Of a stretch of 64,000 nt of DNA, positions 1 through 64,000 are shown in pieces (position 1 is the stretch's first letter; each line of letters opens with the position of its first letter). The notes under the pieces were generated by a model. That model worked only from the letters and a program-made list of their open reading frames with translations. It ran no database searches and was not told where the DNA came from. This stretch comes from an uncultured Nitrososphaeraceae archaeon (lineage in GTDB: Archaea; Thermoproteota; Nitrososphaeria; Nitrososphaerales; Nitrososphaeraceae): NCBI GenBank assembly GCA_963825865.1, contig CAWGVG010000003.1, forward strand, positions 1 to 64,000, written 5' to 3'. The position numbers were made by a program, and so were the translations under genes.

Positions 1-482
1 AGCCTGCAAATGCAGATATAGGTGGAATAAATTGCACCATGACTCCAACATTTGGTTGTAACTGAGAAACAGAAGAAGCACCAGGTCCGCTTGTAATGAC
101 TGAAAGAATCCCAGAACCTATTAACCCAGCAAATATCATAGTTAGTGTTGTGCGCAGCACCTCCTACATTCATTCCAACAAGATGAATCCACGCAAGTAC
201 CAGTTTGAATCCACGAATACTCTTTCTCATATCGATTGCAAGGTGGTGGTAAAAAGTCGCTGTGACTGCTATTGCCACTACCAATATCATATAAAAAATA
301 TACCCAAGAAAGAACCATTTAGCTGGACCTTCAAATGACAAAGAGAGGAACTGGATAATATTGATTTTAGAAGAGAATAGTATTTGAATTGAAACAATTG
401 ATATAGTGAGTCCTGTAATTATTGCACCCTGAATTATTGCAGATATTATAAACCTGTTACTCCAGACTCCATGGATAGACAT
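1..482 (-). CDS. Conserved thaumarchaeal multi-pass membrane protein, runs off the left edge, one frameshift near 155
   Basis: Manual translation from ATG at 482: MSIHGVWSNRFIISAIIQGAIITGL...WFFLGYIFYMILVVAIAVTATFYHHL...LAWIHLVGMNVGGAA, then after a frameshift TTLTMIFAGLIGSG. Several hydrophobic helices. Missing from the ORF track because no stop occurs before the edge. Confidence 0.7.
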   Translation of the reverse strand, partial: MSIHGVWSNRFIISAIIQGAIITGLTISIVSIQILFSSKINIIQFLSLSFEGPAKWFFLGYIFYMILVVAIAVTATFYHHLAIDMRKSIRGFKLVLAWIHLVGMNVGGAAHNTNYDICWVNRFWDSFSHYKRTWCFFCFSVTTKCWSHGAIYSTYICICR

Positions 483-914
483 ATGATAACAATCTTGATA
501 TAATTTACAACATGCAAATAATAGTTTCTATGAAATACTGACTTAGATGATAAAAAAAGAATTTCAGAAGATATAGTAATGTAACTCATTAGTGTTCTAT
601 TTCCACTCCTACTTTCCTGAGTTGCCCGTTTCGTCTGCGTCATATTCAATAACTTCAATGCGAGTATAGGGGCAGGGATAAAAACAGACGTAGAATCTGT
701 TACGTTAAGTGTAGTTGACTTCGCTAAGTATGTTTTATGAATTATCTTAAAAAATTACACCAAAACCTGTATCTTTCCAACCTAAATTGTCATATCAACT
801 CAAATTTCTATTGCAGTATAGAAGAAGGTTTGTGAATATGAGCAATAGTAGCTGTCAGCTATAAGCCTTGAATTTTTAAGTCGTGATTTAAGAACGTAAG
901 TAACCTTTCATATA

Positions 915-1260
915 CTAAGGCTGTCTTCTCAACGAATGGTGCGTGACCTGCATCCGGTATTTTTGTGCATTGAGATGCTTGGAACTTTTTTGAAATATAT
1001 CAGCATAATCGATTGGTTTTAGTGGTATCAATTTATCTTCTTCACCCCATATGATTAAACAAGGAATATCTTCAATTTTCTTGAATCCTTCTGGTTTAAT
1101 TTGTGTAGGTGTACTGTTATCAAAGGCTGATGTGAATGCATGTTTTGCCCCTTGCTGCTCAATTATCGCAATAAAAGTATCGACCACTACTGGAAGCAAC
1201 CTTGAACGATCCGCATACAAGTCCTCAAATACGTTTTGGACTTTCTTATATCTTAATATC
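915..1260 (-). pseudogene. Alpha/beta-hydrolase C-terminal fragment
   Basis: IPCLIIWGEEDKLIP is the typical acid-residue strand of alpha/beta hydrolases. The N-terminal half is absent. Confidence 0.6.
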
Positions 1261-1566
1261 TTCTTCGTTTATACTCGCCATTATAAAATTTTTGATATAA
1301 ATTGCACCATTCGTCATTGCTAAGGGTTAAATTTTCAAGGATATCTTTAATTTTTCCACATGATGAGAACGCACGGCAACCTGAGTTGCTTGTAACATTG
1401 TTGTGATGAAAATCTGATTATGACATAGATTATCTACACTGAAATTCTCAACTACGTTTGGAGGACATAAGGCCTTTCCACAACCAAAACTTTGTGAGAT
1501 GTATTTTTATGAATATAGGTTTGAACCGCAAGACTATCTACCTAGCATCTAGACGGCCTAATGTTT

Positions 1567-2178
1567 CTATTTGGATGTATAAGCTTTGTAAATCTCCCCC
1601 ATATCGGGAGCAACATATTTCCAATCATCACCGAGATTTGATACAAGTTCAAATCGTTCCTGTGTATTGGGATGTAATAACTTATAGACATTCTCCCCTA
1701 CAGATATTTTGTTAGGACCAGTTATGGAAGTTATCTTTGCTGTTACGTTCATCGTATAACCAAGTATGTCAATTTGTGAGCTCCTGTCGTATCCATATTG
1801 AACAACTACATTTTCCCCTTCGTCTATACCAATTTTTAACTTCAAGGCAGGGTAATCATATTTACTTAATATTGGATTAAGTCTAGTAGTTACAACAGTA
1901 AGTATTGATTCTGCACAACGAACTGCCTTATCACAGGTAAGATATTTGTTAAAACCGGAAGGAAAGAATGCTATGACTGCGTCGCCCACGTACTTCAGTA
2001 CAAATCCGTCATAACTTTCCACTACAGAGGACATCTCATGTGAAAAAGCCCTGATAATTGTAACCAGTTTATCTGCCGGCAGTGTCATGCTCATTTTAGT
2101 AGAGCCAACTAGGTCTACAAACATAATAACTAGTGATATCTTGGAACTTACGTATTTACGAAGAAAATCCTGACCACG
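1567..2178 (-). CDS. Class III adenylate/guanylate cyclase catalytic domain, probably the C-terminal domain of an FDH-cyclase fusion
   Basis: Motifs FVDLVGST (metal Asp), KYVGDAV (Lys plus second Asp), KIGIDEG and DILGYTMNVTAKI. The frame stays open upstream of Met 2124 (RGQDFLRKYVSSKISLVI) up to the T8 tract at 2179-2186 with no start codon. Confidence 0.9.
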   Translation of the reverse strand, partial: RGQDFLRKYVSSKISLVIMFVDLVGSTKMSMTLPADKLVTIIRAFSHEMSSVVESYDGFVLKYVGDAVIAFFPSGFNKYLTCDKAVRCAESILTVVTTRLNPILSKYDYPALKLKIGIDEGENVVVQYGYDRSSQIDILGYTMNVTAKITSITGPNKISVGENVYKLLHPNTQERFELVSNLGDDWKYVAPDMGEIYKAYTSK

Positions 2179-3230
2179 AAAAAAAAGGCGTAGCTGTAAC
2201 TGGGACTCACCACCTTGCCATTATCCACAATAAGAAATTCTGCCTCGATAGGAAGTCCTCTCATATAACGGGTAAGACTTCCTTTCACTCCGTCAGCGTA
2301 CCGGCTTTGCGCTTCAAGAGTTGTCCCGGAGTAATGAGGTACCATCGCATGATTAGGCATGTGCCGCCAGGGATGATCTATTGGCGCAGGTTCAGGAAAC
2401 CACACGTCACCCGCATAGCCTGCCAGATGACCTTTCTCCAATGCTTCCACCAAGGCTGAAGTATCAACGATTTTTCCTCGTGCACAATTAACTAAATATG
2501 ATCCATTTTTCATGCTGAAAAGTAGGTCATGGTTAAACAGGCCTTCCGTTTCCGGTGTTAATGGAGTGGTAATACTAATGACATCGGATTGTTCAACTAG
2601 TTGTTGTAATGGTGTATATCGTATACCAAATACAAATTCCTCTGCAGTTGTCAGTCGAGGGAGGTTATAGTATAAAATTTTGACGTCAAATGCCTTCAGT
2701 AGTTTGCACACCCGTTGTCCAATTCTACCTGCCCCTATAATTCCAACAACCTTGTCTTCCAAATCATGAGAGTAAGCCGCAATTTCTGCAATATCCCATC
2801 TACCATCAAGAACCTGTTTGTATGCGGGCATATAGTTTCGCACAAGTGCCAAAATATGCATTACTATCTGTTCTGCGACACCTACGACGTTGCTTCCAGT
2901 AATCTCAGCCACAGTTATACCTCGTTCTGCCGCTGCTTGCAAATCGACGTGATCAGAACCAACACCAGCAGTTAGAATGAGTCGTAGCATGGGTGCCTTC
3001 GAGATTCGTTCTTTCGTGATGTAGGCGGGCCAAAAAGGAGTAGTGATCAGTATCTCTGTGGTAGATAGATGTTCATCAAGCTTATGCTCTTTGTCAGTCA
3101 ATACAACGAATTCATGGCCCTGTTTTTCGAGAAAATCTCTCAAGCCCAACGCGTTCTCCGCACAACCTAACAAGCCTGGGTTGTTTTTTGCTATCTCTCC
3201 GCCAGGGTAAAGAATCGCTAAAATTTTCAT
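2148..3230 (-). CDS. fdh: Metal-independent NAD(P)-dependent formate dehydrogenase
   Basis: LLGCAENALGLR, TTPFWPAY, TAGVGSDHVDL, GSNVVGVAE, GAGRIG, NCARG, GYAGDVWFPEPAP and PHYSGTT motifs of the FDH branch of D-2-hydroxyacid dehydrogenases. Confidence 0.93.
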   Translation of the reverse strand: MKILAILYPGGEIAKNNPGLLGCAENALGLRDFLEKQGHEFVVLTDKEHKLDEHLSTTEILITTPFWPAYITKERISKAPMLRLILTAGVGSDHVDLQAAAERGITVAEITGSNVVGVAEQIVMHILALVRNYMPAYKQVLDGRWDIAEIAAYSHDLEDKVVGIIGAGRIGQRVCKLLKAFDVKILYYNLPRLTTAEEFVFGIRYTPLQQLVEQSDVISITTPLTPETEGLFNHDLLFSMKNGSYLVNCARGKIVDTSALVEALEKGHLAGYAGDVWFPEPAPIDHPWRHMPNHAMVPHYSGTTLEAQSRYADGVKGSLTRYMRGLPIEAEFLIVDNGKVVSPSYSYAFFFVVRIFFVNT

Positions 3231-3796
3231 ATGAAATCTATTCTGAGTAGATTAGTTAAATCTTCTTAGAATGATGATTAAACAAGGAGAAATGACCATA
3301 CTACCTGAATCTCATAAAGTTTGACGGAGTTTTAAGAGTAAAACGTTTGACCAGCCGTTTCTCTTTTATCTGTATTCATTTCGTCATCCGCTCTAATCCC
3401 ATATTGTGTTTTCAACTATAGCAAACTGTGTTTGTCAATTGTCAATAGATGAATGTTCCATCTGCTTGGTAAAAGAAAAAACCTAGAACGTACAAAATAG
3501 GGGCTCATAATTGAATTGAGACATTCGGAGCATATGTAACTAACGATTCTTTGTTTAAACGTGCCTACGATGATTAAATTATTGCCAGATAAACCTTCTA
3601 TTAGCACCGATATTTGTATATTAAAACATCTTGCGACGGTAGTGTAACTTTAAATGCTAACGGTTATATCGGAGTCTAAAAGCTAAATTCATGGCTCATA
3701 TACATGAAAATATCTAACACGTCTGGGCTTCCGTGGTCCATAATTGAACAAATTTGCGTATAGTACCAACCATTCGTCAATTTTTTTGTAATTAAT

Positions 3797-4841
3797 AGAT
3801 CTCTTGCGTAATTAGGAGCTATAGTCTAACACCCTACTTGTTTTAGCCGTCTTCTTAGATTGAAATGCTGTCAGACTGTATAACTCTGAAGTTCAGGAGA
3901 CGGATATTATATCAGATACGTTATTGTACTTCCTTAATCTGTTTCTAAATTTAGTACCCATTATTCCAAACTTTTTGATCTTACATATGGTATGTTCTAC
4001 TATGATCCTTAGCCTAGAATGATTCTTGTTGTAAGTTCTTTCATCACATGAAAGCAATGTACCCTTTTTCTTTTTGATACCAAGTACAGACTTTACAGTG
4101 GGAAAGTCCTTTTCAATGCCAAGATAACCAAGATCAACTATGTTTTCAACTTGTGATGGAGTTATAGAATGATTGTGTTTGTAAATGTCATAATCATGTT
4201 TTCTTCCACTTCTGTGACCTGTCTTATGCAGTATCAATCCTTCACTGTTTACCATCAATTGTGTCTTGACAGTATGTTTCTTCTTTCTCCCTGAATAGTA
4301 ACTCTTCCTTCTTCTTTTGTTCTTAGGTCTTGGAATTTCTTGTTCTGTAGAGTCTATGAAAGCCTTGAATCCAGGAAAGTACTCTTCTACTTCATCTATA
4401 GTTCTTAATCTCCTAGTACGTTTGTATATCTTCTTTGGCAATGGAATACACTCCTTGATAAGTGGTTCCATCATTGATATATCTCTACAAACATTGCTTT
4501 GATCAAGGTCAAACAGAAATCCTGATAATGTATATGTAATGTATAATCTGTAGTATACTAGAAGCATAACGAATCTTTCTTTAACTTTAAGCTTAAATGG
4601 TCTACCAGCACCTATATCCCGTATTCTCGTCCTTGATAGAAGACGTCTTCTTTCGTGCTCTTCGTAGTTATGTTCAATTTCGTTACAAATGGATTCAAAT
4701 TCAGATACAGTTACTCCGGTAAATGACCTGAATATCAAAGGTTTCTTACATAATTTGCTATAGGACATCAAAGAGCTTGTCAGATAGATATCCTATGTGA
4801 AGAGGAATATAGCTCTAAGCTTCTAATTACACAAGAGATCT
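3797..4841 (-). mobile_element. IS5-family (ISL2-like) insertion sequence, complete
   Basis: Terminal inverted repeats AGATCTCTTGCGTAATTAGGAGC and AGATCTCTTGTGTAATTAGAAGC (reverse complement of the right end). Flanked by an apparent 3-bp AAT target duplication. Encodes a DDE transposase. Confidence 0.85.
3893..4771 (-). CDS. DDE transposase (HTH + DDE_Tnp_4 type), last residues frameshifted
   Basis: FRSFTG N-terminus, LVYYRLY..LSGFLF.LDQSNVCR HTH, FIDSTEQ, YSGRKKKH, HDY, DLGYLG and RIIVEHTI. Confidence 0.9.
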   Translation of the reverse strand: MMSYSKLCKKPLIFRSFTGVTVSEFESICNEIEHNYEEHERRRLLSRTRIRDIGAGRPFKLKVKERFVMLLVYYRLYITYTLSGFLFDLDQSNVCRDISMMEPLIKECIPLPKKIYKRTRRLRTIDEVEEYFPGFKAFIDSTEQEIPRPKNKRRRKSYYSGRKKKHTVKTQLMVNSEGLILHKTGHRSGRKHDYDIYKHNHSITPSQVENIVDLGYLGIEKDFPTVKSVLGIKKKKGTLLSCDERTYNKNHSRLRIIVEHTICKIKKFGIMGTKFRNRLRKYNNVSDIISVS

Positions 4842-5784
4842 AATAATGATGTATGCAGTAGTTGCATTTAGTTACGCTGGTTACGGTATATGGAGAGTAG
4901 GGAATACTTTCCTGCTAATGAGATCATGACATGATCACAAATAGATCAACGCTTCTTTGCGACAGTTACTTTAAAAATCAAGATTTACCGATCATTTTTT
5001 TGAGACAAAAGTGACTATTTTTCAATCTATAGTCTTCCATATGATGTAACTGCTGTAACTACTGTGACGGGATTCTTAATCCATTTTCCAGTTTTAAGAA
5101 TCAGTCAAAATCTTAATTTTATCAGGGATGTCGTAGCATGTTCAACCTTCGCAGGAAGTATTTTTATTGTCTCCAATATAGTATTCTTTTTGATATTTGG
5201 TAAATGGTATATAGATGTAAGATCTATAGGTATAATATCTGCTGTCTTTATGTTCTATACTCTTAAAGAGTTTGATAAATATATAACAAAATATTTAAAA
5301 TAACTTTATAATTGCCTCTACTCCCAACGACTATTTCCATATCATACATATACTTATGAGTACAATTTCATCGTGTTCTGGGTAAAAACAGAAGAACAGT
5401 ATCACCAAATGGCTCACGGCAATAATAAGGACTCTGGTTTGATATTTTTTGTAATGCAATGCAGCAAAACTATTCGGTCTAGGAATCCCAAAAAATCTGC
5501 TGTCTCTTCTTCAGAGCTGACAAATGATATGAATCTAAATGATGACGGCAGTGAATCAATTTACTTAAACCCCAAGCTAAAATTCTGAATAAATCCCAGA
5601 AAGATTTGTAATATATTTTTTAACATTTTGAATCGGCTTGTAATATCAATATAATAATAAAAACCATTGAAACCAGATCCAAGGTTGTGAAATATAGACA
5701 GACAAACTCGATAAGCTGAAAATCAAATACAATCTGAGTATCGTGCCATACTATAGCAAATCTTCTAGTAACATCGGTAGTATT

Positions 5785-5856
5785 AGAGCCTATCCCAAAA
5801 TTATCCTCCTGTAGACAATAAAACAGCAAGCTAAAGAGACGAGCGCAAGATAGTAG
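5785..5856 (-). mobile_element. 3' end remnant of an IS5-family element (copy A)
   Basis: Minus strand encodes YLALVSLACCFIVYRRIILG*, a typical IS5 transposase C-terminus. Highly similar to 25934-26002. Confidence 0.6.
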
Positions 5857-6038
5857 TAGCTTCTTAGCTCCGACTTGTAGTTAGTGACAATAAGCACCGA
5901 AATCATTCACTAGACAAATTTGGTCACAATGATGCAGACCTTCTCGTGGTGTGACTGACATGTTTGGTTATGAAAAATCTTATTTTTAAATTTGATTGCT
6001 GCTGTCGTTGTATTTGTAGAAAATATGGTGTTGTTCTA

Positions 6039-6302
6039 CTATTTTCGAGTAGTAGTCTTCCGCCTAGATTGCATAGATAGCAATATTTTAGATTCTTCTA
6101 CTTTATTCGTTGCTCTCAATTTTGCTTTATATTTCAAATTTCTCGGCTTTGTTCTTAATCTGTATCCACAGCATGGGCACCACAATCCATCCCACATGAT
6201 AAATAGCTCACATATCTGGCAACGCTTTTGTCCCATAGAATAACGACCAGATCCAACTGGCTTTTGTGCCTTGTGGCGTATACATATACCTTTACAAGTC
6301 AT
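6039..6302 (-). CDS. Conserved thaumarchaeal Cys-rich zinc-finger protein
   Basis: CKGIC, KRCQIC and WCPCCGYRLR motifs. Confidence 0.85.
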   Translation of the reverse strand: MTCKGICIRHKAQKPVGSGRYSMGQKRCQICELFIMWDGLWCPCCGYRLRTKPRNLKYKAKLRATNKVEESKILLSMQSRRKTTTRK

Positions 6303-6518
6303 TTCTTTACATTTTCTTCCTTTAGTATCAAATTGTAATTGATGTTTTTATACTTTAATAGAATATGCCGGTAAAGTTCTAGACAAATATATCAAAAATA
6401 TTTCATAGTTTTGCTTCTGTTTTTGTTTTTTCGCATGTATATTAGTAATATGCTTGTAAGTATTACCATAACATTCTATGGAAACGATTAATATTGTGAA
6501 TGTTGGCTCGTTATATCG

Positions 6519-6971
6519 TTGGAAGAGTGCGACTTCCTTGACGACATATGCTTGACCGTATTATCTGCAAGCAAAGACGTTAGTTTCGCAGCTGTGGTAG
6601 ATGTCAATGGAAAGCTCATTGTTGGCAAATATAGAAGAAAGGTAGACAGAAGGTTAGTAACAAAAACAACAACTCCTATACCTGATTCCAGTGGTCAATA
6701 TCATCAAACAACAAGTTGTTACCTTTTCTATGTAGGTTATTTGCTTAAGGCTATACGGCAATCTCATTTTGAAAGCAGATGCATAAGAGAAAAACAAGAA
6801 GCAAAGAACATAAAAGAAGTTAATTTTGATGTAATTGATATCAACAATAAAATAAAGTTGGCTATTACTCCACTAACACAGTGCAAAGACAAATTCCTTT
6901 GTGTATATCTCGAATCTCCAGTTGCCGAATCTTATCAAGAGATAATTATGAAGATAAATAACACCATATAG
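6519..6971 (+). CDS. Roadblock/profilin-like (DUF6659-like) hypothetical protein
   Basis: VSFAAVVDVNGKLIVGKYR N-terminal pattern and KLAITPL..DKFLCVYLE C-terminal strands. Confidence 0.55.
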   Translation: MEECDFLDDICLTVLSASKDVSFAAVVDVNGKLIVGKYRRKVDRRLVTKTTTPIPDSSGQYHQTTSCYLFYVGYLLKAIRQSHFESRCIREKQEAKNIKEVNFDVIDINNKIKLAITPLTQCKDKFLCVYLESPVAESYQEIIMKINNTI

Positions 6972-7267
6972 AAGACGATATAATGGCATAATCAGAGAGA
7001 CACATATGCTAATTCCGATCTCATTGTAACTCTGAGTTACAAAAATTATATCTATTTGTATGAAAATGTTATTTTTAAAGGGGTCTACATGCTAAGAGAA
7101 AAATGGAGTCAGTTTAACTTATAGTTATCATCTGTATAGGATAAAAGATAAAAAAGCTATAGATGATAATTATGCTACGACAATAATAGACAGATAGTGT
7201 CAACAACAACGAAAGAACAATCAAAAAATGATGATGATGAATTAGTCTTAGAATAAAATTTTTATTG

Positions 7268-7384
7268 CTACTTTTCCAATGTTCTTTCTATGACTTCATG
7301 GCCAGTAGACTTTCTATGTTCCTTTGCCATCTCTTTATCTATAAAGTCTTTATCACAAGGCATGCAATGATATGACTCTTTCAT
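7268..7384 (-). CDS. 38-aa C2H2 zinc-finger microprotein (not in the ORF track)
   Basis: MKESYHCMPCDKDFIDKEMAKEHRKSTGHEVIERTLEK* fits Y-x-C-x2-C-x3-F-x8-H-x5-H. A BRE/TATA-like element lies upstream. Confidence 0.75.
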   Translation of the reverse strand: MKESYHCMPCDKDFIDKEMAKEHRKSTGHEVIERTLEK

Positions 7385-7413
7385 ATACTTATAGATAATC
7401 ACTTAACAATAAT

Positions 7414-7427
7414 AATTAAAAAGTTTC
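7414..7427 (-). promoter_or_regulatory. Archaeal BRE-TATA promoter for the C2H2 microprotein
   Basis: Minus strand reads GAAACTTTTTAATT about 30 nt upstream of ATG 7384. Confidence 0.5.
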
Positions 7428-7776
7428 ATAATGGAGAGCAACATCATGAATACATCAGTGGTTGTAGACGTTGAAGCACACATAGGACGTTACACGATAA
7501 CAATGATCAGAAAAGATAGGTATATGATGGAAAACTTGCAGCATAAGAATTTCTTAAATGATACAGAATTTGGCCTGCAATAAAATATAGTAGTAAGAAT
7601 AGAAAATATTCAGCAGGTCTTGAGGGGCCTGTCGCAGATTTCGCAATGAAGAGTATAGCGGCATGTCTGGCTGTAGAGTAACAATTACGGATAGAAGTAT
7701 AGAAGAATCTCATTGTCGTTTGCGATCATTTGCCTGTTTTTGATAATGACTGAATAGTTTTAACTAATCTCTACTA

Positions 7777-7986
7777 CTAGTTATAGAGATTATTATGCTG
7801 CATATAGTTTTTACCGTGCGTTGTTACTAATAACTTACCACACTTTTCGCAATAAAGCGAACCACATGTTAAACAAATGATTGATTTCTCTTCTTTGCCT
7901 ATGATTGAAATAAAGTCGTGTTCATGTATTCTAATATCATTTCTGAATTCTCTAATAATGCTATCATCTTCATTTGTTCGAACCAT
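7777..7986 (-). CDS. Small Zn-binding protein
   Basis: HEHDF...ICLTCGSLYCEKCGK, i.e. His plus two CxxC. Confidence 0.7.
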   Translation of the reverse strand: MVRTNEDDSIIREFRNDIRIHEHDFISIIGKEEKSIICLTCGSLYCEKCGKLLVTTHGKNYMQHNNLYN

Positions 7987-8404
7987 GCAGTACAGTATAG
8001 AACAATGAACTATAAAACATTACAGATAAAAATCCTATAAAAATTCGCATTAATGCTATATTTCTTGTATTATCAACAGAATTAGAGGAGTAGCAATCAA
8101 CAAGAAACAATCTTTTGATTCCAATAGAGAATGCTATTCAATTCCAAAAGAAGAAAGCCTGAATGTTGGTCTCTCTCTTAATGCAAATCTCCCTCTATTC
8201 CAAAACCTATTAAACAAGCAGTAGAAAAGAACTTAAAGATATCAAAGTAGAGGTTCAGGTTATGACAAACTAATATTTTACAATTATTTTCTGGTTGTAA
8301 CAGTTCAGTTTTGCGCTACTATTGCTCACCAGCTTTATTAGCAAAAGTCTTCATATCGGACAATCCTCGCAGTCCTTCAACTTCTAACTTGAAGATATTT
8401 GTCG

Positions 8405-8695
8405 CTATTTGCTGAGCTCAAGGCCTTTTTTGTAATCAAAAAGATTAACTGTTATGAGAGAGAGGTTTGCATAGCATTCTGCTTTTCCAGCTTTATCATC
8501 TATTTCAGCGATTTTATTTTTTTGTGTCAAGGCCTTTTTTATGTAGTAAATACCTTTCCGAGCTCGATCTTCCCGACTAAAGTTGTAGTTGTTTTTGTAT
8601 TGTTCATTATATATTCTCAATTCAATATCATCTGTATATTTGAGCTGAATGCTTTTTGAAAAGCTGGATTTCGTATGCATAAAGCTAGAGTTCAA
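8405..8695 (-). pseudogene. TPR protein fragment
   Basis: KGIYYIKKAL...IAEIDDKAGKAECYANLSL...DYKKGLEL is a TPR pattern, ending prematurely. Confidence 0.5.
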
Positions 8696-8767
8696 TAAAT
8701 AAATTTAAGAACTATTAAAGGCTCTAACTTTTGGGAAATTTGAGCGACGCTGAAAGTTCAGCCTGAG

Positions 8768-9079
8768 GTGGGAAGGGAGGAAGAGAAGGAAGATTTTTGG
8801 TCTGAGTGGTTAGATTTTGACCAATCTAACATTACTACTACTGCTATTCCTGAGAAGTTGGGAGTCTTTAAGGTACATGCAAGTATGAAAATTCTATACA
8901 TAGGAAGTAGTATGAATCTGAGACAATCGTTGTTAGAATCGGTATCAGATCCTTGTATAGGCAAGGCAAAGAGATTTAGTTATTTAGTTACAGAAAAAGC
9001 TGAACAAGTAAAAGATCAATTGCTCAAGGAATATCGTGAAAGCCATGGTGGGAACTTGCCTGCATGTATGGAGAAATGA
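8768..9079 (+). CDS. Small GIY-YIG-like domain protein
   Basis: IPEKLGVFKV..MKILYIGSSMNLRQSL matches the GIY-YIG strands. C-terminus is HGGNLPACM. Confidence 0.65.
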   Translation: MGREEEKEDFWSEWLDFDQSNITTTAIPEKLGVFKVHASMKILYIGSSMNLRQSLLESVSDPCIGKAKRFSYLVTEKAEQVKDQLLKEYRESHGGNLPACMEK

Positions 9080-9778
9080 ATGAATAGTGAATTCAGAAAT
9101 TGATAATGCGGACCAAACACCTAGACTAATCGCATTTGATAGTGTAAATGTGATAGGAGTGCGGCTGTAAAACATGATAATAGCAATGATAATAACGGAG
9201 GTTCCCACGACAACGGAGGTGGTATGGGTGTTTTCAAAAGCCTATCAATCCAAGGTACAAACTTATTCTTCTTATTCTTATTTCGCCGTTAGTAAAACCT
9301 TCTGCCATCAACAGATTCTTGAGATAACTTTCTCAAGTGAATGTTGTGTGAGTACTATAACGAAACATGATCTCAAAAGATATTTTCAGAAACTTGAGAG
9401 TCTATGTTCTCTCCATGAGTAATAATAGAGAATGTGTCTTTTGCTTTCTTTCTTTCTTTGTGGCTACTTGTTTTCTAGTGAGAGAAAGTTTTTGTAGTAT
9501 CTCTTGATGCCTTATATACAATGTTACCATCGTAAGTAACAAATTATTATGTGTGGAAACCGTATGTTTAAGTATGATGCTCACTATTACTATAGTGAGC
9601 AGTGAATGTTTATCATTTTAATGATGGGTACGATGAAATTACACGCCTAATAATAAAGGCACAGTCGATAATAACTACGAAACAAAAAGGTTTCACATAG
9701 ATACATTCTATCAAAGCCTAGCTGAATTTGGTACCAAGTGTGCTTACCTCTGCTTACGGATGGTAAGAGGTTAGGTTT

Positions 9779-9976
9779 ATGCAAAAAATCTTGAAATCAG
9801 TAAACTCATTTGCGAATAATAAAGATAAGCCAAAATTCTGCGTATATTGCGGTAATATGGCTACTCAGGAAGCTTTCTTTGATGTCGGCGACGGCGTTAT
9901 TGTAATAGAGAAATACTGCGATAAATGTAATGGTAGAAGTAATTTACGACTGCGCAATAAAGATTTTTACAGCTAA
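9779..9976 (+). CDS. Small zinc-ribbon protein
   Basis: FCVYCGNMATQEAFF...IEKYCDKC (two CxxC). Confidence 0.75.
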   Translation: MQKILKSVNSFANNKDKPKFCVYCGNMATQEAFFDVGDGVIVIEKYCDKCNGRSNLRLRNKDFYS

Positions 9977-10071
9977 AAAGACCAATAATAACTATTGTTA
10001 CGTCATCTAAATCTAAGTATATATGTCTACAAGTTGTACACTTGAGCTACTGGAGTGAGTAAGTTAATTAA

Positions 10072-10293
10072 CTAGGTACGAGTTCTTATAAATTCCCTTA
10101 ATACATGTGCTTCCTCCCTATAAGCACGAATTGTTTGCGTTTTTCCATCAGGAAATGCCACTGTTACTGTTACTATATTCACTTCTGCATCTGAAGCAAA
10201 AACAGGAGGATATACCTTTTCTATTTTACAATTGGCAGCAAGTAATTTCTTTAGTTCAGAAATAGACTTAAACTCTTCAGATGATGATGACAT
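10072..10293 (-). CDS. Conserved hypothetical protein (Nitrososphaeraceae-type)
   Basis: Clean 73-aa ORF with ATG start and globular composition. Confidence 0.65.
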   Translation of the reverse strand: MSSSSEEFKSISELKKLLAANCKIEKVYPPVFASDAEVNIVTVTVAFPDGKTQTIRAYREEAHVLREFIRTRT

Positions 10294-10436
10294 AGTTATT
10301 TATGTATGGTTTATTTCCTTTTATTCAGTTACTCTTTAGAAAATAAGAAGCCATTTTTATCAGTAAATACACAATGCAAAACACAAACCTGAAGAAAAAG
10401 AGCAAGCACAAAAATAGCCTGGTGCTTTTGCATAAA

Positions 10437-10529
10437 CCAAAATGACTTATTTCGCAATCTTTCAAAAAGGCTGGATTGTCGTTGTGCAGTTTCTAATGTA
10501 ACTCTTTTCTTGAGATCTTTGAATGTCAC
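10437..10529 (-). pseudogene. N-terminal stub of a terminase-like ATPase gene from an integrated element
   Basis: MTFKDLKKRV...LFERLRNKSFW resembles, from memory, the N-terminus of terminase-large-subunit-like proteins in Nitrososphaeraceae. Similarity stops abruptly. Confidence 0.4.
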
Positions 10530-10601
10530 TTACGTAATAGTATGATGGCACAACTAATCTTTAGCTTTTTATCAAATACTTTGTTTCTTAATTGAAATTT
10601 A

Positions 10602-11021
10602 TCAGGTAAGTTTTGCTCCAACTATTTCTGAATTTATGAAGTTCTGAAAATCAGGATTAAACCATTTGTCTGATTCTATTTGTTTCCATGTTTCTTTGAT
10701 GGTTCCCCTTCGAAAAATATGTCTCATCCATTGTAACCAACCTGTCCATTCATTATCATCAAGTACTTTTCTTTTACGCATCGCATATGCATGAGAACAT
10801 ATCCACAGTATATAAAATGAGTATGCTCCCTCTTGTGATAGCTTTACTTCATCATCTATCACTCTTTGTATCGACGGATACCTCTAGTCTGCGTATCAAT
10901 TGACAGACTCTGTATTTGCTTCTTTGAGAAAAAAAAGCGTCAATACCATTGTTCCTACTATTCCAATTGTTTGTGCTATACTTAGCATGTCAGAAAATCC
11001 TATTACAATACCTTCAACCAT
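10602..11021 (-). pseudogene. Single-TM membrane protein with internal deletion/frameshift
   Basis: MVEGIVIGFSDMLSIAQTIGIVGTMVLTLFFS..., then in another frame YSFYILWICSHAYAMRKRKVLDDNEWTGWLQW. Confidence 0.55.
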
Positions 11022-11807
11022 TAAGCAGGATCGTAAAAATGTTAATAATAAGCATTAGCGACGTAGCGAATATTATATTACTATACATACATCATAATCA
11101 TCAAACTCTTTGAGAAAACGTGATTAGTTGTTGCTGATGCTGTTTCTCCAGTTTCTATCCTTGTTACTATCCTCAATGATGATAGCAACAACAGTATAGC
11201 ATCGGTATCCTATAGTATAGCTCTTATAGCAAGTTTTTCTAAGCCAATATAGCAAAACCGCTAAGAATGTCTTTGCAAGAATTAGCTTTATCCACTCAAA
11301 CTTATGAGCTATCTTTTAAACTGATATAGACTAAGAATTTTTTTCAGACAATACAACGAGATTATGCTACTACATGCAATACACAAAGATGAGTATGGTT
11401 GGTCTATCTAAGCCTAAAGTGAAAGGTGCATACATCATTTAAAAAAGAAAAGACATCGAAGGCGCTAAGCTTACGGTTTGACTTAAAGATCCCTCGTGTG
11501 CAACCGGCTATATTATACTCAAAAACGTTCTTCCTACTGCGATTCTACGACGCAGGTGACTATGAAGGTATCTAAATCCGACACCCGAAAAACGTTCACC
11601 CGGTTCGTATGTTAACACATAACAATGCTGTTTATAATCAGTTACACCAGCTGTCAACATCTGTTTACAGTTTAAGCTTATATGTCACAGTTGTATAGGC
11701 AACGAAAAAATATTGCCCTTTAGACACACACAATGTCTCTCAATTACCATAAATGGGATATATTTGTATTTAATAACGTATATATGCAATACACGCGCGT
11801 GAGTGCC

Positions 11808-12945
11808 ATGAGTACAACAGGGCTTTATCCTCATGTAAGGTTTATTGACTTTAGCTGGGGAGTACAAAATCTAGAATACTTCCAGGGTAGCTGGAAACAA
11901 TATCCTCTAACCGAAAGTCATGTCGCTAGCAATAACTAGTCCATACGTATGCCAGCTTTGATCCAGAAAGGCTTGATCATGTCATCTTCATTGGCATGAG
12001 CGGACATGTAAGCGAAGTGGATTTCGGAACGGGAATGGATTTCGGAGTCATAAATGATCTAACCAAACTTGCCGGTTCGAGTCACTGATGGCTGCAGCAG
12101 AAAGCCCAGTCAATGGGTACTGGGACACCCTGTACCGTCATCATGTGAACTACATCGATAGCGACGGACATGTACACGAACTGTACAAAACTCCCACGAT
12201 TAGCTGGAAGGATAATGATCTAACCAAACTTGCCGGTTCGAGTACTGACGGCGGAGCAGGAAGCCCACTCGATGGGTACTGGGACACCCTCAGCCGTCAG
12301 CATGTGAACTACATCGATAGCGAACGACATGTACACGAACTGTACAATACTCCCACGAGTAGCTGGAAGGATAATGATCTAACCAAACTTGCCGGTTCGA
12401 GTGCGACTGACGGCCAGCAGGAAGCCCACTCGATGGGTACTGGGACACCCTCAGCGCTCAGCATGTGAACTACATCGATAGCGACGGACATGTACACGAA
12501 CTGTACAATACTCCCACGATTAGCTGGAAGGATAATGATCTAACCAAACTTGCCGGTTCGAGTCCTACGGCCGCAGCATGGGAGTATTATAGAAGCCCAC
12601 TCAATGGGTACTGGGACCTCCTCAGCGCTCAGCATGTGAACTACATCGATAGCGACGGACATGTACACGAACTGTACAATACTCCCACGATTAGCTGGAA
12701 GGATAATGATCTAACCAAACTTGCCGGTTCGAGTACCTACGGCCGCACAAACGAGCACACTCGGTGGGTTCGCGTTAGATGATGGTCGCAGCCAGCATGT
12801 CTACTACTTTGAGCAAGGGGGACATGTACACGAACTGTATAATAGTAGTGGTAGCTGGAAGGATAAGGATATAAGTAATGGTATAACCCCCACAGCACGA
12901 AGCCCACTAGCTGGGATACCGAGTCCGTTCTATAGAAAAAATTAG
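11808..12945 (+). CDS. Seven-repeat beta-propeller protein, fucose-lectin-like (AAL/PLL type), split by several frameshifts
   Basis: Blades HVRFIDFSWGV, HVIFIGMSGHVSEV, four copies of HVNYIDSxxHVHELY..SWKDNDLT, and HVYYFEQGGHVHELY..SWKDKD. Ends with SPLAG. Pieces lie in ORFs 11733, 12088, 12465 and 12721. Confidence 0.7.
12053..12733 (+). repeat. Intragenic tandem repeat, about four near-identical 159-171 bp units
   Basis: AATGATCTAACCAAACTTGCCGGTTCGAGT recurs at 12053, 12214, 12373, 12534 and 12705, with near-identical sequence in between. Confidence 0.95.
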
Positions 12946-13292
12946 ACGGTAAAATATCCATGCTTGTAGGTATGGATCTACTCGGATAGCTCGCTATTAA
13001 TGGGGCTCAGATAGTTACCTAAACTAAGATTATATAACTCCTATGAGTATTGTTTAATTGTAGGAAGAGGCGATAGCGGTAACTACTAACGGAAATCCTT
13101 TAAGACAGTCAATGGTCAACTTATATTGTTTATACCTATGGTCTCAATAACCATTATAACTCAAGCATTTTAAGCTCTTTATCTTGTGACCACAAGAACG
13201 TTCTTTAAAATAATAATAATAAGAGGTTAAACAGAATAGATGTTATCTTAACAAACACACTCTGAGCCAATCATATTCTGTATTATTTATGA

Positions 13293-13693
13293 TTAATGCA
13301 TTTTAAACAACCCAACGCCCTCAACCATGACGAACCTTGACCAGAATCCATTATTCGTGGCTGCGCCAACTCCGCCCAGCATCACGATCGCCGCGGCATC
13401 GAAACCATCAGCTCGCAACTGGGCGCCAAGTGCTCCTTCTAATATATCTGGCGGCACATCTTGCTGGTCGACGACGGCCATTTGCTGCACGGCAGCATCG
13501 AGATCCGCCCGTCCAGAAGACATTTTCTGAATATAAGTACGAGAGATCGGTTTGCGCCAGTCATCGGATCTGGGTCAAATAGGACCCTTCGCAAAATTTC
13601 ATTAGGCCAGTCTGCCGGAATCAGGTCAGGCGGATGCGCGTTCTGCCGGAACAGAGGAATGAGAGCGAGTTTCTTTCTTCCAATCCAGTTCAT
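13293..13693 (-). pseudogene. GC-rich, bacterial-looking gene fragment (possibly a metallopeptidase N-terminus)
   Basis: Abrupt GC increase. Two frames join into MNWIGRKKLALIPLFRQNAHPPDLIPADWPNEILRRVLFDPD...SSGRADLDAAV...FDAAAIVMLGG...WSRFVMVEGVG, then the sequence is truncated. Confidence 0.45.
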
Positions 13694-13809
13694 GAATTGC
13701 TTATTTCTTCCTATATCTCAAAATAGTGGTGTGTATACACTTTCTCTGTGTGATCCTCAGGGCTTGCTCATTAGCGTATTTATTAATACGTTCACCATTA
13801 CTGAATGTC

Positions 13810-13855
13810 AGCTCAAGGATGAAATTGAACCAAGCTCAAGGATGAAATTGAACCA
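13810..13855. repeat. Perfect 23-bp tandem duplication
   Basis: AGCTCAAGGATGAAATTGAACCA occurs twice in tandem. Confidence 0.9.
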
Positions 13856-13902
13856 CCAAGTATCATTATCACTCGGATGAATTATAAGAAGATTATAAGT
13901 GG

Positions 13903-14062
13903 AGATCTGGCTTTGGACTACAACCGTCACTTTCATACGAGTATGGTTCGCGCAATGGATCGCTTGGCTTTGGATGGAAGCTTTCTGTCCCTTTTGTCAC
14001 CAGTAAGGCTGATAAGGATGCCTAAATACCAGGATGATGACAAATCTGATGTCTTTGTTTTG
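13903..14062 (+). pseudogene. SpvB/TcaC (Tc toxin B subunit) N-terminal domain fragment
   Basis: RSGFGLQPSLSYEYGSRNGSLGFGWKLSVPFVTSKADK, then after a frameshift PKYQDDDKSDVFVL. Matches the SpvB-domain pattern RSGFGPxLSLSYxSGxGNGPFGxGWxLS.P.I.RKTDKGLPxY...SDVF. Confidence 0.75.
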
Positions 14063-14514
14063 ACTTATCAAGGATATTTATAACATATAGTTGGCTATAG
14101 ATACTGAATATATTCAGCTAAAGTAGCCAACTGGGCCTAAATCTTGTGTCAAATTTGATTCACACACCCTTGGGCCCACATTTTGTACTTCTTGTCTGCA
14201 GTAACACCATAAAAATATATGGCGTGGAGGTTCTAACAACAATTTCTGAGGTGGTGAACATTCTGATGGATACTGTGCTGGATACAAAATCGGCTATGGT
14301 GCTGGAAACATCTTACAGGGAACGTTACACGATAGGCCTTAAATGAAGAACAAAACAGTATGCTCACCGGCCACCATCATGGGTACCAAATAGTCCCCAC
14401 CAGCATTGAAGTCACTGCTATTAAAGGTAGTGTCGAGGAATATCGATTTGCTTGGCGCCAAAGAAAATACATCGTGCCCGTATCCTATCGTCATGACTAT
14501 GCTCTCTCCAACTA

Positions 14515-14884
14515 CTAACGTGTGTGACCTCTAGGTTCGTGTAATATTAATGTGGCAGTATAATCACCTAAAACTTCAATCACAAAATCAAAGTCATCTA
14601 ATTTCTTGAGAATGTCAAGTGTTAATCTCGTGTGTACCGCTATCATATATTGCTGGAAGAAAGTCAGTAGTTTTCCATATATGATTTTTACACCATTGTG
14701 AACCACTACCTTTCTTGGTAAATACCTCAACCATGTAAAAAGGCGCACGTTCAGACTTCTCTTGTTCGCGTATTAGTAGGTCATGAAGGAGCACAGGATC
14801 TACTTTTGGAAAGTATGTGTGATATAATGTCTCTAATCCTTGGAAGACATTTCTTATTTCTCGCAATTCGGTGGTCGTCCTCAT
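14515..14884 (-). pseudogene. Conserved thaumarchaeal hypothetical protein, frameshifted; paralogue of 33709-34080
   Basis: KVDPVLLHDLL...FYMVEVFTK...PAIYDSGTH, then RLTLDILKKLDDFDFVIEVLGDY. Aligns with KVDPLLIVDLL..IYTLEVFIK..PAFYDGGTH..DILKMIND. Confidence 0.7.
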
Positions 14885-15096
14885 TTACTACTATACACCG
14901 TCTCTTCCTTGACGACGACGACTTGGACTTGTTTGCGGTGCCATCAAGACAGTTTTAATTTCTTTGAACATGCAAGGTTTCAAATTCTTGTCTTTGATTC
15001 TGCAGGCGGTAAAGTGCCACACACGTTATATTGTATTCTTTATTTATTATACTATTATATTTTGCATTTTGTAAATATGATGTTGTTAAGCAACAT

Positions 15097-15981
15097 TTAG
15101 ACGCCTTTATCCCTGGTTACAATTTTTTCTACAAAAAATTCTCCTGCTCTATAAGAACTTCTAACAAGTGGGCCGGAAGCTACATAAACAAACCCCATTA
15201 GCTCTGCAATTTTCCTAAGCCAATTAAATTTTTCTGGTGTGATATATTCGACAACTGGCAAATACTTAGGATTCGGTTGAAGATATTGACCTATAGTTAA
15301 TATATTTACTCCGGCTGATCTCAGATCCTTTATTGTCTGAATAATTTCTTCTTCATTTTCTCCAAGACCAAGCATCATGGAAGACTTCGTATAAATCATT
15401 GAATCGATATTCTTAATTTTCTTTAGGACTAGGAGAGATTGTTCATATGAAGCTCTAGCATCTCTAACTTTAGGCGTAAGTCTAATTACGGTTTCTATGT
15501 TGTGACTTATAACTCTCGGTTTAGATTCAACTACCTTTTTTATCGAATCCTCATTTCCTCTGAAGTCAGGGATTAGCGATTCTACTATTATTTTTGGGCA
15601 CAGAACTTTTATGGCTTTGATTGTTTTAGATATGTGTTCTGCTCCTCCATCCTTTAAGTCATCTCTACAAACGGAAGTGATTACCACATATCTTAATCCC
15701 CATTCTTTAATTGCCTTGGCCACTCTTTCGGGCTCATCTGCATCAAGTAAAACTGGTTTACCGCTATTGATAGCACAAAATCTACATCCTCTACTGCATA
15801 TGTTTCCCATGATCATAATTGTGGCTGTTCCTGTTCCCCAGCACTCTGATATGTTAGGACATCTTGCTTCTTCACAAACGGTATGAAGGTCTAGTGACTT
15901 AAGTGATTGTTTAACCTTTGTATAATTTTCTCCTGATGGTGCTCTTACTCTAAGCCACACTGGTTTTCTTATTAGTTCCAT
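15097..15981 (-). CDS. lipA: Lipoyl synthase
   Basis: RKPVWL, CEEARCPNISEC (auxiliary cluster), CSRGCRFC (radical SAM) and PLVRSSY. Confidence 0.97.
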   Translation of the reverse strand: MELIRKPVWLRVRAPSGENYTKVKQSLKSLDLHTVCEEARCPNISECWGTGTATIMIMGNICSRGCRFCAINSGKPVLLDADEPERVAKAIKEWGLRYVVITSVCRDDLKDGGAEHISKTIKAIKVLCPKIIVESLIPDFRGNEDSIKKVVESKPRVISHNIETVIRLTPKVRDARASYEQSLLVLKKIKNIDSMIYTKSSMMLGLGENEEEIIQTIKDLRSAGVNILTIGQYLQPNPKYLPVVEYITPEKFNWLRKIAELMGFVYVASGPLVRSSYRAGEFFVEKIVTRDKGV

Positions 15982-16068
15982 TTCTACACACTTTTGTAAT
16001 CAATCAACATTCATAATAATAAGAGTTAAACACATCAATTGTTAATTATTTAGCTGGCTTACATATAC

Positions 16069-17133
16069 ATGAAAACGCCTTTTTATGACATTCACAGGTC
16101 GTTTGGAGCAAAAATGCTGAGCTTTCATGGATGGGAAATGCCTCTACAATATTCTGGAATAATTGACGAGCATATCAACACTAGAACAAATGTTGGTTTA
16201 TTTGATGTTTCACACATGGGTCGTTTTGAAGTTAAAGGCTTCGATGCCTATGATTGTATACAAACATTAGTAACTAATGATATTTCTAAATTAAACAATC
16301 ATCAGGCATTATATTCTCCTATATGTCATAATAATGGAGGAATAATAGATGATTTAATCATATACAGGATTAACAGGGAGAAATTTCTTGTTGTGGTTAA
16401 TGCTTCAAATAGGGAAAGGGATCTAGGGTGGATTGTTAAGCATTCGAAGTCAGCTGTTGTTGAAAATATTAGTGATAAAATTGCTCTTCTGGCACTGCAG
16501 GGTCCTATTGCACAAAAAGTCCTTGAGAAAACAATAGTTGGTGTAAATTTGGATCAATTAAAACCCTTTGATATTACTATTACAAATATTTTTGGAATAG
16601 AATGCATGATATCAAGGACTGGTTATACAGGAGAAGATGGTTTTGAGATATTCTTTGATTCTTCAAAAATAGATATTTGGAATAAGCTCATACAGTTAGG
16701 TTCCAGATTTAATATTAAACCGACTGGCTTGGGTGCCAGAGATACACTCCGATTAGAGGCTGGTTTAATGCTTTATGGAAATGACATAAATGAAAATACT
16801 ACTCCATTAGAGGTTCCACTTAAGTGGACGGTAAAATTTGAGAAGAAAGAGTTCATTGGAAAGGAAGCATTGTTAACTCAGCGGATAAATAGAAAGCTTG
16901 TAGGGTTTGAGGTTCTAGAAAAAAGGATAGCTAGACACGGAAATGAAGTATTAATGGATGGGGAGAAGGTGGGTTTTGTAACGAGCGGAAGTTTTTCACC
17001 GACTATAAAAAAGTCTATTGGTTTTTGCTTTGTTCCTATACATGTTTCACCCAACCAATTAATTGAAATTAATATTGGTGGTAAATTGTATAAAGCAAAA
17101 GTTAGTAGCACACGCTTCTATAGGCGAAAATAA
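16069..17133 (+). CDS. gcvT: Glycine cleavage T protein (aminomethyltransferase)
   Basis: GWEMPLQYSG, LFDVSHMG, GGIIDDL, SRTGYTGEDGFE and GLGARDTLRLEAG. Confidence 0.97.
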   Translation: MKTPFYDIHRSFGAKMLSFHGWEMPLQYSGIIDEHINTRTNVGLFDVSHMGRFEVKGFDAYDCIQTLVTNDISKLNNHQALYSPICHNNGGIIDDLIIYRINREKFLVVVNASNRERDLGWIVKHSKSAVVENISDKIALLALQGPIAQKVLEKTIVGVNLDQLKPFDITITNIFGIECMISRTGYTGEDGFEIFFDSSKIDIWNKLIQLGSRFNIKPTGLGARDTLRLEAGLMLYGNDINENTTPLEVPLKWTVKFEKKEFIGKEALLTQRINRKLVGFEVLEKRIARHGNEVLMDGEKVGFVTSGSFSPTIKKSIGFCFVPIHVSPNQLIEINIGGKLYKAKVSSTRFYRRK

Positions 17134-17165
17134 GATTTTTTATAGAATACTGAAAATAGATCTAT

Positions 17166-17555
17166 GTGGTCGAGGAGATAAGATTTACAAAAGAGCACGA
17201 GTGGATTATAATAAAGGAAGGACTGGTTGTCATGGGAATTTCAGATTTTGCTCAAAGACAACTAGGAGATATAGTTTCGATAGAATTGCCAAGGATCGGT
17301 AGTAGATTTAGATACATGCAAGCAATGGCTATAATTGATTCAGTAAAGGCTTCTTCTGATATATATTGTGCCTTGAGTGGGGAAGTTGTCGAGGTCAACG
17401 AGGAGTTACTTGAGCATCCCGAATGGATAAACCAATCTCCGTATGAATTGGGTTGGATTGTAAAAATGAAACCATCGAATATGGAGGAGGAACTTAACAG
17501 TTTGATGACAAATGAGCAATATAACAAGTTCATTGGCGAAATGGAAAAAGAATGA
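17166..17555 (+). CDS. gcvH: Glycine cleavage H protein
   Basis: FTKEHEW, GISDFAQRQLGDI, lipoyl-Lys motif DSVKASSDI, and NQSPYELGW. Confidence 0.97.
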   Translation: MVEEIRFTKEHEWIIIKEGLVVMGISDFAQRQLGDIVSIELPRIGSRFRYMQAMAIIDSVKASSDIYCALSGEVVEVNEELLEHPEWINQSPYELGWIVKMKPSNMEEELNSLMTNEQYNKFIGEMEKE

Positions 17556-17575
17556 GAAGATGAAAGACAAGGTAG

Positions 17576-18859
17576 ATGTTAATTATTATGAATTACATAC
17601 CTACAACTAAAAACGATAGAGAAGAGATGTTAAAGCAAATTGGGGTAAGATCGATAAATGATTTAACCGTGGATTTCAAGCCACTTTTTAATGAGAAACT
17701 GGATCTCTCTGAGCCAATGAGCGAGCTTGAACTTGTAGGACATATGACGAATTTATCACAAAAGAATAAGATCATGAAATACTTTATTGGAGCTGGATCT
17801 TACAACCATTATATCCCATCTGCAGTAAACCATTTGTTAATGAGGGGAGAATTCCTTACAGGCTATACACCATATCAAGCAGAAATGAATCAAGGAACCC
17901 TACATGCTATGTACGAATTCCAATCGTTTATATGTCTACTTACAGGCATGGATGTGGCTAATGCTTCTATGTACGAAGGTTCATCTGCATTGGCAGAAGC
18001 AGTATTGCTCTCTTCATCTTATAATGGAAGGAATTGCGTTTTTGTAAAGAGTGGACTCAATCCTCAATATCTGGAAGTTCTAAAAACATATTGTGAAGGA
18101 GCAGATCTCAAACTATCAAATGAGATTGATGAGAATACAGCATGTGTGATTGCTCAGAACCCTGATTTCTACGGAAATTTTGAGAATTTACAGTATATAT
18201 CCGAACAGGCACACAGAGTAGGTGCGCTCTTTATTACTTGTGTTGTAGAGCCTACTTCTCTTGCAATACTAGAACCACCTGGAAATTATGGTGCAGATAT
18301 AGTAGTTGGTGAAGGACAGTCATTTGGTATTCCAGTAAATTTTGGAGGCCCATATCTTGGGTTTATGGGAGTCAAGGATTTTTTATTAAAGAAAATTCCC
18401 GGAAGAATTTGCGGCATGACTACAGACTCCAAAGGAAACAAAGGCTTTGTGCTAACATTTCAAGCTCGCGAACAACATATAAGAAGAGAAAGAGCTACAA
18501 GCAATATAACAACAAATGTGGCATTGATGGCTCTAGCTTCTACTATTTATTTGGCGCTTATGGGTAGGGATGGATTAATCAATGTTGCAAAACTTTCTTA
18601 CAGTAGAGCACACTTATTGCATGATAAATTGAGGAGCAGTGGCTTCAAACCTCTAAACAAAAAACCATTTTACAACGAGTTCATTATGAATGCACCTCAG
18701 GGATCCTCTGAAAACATTTCTTCAAACTTACTCAAAAATGGAATTCTTGGCGGTCTTAATTTAGATGAAGATAAAATATTAATTTGTTGTACTGAGATGA
18801 ATACAGTTCAAGACATAGAATCTTTTATTTCAGTAACAAAGGGGACAATAATAAAGTGA
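17576..18859 (+). CDS. gcvPA: Glycine dehydrogenase subunit 1 (true start probably ATG 17588)
   Basis: FIGAGSYNHYIP, YTPYQAE..QG, NASMYEG, FGGPYLG and QAREQHIRRERATSNI. Confidence 0.97.
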   Translation: MLIIMNYIPTTKNDREEMLKQIGVRSINDLTVDFKPLFNEKLDLSEPMSELELVGHMTNLSQKNKIMKYFIGAGSYNHYIPSAVNHLLMRGEFLTGYTPYQAEMNQGTLHAMYEFQSFICLLTGMDVANASMYEGSSALAEAVLLSSSYNGRNCVFVKSGLNPQYLEVLKTYCEGADLKLSNEIDENTACVIAQNPDFYGNFENLQYISEQAHRVGALFITCVVEPTSLAILEPPGNYGADIVVGEGQSFGIPVNFGGPYLGFMGVKDFLLKKIPGRICGMTTDSKGNKGFVLTFQAREQHIRRERATSNITTNVALMALASTIYLALMGRDGLINVAKLSYSRAHLLHDKLRSSGFKPLNKKPFYNEFIMNAPQGSSENISSNLLKNGILGGLNLDEDKILICCTEMNTVQDIESFISVTKGTIIK

Positions 18860-20313
18860 AGATGATATTCGAATACGAAGAACAAACTACAGGACATGTA
18901 TGTGATATTGATGATAAGGAAAAAGAAGGAGAAGATATTCTTACTGGACTGCCAAAAGATCTAATTCGAAAAGAACTTCCTCTTCCAAATGTGAGTGAGA
19001 TCAATGTTGTAAGACACTACACTAACATATCAAGAATGAATTTTGGCGTTGACCTTGGATTTTACCCACTAGGTTCCTGTACAATGAAGTACAATCCGAA
19101 GATAAATGAAGATATCGCAAGACTAGATGGATTTATGGATCTACATCCCCTTTCTCATGAAAGTTGTATTCAAGGATCATTGCAATTGATGTGGGAATTT
19201 GAGCAAGACCTGAAGAAAATTACAGGCATGGATGCTTTTTCATTGCAACCTGCAGCTGGAGCACAGGGCGAACTTTTAGGTATTATGATAACAAAGGCTT
19301 ACTATAAGCAAAAGAATGAAAAAAGAACGAAGATAATTATTCCTGATTCTGCCCATGGCACAAACCCTGCAACTGCAACCATGTGTAAGTTTGAAACTAT
19401 AACCATTCCCTCTGACTCCCGTGGCAATATGGATATTTACAAATTCAAAGAATTACTTAAACATGATGTGGCACTCGTTATGCTAACAAATCCTAATACT
19501 CTTGGAATTTTTGAAGAAAAGATTCTAGAGATTAGTGACCTTGCACATAGCAATGGGGCGTTGATGTATTGTGATGGTGCAAACATGAATGCACTATTGG
19601 GAATAACCAGGCCGAGGGACCAGGGATTTGATATGATTCACTTGAATTTGCACAAGAGCTTTTCAACTCCACATGGAGGCGGAGGACCTGGAGCAGGAAC
19701 TGTAGGAGTAAAGTCATTTTTGGAAGATTATTTGCCATTACCACGGGTAATAAAACAAGATAACAAGTTCGCCCTAGATTACACTAAACGAAAATCTGTA
19801 GGAAGGGTTAGATATTCTTATGGAAATTTTGGTATGCTGGTAAGAGCTTATTGTTATATCAAGTCATGGGGCACAAATATAAGAAAGGTATCAGAGCATG
19901 CGATTTTGAATGCCAATTACCTTCTCAGTTTGTTAAAGGATGACTACGAACTTCCATACGATCGTAGGTGTGCTCATGAATTTGTCTTATCTTCTAAGAA
20001 ATTTGGCGAAAAGAGCGCTTTAAATATTGCAAAGAGACTTTTGGATTATGGTTTTCATCCACCAACTATTTACTTTCCTCTGATTGTTCGAGAAGCATTA
20101 ATGATTGAGCCTACTGAAACAGAAAGCAAAGAAACATTGGATAGATTTGCATCAGCATTAAGAAGCATAGCAAGGGAGATAAAAGAAAACCCAGATATTG
20201 CCAAAGGAGCTCCATATACAAAATCAATTGGCAGGTTAGACGAGGTTGCAGCAGCACGAAAACCGAATTTAAGATGGACTACGTCTTCACAATCTGATGG
20301 AAAAAAACAGTGA
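18856..20313 (+). CDS. gcvPB: Glycine dehydrogenase subunit 2
   Basis: YPLGSCTMKYNP, QPAAGAQGE, SAHGTNPA, PLP-Lys motif HLNLHKSFSTPHGGGGPG, and MIEPTETE. Confidence 0.97.
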   Translation: MKMIFEYEEQTTGHVCDIDDKEKEGEDILTGLPKDLIRKELPLPNVSEINVVRHYTNISRMNFGVDLGFYPLGSCTMKYNPKINEDIARLDGFMDLHPLSHESCIQGSLQLMWEFEQDLKKITGMDAFSLQPAAGAQGELLGIMITKAYYKQKNEKRTKIIIPDSAHGTNPATATMCKFETITIPSDSRGNMDIYKFKELLKHDVALVMLTNPNTLGIFEEKILEISDLAHSNGALMYCDGANMNALLGITRPRDQGFDMIHLNLHKSFSTPHGGGGPGAGTVGVKSFLEDYLPLPRVIKQDNKFALDYTKRKSVGRVRYSYGNFGMLVRAYCYIKSWGTNIRKVSEHAILNANYLLSLLKDDYELPYDRRCAHEFVLSSKKFGEKSALNIAKRLLDYGFHPPTIYFPLIVREALMIEPTETESKETLDRFASALRSIAREIKENPDIAKGAPYTKSIGRLDEVAAARKPNLRWTTSSQSDGKKQ

Positions 20314-20373
20314 AGGAGGAGGATGAGGAGAAGATTTGTCTGTTGAAAAATCTGTGAGTAGTAGTAATGATCA

Positions 20374-20661
20374 ATGAGAAAGGTACATAATATATACAAA
20401 TCAAAAAAATTGATCAAGGTTTCGCTCGAATATGATGAGCATAGTAAAATAATTAACTCAATAACAATAACAGGAGATTTTTTTCTTTATCCTGAAGAAA
20501 GTTTGGACACACTTGAGGTCAATCTAATTGGCACAAAATTAGAGAAAGATTCTATTAAGCAAAAGGTCGAGAAATGCTTGAGTGGCTCTGAAGCATTTGG
20601 TTTTGATTCAGAATCTATGACAAATGCAATTCTTGGATGTTTAAATCCAGAACACGACTAG
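20374..20661 (+). CDS. Stand-alone lipoate-protein ligase C-terminal domain (LplB-like)
   Basis: KLIKVSL...ITITGDFFLYPEESLDTLE..LIG. Lies directly upstream of the ligase catalytic gene. Confidence 0.85.
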   Translation: MRKVHNIYKSKKLIKVSLEYDEHSKIINSITITGDFFLYPEESLDTLEVNLIGTKLEKDSIKQKVEKCLSGSEAFGFDSESMTNAILGCLNPEHD

Positions 20662-20697
20662 TAAGTAACAAGGAAAAACAAAAGGAAAAAAGAAACA

Positions 20698-21443
20698 ATG
20701 AGTTTCAAGTTTAGCAAAATCAGAATTTTAGAGACTGGGTATAATTCAGGACCATGGAATATGGCTCTTGATGAGGTATTAATGTATGGTGCAAATTATG
20801 ATATACCAATTTTAAGAATTTATGGCTGGCAACCACCAACTGTTTCAATAGGATATTTCAGAGCATGGATGAAGAAGTGGATGTAAAAAAATGTAAACAA
20901 ATGGGATATTGATGTTGTCAGGAGAATAACAGGAGGTGGAGCGGTATTGCATGAGTCTGAATTGACTTATTCATTCATTACAAAGATTTATCCAAAAAAC
21001 ATCATGGAATCTTACAATTTGATATGTGATCCAGTGGTAATGTGCATAAATAAACTTGGCTTTAATGCAAAATTTGCTCCACTAAATGACATAATTGTTG
21101 ATGACAAGAAAGTATCTGGAAATGCTCAAACTAGGAAGAAAAACATACTTCTGCAGCATGGAACGATATTATTAGATGTTAATGTTGAGAAGATGTTTTC
21201 TGTGTTAAAGATTCCATCTGAAAAAATCAAAGACAAGATGATCAACGATGTAAAAGCAAGAGTGATGGGATTGAATAAGACATTTGAACGAGGTAGCGTA
21301 AGATCTAAAAGAATCTTTCAGTGAAAAATTTGGTTCTGAGATTATTGTAGATGATCTAACTATAAAAGAAGACGGAAAAAACCAAAAAGTTGGCTAGTGA
21401 GAAATATGCTTCAGATCCATGGAATTGGAAAAAGAAATTATAA
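20698..21443 (+). CDS. lplA: Lipoate-protein ligase catalytic subunit (LplA/LipM family), frameshifted
   Basis: NMALDE, LRIYGWQPPTVSIGYF, VVRRITGGGAVLH, NDI..KKVSGNAQ, LQHGTI and KYASDPWN, spread over several frames. Confidence 0.9.
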
Positions 21444-21495
21444 TTAGTTCAAAGACTTATTGCCAAGCATTTGGTAGTTATGGAAAGCAGGTATT

Positions 21496-22816
21496 ATGTA
21501 TGATATAATAGTCATAGGAGGAGGTCCTGGCGGTTATGCTTGCGCTATTAGAGCAGCGCAACTTGGTGGCAACGTTTGCCTAATTGAAAAGAATGGACTA
21601 GGTGGAACTTGTACTCAAAGGGGATGTATTCCTACTAAGTATCTTCATTCATTAGGAGATATAATTAGAAGAGCAACTGCAGCAAAGAAAAATGGGTTAA
21701 ATATCCAAATTGAATTGAATTATAAACTTTTAAAGTCAAGGATGGATGCTACAGTTTCTAGACTTGCCTCTGGGATAAAGCTTCTTCTAAAAAGTAATGG
21801 TGTCAATCTACTGGAAGGTGAAGCACATATGATTTCAGAAAATAAAGTGGAAGTTAATGACATCACGATAGAAACAAAAAATATTGTTATCGCTACCGGA
21901 AGCCACCCTGTTTGTTTGCAAGGTTACGAATTTGGAGAAAATATATTATCAACCAGTTCGATTCTAGAATTAGAAGACTTACCCACGTCTATTACTATTA
22001 TTGGAGGCGGGTATAGTGGATGTGAATTTGCTTCTATTCTGAATGCTCTAGGATGCAAGGTATCTTTGATCGAGGCTGAAGATCATCTAATGCCTTTTCA
22101 AATACAAGAAATTGGAAATGCAGTTGAGAAGTATATGAGACTAGATGGTATCAATGTAATGACAAAATCAAGAGTCGAAAAAATTATTGATAACATAGGT
22201 TTTGTTAATGGAGAAAGAGCTTGTAGCAGAAAAGATACTCGTTTGTATAGGGAGAAAACCAAATACAGATCCTAATGAACTAAATGATATTGGTATAAAA
22301 TTCGATCAACAAGGTGTTAGTGTAGATGAAAAAATGCGAACTAACGTTCCCAATGTATATGCAATTGGTGATGTAACTGGTATGTATGAGCTTGCACATG
22401 TTGCATCAAAGCAAGGTGAGGTCGTCGCTGAAAACATAATGGGAATAAATGACAACAAAATTGACTATCAATCTTTACCTGTATGTGTATTCACTTATCC
22501 AGAAGTTGCATTCGTAGGGGATTTAAATGGAAGGTCTGGAGAATTTCCGCTTGCGGCAAGTGCAAAAGCAAATTGTTTGGGAGATACAAGAGGATTTATT
22601 AAGGTCTTTGAGAAGGAAGGAAGACTTGTCGGAACCTATATTATTGCACCACATGCTGGAGAAATAATAGGTGAGGCAGCACTAGCAATCAAAATGAAAC
22701 TAAGTCCTAAAGACGTATTCGATACTATACATGCTCATCCTACTCTTCCAGAGTCATTTGCAGAAGCTGTAAGAGACATTAATAGTGAAGCCATTCATCT
22801 TCCAGCCAGAGATTGA
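21496..22816 (+). CDS. lpdA: Dihydrolipoamide dehydrogenase (GCS L protein), one frameshift near 22215
   Basis: GGGPGGY, GGTCTQRGCIP redox disulfide, YAIGDV and HAHPTLPE. Confidence 0.93.
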
Positions 22817-22918
22817 ATTCGTAAATGCTTTCATCCGTAGTATACTGGTATATAGAGAAAAATAAAAAAACAATTACTATGGATAATTTTGAATTCGATT
22901 ATTCTTGTATTGAAAGTC

Positions 22919-23041
22919 GCTATAGAAGATATTCTTCAGGTACTTGGAATAGATCCTGCTTATGGGAGTTCCAACTTTGGAATCGTAATAACACAGTTTT
23001 CTGATGATGTAGGTACAGGTGTCCTCCATAAGTCCTGTTAA
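22919..23041 (+). pseudogene. Terminase-like nuclease-domain fragment
   Basis: VLGIDPAYGSSNFGIVITQF is an RNase H-fold first strand (GxD) as in terminase C-terminal domains. Isolated fragment. Confidence 0.45.
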
Positions 23042-23804
23042 GAATTTTACCATTTCTGATGCCTTGCTTGCATATGTGAAAACTCACTCTCTTCAAACCA
23101 TTTCTCTACTTGCAAGACCTCATATGATATTAATACTACAGCTTGAGCATAATCAGTTGCCTTTTTTTGTTTTTAAACTCTTTTTCCCTTCTTGTTTAGA
23201 TAAAGCTCAGTATACCCGCATTTGCTGCAAGAATGGAATCGAAAGATAAAATTTGTGGCTCAGTGCCAACGGCTTTTGTGTGTTAAATGAACAGGATGAA
23301 TCATTATCAGGTTTATTGAAATCGATAAACCCGACCTATAACACGCATCAAACTAATAGTTCACTCAGTTAGTTTCTAATATTGGGATGTGCTGTCCGAT
23401 TATAGAGTAATTAATGAGAATGATAAATGATAAATAATGATTAACGGCCTTGCCCCGTTTATACGTGGCTTCATCCAGTAATATTAACAGGAGAAATCAC
23501 TGCAAATAAGCGTCTAACAATTACACATGAGCAAAAATCTGTCTAATAATGGCTACGGCAATAGCATTAGTAAGGTCTTTGTATTGTTACGACCCTTGCT
23601 GATCGGTCCACTAGTGTTATTCTAGCTTTCAAACCTACGAGACTTTCCAAACTATCACATTTGTTATCAATGGAGGGCAGTTTTAACAAGGCTGAAAGGC
23701 AGAGAGAAAGAAAATATTAGCATAGATTAATTAGAACAATGAGACAGCACCATGTTACCCAACTATAATATAGTTACCTACCTATATCTAATATAGATAG
23801 TAGA

Positions 23805-24359
23805 ATGATAACTATAGTAAAGTATTCAGCAATATTAGCAGTAATTGCCATGCTCGTGTTATCACCTTTCATGATGACTATGACGACGGCTTTGGCTGTT
23901 AAGAGTGATGTTGGTAGTAGTAGTATTCATAGTACTAACAATAAACATTTCGATGGTGGTAGCAAACAAATAAAAACTCATACTGTCACGAAAGGCAATA
24001 ATAACAACATAGATAAGCATTTCAATAACAATAACAACAACAATAATTTCAATGATAACTTCAAGCACAACAACAATGATAACTTCAAGTTCAAACACAA
24101 TGACGCTTTTAGATTCAATAATCATAACAATGATAACTTTAGATTTCATAATGACAATCATAACAATAATCATGACAATGTAAAAGTCATTCATAAAACA
24201 GTAGTAGTCCATGACAGAGATAACAATCAGAGAACAATCGTAATTAACAGCAATCTACAAGGCACGTGCTTTGTGACACAATCGCAAGCAGCCAATGTTG
24301 ATAATCTTGTGGCACAACTATTAGATCAATGCGTTAGTGTAACCATAATACAGGGTTAG
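23805..24359 (+). CDS. Secreted Asn/His-rich low-complexity protein
   Basis: Hydrophobic signal peptide ending in ALA, an N/H/D/F repeat core, and a C-terminal domain with two Cys. Confidence 0.8.
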   Translation: MITIVKYSAILAVIAMLVLSPFMMTMTTALAVKSDVGSSSIHSTNNKHFDGGSKQIKTHTVTKGNNNNIDKHFNNNNNNNNFNDNFKHNNNDNFKFKHNDAFRFNNHNNDNFRFHNDNHNNNHDNVKVIHKTVVVHDRDNNQRTIVINSNLQGTCFVTQSQAANVDNLVAQLLDQCVSVTIIQG

Positions 24360-24370
24360 CTCTTCCTACC

Positions 24371-24381
24371 TTTTTTTCTTT
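24371..24381 (+). terminator. Oligo-T archaeal terminator
   Basis: TTTTTTTCTTT starts 12 nt after the stop of the Asn-rich gene. Confidence 0.5.
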
Positions 24382-25307
24382 GCTATTCAAAGAACATTAT
24401 TGAATGATAAAATGAACCAACAACTTTAGAAACTATAATTTCAATGATCCTGCTAGCGATTTATTTCTCACTTTCGACTTGCACCTTTCATCTAATTAAT
24501 ATCTCTATTCTATTGATGAAAGTGATTTTATCTGTTCTATAAATATAATGCAATTTTTGTTAAATTCATTTTTATTTGAAGCAAAATAGTTACGTACAAA
24601 AAGAGATAGAATATGCCATAGAACTTAAGAAGAAATTACCGCAGTCATATAATTTCATTATTCCAGTGAAGCTAGATTTGTGCCAAATTCCAAATAAGGT
24701 ATTGGAGGATTTACAGTACGTTAATCTCTTTCCCTCTAATATTAGTCATTAATATTGGTAAATCGTTAATTAAAAAGCAACTCCCACATATTCTAAACAA
24801 ATGGTGCTGAAAAAGGCCTACTGATTGCGATGTGGATTTTAAAAACCTTAGCGTAAGGGAGATTGACGACAGCTAAATGGTATAGTAATAGAATTAAGGT
24901 TATTTTTTATTGAACACAGAGCTCTATGATTGATTGTAATGTGGTTTTATATACGTCCGCTATGATAAACTATACTAACAGCACATTTGAAAAGTCAAAT
25001 AGGTTTTTCACGATTTAACAAATGTTAACTGGAGATTCTAAAGCCAAAAGGATGAGGCTATTACTATTAACATATAGCAGTACTTAGGTTAGGATTCAGA
25101 AAGAAAAGCTACCAGTATACCTGGAGTATTCTTGCTTAGATTACCCTGACTAAAATCAACAGTTCCGTCATTCCATCGATTTAGTTTCTATCTTGCTATC
25201 AAACTGCCAGTCGAAGGTATAGTTGAGTCCGTCAAGCCTAACCTTCGATTCTCTTTCAAAATTGACTGTAGAAATATTCTGTCCATCAGCTTGATATTTC
25301 ATAATGA

Positions 25308-25415
25308 GTCTTTCTAGTTGATGTATAGTAAGAAATGTTAAGTATGGTTCGATCTTTTGGAGTATCTACTTTTTCTAAATCCTTTTTTATAGAATTATCT
25401 AGATTGTGTATGTTA
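25308..25415 (-). pseudogene. Degenerate tyrosine-integrase C-terminal fragment
   Basis: FYKKDLEKV, then after a frameshift LQKIEPYLTFLTIHQLER. Resembles, from memory, the tail of Nitrososphaeraceae integrases. Confidence 0.35.
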
Positions 25416-25538
25416 TTCAAAGTCGACTAGTCATATAATCTAATAAAGGTTATCTTTTATTGATTGTCTAATTGTTTATTGTCTTTATTGTCATCATACA
25501 GCCAAGACAATACTATAATAGCACATAGTAACTTCTCA

Positions 25539-25742
25539 TGTTATGCGATACATAAGGATTGGTATTATGTCCACCTTCCAAAACTTCTGATCAAAAGACT
25601 GGATCAATTCCTGCAAACACCTAGGGCCAAAAGTATGGGTATGTCAAGTAAACCTGAGCTACTAAGACACGCAATAAATCAATTCCTCGATGAGCAAGAA
25701 GCCTTATACAACAAGATGGATTATGCCGGAGACTTCTCGTAG
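25539..25742 (+). CDS. Ribbon-helix-helix (CopG-like) regulator, probably truncated
   Basis: WYYVHLPKLLIKRLDQFL...MSSKPELLRHAINQFL strand-helix-helix pattern. Start position uncertain. Confidence 0.6.
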   Translation, partial: CYAIHKDWYYVHLPKLLIKRLDQFLQTPRAKSMGMSSKPELLRHAINQFLDEQEALYNKMDYAGDFS

Positions 25743-25933
25743 TGGGGGATAAATGTAACCGTCCAAATTGCAAGTAGGTACTGCTGTCCACCCTCACAAT
25801 GAATTAGAAGGTAAAACAGGTTTTCGAATTTGCTAATTCCTCGACTGCTGATATGAGTAACGTTGGTTTTATGTTACTATATCTGCTGCCTTCCTATTCA
25901 AAAGTCAGGATTAGAAACTCTGAATTCAACAAG

Positions 25934-26002
25934 GCCTATCCCAAAATTATCCTCCCGTATACAACGATACAACAAGCTAAACATACCAGCGCAAGATAGT
26001 AG
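25934..26002 (-). mobile_element. 3' end remnant of an IS5-family element (copy B)
   Basis: GCCTATCCCAAAATTATCCTCC...CAAGCTAAA...GCGCAAGATAGTAG is shared with 5788-5856. Minus strand encodes YLALVCLACCIVVYGRIILG*. Confidence 0.6.
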
Positions 26003-26299
26003 GCTCAGTGTCTTGTTCTTTAAAAGAATTGGAGCTATAAAAGGAGAGAGGGTTGTATTCTACAGGGTAAGTAATTATTATTCAGCTTCTTCTGGGTGGT
26101 AAAAAAGGCTTTTAGAAGAGATATTAAAATTCGGCTTCTCGCAACATAAGAACTAGTAGAAACGTTTAGATTGTTCAGAATTCTTATCGTGTATCAATTA
26201 TGTCATCATTACAGAAAGAAGGATAACTGAGAAGATCCTTGTTTTCCACCAATGGGCCTTGAACTATTTAGGTAGGCTACTCCAAGTATAACAAGCCAA

Positions 26300-27418
26300 T
26301 TGACAATATCTGCTTATATTATAAGCAAACACAATATTAAACAAGCCAATATTTCAGAGCCACTAGCAGTTAGAAAAGAGATGGTGGAAAATCCAGAGGA
26401 GTCGTTATGGGTCCACGCTGATGATCCTGGCAATATTTTTCAATTACAAGACGTTTTTGGTTTACATCCATTAGCAGTAGACGCGATAGTTCACAGACAT
26501 CAACCTTCCAAGATAGAAGAATATGATACATATCTGTTTACAATCATAGATGGAGTGCGATATGAAGAACAAAAAGGTGGCAAAGCAAAAGGAGGAGAAG
26601 ATAGTGGCAGTGAAAATGATGGCTATGTTGATAGTAATCTTGAAGAAGATGACCTGTATATATTTTTAGAGCGAAGATGGATAATTACCATAAATTTCCA
26701 CAATCAGCAATTTCAGGCCAATATTAAACAAAGGATCAGTAGAAGTTTGTTATCATCTCATCTATCTCCATTACCATTATCAGAACAACATAAAAGACAA
26801 CCATCATCTTCCACCCAAAAGAGTGATGCCATGGACGAGAGTATAGGAGTATGTGAAATAGTATATCGTTTTGCAATAGAAGAAGTTATTTCAAGTTATT
26901 ATCCCATAATAGACAAGATCAATACTCGACTAGAGCAAATTGAAGACTATGTTATACTTGAAAAACCCACAAAGTCAGAACTATCAGATATACTTTTGAT
27001 TCGAAGAAAACTAAGTTTTCTTGAAAGTACTCTTGCGATGATAACACGCGCATTCGTAGACATTATCAACGGGGTCGTACAAGCTAAGCTTAGCAACGAT
27101 TCTATGAGACAGATTCGCTCAATAAATGATAGAGTAGCATATTTAGAAAACAGTGTGGAGAATATGCATCAGAGAGTTATTAACTTGCGTGAAGCCTACA
27201 ACTCGTCTTTGAGCGCAAACCTGAATGAAACAATCAGAACACTCACACTCATTGCCACAATTATTCTTCCTCTTACCTTGATAACTGGTATCTATGGTAT
27301 GAATTTTGATGTCATGCCAGAGCTTCATTCACCATTAGGATATTACTATGCTTTATCATCGATGGCAGCGGTAGCAGGAGGTATGATCATATATTTTAGG
27401 AAGAAAAAATGGATTTGA
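26300..27418 (+). CDS. corA: CorA-family Mg2+/Co2+ transporter
   Basis: FGLHPLA, PLTLITGIYGMNF.MPEL signature and two C-terminal TM helices. Confidence 0.95.
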   Translation: MTISAYIISKHNIKQANISEPLAVRKEMVENPEESLWVHADDPGNIFQLQDVFGLHPLAVDAIVHRHQPSKIEEYDTYLFTIIDGVRYEEQKGGKAKGGEDSGSENDGYVDSNLEEDDLYIFLERRWIITINFHNQQFQANIKQRISRSLLSSHLSPLPLSEQHKRQPSSSTQKSDAMDESIGVCEIVYRFAIEEVISSYYPIIDKINTRLEQIEDYVILEKPTKSELSDILLIRRKLSFLESTLAMITRAFVDIINGVVQAKLSNDSMRQIRSINDRVAYLENSVENMHQRVINLREAYNSSLSANLNETIRTLTLIATIILPLTLITGIYGMNFDVMPELHSPLGYYYALSSMAAVAGGMIIYFRKKKWI

Positions 27419-27679
27419 AGCGTGCGTGGTGGAATGTGTGATTTATTATTCCATCACTTTATTGCCAAGATTTTTATTGTTCGAATTTGTCTCATACCCC
27501 GCTCATTAAAGCTAATACTTGGAAGTGATGCGTTGGGAGTTGTAGCGTATGGGTACTGTCCTGTAACGGTGACAAAGAAATGCAGAGCTAAGACAAAAGG
27601 ACGACAAGTTTGTAAAAATAGAGCCGAGTGAAAAGAAGATTTTGCAGTTCAATCCTGAGAAAATTGAACAAGTAGAAGG

Positions 27680-27830
27680 GTAGGTCAAATAAACCCACCC
27701 TTTCAATTTGTGCGGTAGATAATACGGTCTCGACAACTATTGAAACATCTTCGTTTGAAATATAATTTCTACCTGTTAATAGCGCATGCCCTTTAGCCAA
27801 ATTCAAAAGTACGGTTATCATCCTTGATCA
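27680..27830 (-). pseudogene. AAA+ (MCM-like) helicase lid fragment
   Basis: SRMITVLLNLAKGHALLTGRNYISNEDV fits the sensor-2/lid pattern R..L..LA.A.A.L.GR..V...D. Confidence 0.5.
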
Positions 27831-28167
27831 TGGTAACATCTCTTTGGTTCAAGTGCACAATTATTCCATTGAAATTGTCAGCCCAAAATGAGCAATGCAA
27901 ACATTCTGCATCCCAGCTCGGATCAAACATAAAGTGATAGACTATTAGTTGGCTTCTTCCATCAAAAAGCTCTGACAGAGATTCTTTCCCGTTCGGTCCC
28001 TCAAAGAGATACTCTTTATTAACTGCTACCCAAGGAAGATCGCGTCGCTGCCGGCTAAGATCGTTGCGCAAGATTGTAAACTCTTTTTCCTTCTTGAGCA
28101 GCGCCTTTCAAGCTTCGAGCCATTCGTCATTGGAAACAACTTTGTGATCTTCTAAAGATCCAGTCAT
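27830..28167 (-). pseudogene. DUF899 (thioredoxin-like) protein with in-frame stop and 3' truncation
   Basis: HKVVSNDEWLEA*KALLKKEKEFT..RRDLPWV.V.KEY.FEG..SL.ELFDGRSQLIVYHFMF..CLHCSFWAD. Confidence 0.85.
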
Positions 28168-28169
28168 TA

Positions 28170-28467
28170 TTTTCTCTTCCTCTTTGCTCTCTTTGTTTTC
28201 AATGTATTCCTTCAATGAGCTCACTTTATAATCGTACATATCATCGAAGAATCGTACCAGCTCTGATGTCGTCTTCCTGTTCAATGAATAGAATCGATTT
28301 TGTCCCTTTCTGATTTCAGTTATCAAGTCTGTATCTTTTAATATGCGTAAATGAGATGATAGCGCAGGAAGTGTAAAGTTAAAGTGTTCAGCTATTTCAG
28401 TTGGTATCATTTCCTTATTTTTAAGCAATAACGCTATCTGAAAAAGGTAAAGGTTTGACGGGATCAT
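28170..28467 (-). pseudogene. ArsR-family regulator, N-terminally damaged
   Basis: TEIAEHFNFTLPALSSHLRILKDTDLITEIRKGQNRFYSLN. Confidence 0.8.
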
Positions 28468-29069
28468 TGTGTTCGCTCACTGCTATTATAAGTGCCTTCT
28501 AAGTTGACCATCTATGACCACATTTAAGACAACGGTATTCAAAACCAGCCTTATCTTTTGAGTCAGTAGCTACTACCTTGTTGTCTTTACAAAGTGGACA
28601 ATCCATTTATCCTTCTATATCTAACTGCAGGTACTTAAGGCCATCCATGGTTCTCTTGTGTTTTGCACAAGACATGTCTGTGCTACTTGATCTTATGATA
28701 TTAAGAGACATTTTTCAACAAAACCTGATAACTAGAGACAAATTGCATGTTGCTTGACGAGTCTAAACATGGTGGACTATTTGGTTGAGTAGGCAAGCAT
28801 GAGAGAAAGTTGCCGGAAATGATTCAGATGGTCAAGTTAGGAGAACAGCCCTTGAGAATATTAGAAAGGTAAAGAAAGAGAGAAAAAACAACCTCCCATG
28901 TGCATGATAACAGTATTCCAGGACCGACCTTATTCTACTGAGATTGTTGAAAGCTCAAAAGAGATATCACAACAGTATGTCTTTTTGGCTAAATCTAATC
29001 TGCCATATTGTTATTATTAGATTGACCTTCTAAGACTGAAAGGCAGTGACCGGTATGATAAAAGGCGAA

Positions 29070-29561
29070 CTAAAAGCCATTTGGACTAGTCACAAAATGG
29101 AATTGCCTTTCCATCGTAACAAGGGGAAATCCCCAGATGTATGCAAGTATAGCTACATCTTCTGGATTGTTTGAGGATGAAAGCTGTGCCATCTTTATGT
29201 TCAGTTCTTCACTTTGAGCTGGAGAGCCAGCTACTGGTAAAACAGCAGGAGCAGCAGCCTGGACTCCAGGCAAAGTTTGCACAACACTGAAAGATCCTGA
29301 AAAACATAGGCCAACTATGGACAACAAATTGATCGCGGGCCTTGCTATTTTTATAATACTATCAATCACAAAACGTATTTTAACGCCCCCATTATCATCA
29401 TCAGCGGTTACAAAAAAAAAGACAAGTGAATTAGTTACTAAATCAGAACCATCTATTCCAACCAACACTTTGGATATTGTTATTTTTTGACTAGCAGTGG
29501 TAGTAGGTGTTGTAGTTGTAGTCGACATGTATGTATTTTTGGTAAAAAAAGCTCTATTCAT
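29070..29561 (-). pseudogene. Chimeric ORF: universal-stress-protein N-terminus joined to a DUF1254-like N-terminus
   Basis: ISKVLVGIDGS (USP strand 1) followed by a signal-like segment and LAYIWGFPLVTM (DUF1254-like). Both parts are truncated. Confidence 0.5.
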
Positions 29562-29712
29562 ATCCTAAAATGATCATACTTTCAGATCTTAGTTCTTACG
29601 CACTCCACAGACGGCCCAATCACGAGCGACGAGATGAATAGACCCATCAGGAGCGATGGGAAGTGTTAGCCGAATATGATGTACTGTACTAACTGTTCCG
29701 TTAATACAGTTA

Positions 29713-31071
29713 TTATTTACTTTTCTCTGGTTGCTGAGGATTAATCCCTTTCATAGATTTATGTATCATTCTGACAAAAACAAACATTGCCGCAACTACA
29801 AACCAGCCAGATATACCAAATGAATACTTTAATATTTGTGCTAAGGATATCGACCAAATATGTTGCTGAAAAGAAGATGAAAAAGACTCCTGGGTTAGAA
29901 TAAAATCTCCAGCTGCACGCATAGCTAAAGATAGAATTAGAAAAAGTACAGGAATTTTATCGAAATTTAAAAAATTAATTGTTTTACCGATTATGGGTGG
30001 AAGCATAAGTGGCAAATACAACGCAATGGTAATTCCAATAAATCCTATAGCAATACTGTGAATTGCAAGGTCATAAAAAATAATGCGATATTGTTGCTGT
30101 TCTAGCAAAGCTACAAAATTAAACAAAATAGCCATAATAATGCCTATAAAAAGAAACAGAAATGATATTCTAATATGTAGAGTTGTAAAGTTATATCGAG
30201 CTTTCTTCTCTCCTTGAATAAGCCGTAGAATCTCTGTATTATCAAATCCGCCAAATATGTAAACTGAAACGGCAAATATTAGTGCGGACACAAGTAATAA
30301 GGTATTAAAAATTAAAGGAAGAAACCAAATATCTATAAATAAGATTGATGTAATACCTAAAGCTATACTGCTAGAAGTGAGAACTAAAGAAGAAATACCT
30401 GCTATCTTTCTTGGCCGTATAAATCCAAGAAAAGATGGCAATGTTTTATACTCAATTCCATATATCATAATTATAGGAAAGAGTAGCCATAATTCAATGT
30501 ACGTTAACGAATTAACTGCCGTATCGGTGACGATGCTATGTCTATATTCTGTTAGAGATACTAGTTCAATTGCATTAACAATTAGTAAAGTAATAACCGA
30601 AAGTGCAATAAAATAATCTGATATCCGTAAAAGCTTTGGTTTTACTCTTAGTGTCACTAAAATAAGAATTATAAAAACAATCAGTCCGGCAAGCCTCAAA
30701 GTCATAATCATGGCCCATATTGAAAAACCATAATTATCCTGTGTTATTTGTACCACGATTAATTGGAATATCAAAGAAATAAGCACAAGAAAGAATGATA
30801 AATAAGCAAATTTTACAGACGGAAGCTGAATATTTCTAAACCTTGGAACTATCATATATCCTATGCCCATTATAAGCAACATTAGAAAGCCGTTCATCTG
30901 TAGTATTTTATGCTGTTGGAATAATTTACCGAACCATTGTGGTAAGTCTATGCCAAACATTGTCATCATCCATATAGATCCAATTGATGATCCAATAAAC
31001 AGAAGGATTACAGCTGTAACTATGAATGGTTTGCTCACATAGCTTTTTTTGATAGTAGTAATGTTAGCCAA
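29713..31071 (-). CDS. NnrS-like polytopic membrane protein (haem-copper oxidase-related)
   Basis: About 12 TM helices. HKILQMNGFLMLLIMGIGYMIVPRF and DLAIHSIAIGFIGITI..LP..LP His motifs. Confidence 0.7.
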   Translation of the reverse strand: MANITTIKKSYVSKPFIVTAVILLFIGSSIGSIWMMTMFGIDLPQWFGKLFQQHKILQMNGFLMLLIMGIGYMIVPRFRNIQLPSVKFAYLSFFLVLISLIFQLIVVQITQDNYGFSIWAMIMTLRLAGLIVFIILILVTLRVKPKLLRISDYFIALSVITLLIVNAIELVSLTEYRHSIVTDTAVNSLTYIELWLLFPIIMIYGIEYKTLPSFLGFIRPRKIAGISSLVLTSSSIALGITSILFIDIWFLPLIFNTLLLVSALIFAVSVYIFGGFDNTEILRLIQGEKKARYNFTTLHIRISFLFLFIGIIMAILFNFVALLEQQQYRIIFYDLAIHSIAIGFIGITIALYLPLMLPPIIGKTINFLNFDKIPVLFLILSLAMRAAGDFILTQESFSSSFQQHIWSISLAQILKYSFGISGWFVVAAMFVFVRMIHKSMKGINPQQPEKSK

Positions 31072-32302
31072 ATAGTGTAGTAGTTTTGTTATAATTTATA
31101 GAGCCTATTTAGTATTACAATCTCCTCTTACGGTAAATTAAAAGCCTTTATAAGCAAATTAATTTATTTTGCACTTTTTCGAAAATCTTATGTAACTAAG
31201 CCTCTGATTTGGTAGTTGCTTTTGTCTATAGACCATTGTCGTTATGATGATGATCTCGCTTATTCAAAACAAGCTGAATGAGGCTGATATTTTAGCAGAT
31301 CGTGCAAAATCAGTTTCAGCAAGGCATTATGCTCTTTATGAATTAGATAGGCTAACCGACACATATATTCAAGGCTGGCAAAGATTAGGTGTCACATTCT
31401 GAAGTGAGACTGAAGAATCAGTAAGAATATGCTTGAATAGTTTGGCTTTGTATTGTGGTAATTTTCGACATATCTATTCATTTAGCTTACAAAGCAATTT
31501 AATTAGCAAAGTCTAACTGTGACAAATCTTGTCTCAATAAGCTTACCGACATCGACTTTAAATCTATATCTGCGAGTAGTTAAAGATATGAATATGTGAC
31601 TTCCAAGATAATGTTCTTAAAAGGTTATCATAAATTAATGAAACGGGTATTAGTATTATCATAGTTTCTATTAGTATTATAGCATTATTTGATGCTAGCT
31701 AAAGTTATTTGTTTAATATCCGTTATAATATTCTGATCTAACTGATCGTTTCGTTCTCCTCCTATGGACCTAGAGGTTTTCGTATATGTCTTTCCGTATT
31801 TTGATATTCTCTTATGATTGAGAATTCGTGTATGCCTGTGGGTAGTGGATACCCAACTGTTGTTGTCGGCTTATTACCGCTCTCTGAGGCGTAGTATTTA
31901 TCATTGCGTGTGAACTCTTGTTTATTCTCTTCCTTTAATTTATCCGGTATCTCCAAAGTCTTCTTTTCCATCAATCCTGTAAGTGAGTAAGAAAAGGAGA
32001 TAACGTTAGGTATTATTACTGGTGGTGTATCTTCTCTGTTTAGAATAGTTTCTCGCGATAGTGACAATTAAAGCACAGGAGATTCTATTGCTACTGCATG
32101 AACATGAATCGCTGTCAAATACAAGTAATGAGCAAAGCTCTTACTACTGAAAAAGATAGTATGTTTATGACACACCCGCCGCTAGGCTCGGGGCAACCTT
32201 GTGCGCAATTGAACCATCTAGGCCATTTAGCCAGCCCAACACCGTTCGAACTATATAAGAATAGATAGAGAAACACATCTTGCTTGTGTATATTGCTATT
32301 AA

Positions 32303-32900
32303 CTAAAATGATACGGAAAATCCCGTTGCAAACTCTGCCATGATGAAAATGATGATAAATTGAGACACTGCCTGCATTGCAACTACTTTAACATATCGTC
32401 TCATGAGTTTCTGGATCTTCGACATATCAGGTTCATTATTTCTCAGCTCAAAATATATACGAATATTAGTAGGTAGTAGTATCCCTAGACCTTGTACCAG
32501 CATTGCTGCCTACAATAACCAAGACTGCAGATATCCAATATACCATAGGAGGATGTAAAGTGATCAAACCCAACCTAGAAGCAAGAAAATAACCCGCAGT
32601 TGTTGTCACAGCAGCAACAGTTGGCATGTAAAAGACCATCTTTGGCATAAGCCAGGAAATAACTTCTTTTCGTGTTGAAAGACTTACATTTCTAAGTACT
32701 GGTCCAAGTAAGAATGCCATAAAGATATCAGTTCCAGTCCATAACATAGACGTAAATACATGCACGTAGTTGAGGAGAAGGAAATTAGCAGTCAGAATTG
32801 CCAAGATTAGTGCGACAATTGGTATAATAATCCACAGATTCGCTCCTACTGATATCTTTGGAGGTTCTTGTAACATATTTCCTGTACTACTACTAGTCAA
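32303..32900 (-). CDS. Conserved membrane protein (DUF2269/CopD-like), one frameshift at 32510
   Basis: LNYVHVFTSMLWTG and several TM helices. The two ORFs join on removing one base next to GCTGC. Confidence 0.7.
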
Positions 32901-33036
32901 ATATTAAAACAAAAATGCTTAGGAGATACATGTTATTAGAGCCTGCTACAAATAATATGATATTACGAACCCCTCAAGTAGGCTACTGGCAAACAACACT
33001 TTGTAAACTATGTTGTTATTATTACTACTATTGCAG

Positions 33037-33513
33037 CTATTGGTAGTGGTGTTGTTGTTCCGATTTTGCGGCAGCAACCAACTCTTTACCTTTTGGAAAT
33101 AATTCTCTATTTAGTATATTCCACTCTATAGAAGGTCTTCCTGGACCTGTAAGTAGAAGGCTAACTGCTATTGACAATAACAATAAATCCAGTTCATATC
33201 CGCCAACAAATCCTTTTCCAATCTTGGCAATAATCGTAGAGCCAATCATCTCTATTATAAACAGGATAGATGCTATTCTAGTTAATACTCCTATAATCAA
33301 AACAATGCCACCTATCACTTCAAGCAATCCAACTGGAAGAGCCAATGCTGCTGGTAATCCAACCTTGCTTGCAAAGAACGCTTCTGTTCCTACTACGTTT
33401 GCAAGTTTAGGCAGACCATGTACTATGAATGCAATTCCAGCTATGATTCTTATTGGCAGGGGCCCAAACGAGATTAACCTCTGCCGCAGAAGAGACATGT
33501 TCAATTTACTCAT
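33037..33513 (-). CDS. DoxX-family membrane protein
   Basis: IRIIAGIAFIVHGLPKL, EVIGG..GVLTR, GGYE and GPGRPS. Confidence 0.9.
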   Translation of the reverse strand: MSKLNMSLLRQRLISFGPLPIRIIAGIAFIVHGLPKLANVVGTEAFFASKVGLPAALALPVGLLEVIGGIVLIIGVLTRIASILFIIEMIGSTIIAKIGKGFVGGYELDLLLLSIAVSLLLTGPGRPSIEWNILNRELFPKGKELVAAAKSEQQHHYQ

Positions 33514-33708
33514 CGAATAACTATGTCATGTTCATTAAATATTTTGTGATACAACTATATGATGACGACTACAATCCAAGAAATAAAATATGGCATTCTT
33601 GGATTGTGCTACATACAAATGTAGCTACCAACAGTATGTTTCTTATAAGCAGCAACTAGGGTACACCTACCGCAGCGCTACAACAATATGGATTTGCTGC
33701 GCTTGAGA

Positions 33709-34080
33709 TTACTCATATACTGGACCTATCGATGCCATACCGCCACCAGCATAAGTCCCTCTTATTCTTTCTACAGTTTCAATATCGTTTATCATCTTGA
33801 GTATATCAAAATCAATCTTGTGTGCCACTACTACATGGGTTCCTCCATCATAGAATGCAGGTACCATGCCCGTTTCATTAATTATTCTATTCCTGATTTC
33901 GTCCGTATTCTGCTTTGGCTTTATGAAAACCTCAAGCGTGTATATTGGCTTCTTGTTTTTCTCTTTCTTTTGGCGTAGTAATAAATCGACGATCAATAGG
34001 GGATCGACTTTTCCAAGATGTGTTCTTATAGAGTCTTCGAATTCATCAAATTTCTTTAAAACTTCACCTACTCGACTCAA
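33709..34080 (-). CDS. Conserved thaumarchaeal hypothetical protein
   Basis: Intact paralogue of 14515-14884. Confidence 0.75.
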   Translation of the reverse strand: MSRVGEVLKKFDEFEDSIRTHLGKVDPLLIVDLLLRQKKEKNKKPIYTLEVFIKPKQNTDEIRNRIINETGMVPAFYDGGTHVVVAHKIDFDILKMINDIETVERIRGTYAGGGMASIGPVYE

Positions 34081-34232
34081 TTATTTTATCATAGACGCTG
34101 GCGTCATATGAACCTAAATCACTCAGCAGTGGTCCTGTGAGAATACTTTCAGTTAGAACACATCTACAAGTTTTCAGTCAATCCTATAGATGATCTTTAA
34201 TAAAACCCCTATGAGTAATTTATACTGTTTAT

Positions 34233-35234
34233 TGCTTTGTTGCATGATTAATTATCTTGTAAGTGATACTTATTTGACCACTCACCATTTAGCTTGCTAG
34301 TATTAATTATTCTGGTATGGTTGACTGGCCTTGCTATAATGAATCACTAGTTAGGCGTGGTCAAGTACTCTTGGATTTTGATGTACTTGATGGATGGGAT
34401 CATGAATTATGTCAAATGAACCTTGGTAAGGTTGGTGAGCCCTACTGCTACCCAAATTCATTTATTCAGCTTCTAGGTTACATGAGAGCATATTTCCATC
34501 TACCATATAGACAAACACAGGGTGTAGTCATAGCTCATGCAAGTAAAGAAGTATCAAACACACCACATTATAGTACCATTAATAGACGTATAAACAGGCT
34601 AGAGATTAAAATCGATGAAAAATTAGGAAATGATATTGTCATTGCTTTAGACAGCACCGGCATTAAGGTAGCTAATCGAGGGGAATGGATGCACCACAAA
34701 TGGCATGTCAGAAAAGGATATCTAAAGATACACATAGCAGTTGATATCGAGAAGAAAAGAATTGTATCTCTGGAGGTAACAAGTGAAGAGGTACATGATG
34801 GTAAGATGCTAAAGAAGTTAGTAGACAATGCTTCTGAAAATAATAATCTGAAGGGTATATTAGCAGATGGTATGTACGACAGCAATAACAATTTTAGATA
34901 CCTATCAAAGAACCACATTAAGCCTGGTATAAAGACAAGAAGTAATTCCAAGGTCAAGTCAACTAACTGTCATGCTAGGAATATGTCTGTAGTAAGACAA
35001 CAACAGACAAACCTCAAAAAATGGAAGCGTAGCGTGAGCTATGGGTACAGGTGGATAGCAGAAACAGCATTCTCTTCCATTAAAAGAACATTTGGTGAAC
35101 ATGTAACAGCTAGAAAGTTTCCTCACATGGTAAAAGAGATCCTCCTAAAGGCAGCTCTGTATAACATGTTCAATCGAATGACCTAGCTAACGGTTTGCAT
35201 AACCTAAAATCCTAATGAATTATGCAACAGAGCA
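34233..35234 (+). mobile_element. IS5-family (ISH1/IS903-like) insertion sequence, copy 1
   Basis: TIRs TGCTTTGTTGCATGATT and TGCTCTGTTGCATAATT (reverse complement). 8-bp TSD CTGTTTAT at 34225-34232 and 35235-35242. Confidence 0.95.
34317..35186 (+). CDS. IS5-family transposase, intact
   Basis: W..YNESLVRRG, ALDSTGIK, ADGMYD and YGYRWIAETAFS..K. Confidence 0.95.
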   Translation: MVDWPCYNESLVRRGQVLLDFDVLDGWDHELCQMNLGKVGEPYCYPNSFIQLLGYMRAYFHLPYRQTQGVVIAHASKEVSNTPHYSTINRRINRLEIKIDEKLGNDIVIALDSTGIKVANRGEWMHHKWHVRKGYLKIHIAVDIEKKRIVSLEVTSEEVHDGKMLKKLVDNASENNNLKGILADGMYDSNNNFRYLSKNHIKPGIKTRSNSKVKSTNCHARNMSVVRQQQTNLKKWKRSVSYGYRWIAETAFSSIKRTFGEHVTARKFPHMVKEILLKAALYNMFNRMT

Positions 35235-35436
35235 CTGTTTATCACATATGGAAGTTCAGTTGAAAAATCGAATAATATTGCAACAAATAACGGAAATATT
35301 ATAATACAGAGAGAAGGAACAGGCTACGTCTCCACGTCATACCTAGCTAAAGGCCAAACCCTTCCTACTATTTTCTTCTTAGAATGAAGTTTTAATTTGG
35401 ATTATCGTTATCACTGGACTCCTTCCATTCTAATAA

Positions 35437-35988
35437 TTATAACATCCCATCTTCGTGAAGTCTATTTAATATTGGAGTTAGTTTCACACATACTTCCTTT
35501 TCTCCTAGAGTAATATCTGAATCAATTCCAACAACAATTGAAAGCATATTCCTATCTTCTCGTGCAGTGTATACAGCACTACCAATTATCTTGAATTCAA
35601 TATGGTTTTGTTCTAACCATTCTTCCCATTTTTTCATATGCTGAAGATTTTGTTGTAATGAATTAATAGCATAATTTAGATCTATCCCGTCTGATTTGTC
35701 AAGGAGGTTGAGTTTAACCATGGGAACCATAAGATTACCTCCTCTAACAACTTTATGTAATTTGTTCATATTTTCGATAATGGTGTCCTCGTCTTTAATG
35801 CCATTTTTATTATTTTCCTCATATTGTTCTTCTTGTTCACCGCTTATGCATTCTTTCATATCATATTTTGGAAAAAAGTATCCCGCTAAATTCTTGTTCC
35901 AATCATAGACCTTGTATATTGTGTCTTCATATCCCGTTTTCCATATAGACCTGCTGCCTCCCCCTCTTCCAAACAACAGTAAAATCAA
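35437..35988 (-). CDS. Hypothetical protein
   Basis: Clean 183-aa ORF with globular composition and no recognised motif. Confidence 0.6.
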   Translation of the reverse strand: MILLLFGRGGGSRSIWKTGYEDTIYKVYDWNKNLAGYFFPKYDMKECISGEQEEQYEENNKNGIKDEDTIIENMNKLHKVVRGGNLMVPMVKLNLLDKSDGIDLNYAINSLQQNLQHMKKWEEWLEQNHIEFKIIGSAVYTAREDRNMLSIVVGIDSDITLGEKEVCVKLTPILNRLHEDGML

Positions 35989-36334
35989 GATTATTGCAGT
36001 ATTAGTAGATTAAAAGGCTGGCTTCACTCTTCCTAATCTCGGGAAGTGACTTTTTGCCTATGACAAACAGCCTGTCTTTGCCATATCAATTATACAAGGA
36101 ATTTCTGTGACAGATCTAAAGAAAGTAGTATTTTCTTATCCTACAAATTCTTCCGATATTAACAATATGTCATAGATCGAATTTTTGTAGTCTTCACTCT
36201 TGTTACCCTATAACAACTATTACCTTTATGGCATCATCTTTCAATTCATAAATTTGAATTATAAAAAATGTAAATTAATTATTATTAGCATTCGTTGTCG
36301 ATTCTAACTTTCAAGCATTGACGTTTAGCTGGCC

Positions 36335-36772
36335 TCAGCTCAATTGTGGAATTTCAGCAACGTCTCTTCCATATACATCTTTGAATTCCCTTGGCTTTGC
36401 ATCTTTGAAAACATCCTTACTACAATACCTCATAGAGTATGCTGCCATCATATCCAAAATTGGTTGCAAAGCTAGGCCCTTTTCTGTCGGATAATATTCT
36501 ATTCTTATAGGTGTTTCATGGGAGTAGACCTTACGTTTTATTAATCCTAACTTTTCCATTTCTCTAAGTCTCACAGATAGAGTTTTTGGGTTACCTTCTT
36601 CAAGGGAGTTTAATAACTGGTTAAACCTATTCTGTTTGCCGTTTATCATGTTTCTTAGAATTAACACTGTAAATTTTTTGCCAATTATCTTAGATGTCTT
36701 GTCAATGGGACAAGATTTCATTTTAATATTGTCCGAAGTTTGCTCACTGTTACGCTTAGTAGATGCTTCCAT
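36335..36772 (-). CDS. HxlR-family winged-helix regulator
   Basis: SCPIDKTSKIIGKKF..ILR, RFNQL, PKTLSVRLREME and PIRIEY..TEKG. Confidence 0.92.
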   Translation of the reverse strand: MEASTKRNSEQTSDNIKMKSCPIDKTSKIIGKKFTVLILRNMINGKQNRFNQLLNSLEEGNPKTLSVRLREMEKLGLIKRKVYSHETPIRIEYYPTEKGLALQPILDMMAAYSMRYCSKDVFKDAKPREFKDVYGRDVAEIPQLS

Positions 36773-36925
36773 AGATACTATAAAGTAGCTTTACCTTATA
36801 TAGTTAGTAGCGTAATTACCATGTGGTAACTCACTATCAAAGGTATGATCCATTTTCTACCATGAATTCCAACTCTGTATAGGTTATTATGGCATGAGGT
36901 TTTAATAAGTAGTAAGCCACTATAT

Positions 36926-37234
36926 GTGGATCATTTTAACAATTTATTTGGCGAGTTATGGAAGAACGGAATTGGGGCTCAACAAAGAATAAAAGATATA
37001 GGACAAGGTGTTGAAACATCTGACATAGAAATCATTACAAATCCAGAAGATGGGTATAGGCTGTTCTTAGGATTTGATAAGGTCTGCAAACCGAGAAGTG
37101 TTGATAATGGTTTCTACTGCTAGTGCTTTATTTCAAAAAGTATTATAGAAGCACATGGTAAAAGAATATGGGCTCAAAATAATGCTGTTGCAAAAGGATA
37201 TACATTTTACTTTAGCCTACCATTAAGTAAATAA
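36926..37234 (+). pseudogene. Sensor histidine kinase remnant with large internal deletion
   Basis: LFGELWKNGIGAQQRIKDI..IEIITNP joined to SIIEAHGKRIWAQNN..GYTFYFSLP (HATPase tail). Confidence 0.75.
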
Positions 37235-37439
37235 CAGAGCGGACATCGTGTATCTAACTTATAGGCGCATCTGTGTCTCTGTTACTTGCAAAAAAGTCCT
37301 GCTGCCTTCAATGACAAATTTGATCTGATTAACTAAAGTTCTGAAGATCAGATTGATGATATAAAGTAAAAGTTCATTTATGATTATAAGGCCTGCTATA
37401 GTGAGTGAATAGTACATACACAAAGGCATTCACATAAAT

Positions 37440-37721
37440 TCAAATTATTAACGTGAGTAACTTAACTAACTTTAATGGTTCAATATTATGGTAACTACAA
37501 TCACCTAATTGAATATTACTCTTATCAATATAACCAAGGATTAAAATAAGATATCTTTTCTGACACATGTGACATATATCATACAAAAATGGCATTTTAC
37601 AGCTATCCTTTTCACATCTATAGATCATACCACATTTTGTACATTGATGATAAGAAAATTGCTGTTGTTGTTCTTCTTGCTCTGGCAGGCTACTATTACT
37701 AATACCTTTAGCAGAGCTCAA
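37440..37721 (-). CDS. Small Cys-rich protein
   Basis: HQCTKCG..YRCEKDSC....ICHMC. Confidence 0.55.
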   Translation of the reverse strand: MSSAKGISNSSLPEQEEQQQQFSYHQCTKCGMIYRCEKDSCKMPFLYDICHMCQKRYLILILGYIDKSNIQLGDCSYHNIEPLKLVKLLTLII

Positions 37722-37903
37722 TGCTTCTTAGTCACTTGACACTATTTTAAGAACTCTATTATACAAAATACTAGAATCTTCCACTATATTATATAATAAA
37801 CTCATTCTATTATTATTTTATACTTTTTAGCATTAGTTAAAAATATTGAGATTGCAATCGACAAACTGTTTATCATTATAAGACAAAATTATAGTTTATT
37901 GGT

Positions 37904-38175
37904 ATGCTATCGACTGAAGAAAGCCTTAGGGTCATATGCAAAGAATACAACAATTAGGTAATTCTATTAGATTTGTAGATATAGCCAATAACCTTGGTAG
38001 CTTAATTGCAACAGCATACAGAGATGGCTTAACTTCCTTAATGGATGATAAAGAAACCTCACATTATGCCATACAGGCTGTTCTTCGTGCTACTACTCGT
38101 GAAGATTTCGAACCAAAAATAGGCAGACTAGATAAAGTTATGCCATTTATAGAAAGGAAAAAAGATACGGTATAA
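37904..38175 (+). pseudogene. DUF6659/roadblock-like protein, frameshifted and truncated
   Basis: IRFVDIANNLGSLIATAYRDGLTSLM...AVLRATTREDFE..IGRL. Confidence 0.6.
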
Positions 38176-38843
38176 CAATAAATTATTAGTCGTCGTCCTT
38201 AACACCATAGCCAATAAAGAATGGTTCAGAGAAAGTCAAATACATTTTGCTTAAGTACACCTATCATTTTAAACGGAAGTCCCATAGCAACTTTAAAAGT
38301 ATAATACTTGTCAGCCTTAGCGGGTCGATAAGGAACTATAGATAACCATTTTAAGCCACATATGAAAGATCTTTTGCCAAAAATAGAACACCTATTAGCC
38401 AAACCACTTGTACTAAAAGTATATTCTGAGATTACCGTTCAGAGTAAATTTAACTATTCAACTTAGACATATATGGTATATTATTATTATTATTTTGAGC
38501 GGCAAAAACGAGTCAAATTTGTTCTGAATCCCGCTAGCCGCTCCTGACATATACGTGTTTAAATTAGCTTCTAAAACATAGATGTAATATTCTCACGTAT
38601 TGCTCCTTAGACATGCTCTGAGTTGTCAATAAAAAACCAAATTATATGTCAAATATACAATTAGTAAATTATCATTTTATGTTCTGATCGTACTGTTATA
38701 TCATCAGGATCTTGTAAAAGACCGCCTTCTCTATCCCAGTATCGTTCAGATGCCCAAATCATGTCATACAATCAACAGCGAATAATGATACTGTTATATT
38801 ATGATAATTCCTAACACCTGCGATTTAATTCCTTTAACAATTA

Positions 38844-40424
38844 TTATTGATTTGGTGATGTTATATTATTATATTTAAGAAATGCATCCTTATCTGTTGA
38901 TCCAAATGTAGTAGGCAATGATATATTTTTATCATCTTGTGATTCATATATAGAGACATGGTAATATCTATGTCCAAAAATTGCGAGTTTATTTTTACCA
39001 TATGAAATAACGTTCTCCTCCATATTATTGCCTAACGTGTGATGAAATAACCTGATGAACCAAGGTGTATCGGCCATTAAAACAACTCTTTTAGCTTTGA
39101 GTGGAATGTTATCGTAGTAATCAACTATCTGATAATTATTTAGGTGGAATCCATACTTGGGTATCCATGAATAAAATGGATTTGAAATCAAAGTTATTTT
39201 ATTATTGTTATTAGTATTGTCATGTAGATATTGACTAATAAATGCAGCTGCCTGATAATGAAAATTATTGTTGCTTGTTATCATCAACTTAATGATAGTT
39301 GCTAGGCCAAAAATACATATTACGCAAATTGCGGTTAATGGTAAAATCTGTTGGAGTTTGTTTCTTTTGATCATTTTCGACAGATTTTCTATCAATCTAG
39401 CAGATGCAATGCAAAATAGAGGAAATAGAGGAACCAAGTGCCAATATGAGACAAACCCTGCAAAATAGAGGAAGATCAGAATTGGGATTATCCATAACAA
39501 AAGTAATGCATCTCTCCTTATTGCTGCAAACACTAACCCTGCAACACCAAGTGATAGGAAGAATGGATCAGCTTGAAAGTTATAGTTTATACTTTCAAAT
39601 AAGGTCTGAGCTCCTCTATGTGTTTGGAAATTTATCCCATGTAACCAGAGATCGAATTGGTTAATAGAAACAGCGTAAGCAGGCCAAATTAATGGAATCA
39701 AAATAACCGGCATAAACCATAATCCCAATGTCTTCAAATTTCGAGTATTATTGTTTTTGTTATTATTTGAATAAACAAGAAAACCAACTAATGGGATCAT
39801 AGAGAATAAAGAAACTTTTGTAAAGATAGCTAGACCAAGAAAAATACCTGAAAGTAAAATTGATAGAATATGCTTATTTTTGTTTTTAGAATCTTTTGTA
39901 TAATAAACTGCAAATAATATAGAGGATAACAAAAAAGGCAGCTGGATAGGTTCTAGTAATACTCTTCTTATGATCCATGTTATCGGCATTACCGCAAATA
40001 AAATGGATGCAATTGTAGCAACAGTTCTATTGTAACGATATTCAGCTATTCGATATATTAGAAAAGTATCAGCTACAGCAAGTATTCCCATCAGTATTCT
40101 TGGAACAAGATAAAGCGATTCAATTGAATGCACATTGCCAAGGGAAAGATTCAAAGAATCTGGATAACCAATTATCTTAAATACGCCTGCCAAAAAGAGC
40201 TGTGAAAAATACGGATGATCATAAAGGCGTGATTCTTGAGGTCCTACACCAGTCAATACATGCATAGCCCTTCTTATGTATATGCCTTCATCATTAGACG
40301 GCCCAAAGGGAAATCCTATAGGATTCCAGAGATGAGTAAAAGCTGATAGTATCAAAGGTATTGCCAATAGGATGGACTTATGATGAACCCATTTGGCAAT
40401 AACGAGAATATAGTTCAAATTCAT
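38844..40424 (-). CDS. GT-C fold glycosyltransferase (ArnT/PMT-like)
   Basis: NDEGIY acidic loop, YDHPYF, LLEP, LAIFTK and many TM helices. Confidence 0.88.
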   Translation of the reverse strand: MNLNYILVIAKWVHHKSILLAIPLILSAFTHLWNPIGFPFGPSNDEGIYIRRAMHVLTGVGPQESRLYDHPYFSQLFLAGVFKIIGYPDSLNLSLGNVHSIESLYLVPRILMGILAVADTFLIYRIAEYRYNRTVATIASILFAVMPITWIIRRVLLEPIQLPFLLSSILFAVYYTKDSKNKNKHILSILLSGIFLGLAIFTKVSLFSMIPLVGFLVYSNNNKNNNTRNLKTLGLWFMPVILIPLIWPAYAVSINQFDLWLHGINFQTHRGAQTLFESINYNFQADPFFLSLGVAGLVFAAIRRDALLLLWIIPILIFLYFAGFVSYWHLVPLFPLFCIASARLIENLSKMIKRNKLQQILPLTAICVICIFGLATIIKLMITSNNNFHYQAAAFISQYLHDNTNNNNKITLISNPFYSWIPKYGFHLNNYQIVDYYDNIPLKAKRVVLMADTPWFIRLFHHTLGNNMEENVISYGKNKLAIFGHRYYHVSIYESQDDKNISLPTTFGSTDKDAFLKYNNITSPNQ

Positions 40425-41184
40425 ATATTTGATGGATTTGGTATTTCTTTTTTAAGAGTTGCTATAGAGTCAATCCATAGATTTTTATGTGCGTTGTACG
40501 ATTTGCAGTTTTCCTCTTTGAATAAATACTCGAAATATACGCACCATATTACAAGAATGGACAAGAAGAAGTAAAAATGGTAACACAGTTACCATCCAGG
40601 CAGCGAAACAAAAAGGGTCAGTAAGTGAATTTGATAACGATTTAGGATAAGAAGAACAAAACGTGACATGTAATCATCCAGGCAACAATGTATCATTACC
40701 TATACGGTAATTGTCAACTGGAATAAGTAGGGAGTCTCCGCGTTGCTCCAATCGCCTAGCACATACAAGATACCTTGACAGTTTTCGTTGTGGCAATGAG
40801 CAATATGTAAATATTTAGTAGCCAACCCTAAAAACCATATAACATGGAGATATGGTAAGTTAGTTAGTGTCTTCAGAGCTTGGTACGATGTCATAATGAT
40901 ATAGATCACAGCATAAAATATTTAAAAGAAGATGCTAAATACTTTAACGCAATCTTTTCCAAGTTCTGCAATTATTCATCAGATTTCAAAACCCTTGACC
41001 CATTGAACACAAACAAAAGAAGTTACTTATCAGACCTCTCACTACCTGGGACGACGGGGGATAATAATTATTAGTGTCTTTATGCTTTCGCATCATATAT
41101 AATAATAAGAGGCAATCTAATAAAGACAAAAAAGAAGATGCCAGATATTTCTATTGATATAAACAAGGGAGTTCTATCTCGAGA

Positions 41185-42300
41185 ATGATCTCTTATAATG
41201 TTCTCCAAGGCGACTGTTTTGAAATTTTAAAACGCCTATCTTCTAATCCACAAGAAAAAAGAAAATACAGGCTTATTGTTACTTCTCCACCTTATTACAG
41301 ACATAGACATTATGGTAAAGATACGAAAGAAGTTGGCCAAGAGCGTACCGATAAAATCTTTATAGATAAATTAGCTGATATTTTTACAGTATGCAGAGAA
41401 CTGTTGACAGAAGATGGCAGTCTATGGATAGTAATAGGGGATACCAGAATTAAATATGGAAAACTTTTGATACCACATAGACTAGCTCTCAAACTAGCTG
41501 AAAGAGGTTACACTATCAGAGAGGATATCATCTGGTTTAAGAAAAATAATGTCTCAAGCAGTTCAAAGGATAACTTTTCACAAGCATACGAACTAATATT
41601 ATTTCTATCAAAGAATGAGAAAAGCTTTGCTAATATGGGCGATATAAGAATAAGAGGCAACGAGGCAAGAGAAGGAAGAAATAAGACGCCACCCAAACAC
41701 ATGATACAATATGAATCATTAAAGCAGGACAAAGACAAGATTGATAAGATAAAAGAGATTATTCACAATGCAAAACCAAATACACCTTTTGAAGAACTCC
41801 CTACAACAAGCGAAATAGCCTGGGCTTATGGATATGATCCAGAGAAATATTGTCCTACTTGTTACCGCAAATTTAAACGTCATGCTACACGCAAAAGAAT
41901 AGGAGACCATAAGCACTACCCAATATATGCGGTATGCAATCCATCGGGTAAAAACCCGGGAAATGTTTGGGAAATTGCTACGAAGGCACATTATGGAAAT
42001 GAACATTTTGCTATATACCCTGAGGATTTAATTGCCAGAATTATCAATTTTGCTACCCGAAAAGGAGATTGGGTTATGGATCCTTTTACAGGAAGAGGAA
42101 CGACTGGAATTGTTTCTGCGCTTCTTGGAAGGAACTGCACAGGGATAGATCTATATCCGGAGAATGTTTTTAAAGCCCAAAAGAATATTTCAGATGCCAT
42201 CAAGGGAAAACTTACTGTAAAATTAGAGGACCAAATAGCAAGCAATTGTTCAGTAACAGGAACTAGGACTACAAGAACTATTGCCTGCCATTTCCCATAA
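41185..42300 (+). CDS. Orphan beta-class DNA methyltransferase (N4-C/N6-A; SPPY suggests m4C)
   Basis: VTSPPYY (motif IV) precedes HFAIYP and DPFTGRGTTG (motif I). No endonuclease is adjacent. Confidence 0.92.
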   Translation: MISYNVLQGDCFEILKRLSSNPQEKRKYRLIVTSPPYYRHRHYGKDTKEVGQERTDKIFIDKLADIFTVCRELLTEDGSLWIVIGDTRIKYGKLLIPHRLALKLAERGYTIREDIIWFKKNNVSSSSKDNFSQAYELILFLSKNEKSFANMGDIRIRGNEAREGRNKTPPKHMIQYESLKQDKDKIDKIKEIIHNAKPNTPFEELPTTSEIAWAYGYDPEKYCPTCYRKFKRHATRKRIGDHKHYPIYAVCNPSGKNPGNVWEIATKAHYGNEHFAIYPEDLIARIINFATRKGDWVMDPFTGRGTTGIVSALLGRNCTGIDLYPENVFKAQKNISDAIKGKLTVKLEDQIASNCSVTGTRTTRTIACHFP

Positions 42301-42609
42301 TAATAAATTATTAAATTCGCAACTATTGTGTTGGCAGTTGATAGTAATATGCAAGTGCCAAGCTGTTGATCGACTAAATTAAGGTATACAAGTGCTTTGT
42401 TAGTATCACCTTTCTCTGATGATTAAATAACATCTTTTACAAGTAATAAAGTTGACAATGATTGAATTGGGAAATAATGATCATGATTATTCGCTATAAC
42501 TGCTAATAATAATTCTTATACATATGCTCTTAAATGGGTAATTGTCTTATTGATATTACTGCTCTGTAATTCTTGGATAGCATTATCTATAAGCACTTTT
42601 TCAAAAAGT

Positions 42610-42949
42610 GTCTGTAGCATCAAATACATCTTTCCTATTTGTATCGCCTTTCTCAATACTATTGTATTGTCGCCACGTACTCCAATTTACAGGAGAATCT
42701 TTGAACATATGTCTTGAAGATATGATTTTTGTATTTCTTGTATTATGTAACTCCAAGAAGAAGTGCTCTTGGATGAGAAAAAAAGTCTATAAAAATCTTT
42801 GAATTATTTATCTTCATTTCTGCAAGTTGTTGTATTATATTTTCATTATAATCGATACCTGCATACTGTTTGTATTGTTCATCCGTCTCTGAAACATAGA
42901 TTAGTTCGTCTAATTCACACCACTGATTAAGATTCAATTCTAACGACAT
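42610..42949 (-). pseudogene. 5' fragment of a conserved thaumarchaeal (M3 peptidase-like) gene
   Basis: EQYKQYAGI..FSHPRALLLG, then ELHNTRNTKII..FKDSPVNWSTWRQYNSIEK..RKDVFD. Family label recalled from memory. Confidence 0.45.
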
Positions 42950-43577
42950 GGTTTCTACACCTTATTTATTAATTCATCTGTTATCCATGAAAACATCAAA
43001 CGTACATCAAGATTCATTGGAGGATAAGATGATGCTGAAAATATTTGAAAAAGACCGGCGTATATCTACTTGTACTTTTCAATAACCCACGACAATCTGG
43101 TCTATTAAAGTGCAGTATACTATACTAAGACAGGAAGCTATTGGTAGTGATTTCTTGTGTTGTTCATATAGTTTTCTTCACAATCACGAATACTCTGTCA
43201 AGTTTTCGAATAGTCTCAAGAAAGTGTGTTGCGAGTATATATAAATTGAGTTAGCCAAATATAAAACAAATAGCATTTCTATCTTACAAAAAAATATTTA
43301 AATTAAAACGTATTATAATTAAGGATCTAATCGAAAGATAAGTCAAGAGATAAGCTTAAGCTAAGCTTTGATATTTCAATAGAAAATAAGGGTCAAAAAG
43401 GGAATGTTATTCTGATTTTCATAATATGATAAACTCCAAAAACTTATGTCTGCCATAACACTTTGATTATCATTCAGCATTTTGTTATGTGTAATTATCT
43501 CTGGAACTGCTTTAGTTTTTTTTCTAATATTTTTGGTATGGATATGTAATTTCGTGTAGATTTGGAATAAACACAAA

Positions 43578-43737
43578 TTAATTTTTGTTTAGAAAAAGAG
43601 ATAATCCATCAAATTCATTTCTGGGTAATATGTATAAACTTGGCTGATAAGAGTCTATAAGTTTGAGGATCTGCTTATCATTAGTTTTTATCCACAGGAT
43701 AGCGTGTTCATTATATATTATCAAACACTGCCATCTC
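43578..43737 (-). pseudogene. Family B DNA polymerase N-terminal fragment
   Basis: HAILWIKTNDKQILKLIDSYQPSLYILP is a typical PolB N-terminal pattern. Stops immediately after. Confidence 0.45.
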
Positions 43738-44437
43738 TATTTTTGAATTCATGAAGTTGATGCTGACATATTTAAGATAATTATCGATAATATCAAATGA
43801 AGTGAAGTTATACATTTATCTGTTAAAGTATCAGTTGCTATTACCAGATGATAATAAATAAAATGACTAAAAAACTATCTTTCTCTATATTCTGTTAATA
43901 TGGTAATTGCAAATATAATACTATAATAATTTAATACAATCTGCTTTATCTCAGTCATTGATATATATCTAAAAAACTGCAGCATAATTAGCAAGTGGTT
44001 GCAAAATCACTTGTTAATTTATTTAATTTTTGTTATGATGATTAAACACGACTAAGTAAATTTTACAATAATGTGAATATGAGTAGATCTTAGAACTATT
44101 TGTTATGTTTCTAGGACTCAAGCTAAGAAGTACAGGTGACAAGACGTATCTGATAACATATGGTTTGGTCCTTTCACGCTCAAACATATTCACATTCATG
44201 TCTGATTGAATCAGCTTTAGGCGTTATCTTTGCTTAACTTGACAGGACCCAACTTACTCCAGCTGGCGTTGGTGTACTTGTGCTTGATTGACTATGTTCC
44301 ATTCTCTGATGTGAGCTCAATCCCTCTGCATTACTAACCAAACCCACGTGTACAAAAACCATGACAATAATAAGACGTTAGTTAACAATAGCCTGAATGA
44401 AGAAGAATAGAAATTAAATGTAATACACTTAAAATAC

Positions 44438-44767
44438 CTATTCCGTCTTTTTAATATCTATTAAAAGTCGCTCTCCTACTTTAGGGCTTCCTATCTTTTC
44501 ATATCGTCTCTTTGGCATTGTAATCTGTATGACCGTTTGAGAATATGTTTTGATTAAAGTCTGAGGTTGAGATCCAAGAATAGCTTCTAAAATTGGTTTG
44601 ATCTGCTGTTTAACTTCTTTGTCAGTGACTGCTCGCTCAATGGCCTCTAACATCAACTGCTGCTGAGACACAGACTCAAGCTCAACGTCTTCACAGAGAG
44701 AGAGAGTGACGTTTATGCCTGTATCCGTCATCTGATTAACTTTATATCGAATTACCGAATTTTCCAA
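44438..44767 (-). CDS. Hypothetical protein with arcadin-1-like C-terminal motif
   Basis: IQITMPKRRYEKIGSPKVGERLLIDI. Confidence 0.6.
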   Translation of the reverse strand: MENSVIRYKVNQMTDTGINVTLSLCEDVELESVSQQQLMLEAIERAVTDKEVKQQIKPILEAILGSQPQTLIKTYSQTVIQITMPKRRYEKIGSPKVGERLLIDIKKTE

Positions 44768-45178
44768 GGCATGGTTATCTGGAATCGATAATTATTATTA
44801 GTATCGATTTTAAATCAGTGTGGGCTCTCACAAAAAATATGGTATCATTTTTATGCTTCTTTTCTTAATTTGGCTAACTCATCTAGCATCTCACATTTAG
44901 TCTAGAGAATGCTTTTCGAAAATAGATCACAATATAACTCAAATGCTTGTAGATCTGAATCCAACATCCATCTTTTTCATCCAGACATAATTAGAACCGA
45001 TATCCATCTTGAAATTTCATTAACAATGAGTAACAAATTATATTGACCAGTATAAAATTTCGTTAATGTATGAACACGTAAGTGATTAGCACTATCATAA
45101 ACATCTGTACTAGAGTGAGTGTCTACGCAAGTAACATTCAGCAAAATTTTAAGTAAGTAATATTCTCATATACATATA

Positions 45179-46043
45179 GTGTCCTTCAATAATTTCCAAT
45201 GTTTAATTGAGGATTGGAAAGTTAATGTTGTAAACCCTGTCGTGTCCTCAAATGATGCTGATGCGTTAGCAGGATATGCTCTACATCTTTCAAGAATTCT
45301 TGCATACCCAGATTTGAATGTTAATTCCACTTTAAAAAAAATAGATGCTATGGGCGAAGAACTTAGGCAATCAATAAAGAAATTCATGCCCTTACGCCCA
45401 ACACAAATAATAGAAAAAATTAACGAATATCTTTTTAGAGACAAAGAGTTTAAAGCAAACATCCAAGATTATTACAATCCACTAAATAGTTACCTTAACA
45501 TCGTTTTGGAGCATAAATCTGGCATTCCGATATCTCTTTCAATACTATATATGCGAATGGCTTACTGCTTGAATTTTAAATTATATCCCATTAATTTTCC
45601 TGGTCACTTTCTAGTTAAACATATCTTGGATAGTGACAAGAATGGGATTATAATTGATCCATTTAATGGCGGCAGAATAATGGATGATTATGCACTTAAA
45701 GCATTGCTTGATCAGTTATATCCACACCAAAACATCCCTTTGACTCGTGCGTTTGTTGAAGAAGCAACAGGCAGCAGGAGTTATGATACGGATGCTAAAT
45801 AACTTAAAGGAAAGCTATTATGAAGCACAAGATTTGAATAAAGTAGAAGTCGCAAATGAGATGATAATTGCCATAGATCACTATAATCCGGATGCCATAA
45901 GAGACAAAGGTATGATACTACTAAAGGGACGAAAACCTCTAAAAGCACTTGAAATGCTAAACTTGTATCTTGAACTAGATCCGGAAGCAGAAGACGCAGA
46001 TACTGTTCTAGACATAATCAAACAGATTCGTACATCCAAATAG
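45179..46043 (+). CDS. SirB1-family protein (transglutaminase-like + TPR), one frameshift at 45770
   Basis: DYYNPLNSYLN.VLE..GIPISL, NFPGHFL, IDPF.GG, RMLNNLK and IRDKG. Confidence 0.9.
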
Positions 46044-46528
46044 GCAAAGTAGATTTTTTTAATATCAAATTTTCAATTTAATTTACTAGTCTCTAGAGTG
46101 AAGAGAAAAACGCATCCCAAGCTAATATACCTACTCACATAAATTCGCAGACTCTCATCATGTATTTGACGATATTCAAATTGAAGCATTTTGTCATATA
46201 GTAGTCTGTAATAGCTGATTTTAGATTTGTAAACCTGGGATAGTATTTTTGATATCAATAGATCATCTTTTCCCTGTTTCCAGCATTCTTCTACTGCGCT
46301 GAATTCAGGCAATCTTTTTTGATGGTATTCAACTGTCATGACATCATTATTTCGTTCTAGAGACAAAGCCATTAAACCATTCTACTCATTTTTGTTAGGC
46401 AGTATGGTGTTGATGACTTAAATTAAATTGCAAAGCATCTTTATGTTCTGCTATTTCTCGTTAAGAAATTTAACCCAATGAAGCTAACAAACCTCTAATT
46501 TTAGCCATGAAAGCATAAATGTCAAATG

Positions 46529-47526
46529 TGCTTTGTTGCATGATTAATCATCTTGTAAGTGATACTTATTTGACCACTCACCATTTAGCTTGCTAGTATT
46601 AATTATTCTGGTATGGTTGACTGGCCTTGCTATAATGAATCACTAGTTAGGCGTGGTCAAGTACTCTTGGATTTTGATGTACTTGATGGATGGGATCATG
46701 AATTATGTCAAATGAACCTTGGTAAGGTTGGTGAGCCCTACTGCTACCCAAATTCATTTATTCAGCTTCTAGGTTACATGAGAGCATATTTCCATCTACC
46801 ATATAGACAAACACAGGGTGTAGTCATAGCTCATGCAAGTAAAGAAGTATCAAACACACCACATTATAGTACCATTAATAGACGTATAAACAGGCTAGAG
46901 ATTAAAATCGATGAAAAATTAGGAAATGATATTGTCATTGCTTTAGACAGCACCGGCATTAAGGTAGCTAATCGAGGGGAATGGATGCACCACAAATGGC
47001 ATGTCAGAAAAGGATATCTAAAGATACACATAGCAGTTGATATCGAGAAGAAAAGAATTGTATCTCTGGAGGTAACAAGTGAAGAGGTACATGATGGTAA
47101 GATGCTAAAGAAGTTAGTAGACAATGCTTCTGAAAATAATAATCTGAAGGGTATATTAGCAGATGGTATGTACGACAACAATAAGAATTTTAGATACCTA
47201 TCAAAGAACCACATTAAGCCTGGTATAAAGACAAGAAGTAATTCCAAGGTCAAGTCAACTAACTGTCATGCTAGGAATATGTCTGTAGTAAGACAACAGA
47301 CAAACCTCAAAAAATGGAAGCGTAGCGTGAGCTATGGGTACAGGTGGATAGCAGAAACAGCATTCTCTTCCATTAAAAGAACATTTGGTGAACATGTAAC
47401 AGCTAGAAAGTTTCCTCACATGGTAAAAGAAATCCTCCTAAAGGCAGTCTGTATAACATGTTCAATCGAATGACCTAGCTAACGGTTTGCATAACCTAAA
47501 ATCCTAATGAATTATGCAACAGAGCA
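46529..47526 (+). mobile_element. IS5-family insertion sequence, copy 2
   Basis: Same TIRs as copy 1. 8-bp TSD GTCAAATG at 46521-46528 and 47527-47534. Confidence 0.95.
46613..47476 (+). CDS. IS5-family transposase, 1-bp deletion near the 3' end
   Basis: Near-identical to 34317-35186. GCAGCTCT in copy 1 reads GCAGTCT here. Confidence 0.93.
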
Positions 47527-48000
47527 GTCAAATGTACTAATTATAGCATATCCAATCATTACTATATTATGCACCCAAGTAATAGTAATAAAAAAGTAAT
47601 ACTAAGGTTATCTAAAATTCAAAGCAATTATTATCTAGTTTAAACCATTCTACACGCATATCTGCATCATCACTTGCTACTAATTTCCTGTTTGGTTGGT
47701 GAAAGAGTAGAACAAACAGTATGGATCCAGAAGACTCAGCACCAATTTATATTCAAGATTCATCAGTGACCCCCGAGTTATGCTGCAGGGTTTTATATAT
47801 ATATTCTCTAGTAGAGAGTTATCTATATGTTATAGAGAAATAATATCTTAGAAGAAGGTTACAGTCAAGGTAAAATACATGTGACGACTTACCATCGATA
47901 TTAAAAACAGTGTAGTAAATATATGCAAATCGATAAAAGTTAATGATTGAGAGATTAGAGCGGAAAGGTTATACTGATAAAATGAAAATTAGTATAAGGT

Positions 48001-48318
48001 ATGCAGTACCATAAGGCTGCTTTCATGGGACAGGAAAGAGCAAGAAGAGCTCAGATGAAACTATTCTACTATGCGGGATTTGCGATGCTAACTTACACTA
48101 TCAAGCAGCGAAAGTCAAGATTTGAACCTGTAGGGGAAGAAATGCTTGTCGGTAAAATGGTTAGAGGTAATGAAGCACTACTATTTATCTGCGATGAGGA
48201 TGGTTATGCAAAAGCACAATCAAAATCTTTATCGATACAAAAGGGAGAGGAAATTTATACAAAGATGATAAAAGACGGAATTCCAGAATTTAAAGGTGAT
48301 ATCAAGACCATTTCCTGA
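48001..48318 (+). CDS. Conserved thaumarchaeal hypothetical protein
   Basis: YHKAAFMGQERARRAQMKLF..GFAML..., LFICDEDGYAKAQSK; clean ORF. Confidence 0.75.
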   Translation: MQYHKAAFMGQERARRAQMKLFYYAGFAMLTYTIKQRKSRFEPVGEEMLVGKMVRGNEALLFICDEDGYAKAQSKSLSIQKGEEIYTKMIKDGIPEFKGDIKTIS

Positions 48319-49025
48319 CTATTATAATTTCAGTACCGATGCAATGTTTGCCTTCGACTGCATTTTTTATATTAGATACATCTGATAGCAATATTCTGGT
48401 AGGAATATTTGACCGTTCTATCACTTTCAGTGCAACAATGTCCATAAGGTCATATGTTCCAGCCATGGAACTTCCAGCTCCAAGCAGACTTATGCATTTC
48501 TTGACTGTAATTTTTTTGAATAATTTTGCATTTCTATTGGTATTTGGATCGGAGTTATAGATACCGTTAACGTCAGTTGCATTAAGATATTTTGATGCCT
48601 TTACCTTTTCAGCTATTAATGCGGAAGTGGCGTTAGTACTTTGACCAGGGTGTAGACCACCTGCAATTACTATTTTACCACTTTCTGCTGCCTATTGCCA
48701 CTTCTTCAAGATCTGTTGGAACTCGTAAATATGCGTCGCCCCTTAAAGCAGCTATCAATAATTTCGCGTTCAACCTTGAAACATCGATTCCCATCATATC
48801 TAGACTTGCTTCATCTAAACCGAATTTTCGTCCAAGATTGATATACTGACGTGCAATTTTGCCACCACCAGTGATAACTATTGGCTGTACCTTATTGTGG
48901 ATATGAAATAACATTTCTGCGTATTCTTTAATTGCGTTCTTCTTTGCATTTTGGCAGAAGATACTGCCGCTTAATTTAATAACTACTCTCTTTTTTTCGG
49001 CAGTTATTCTAGTATTATTATTCAT
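48302..49025 (-). CDS. pyrH: UMP kinase, one frameshift near 48691
   Basis: VIKLSGS, GGGKIARQY, GIDVSRLNA, then AGGLHPGQSTNATSA, ATDVNGIY.SDP and GTYDLMD. Confidence 0.93.
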
Positions 49026-50285
49026 ATGTTTGTCCCCTTATAGATTGATTCTTCATTGCCAAGTACTTTTTTGATTGATTGCTCTACTGCCTTTCTGTTC
49101 TCAGCAGTTGTATATACTCTCAGCATATCAAGAAAGCCTGTAATAGAATCTATTAGTGGAATCTCTGCGATAGGAGTTTCATAAGCCCATTCTTTGTCAA
49201 CAAGTAATACTGAGCTTATTTCTTTTTTGCTAGGAGTCAATGGCATAGATGGTGCTCTTGATGCATCAACAAAAATGGATTTTTCTTTTACTTCAGCAGT
49301 CTCAGCTATCTGTAACCCTATATCATACAATTCTTGCCTTTCCATCCTAGTGTATAACTTATCGCGCTTGTGCACAAATTTTTCATAAACACATTTCAAC
49401 AATCTTCTTGTCCTATAATCTACTGCTAGTTTGATTGCATTTTCGTTCCCAGTCTTTAGCGAACAAATGCGTTCTAGAGTAACTTCATCAGTCAGATTTA
49501 GATAATTATCTAAAGATGTATCTGTTAAATTCAATTGTTCGTCTGCCAATATCATTGAATTCAATAGCATAACCTCTGCAGATCTTACAGTTTTATGGAA
49601 ATAGACTGCCTTGAACATTTCATATCTAGAGATTAACATCGATTCAAAAGAATACAGTGCAGATCTGTTAATAGCTAAGTGTCCATTGGACACCACTTCA
49701 AATGAACTTATCAGCCTGTGATAGTCAATTTTTCCTGTACTCTACTCCTGTAAAGAATCCATCTCTTGACAAATAATCAATGAGATCAGCTGAAAGTCCA
49801 CCTGCAATAATCTCATTGAAAAACTTTATCTTGGATTCACCAAATGATAACTTACAAATATCGGATGAATTGTAACCATGCGTTTTTAAAATGTCGCTGA
49901 TCTCGCTCCTAGATATAATTTGCTTTCCCATATCTTCATGGCTCATCTTACATCTTAACTCCAATACTTCCTCAAATAAGTGAGAAAAAGGTCCATGACC
50001 TATATCGTGTAGCAATGCAGCCAACCGCAATTTCTGTACTTTATCTTCATCATCGATATATCCTTTGTTAAGAAGAATTTCCCCTGCATAGCCAGCTAGA
50101 TGCATTGTACCAAGAGAATGTTCAAATCGAGAATGCTGTGCACTAGGATAAACTAAATGCGCTCCAGCAAGCTGTCTGATTCTCCTCAGACGTTGGAAAA
50201 TTGTAGAATCTATGAGTTCTTTCTCCACCTCAGAGAAACGTATGTATCGATGGACTGGATCAGTAATCTCACCATCAAACTTCAT
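49022..50285 (-). CDS. HD-domain phosphohydrolase (SAMHD1-like dNTPase family), one frameshift near 49735
   Basis: DPVHRYI, FQRLRRIRQL, HSRFEHSLG, LLHDIGHGPFSH, DYLSRD and VYFHKTVRSAE. Confidence 0.92.
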
Positions 50286-50851
50286 AATTATGCTGTCAAT
50301 TGTTTGCGGCGGCAGAAATTAAATGTGACGAAGTTAAAAATGACTGGATGAATTGTACTTGTTCAAATAAACGGTATTTGAAACTAGTTGTAACTCTGTT
50401 AACTTCAATTCATTCTGAATTATCTGAGAAACTACGATTCGGATTGTAAAGCCTGTATTTATAAGAGATGAGGATATAGAACACATCTACTTCTGCCAAT
50501 AATTGCCAATGTATTACAATCACTTTAGGCCCAGGTGGCTATCAAGTTATGGAGGTAAGTACAAATTTCTAGTAGTGATGCTGCCGCTTGTAATAATAAT
50601 GGTCTTGGTAAAGATGTTCTTTATGATAGCGCTCGTTTTAGTATTAGGTTGCTCTGGTACCATAGCAGCGGGTGATTAAAAGACCTGCACAGTTACCAAT
50701 TCTGCAGAAGACATTGGCTAAGCCTGTAATCCCCAAACCTGTGAGGCTCGTCATGTAGCTCTGTTTGAATAGCATCTAGCTCTTGCGGAGTTTTACCTTC
50801 AGCTAGGCGAGGTTGAGAAAGATTATCTACAACTGCTAACTAAAACATTAC

Positions 50852-51100
50852 TCATTTGGGTTGCTGTGCCTCTTCAATTTGCGTCAGTTTCTCTTCAAGC
50901 GTTTGGACATACATGATCGAAGGGCCTTCTGACGATAGCTTGAACTGTGCTTCACAGCAATCTTTGCCAACTTGAGAGCTGCCAGCCTTTGAAAATAGGT
51001 TACATGCTCGTCGCTTGATTCGTAACAGCATTCTTTTAGGGCTGTTCTAATCCCACCTATGCAACTCGTACATGAAAGGCAGCGTTTCTATTATAGCATG
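50852..51100 (-). pseudogene. Degenerate gene of probable integrated-element/proviral origin (small-terminase-like)
   Basis: ETLPFMYE / GIRTALKEC..RLAALKLAK / CCEAQFKLSSEGPSIMYVQTLEEKL. Locally GC-richer. From memory, this family lies next to terminase-like genes. Confidence 0.35.
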
Positions 51101-51208
51101 ATTTTTTGTTTTAGAGCCATCGCGCTATGTAACCTTTTCACATGTCGTCGTTCCATTAGAAATACTAATCTTATATGATCTTTGTATATCATCCTAAAGG
51201 AAATTAAA

Positions 51209-51799
51209 TTATACCTTGATTTTTTTTACAATCTTCATTATATCTTGATGAACATCGTCTTTACTTTTCTCACCATTGATCATCTTCCATTTGAATTGTC
51301 TAGCGAGTTTGCGGTAATTCTTGTGTACATCTGCCAACAATTTTCGATCCTTTTCAAATGCATCAGGACATTCTACTGCTCGTTGATATGATACCTTAGG
51401 GTTAACTTCAAGGATAATCACCAAATCTTCCTTTGGAAGACCCTTGTCTAAGTTTAATAGCCAGTTAATATTCAGACCATTGGAGATACCATAAACAAGA
51501 TTTGATTGATAGTATCGATTCAATATTAATATTGTGCCATTATCCATCATACTCTCTATTTCTTTCTTCTTCTCCCATCTGTTAGCTGAAAGGAGCATAT
51601 GCGTTAGTTCAGCAGGATAATCGCGCTTGCCGTCTAAAAAGGCCCTGATTTCCGCTCCAATATGTGTGACGTAATCAGGAAAATCCATTATGACGCAAAT
51701 TTTACCTAAAATTTTCAGATCATCCATGAGTAGTCGAGACTGAGTTTTCTTACCTGCTTTGTCCAATCCTTCAATGACTATAATCTTGCCTTTTCGCAA
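51209..51799 (-). CDS. tmk: Thymidylate kinase
   Basis: IVIEGLDKAGKKTQ, FPDY, SANRWE and NRYYQSNLVY. Confidence 0.95.
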   Translation of the reverse strand: MRKGKIIVIEGLDKAGKKTQSRLLMDDLKILGKICVIMDFPDYVTHIGAEIRAFLDGKRDYPAELTHMLLSANRWEKKKEIESMMDNGTILILNRYYQSNLVYGISNGLNINWLLNLDKGLPKEDLVIILEVNPKVSYQRAVECPDAFEKDRKLLADVHKNYRKLARQFKWKMINGEKSKDDVHQDIMKIVKKIKV

Positions 51800-52018
51800 T
51801 AATTGATTTGTGAATTAGCAATAATAAAAAGATGTTGAAAGTAATTTATATAATTACAATAATAGATCAAAAGATTTACAATATATATAAACTCAAATTG
51901 ATTCTTTAAAGAATAAGAAAAGGCTTCTGCTAATCATGACGCGCTATACACCACGCACACTAGAAGTATTCTTTATTGAAGGTTCAGAAATCGACAAAGG
52001 AGGGTTTAATTATGCAAA

Positions 52019-52492
52019 TTAAATATCGAATTTTTTGGATGAACGCTTTATATTGTCAAGCATAAAATCCATTTCTAGAGAAGTATATTTCGGCCTATTC
52101 TTAAACATAGAATGAACTGGTCCAGCTCCATCACCAATATTCCTCGGAATAATATGAACATGAAGATGAGGTATATCCTGTCCTGCTTCTTTGCCATTAT
52201 GGATGGCGATAATTGAAGCGTTAACTCCAACAGCGTTTTCTACTGCTGCAGATACTATCCGCAGAAGATCAAATACTGCGTATGAATGCTGTGCATCCAT
52301 ATCTTGGATTTTAGAATAGTGTGATTTTGGAATAATTAGTGTATGCCCTGCAGACAACGGGAAAGCATCTAAGAATGCAATGGCCTTATCATTCTGAGTG
52401 ATGATTTTTGCATGGAACGTGCCAGCGACGATTTTACAGAAAATACAGTTTTTTAAATCCAGCATAAGCACTTGCTGCATGTACATAATCAA
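52019..52492 (-). CDS. HIT-family hydrolase
   Basis: CIFCKI, GHTLIIPK and AGQDIPHLHVHIIPR. Confidence 0.95.
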   Translation of the reverse strand: MIMYMQQVLMLDLKNCIFCKIVAGTFHAKIITQNDKAIAFLDAFPLSAGHTLIIPKSHYSKIQDMDAQHSYAVFDLLRIVSAAVENAVGVNASIIAIHNGKEAGQDIPHLHVHIIPRNIGDGAGPVHSMFKNRPKYTSLEMDFMLDNIKRSSKKFDI

Positions 52493-52635
52493 AAAGAAAT
52501 TAATGTTTGCCTTATTGAATATAAACCCAAACTCTTTTTGTTGCTTTGATTGGAAATTGTTGTCATCTTCTGGGTAGGATTGGGAATTTTAAAGCATCAC
52601 CAACTATAACATTTATTTTCTCTGAAAGACCAGCA

Positions 52636-52860
52636 TCAGCTACATTTTTTCTTTGGTTTGGTTTTGGTGGAATGAATTATGGGTAGTTCAAAGACAGCTA
52701 TCACAAATTGAGCCAGTTCAGGGGGAAGCTCAAGGCTACCAAAAAAGCCTTGATTGACTGAGATACTTTCAAACTTTGGTAATGCAGCCACTATAAATGC
52801 AATTTCAGACATAACCCTTATTGGAAGAGGTCCAAACAGTAGCAACTTTCTTGGAGTCAT
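52636..52860 (-). pseudogene. Truncated DoxX paralogue
   Basis: FGPLPIRVMSEIAFIVAALPK..FFGSLELP matches the start of 33037-33513, then breaks off. Confidence 0.75.
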
Positions 52861-53431
52861 CTCGAAGGGAAAAACGGCTTATATCTCCAGGTAGCTAAAC
52901 TCCCCCATTATGAATCCTGTTCTTGGAGTGGATATATCACTGCGATTAATGTCTCTATAATTTGGCGGTCAGTCAATCATAATCGTTCAGAAAAAAATAC
53001 TTTTGGACCAAAATTATACCTTTGCGTTGCGTTTGAAGTACAAAAATAACAAATTTCTGGACATGGTTGTACTGAATCAAATATTACCAAAGAGAATGAT
53101 CGGCGGCTTGAGTTATATAATCTGATGAAGAGCGTGGGTAAAACTTAATAGCAATAGAATAGTCTTCCATAATAAGTCAGTCCTCAAGATTGAAGAGGTT
53201 CAGTTAACCCTGCATTAACAGAATCACAATGGCTAACCTTGCTATTACAAAGTAATGTGCGGGATTTCTGAGTGTAGTATTAGAAATATTCTTTGAGTTA
53301 TTTTCTTTACTCTCTCTTTAGCAGTTTTCAGAAGACGATCAAAATTCTATATAAGCATACAATACTAGTTGTACTTGCATAGTTTATCTTCATTTTGTTA
53401 TCATTAAGGATATATCATCTGAATGCTTTTG

Positions 53432-54844
53432 TTAATGATGTGGCTGTGCTTTTGTTTGAGCTATGGTATTTAGTCTAGCAAGTTTTGCGTTAGAAGATAC
53501 GTATTGATTAATATCCTTTTCAATAGCCACAAAAGGTCTTTCCTTCTTTGCGACGAATCCAATTATCGTAGGTTCAAAGTTATATTTTCGTAAATCTTCT
53601 ATGAACCAAGTTTGCTACGTCTTTTGTTGCAACTATTAGATGACAGCCGTTTGTAGTGGCGGTAGCATTCTCCACTAGAAATTCCTTTGTCGCGAACTTG
53701 CCAATTTCTTCATACTTCATTGGAATCTCATTAATCACAATGTGAGGAATTTGTTAAATCTGCAAGTTTTCCTATAGCAAAGATGCCGTCTGACGCAACA
53801 GGATGGACAGCAGTTATGTGCGTATGCTTATCAAACGCTATACCAAAATCAGGACAATACTTTGAAATTATTTTGCCTAGTGTAAAGCGAGGTTCACTTA
53901 GACTTTTTATAGCCTCGTCTTTTGCTGAAGAGAGAGTATTTAGCAAGATATTGTTTTGCTCAAATTTGACTATGTTACTATTATCCATTTCTGTTAACAT
54001 ATAAAGGCTAACAGGTGGAATTGCTCCAAATTTATTTGAAATAATAATCTGCATTCCTTCCTCAACTTGATCATACCTAGTAGGCAATTCCTTCAGGGTA
54101 TTTGCGATTGCAGTTGAACCAAAGAAAAGTTTACCGATCTTAACGGAACTGTAGTCTTCCATAGCAAGATTATATCGTGAAGTGAATGCATCAAGATTTT
54201 TTCTAATATTGTCTAGCATTTCTTCAGTTGGCGCATCGTATATAGGAAATAATTTGAACCCTGACGTGCATCCAAGGAGATTTAGGTTTTCTGTGGCGAG
54301 CCGTCAAAGCAATATTACTGTGAATTTCAGATTCTGGACTCTGGGTCGGATCTGTTATTTGAGTAGTGGAATTATTAGCTGGTATATATCCAACTTTATT
54401 GCCTCTATGCAACTCGATATAATCTAGAAGTGCCCATTGCGCTTCTGGATATGTTGTTAGAGCCATAGTGATTTTTTTTACTGCAACCTTTGAATGAAAA
54501 CTTCTCAGGAACTTTTGAAGTGCTTCTGATAGCAATGCTGGATCCTCTCCAATTTCTGTGTGAATTCGAAACATAGAAAGCGCTCGTTTAATTTCAACTT
54601 CTTTTTCAATAACAGGGGTATCAAAATTGTATACTCTTCGAGTAAGTTCAGGAGGTCTTCCGTCAGTATAGTAAAAAGAGTCAAACCAGTCAGGAGTTAG
54701 CTTTATGCTACTTCTTTTGATCTCCTTTAAAGAAGATTGAAGTAAACTGCTATCAACCTCATTTGAACACATTGGAATCCATCGTAGAGGGTCGAAACCA
54801 AGATGTCTATATTCTTCTATAAGCCCCCAAAAATTTTCAGTCAA
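53432..54844 (-). CDS. SelD-related (PurM/AIR-synthase fold) putative sulfur-metabolism protein, three frameshifts
   Basis: IEEYRHLGFDPLRWIPMCSNEVD, NNSTTQITDP, IYDAP, GKLFFGST, FDKHTHITA and ENATATTNG. Divergent from cysH-sat. Confidence 0.7.
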
Positions 54845-55100
54845 TCATAACCTCTCCTAACAATCACTTTATCCTGATTTTCTAATGTGATATATAACAT
54901 AACACTTGTTAATAAACAAATTTTTGTATAATAAATCTAATAAAATATCAAAAATCGACCTAGGTTATGATTATTAGGATTCTGGATCGACATGTTACGT
55001 GTACAAACCTGTATTATATCTTGTGTTGATTTATTGTAGTTACTTCAATTCTGAGGACAATAATTATAAGCCTACTATATGAATAATTACCTATGCTGGC

Positions 55101-55846
55101 ATGACGCCAAGATAACATTTGAACAGTTTAAAAAGATTGCAGATGAAAATGGAGAGAAAATCTGCACACAATATTTTAAATTGGGCTATTGATACTTATG
55201 GATTAAGGATCGGCCTGGCATCAAGTTTTGGGGCTGAAGATTTTGTTCTTATCGATATGATGGCAAATATCAATAAGGAAAAAACCAAGGTTTTCACCTT
55301 GGATACAGGACGCCTCAATCAAGAAACATATAATGTAATGGACGAAATCCGAAGAAAATATGGAATCCAGATTATAGTGTATTTTCCGGAACAAACTGAG
55401 GTTGAACAGATGGTTCGAATAAAAGGTATGAATTTGATGTATGAAAGCGTTGAAAACAGAAAACTTTGTTGCGATATCAGAAAAGTACACCCTCTAAATA
55501 GAGCACTAGATAATCTTGATGGCTGGATTACTGGATTGAGAAGAGAACAGACAACAATGAGGTCTGATATCAAAAAAATTGAGATTGATTATCCGCATGG
55601 CAACATTCTCAAAGTCAATCCATTGGCAGACTGGACTCATGAAATGGTCTGGGACTATATTCATAAAAATAGTGTGCCGTATAATAAGTTACATGACATT
55701 GGATATCCCAGTATTGGTTGCGAGCCATGTACAAGAGCAGTTCATCCTAAAGAGGACCCCAGGTCAGGAAGATGGTGGTGGGAAAATGAGCACATAAGGA
55801 ATGCGGACTTCACTTGGGATCCAACCAAATAATACAAAAAAAGTAG
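55101..55846 (+). CDS. cysH: APS reductase (CysH, Fe-S type), frameshifts near both ends
   Basis: SSFGAED, LDTG, LCCDIRKV, WITGLRREQ, SIGCEPCT, RSGRWWWE and, after the frameshift, KECGLH. Confidence 0.93.
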
Positions 55847-55856
55847 GGTATATTTT

Positions 55857-57005
55857 TTGAGCGGAAGCGGCAGCATACCTATCCCACACGGAGGAAAGTT
55901 GATAAACAGATTTGCTACTACTAAGAGGAATATTGACGAAAGCTTTTCGATTGAAGTCTGTACCGATCTTCGAAATGACATTGAAAATATTGCTGATGGT
56001 ATCTTTAGCCCGATTGAAGGATTTGTAGGACAAGACGACTTTCAAGGTATTGTAAAATATGGTCGGCTAAAGAACGGTTTAGCATGGACTATACCTATAA
56101 TTTTAGATGTTGATGAGCTAACGGCAAGAAAGATGGAAGATGCCAGGGAAGTTGGTTTGAGAACTGGTAACGATTATTTTGGGGTTATTCATGTAGAAGA
56201 AGTATATTCGTTTGATAAACTTAGTGTGATAAAAGCAATCTATCAGACAGACGATCTAGAACATCCTGGAGTTAAAAAAATGGTAAGTATGAAAGATCGG
56301 CTTATTGGAGGCAAAATCGATGTTATAAAGAGAATTTCACAATCGCCATTAAGAAAACATAGAATGAATCCATTTGAAACGAGATCAGAGATACAGAGGA
56401 GAGGATGGAAAACTGTAGTAGGATTCCAAACAAGAAATGTTCCACACATTGTTCACGAAATGCTGCAAAAAGCTGCCTTGAATGTTTATGACGGATTGTT
56501 TATAAACCCATTGATTGGCAAAAAAAAGCCTGGTGATTTTAAGGATGAAGTAATCCTTAAGGCATACGATACACTTATAGAAAATTATTATCCGAAGAAC
56601 AGAGCCATGTTTGTAACTCTTCACACTGAAATGAGATATGCTGGACCTAAAGAGGCAATTCATCATGCTATTATGAGAAAGAATTTTGGTTGTTCTCACT
56701 TTATTGTTGGAAGAGATCATGCAGGAGTCGGAGACTATTATCGACCTTTTGCGTCCCATGAGATCTTTGAAGATTATCCTGATCTCGGTATTCAACCAGT
56801 ATTCTTTCCAGCATTTTATTACTGTAGAAGGTGTTTAAGCTATGCAAATGATAGAAACTGTCCACATGGTCCAGAATACAGAGAAGAGTTGAAGGGCACA
56901 AAGATAAGAAAAATGATTAGCTCAGGCGTAATCCCGGCAGAACACTTGATGAGACCAGAAATAGCAAAAGTAATTCTATCTTATCAAGACCCATTTGTTC
57001 TATGA
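55857..57005 (+). CDS. sat: Sulfate adenylyltransferase (ATP sulfurylase)
   Basis: PHGGKLI, FQTRNVPH..H, MRYAGPKEA..HA..RKNFGCSHFIVGRDHAG. Confidence 0.97.
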   Translation: MSGSGSIPIPHGGKLINRFATTKRNIDESFSIEVCTDLRNDIENIADGIFSPIEGFVGQDDFQGIVKYGRLKNGLAWTIPIILDVDELTARKMEDAREVGLRTGNDYFGVIHVEEVYSFDKLSVIKAIYQTDDLEHPGVKKMVSMKDRLIGGKIDVIKRISQSPLRKHRMNPFETRSEIQRRGWKTVVGFQTRNVPHIVHEMLQKAALNVYDGLFINPLIGKKKPGDFKDEVILKAYDTLIENYYPKNRAMFVTLHTEMRYAGPKEAIHHAIMRKNFGCSHFIVGRDHAGVGDYYRPFASHEIFEDYPDLGIQPVFFPAFYYCRRCLSYANDRNCPHGPEYREELKGTKIRKMISSGVIPAEHLMRPEIAKVILSYQDPFVL

Positions 57006-57354
57006 GATTGGATTTATGTCTAATCAATCGATTTCTTTTATGCTTAAATTTTCGAGATGATAGAAAAATTTGTCTTTTGTTGTATTTACTATGCGTAGTC
57101 ATAAACCATTCCAAGTCTGTGCAGTTGCTAAACCAAGCAACTCTAGAACGTACTAACTATCACAATCGTCAGAAATTGAAAAAGGCAAATATTACTATCA
57201 TTATTCTATTAATACCAGCTACTTTTCAAGTTGGCAAAAGCGATCGTAATCTCTTTTAAAGAATACTGGAATAACACAGATTTAAAGGCCGACCCACCAT
57301 AACCATCTTCAGTAGTATATTAATTAATATATCAAATTATCGAGTCTATTTCTC

Positions 57355-58083
57355 GTGAGCAATAATATGTTGCAGTCCGTTTTGATAATAGTTATGATAT
57401 TCATTCCAGTAACAACCTTTGGTCAAATCCAACCACTAAATCCTCTACAAAGAGAATACCACGTAATCAAGACAAAAAACAGCGAGCAATTCGATTTACC
57501 ATTCATAGCGTCAAATAATGATAGAATCCATCCATTTGTTTATTTTTATGACAAACCAAAAGTTACAAACTGGATTTTGACAATACAGAATAATATATCA
57601 TATGCTATGGGAAAAGATGCAAAGACTATTGTAAAATTGCAGGAACCTGCACCAAGCGAAAAATTCATTGAAATTGCAATGTTCGGTGATGCTTCCAAAA
57701 AATTCTGGGCAGCCGTAAATACACATGATTCAGGATATATCAGGATCTATGAACGAGATATTGATGGTTGGTCCAGAGACCAGCCAATAATTGTGGCGCA
57801 CGCAAGTAATCAGGGTCTTACTATTACAAATGGAAAAAGAATCATCGTTGATAGATTATCTATAAATGGATTCACTATTGGTTCGATTGCAGTTTACGGT
57901 AAGGATGATCCAATATCTCCTATTAACACATATGCAGGTAACATATCATTTGATGTGGTTTATGGCGATCCTGCCAATTCTCCAATTTATTATTTACCTC
58001 TGGGCATGTTAGTTGGAGTTGGTGGGGTTGTTATCGGATTGCTTGTATTCAAGAGGAGGAAGAAGTCTTCTCAGGAAGAGTAA
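57355..58083 (+). CDS. Exported protein with C-terminal membrane anchor
   Basis: Signal peptide, beta-rich body, and a C-terminal TM helix followed by KRRKK. Confidence 0.75.
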   Translation: MSNNMLQSVLIIVMIFIPVTTFGQIQPLNPLQREYHVIKTKNSEQFDLPFIASNNDRIHPFVYFYDKPKVTNWILTIQNNISYAMGKDAKTIVKLQEPAPSEKFIEIAMFGDASKKFWAAVNTHDSGYIRIYERDIDGWSRDQPIIVAHASNQGLTITNGKRIIVDRLSINGFTIGSIAVYGKDDPISPINTYAGNISFDVVYGDPANSPIYYLPLGMLVGVGGVVIGLLVFKRRKKSSQEE

Positions 58084-58741
58084 TCGTAGTGTGATAAAAT
58101 TTGCATATTTTCTTTAATTCACATAATTTGCAATTTGGCTTTATGGGCAGACAGATGTTCTGCCCGTACACCACGAAAGTTTGGTTCACTTCAGGCCAGT
58201 ATTTTTTACTGATAATGCGACTAAGCTCAATTTCAGTCTTTTCAGGGGTTTTAGTGTTAACAAGTCCTAGCCTATTTGAGATTCTATGAACATGAATATC
58301 AACTGGAATTGCAGGTTTATTAAAACCATATACTAAAACACAATTTGCTGTCTTCCTTCCCACTCCAGGTAACTCTAAGAGTCCGTCAATATCGTCAGGA
58401 ACTTCTCCATTAAATTTTTCAACTATTAATTGTGAAACTTCTTTTATCCTCCTAGCTTTGACATTGTAAAAACCAGTACTGTGAATTATCGTTTTAATAT
58501 CATCTACATCTACTACAGCTAGTTCCTTGGCATTCTTGAATCTTCTAAATAAGCTATTCACGACCTTTGTGGTTTTTTCATCCCTTGTACGACTAGACAG
58601 TATAGTTCCAATAAGTATTTTGAATGGATCACCTTGCTCCTCCATTTGTAATCCTCTGAGGGCAGTAATTCGTGGCAACTTCTCATGATCGAGAACTTGC
58701 TTCATTTTCTTAATTACTTTGCCCACAGAATTCATGGTCAA
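58049..58741 (-). CDS. nth: Endonuclease III
   Basis: HhH LPGVGRKTAN, PVDIHVHR and Fe-S motif CLPIKPNCKLCELKKIC. Confidence 0.95.
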   Translation of the reverse strand: MTMNSVGKVIKKMKQVLDHEKLPRITALRGLQMEEQGDPFKILIGTILSSRTRDEKTTKVVNSLFRRFKNAKELAVVDVDDIKTIIHSTGFYNVKARRIKEVSQLIVEKFNGEVPDDIDGLLELPGVGRKTANCVLVYGFNKPAIPVDIHVHRISNRLGLVNTKTPEKTEIELSRIISKKYWPEVNQTFVVYGQNICLPIKPNCKLCELKKICKFYHTTITLPEKTSSSS

Positions 58742-58928
58742 TCAAATAAAGGCTCAGAACAAATATAATTTTCTATAATAAAGATGACAAAGTTAATCAT
58801 ATCTTTGACACATCAAAAATTAGATTGTAACTTCATCTATCTTCTATTTGTCAGATTCTGCAAAGCTGCAAATTCATCATGTCAAATAAAAGTGTGTGTG
58901 AAGAATAATTAAAAGATGTTGGTTATTT

Positions 58929-59660
58929 TTATTGGCGTTTCTTCAATCTCCCTCGTCCTGTCTTTCTTGGCGAAATATTTCCAACCTTACGTCCTGGCGG
59001 AGTAGTTCTACCAACTGAGGATTGCCGACCAATATGCTGATGTCTTCCGCCACCATGTGGATGATAGACTGCAGCCTGTGCAATACCTCTGACAGTTGGA
59101 TAAAGTCTTCCATGTGCCTGCATATATTTGGCTCTGTTACCTGCCTTTAGAAACGGTTTGTCCTTTCTGCCTGCACCAGCAATTACTCCAATCATTGCCC
59201 TACATCTTGGATTGACTATGAGAAACTTGCCAGACGGGAACTTTATAGTTACTCCTTGAGTGCCATGCGCAAAAACCTGAGCAGAAGAACCTGCAGACTT
59301 AATTAATTTGCCACCGTCACCAGGGTTCTTTTCAATGTTGCAAATTAGAGTTCCGTCTGGAATTGACTCTAATAATAAAATATTTCTCCTAGTTGCTGTT
59401 GCTCTAACACCTACTTCAACATTGCTCCCTACACTAGTACCCTCGGGTGCTGGAAAGTAGCAAAATATGTCATCATCAAAGCGAACCTTCGCTAATGGAG
59501 CATCTCTTCCACGTTCATGAACAATATCAACAACTGTACCAGAATGATGTTCGTCTAATTTGAAATTAGGGTACTTCGCTGGTGCAATCTTTCCTACTGT
59601 TATCGCCCTGAATTGCTTACCTCCTCTACCCCTCCTACGGACTAACGTTCGCTTACCCAA
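58929..59660 (-). CDS. rpl2: 50S ribosomal protein uL2 (archaeal)
   Basis: MGKR..RRGRG, HERGRDAP, HPHGGG and PPGRKVG. Confidence 0.97.
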   Translation of the reverse strand: MGKRTLVRRRGRGGKQFRAITVGKIAPAKYPNFKLDEHHSGTVVDIVHERGRDAPLAKVRFDDDIFCYFPAPEGTSVGSNVEVGVRATATRRNILLLESIPDGTLICNIEKNPGDGGKLIKSAGSSAQVFAHGTQGVTIKFPSGKFLIVNPRCRAMIGVIAGAGRKDKPFLKAGNRAKYMQAHGRLYPTVRGIAQAAVYHPHGGGRHQHIGRQSSVGRTTPPGRKVGNISPRKTGRGRLKKRQ

Positions 59661-59937
59661 ACCTATTCAAAGTAAATGAGCTCATTAGGTGATTTTAAGT
59701 TTGTGTTAAAACAAAATGAGGAGTATATTAATAATAGATTAGAACGATAGTACCATCTATTGTTACATCAGCCTGTATTGTACATTAAAACCATGGCTTA
59801 TTATTATTATTACTGAATATATATCATCAAATATTATATGGCACCTGCAAGAGCATAGTTTTTTATTATTAGAGACAAAATACGTTAAGTAACAAGATAC
59901 TACGCTGATCCAAGCGAAAGGTAATAAAGGTATAAAG

Positions 59938-62134
<2,197 letters not shown>

Positions 62135-62640
62135 ATAAAAACAATCAACAAATGTATCCTTTCCGTTTGTTCATTGTTTTTCCTTTTCATTTTAAGAGTC
62201 AAGTGATATTTTATTTATTTTTGCTCTGTATCTTTCTTCTGAGTATTATCAATATATTTAAAACATAGAATATTCAGCAAGTGTCGCTCTAGAAGTTTAA
62301 ATAACATACAAAATATCATTAAAATATTTCTCGACTATTAGTGTAGAAGTAATAATCGTCAATCCAAAAATAATACGAAATATGTGCAAGCCTTAATCTT
62401 AGTATCATCATCATGTAATGACAGAATACATGGGACGCATATTAGTTATGGTCGTGTTATTCATATTTCTTCAGACATGATAAAATCCCCTTTGGTTTGT
62501 TGATAATATAGGAAGATGCATATTCTTTTAGTATGCTCTGTCTATAATGAGTTAAAAGTTTTGATAGAATTGTAATTCACTGTGGTTTTTATGGTAAAGT
62601 TTTTAAGTTATATGTTTTAGAGATAAATAACAAAAAGGAA

Positions 62641-63990
62641 TTGGTGGAAAATTCTCAAGTTCAACTGGTGGCAAGTCAGAATCTAACGGCACCAGCGTTA
62701 AATCGTTTTGCAAAACCAAGTGACATAGCCAAATTGGTTACACAATATGGTACCCCGCTTTATTTAATTGATGAAGACACGTTGCACTCAAAAGTAAAGG
62801 AATTACACAACGCATATACGAAATTCACTGGTCCTGTAAAGATCGCATACTCGATTAAGGCGAACTTTAGCCCGGCAATTTTACGTGCTTTTATGAAGGA
62901 CGGAATAACATTTGATTTGACATCGATCGGTGAACTTCATTTTATAAAACACTGCAATGGAGATCCTGAAAACATCATATATACAAGCGTTACAGAGGAA
63001 CCAGAAGAATATCTTGAAGTATTACAGAATGGAGTAAGAAGGGTCGTTATCAGTTCATTTAATGGGATGACAAACTTGGCCAAAGCAGCTAACAAAATAG
63101 GTGTCAAACCCTTAACGATGATCAGAGTTAATCCAGAGGTAGGAGTTAAGGCTGAAATTCGTGCATCATATAGAAACGGTAAATTTGGAGTTCCATTTAA
63201 CGGAGGGACTATTGATAGCGCGACAAAAATAGTCAAGCACTTGATGGATAATGATTTACTTAAATTCGAAGGTTTCCACTTCCATCTGGGCTCACAGATT
63301 ACAGATTTTTCATGCTATACACACGCACTCGACAAAATGGATACATTTATGACAAAAATGAAGAAGGAATATCCAAACTTCCAGGTTAATTCTTTTGATA
63401 TAGGAGGTGGAACACCAGTATTCTATAATGAGCCAGTACCAACGCCTACGCAGATGGCTGAAAACCATGTGTGTAAGTTGAACCAGCTTGCAGAATCCCA
63501 CGGTAAATTTGCATTGACAATTGAGAGCGGTAGATTTCTTGTAGCCGAATCAACAATCTTGATTTGTAGGATAGTGAATACAAAGGAATATAATGATCAC
63601 AAAATTGTCATATTGGATGCAGGCTACCATTTGTTGTTAGACGCTGCACTTTTAAAACAAGAGTATCCTCAGGAGGTAGTTGCTATACCCGACAATAAAA
63701 AGAAGATAACACGTCTAGGGACTCCAAAAAACATCCATCTAGCAGGTCGTCTGTGTGATACATACGATTTATTTCCCCTCTCGAAGGCATCGAGTCTTAA
63801 TGACGCAAATATAGGAAGATATGTATGCTTCTATAATGTAGGAGCATACTCTATCGTATTCAACATGCCTTTTCACTGCCAAACCAAACCACCTGTCGTC
63901 ATGAAGGCTAGCAATGGTGAGTTTAAACTGGTTAGAAAAGGCACATCTTATGAACAACTTATTCTAGAAGAAGGTGGAAACATAGGGTAA
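62641..63990 (+). CDS. lysA: Diaminopimelate decarboxylase (fold-type III PLP decarboxylase)
   Basis: YGTPLY, AYSIKAN, KFG, HFHLGSQ, DIGGG, ESGR, GRLCDTYD and VGAYS. Confidence 0.85.
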   Translation: MVENSQVQLVASQNLTAPALNRFAKPSDIAKLVTQYGTPLYLIDEDTLHSKVKELHNAYTKFTGPVKIAYSIKANFSPAILRAFMKDGITFDLTSIGELHFIKHCNGDPENIIYTSVTEEPEEYLEVLQNGVRRVVISSFNGMTNLAKAANKIGVKPLTMIRVNPEVGVKAEIRASYRNGKFGVPFNGGTIDSATKIVKHLMDNDLLKFEGFHFHLGSQITDFSCYTHALDKMDTFMTKMKKEYPNFQVNSFDIGGGTPVFYNEPVPTPTQMAENHVCKLNQLAESHGKFALTIESGRFLVAESTILICRIVNTKEYNDHKIVILDAGYHLLLDAALLKQEYPQEVVAIPDNKKKITRLGTPKNIHLAGRLCDTYDLFPLSKASSLNDANIGRYVCFYNVGAYSIVFNMPFHCQTKPPVVMKASNGEFKLVRKGTSYEQLILEEGGNIG

Positions 63991-64000
63991 CAACCTTTTT

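Follow-up and report, generated by a model that had tools for sequence, protein, structure and literature searches.

A recent fusion of formate dehydrogenase and a class III nucleotide cyclase in Nitrososphaeraceae

Class III nucleotide cyclases with an enzyme-type domain on their N-terminal side are known from mycobacteria, as in LipJ/Rv1900c (NF058673, PDB 1ybt), and the P4-ATPase–guanylate cyclase likewise places such a domain ahead of its cyclase (PMC13466520). The gene reported here has the same layout, with a formate dehydrogenase (FDH) in front of a class III cyclase. Unlike it, those two proteins draw on other enzyme families and have old origins. The LipJ model NF058673 matches only the cyclase part of the new gene, with 26 bits against a cut-off of 800. 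Within the family Nitrososphaeraceae itself, a DUF892–cyclase fusion (P0291 type) attaches a foreign domain no more than a few residues from the point where FDH meets the cyclase, in place of the linker helix. It is found in 23 published genomes among the 238 from the family, with the joint in 18 of 19 loci scanned; unlike the FDH fusion, it is old and diverse (42–79% identity to P0291) and has a ferritin-like input domain. Its loci in our set are L146–L165, and a truncated copy lies in the genome that carries the FDH fusion studied here (G000:C41:5969–6673).

The individual parts of the gene have close relatives as well. The FDH half shares its whole domain, including Asn114, Arg251, His299 and Ser301, with NAD-dependent FDHs (NF005750/PRK07574; D-2-hydroxyacid dehydrogenase subfamily; PDB 3jtm, 2nad); the fusion adds the C-terminal cyclase and differs at N189 and E280, neither of which is fusion-specific. 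The parent of the cyclase half is found among the PRC-barrel cyclases of Nitrososphaeraceae (P0136 cluster, 189 members). The catalytic domains are 96–98% identical and hold the same six catalytic positions, whereas about 260 N-terminal residues, including a conserved helix, are replaced by FDH in the fusion, and selection is relaxed. The homopolymer at the joint has a likeness in Thermus thermophilus dnaX, where slipping on nine identical bases in an in-frame gene gives short products (PMC1088944), as a slip in the fusion would; the run in the fusion, by contrast, is of T, is recent and is not strictly kept (L094).

FDH–cyclase is a real gene with a new domain combination, a recent birth and horizontal spread. 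A search of the open-access literature gave no description of such a fusion.

The fused gene and its reading frame

We analyzed a 64,000-nucleotide stretch of DNA from an uncultured Nitrososphaeraceae archaeon (the window), in which the fusion lies on the minus strand (Table 1). The fdh ORF (3230–2148, 360 aa) reads ...YSYA near its 3' end, with GCC and eight T (2186–2179) followed by C. From 2220 to 1570 the cyclase frame contains no stop, and its earliest start codon, the Met at 2124, falls within the first strand of the domain. Adding one T to the run yields a single 554-aa ORF. All of this agrees with the preliminary description, which had noted an FDH running into T8, a cyclase frame with no start before Met 2124 and a continuous protein of about 550 aa after insertion of one T. 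By profile score, the FDH half reaches 471.5 bits against NF005750 (cut-off 329) and the cyclase half 57 bits against PF00211 (cut-off 21.9).

Table 1. Features of the fusion locus (window positions)
Feature	Position	Strand	Basis
Upstream flank common to only some copies, nested breakpoints	3274..3528	.	
Upstream DNA from free fdh parent; purine run and TTTAA box 30 nt before ATG	3231..3273	-	
NAD(P)-dependent formate dehydrogenase, codons 1–349, minus only the parent's last two residues (KT)	2184..3230	-	NF005750, PDB matches, 95–97% nt to free parents
Junction T run, T8 in the window and T9 in most other copies	2179..2186	-	
Short out-of-frame tail read with T8 (360-aa FDH)	2148..2183	-	
Catalytic domain of a class III nucleotide cyclase (203 codons plus stop), starting at short helix RGQDFL	1567..2178	-	PF00211, model, Foldseek, 95–98% nt to parents
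3' DNA from parent cyclase locus	1512..1566	-	Likeness to parents stops at 1512
Downstream flank common to only some copies, nested breakpoints	1345..1511	.	

On the upstream side, likeness to the parent fdh loci stops at 3271–3273. On the other side, the continuation of the parent cyclase locus appears in sequencing run X7 as a loose end at 1515–1517. The TTTAA box is kept in each of the 12 copies whose 5' end is intact and, judged by the archaeal consensus, is with the purine run a putative BRE/TATA of a leaderless transcript; a sigma-70 promoter scan, unsuited to archaea, gave no match. RNA run X15 contains separate contigs on each half and none over about 2134–2240, such contigs giving neither level nor strand.

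The T8 of the window is probably a consensus error, as several observations indicate. First, the same assembly holds a second copy, 98% identical, with T9 and an intact 554-aa ORF (contig C24, L031:7566–9230). Second, we checked the T count in contigs of sequencing runs. Of four runs compared, out of 24 listed, three gave contigs for the window (X1, X7 and X15) and X10 gave none; two of the three carry the additional T: X1 at full depth on one contig covering 1348–3508, and X7 on one contig at 15.4 of 41.5 depth. Run X7 also contains both unfused parent loci, as loose ends. Third, a junction-pattern search found all eight metagenome loci in frame (L088 and L095 being the same locus), seven with T9 and one, L094, with the run broken by a synonymous TTC (TTC TTT TTT). 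Finally, the window's assembly is rich in indels, with rpoB in four pieces. An IS neighbouring the fusion has a broken ORF in 26 of its 42 copies in the assembly, to which real decay contributes. We therefore regard a long-read homopolymer slip as the probable source of T8, and a real −1 allele as possible but distinctly less likely. Some doubt about a pure sequencing error comes from two JGI proteins of unknown platform, P0134 and P0256, that have the T8-type tail.

The fusion is thus read in frame, at the DNA level, as one 554-aa protein. The preliminary description had favoured a constitutive fusion interrupted through a homopolymer error, and the T9 copy on C24, the run contigs and the metagenome loci support that preference. 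Its other suggestion, a U_UUU_UUC slippage site, has become unnecessary. We rejected programmed −1 frameshifting because the common form is in frame, at all eight metagenome loci, and L094 interrupts the slippery run without losing the frame.

The end of C24 overlaps the start of the window contig (window 1–3784 against G000:C24:33998–37800, 98% identity), and the two are probably strain haplotypes of one locus. An ORF at window 3–482 is frameshifted in the window and intact (186 aa) on C24. Window 3794–4845, where C24 ends, is occupied by an IS5-type element, of which the assembly contains about 42 near-identical copies.

The T run could still matter in another way. Replication slippage between T8, T9 and T10, RNA polymerase slippage or termination at the run would release a short-tailed free FDH alongside the fusion. 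Both slipped frames stop within about 10 codons, as such a switch would have it, and the −1 form occurs in three of five long-read copies and in two JGI proteins, against six fused, among those listed. Runs of nine A or T are slippage-prone in many bacteria (PMC1088944). We nevertheless consider a switch quite unlikely. The long-read copies are those expected to drop a T: among three long-read loci found by the junction-pattern search in two other genomes, one is in frame and two are one base short, as against none of the eight metagenome loci. The T run is moreover a by-product of the joint, absent from both parents, and the slippage evidence cited is bacterial.

The many indels in the window's assembly might also suggest that the joint is an assembly chimera, absent from cells. 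This is refuted, with next to no probability left to it: 13 loci share the joint, in separate assemblies built from long or from short reads, and one X1 contig spans it.

Origin of the joint and spread of the gene

The preliminary description had proposed a search of protein databases for the two-domain architecture in Nitrososphaeria. Across 238 Nitrososphaeraceae genomes, the fusion is found in G000 (the window's genome, genus g1) and in G073 and G085 (genus g2). FDH is typically free: of the 30 fdh loci that match best, 27 are unfused and end one or two codons past YSYAF. Both parents survive at separate loci in four genomes of genus g5 (G179, G201, G206 and G208), one being a free FDH of 351 aa and the other an approximately 460-aa cyclase whose N-terminus comprises two repeats (PRC-barrel according to sources) followed by a conserved helix. 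Parent-to-fusion DNA identity is 95–98% (95–97% for the fdh half, 95–98% for the cyclase half). Relatives thus do carry separate fdh and full-length cyclase genes, a finding that the preliminary description had linked to a chance deletion junction with a cyclase pseudogene; the first part stands, but the junction is not one with a pseudogene.

The joint is known to the base. It runs from fdh codon 349, which supplies three T, through six T found in neither parent, into the cyclase at RGQDFL. Ku genes are present in three of five genomes searched, the donor-type G201 among them, so end joining with untemplated bases is a plausible origin. We also considered an RNA-template origin by template switching, prompted by the six T, and set it aside because the transferred unit includes a TATA-like box upstream of the likely start, an argument that depends on the predicted promoter. 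In genus g16 (L033:7275–7360; also L048, L051 and L055), a short stretch starting within about 30 nt past the free fdh resembles the end of the same PRC-barrel-like protein.

The fusion is young and appears to be of single origin. One origin is indicated by the identical joint and by a single 90% cluster of 530 members in which fused, free and −1 forms are mixed. Both domains occur in only one of the 120 best 90%-clusters drawn from either half, and both halves are matched by eight of 420 proteins examined, all from that cluster. Out of 73,964 representatives, the 150 best included no independent or older FDH–cyclase fusion.

Copies of the gene share a unit of about 1.8 kb, comprising about 40 nt upstream with the TTTAA box at −30, the ORF and about 58 nt past the stop. 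This unit is located in many unrelated flanks across three genera. The 13 loci diverge at nested points outside the unit. Counted from the joint, the nine upstream breakpoints fall between about −1092 and −1354, beyond the ATG at −1053, and the seven downstream ones span +679 to +950, past a stop whose last base is +612. Within the ORF, fdh has one breakpoint (L070) and the cyclase none, although two contigs end in the cyclase. In a rough test with intervals picked post hoc, zero of 12 flank breakpoints in the cyclase has p 4e-4, and intergenic DNA may break more readily. Past about 300–400 nt, the different contexts of the fusion have no neighbouring gene in common.

Identity among the copies is 94–99%, far above the roughly 74% between the rpoB regions of their host groups (G000, G073/G085 and G201), and the flank of L095 matches g5 genomes at 97–98%. 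On these values the fusion has passed among three genera, barring misbinned contigs. G085 holds one copy on a 2.2-Mb contig and one on a 613-kb contig. Duplication and transfer are known in general within this archaeal group (PMC7603488, whose main text mentions neither cyclase nor formate). Of the candidate vehicles, transposon or IS cargo was rejected because the ends are ragged and nested rather than fixed ends with a transposase, and viral carriage because the viral contigs searched had no junction match.

Other small genes show a similar pattern. At L095:329–4300, adjacent accessory genes are also common to different genera at 82–88% identity, and transfer of small accessory genes therefore seems common in Nitrososphaeraceae. 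Near two fusion copies lies a stand-alone gene for a tandem PRC-barrel-like domain, the part that the fusion lost (L068:12447–13019 in G073, 207 nt away; L069:8312–9006 in G085, about 415 nt away). G073 has only two copies of this gene and G085 about six, and it was not seen at the other fusion loci. It is a possible trans-acting partner, or else cargo shared with the fusion.

The two halves and their selection

The FDH half keeps the sequence features of its family in nearly all copies. In the PDB it matches FDHs best (E 3e-115). Criteria for FDHs include the PF[HW]P motif with the active-site Asn, Arg, His and Ser (PMC6303947, PMC10127272), and 11 of 12 fused copies keep them as P65-F66-W67-P68 with N114, R251, H299 and S301; the remaining copy, L089, lost both prolines of the motif. 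N189 stands in place of the NAD-selecting Asp, in the free parents as well, which hints at NADP or dual cofactor use. E280, rather than the Gln of most FDHs, stands beside the catalytic His in all 12 fused copies, against Q in all three parent loci. The two positions bear on cofactor choice and pH range (PMC10127272, PMC6303947). Glu at position 280 also occurs in the free FDHs P0127 and P0010, and we rejected Q280E as a fusion-specific adaptation on the strength of P0127.

The cyclase half is predicted to fold. Its structure model has a pLDDT of 88.7, and the top Foldseek matches are Cya2, CyaB and CyaC (E 1.5e-14, TM 0.7). Class III cyclases use two metal-binding Asp residues and a Lys/Asp pair for adenine. 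We placed the metal and adenine positions by alignment to CyaC/CyaB; D373, K413, D417, D488, N495 and K499 are unchanged in all 10 fused copies compared, in keeping with the earlier observation that these residues are retained with Lys at the usual Arg position. N495 and K499 stand where the transition-state helix usually has Asn and Arg. The Lys (K499) is family-wide (invariant K in 46 rows), not a sign of decay. In the Nitrososphaeraceae cyclases L106–L145, Lys always occupies the catalytic Arg position, and Ser is frequent where Asn would be expected.

What the fusion lacks is the parent's linker. By a strict pattern, a conserved helix precedes the domain in 31 of 40 plain cyclases; the fusion has lost this long helix and retains only the short one (RGQDFL) before the catalytic core. 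Sensor-regulated cyclases have a helical linker and a short helix before the catalytic core, and in an engineered series of sensor–cyclase chimeras three of 15 were regulated (PMC5995499). The parent's long helix bears a resemblance to the transducer element of such cyclases. Its loss argues against a tuned coupling of FDH and cyclase.

Selection on the fusion is purifying but relaxed. We counted distinct changes against the consensus, without L095, whose sequence equals that of L088. The start of FDH is missing from L070, and the cyclase set excludes L090, L092 and L094. The FDH half has 43 silent and 32 replacing changes over 11 copies (omega about 0.33, against 0.14 in FDH parents at three loci), where neutrality would give 52 replacing changes; none of 200,000 draws was as low. 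The cyclase half has 28 silent and 43 replacing changes over nine copies (omega about 0.56, against 0.10 in cyclase parents at four loci), again with 52 expected if neutral (p 0.012). It is more relaxed than its parents (p 3e-4), as to a lesser degree is the FDH half (p 0.055), and the two halves differ in omega (Fisher p 0.033). These omega values are inflated by young polymorphisms and read errors, and trees of the copies are weakly resolved.

Could the gene then be a neutral or decaying chimera, copied by general shuffling of accessory DNA and free of any selected function? Individual copies do look damaged: L070 is 5'-truncated, L094 has an in-frame duplication of about 105 nt within the cyclase half (real or an assembly error), L089 lacks the PF[HW]P prolines and some copies are −1 forms. 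The flanks around the copies are IS-rich, too. Yet both halves show fewer amino-acid changes than neutrality predicts, and flank breakpoints crowd outside the ORF and promoter. We consider decay very improbable.

A different possibility, raised in the preliminary description, is that the intact enzyme acts as the input domain of the cyclase. Binding of NAD(P)(H) and formate would open and close the FDH catalytic domain, and a helix would pass this movement into the cyclase, altering dimer activity and giving a cAMP read-out. The joint falls exactly at the domain boundary that the DUF892–cyclase fusion also uses; because that old fusion replaces the same helix at the same point, the joint looks like a workable socket. 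A model of residues 331–554 shows one helix running through the joint at residues 345–358 (the full-length fusion, in a single-sequence structure prediction, has a pLDDT of 40). Invariant catalytic residues, a kept frame and a cyclase free of breakpoints fit a sensor as well. Potential receivers exist, since all five genomes searched have cNMP-binding domains. These lie in frames of about 560–590 aa (e.g., G000:C20:4942–5202), candidate cAMP receptors.

Against a sensor, the gene is very young, its cyclase is far more relaxed than the parents, and it has lost a conserved element of a kind that matters for coupling. FDH C-termini are located in the outer catalytic domains of the dimer, and this placement may keep the two cyclase domains of one dimer from meeting. 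The hosts, besides, already have between 11 and 15 matches to class III cyclases in each genome; that Nitrososphaeraceae carry additional enzymes of this class is on record (PMC13577086). On balance, we doubt that the fusion is a sensor and hold the idea as a minority possibility.

A proposed reading: a spreading enzyme with a cyclase attached

The reading we lean towards, with modest confidence, is a horizontally spreading formate dehydrogenase that carries a folded, poorly coupled cyclase. In a g5 lineage, end joining would have linked a free fdh, promoter included, to the catalytic part of one of the lineage's own PRC-barrel cyclases, with six untemplated T filling the joint. Identity and flanks show that the chimeric gene has since reached many unrelated sites and crossed among three genera. 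We infer that it is kept mainly for the supply of FDH activity; the fusion is the only NF005750 match over the cut-off in G000 (82% complete), G073 and G085. The cyclase domain would ride along folded, probably making some cAMP, and would be poorly coupled to FDH because the parent's linker helix is gone.

Two sets of observations weaken this preferred reading. The cyclase is non-neutral, its catalytic positions are fixed, it contains no breakpoint and the T run is mostly in frame; all four fit real cyclase use as well as they fit selection for folding. In addition, selection on the FDH half is itself looser than on the parents, and both motif prolines are gone from one copy.

FDH–cyclase offers a clean, datable case of archaeal gene birth, in which the parents survive at high identity beside a precisely defined joint, and in which inter-genus spread and relaxed selection can be measured. 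It also bears on archaeal cAMP synthesis, which is poorly understood; an annotated class IV enzyme of Sulfolobus, for example, turned out to be a triphosphatase (review PMC10249747). The soluble fusion and its parents form an easy set to assay. At its most ambitious, and we think this rather doubtful, the gene may be a signalling protein at birth: an FDH placed in a reusable cyclase socket, coupling formate or NAD(P)H to cAMP and sweeping horizontally through soil ammonia-oxidizing archaea of three or more genera, while the T9 run sets how much free enzyme is made relative to sensor. If the coupling works, the fusion would be a natural formate/redox-to-cAMP converter.
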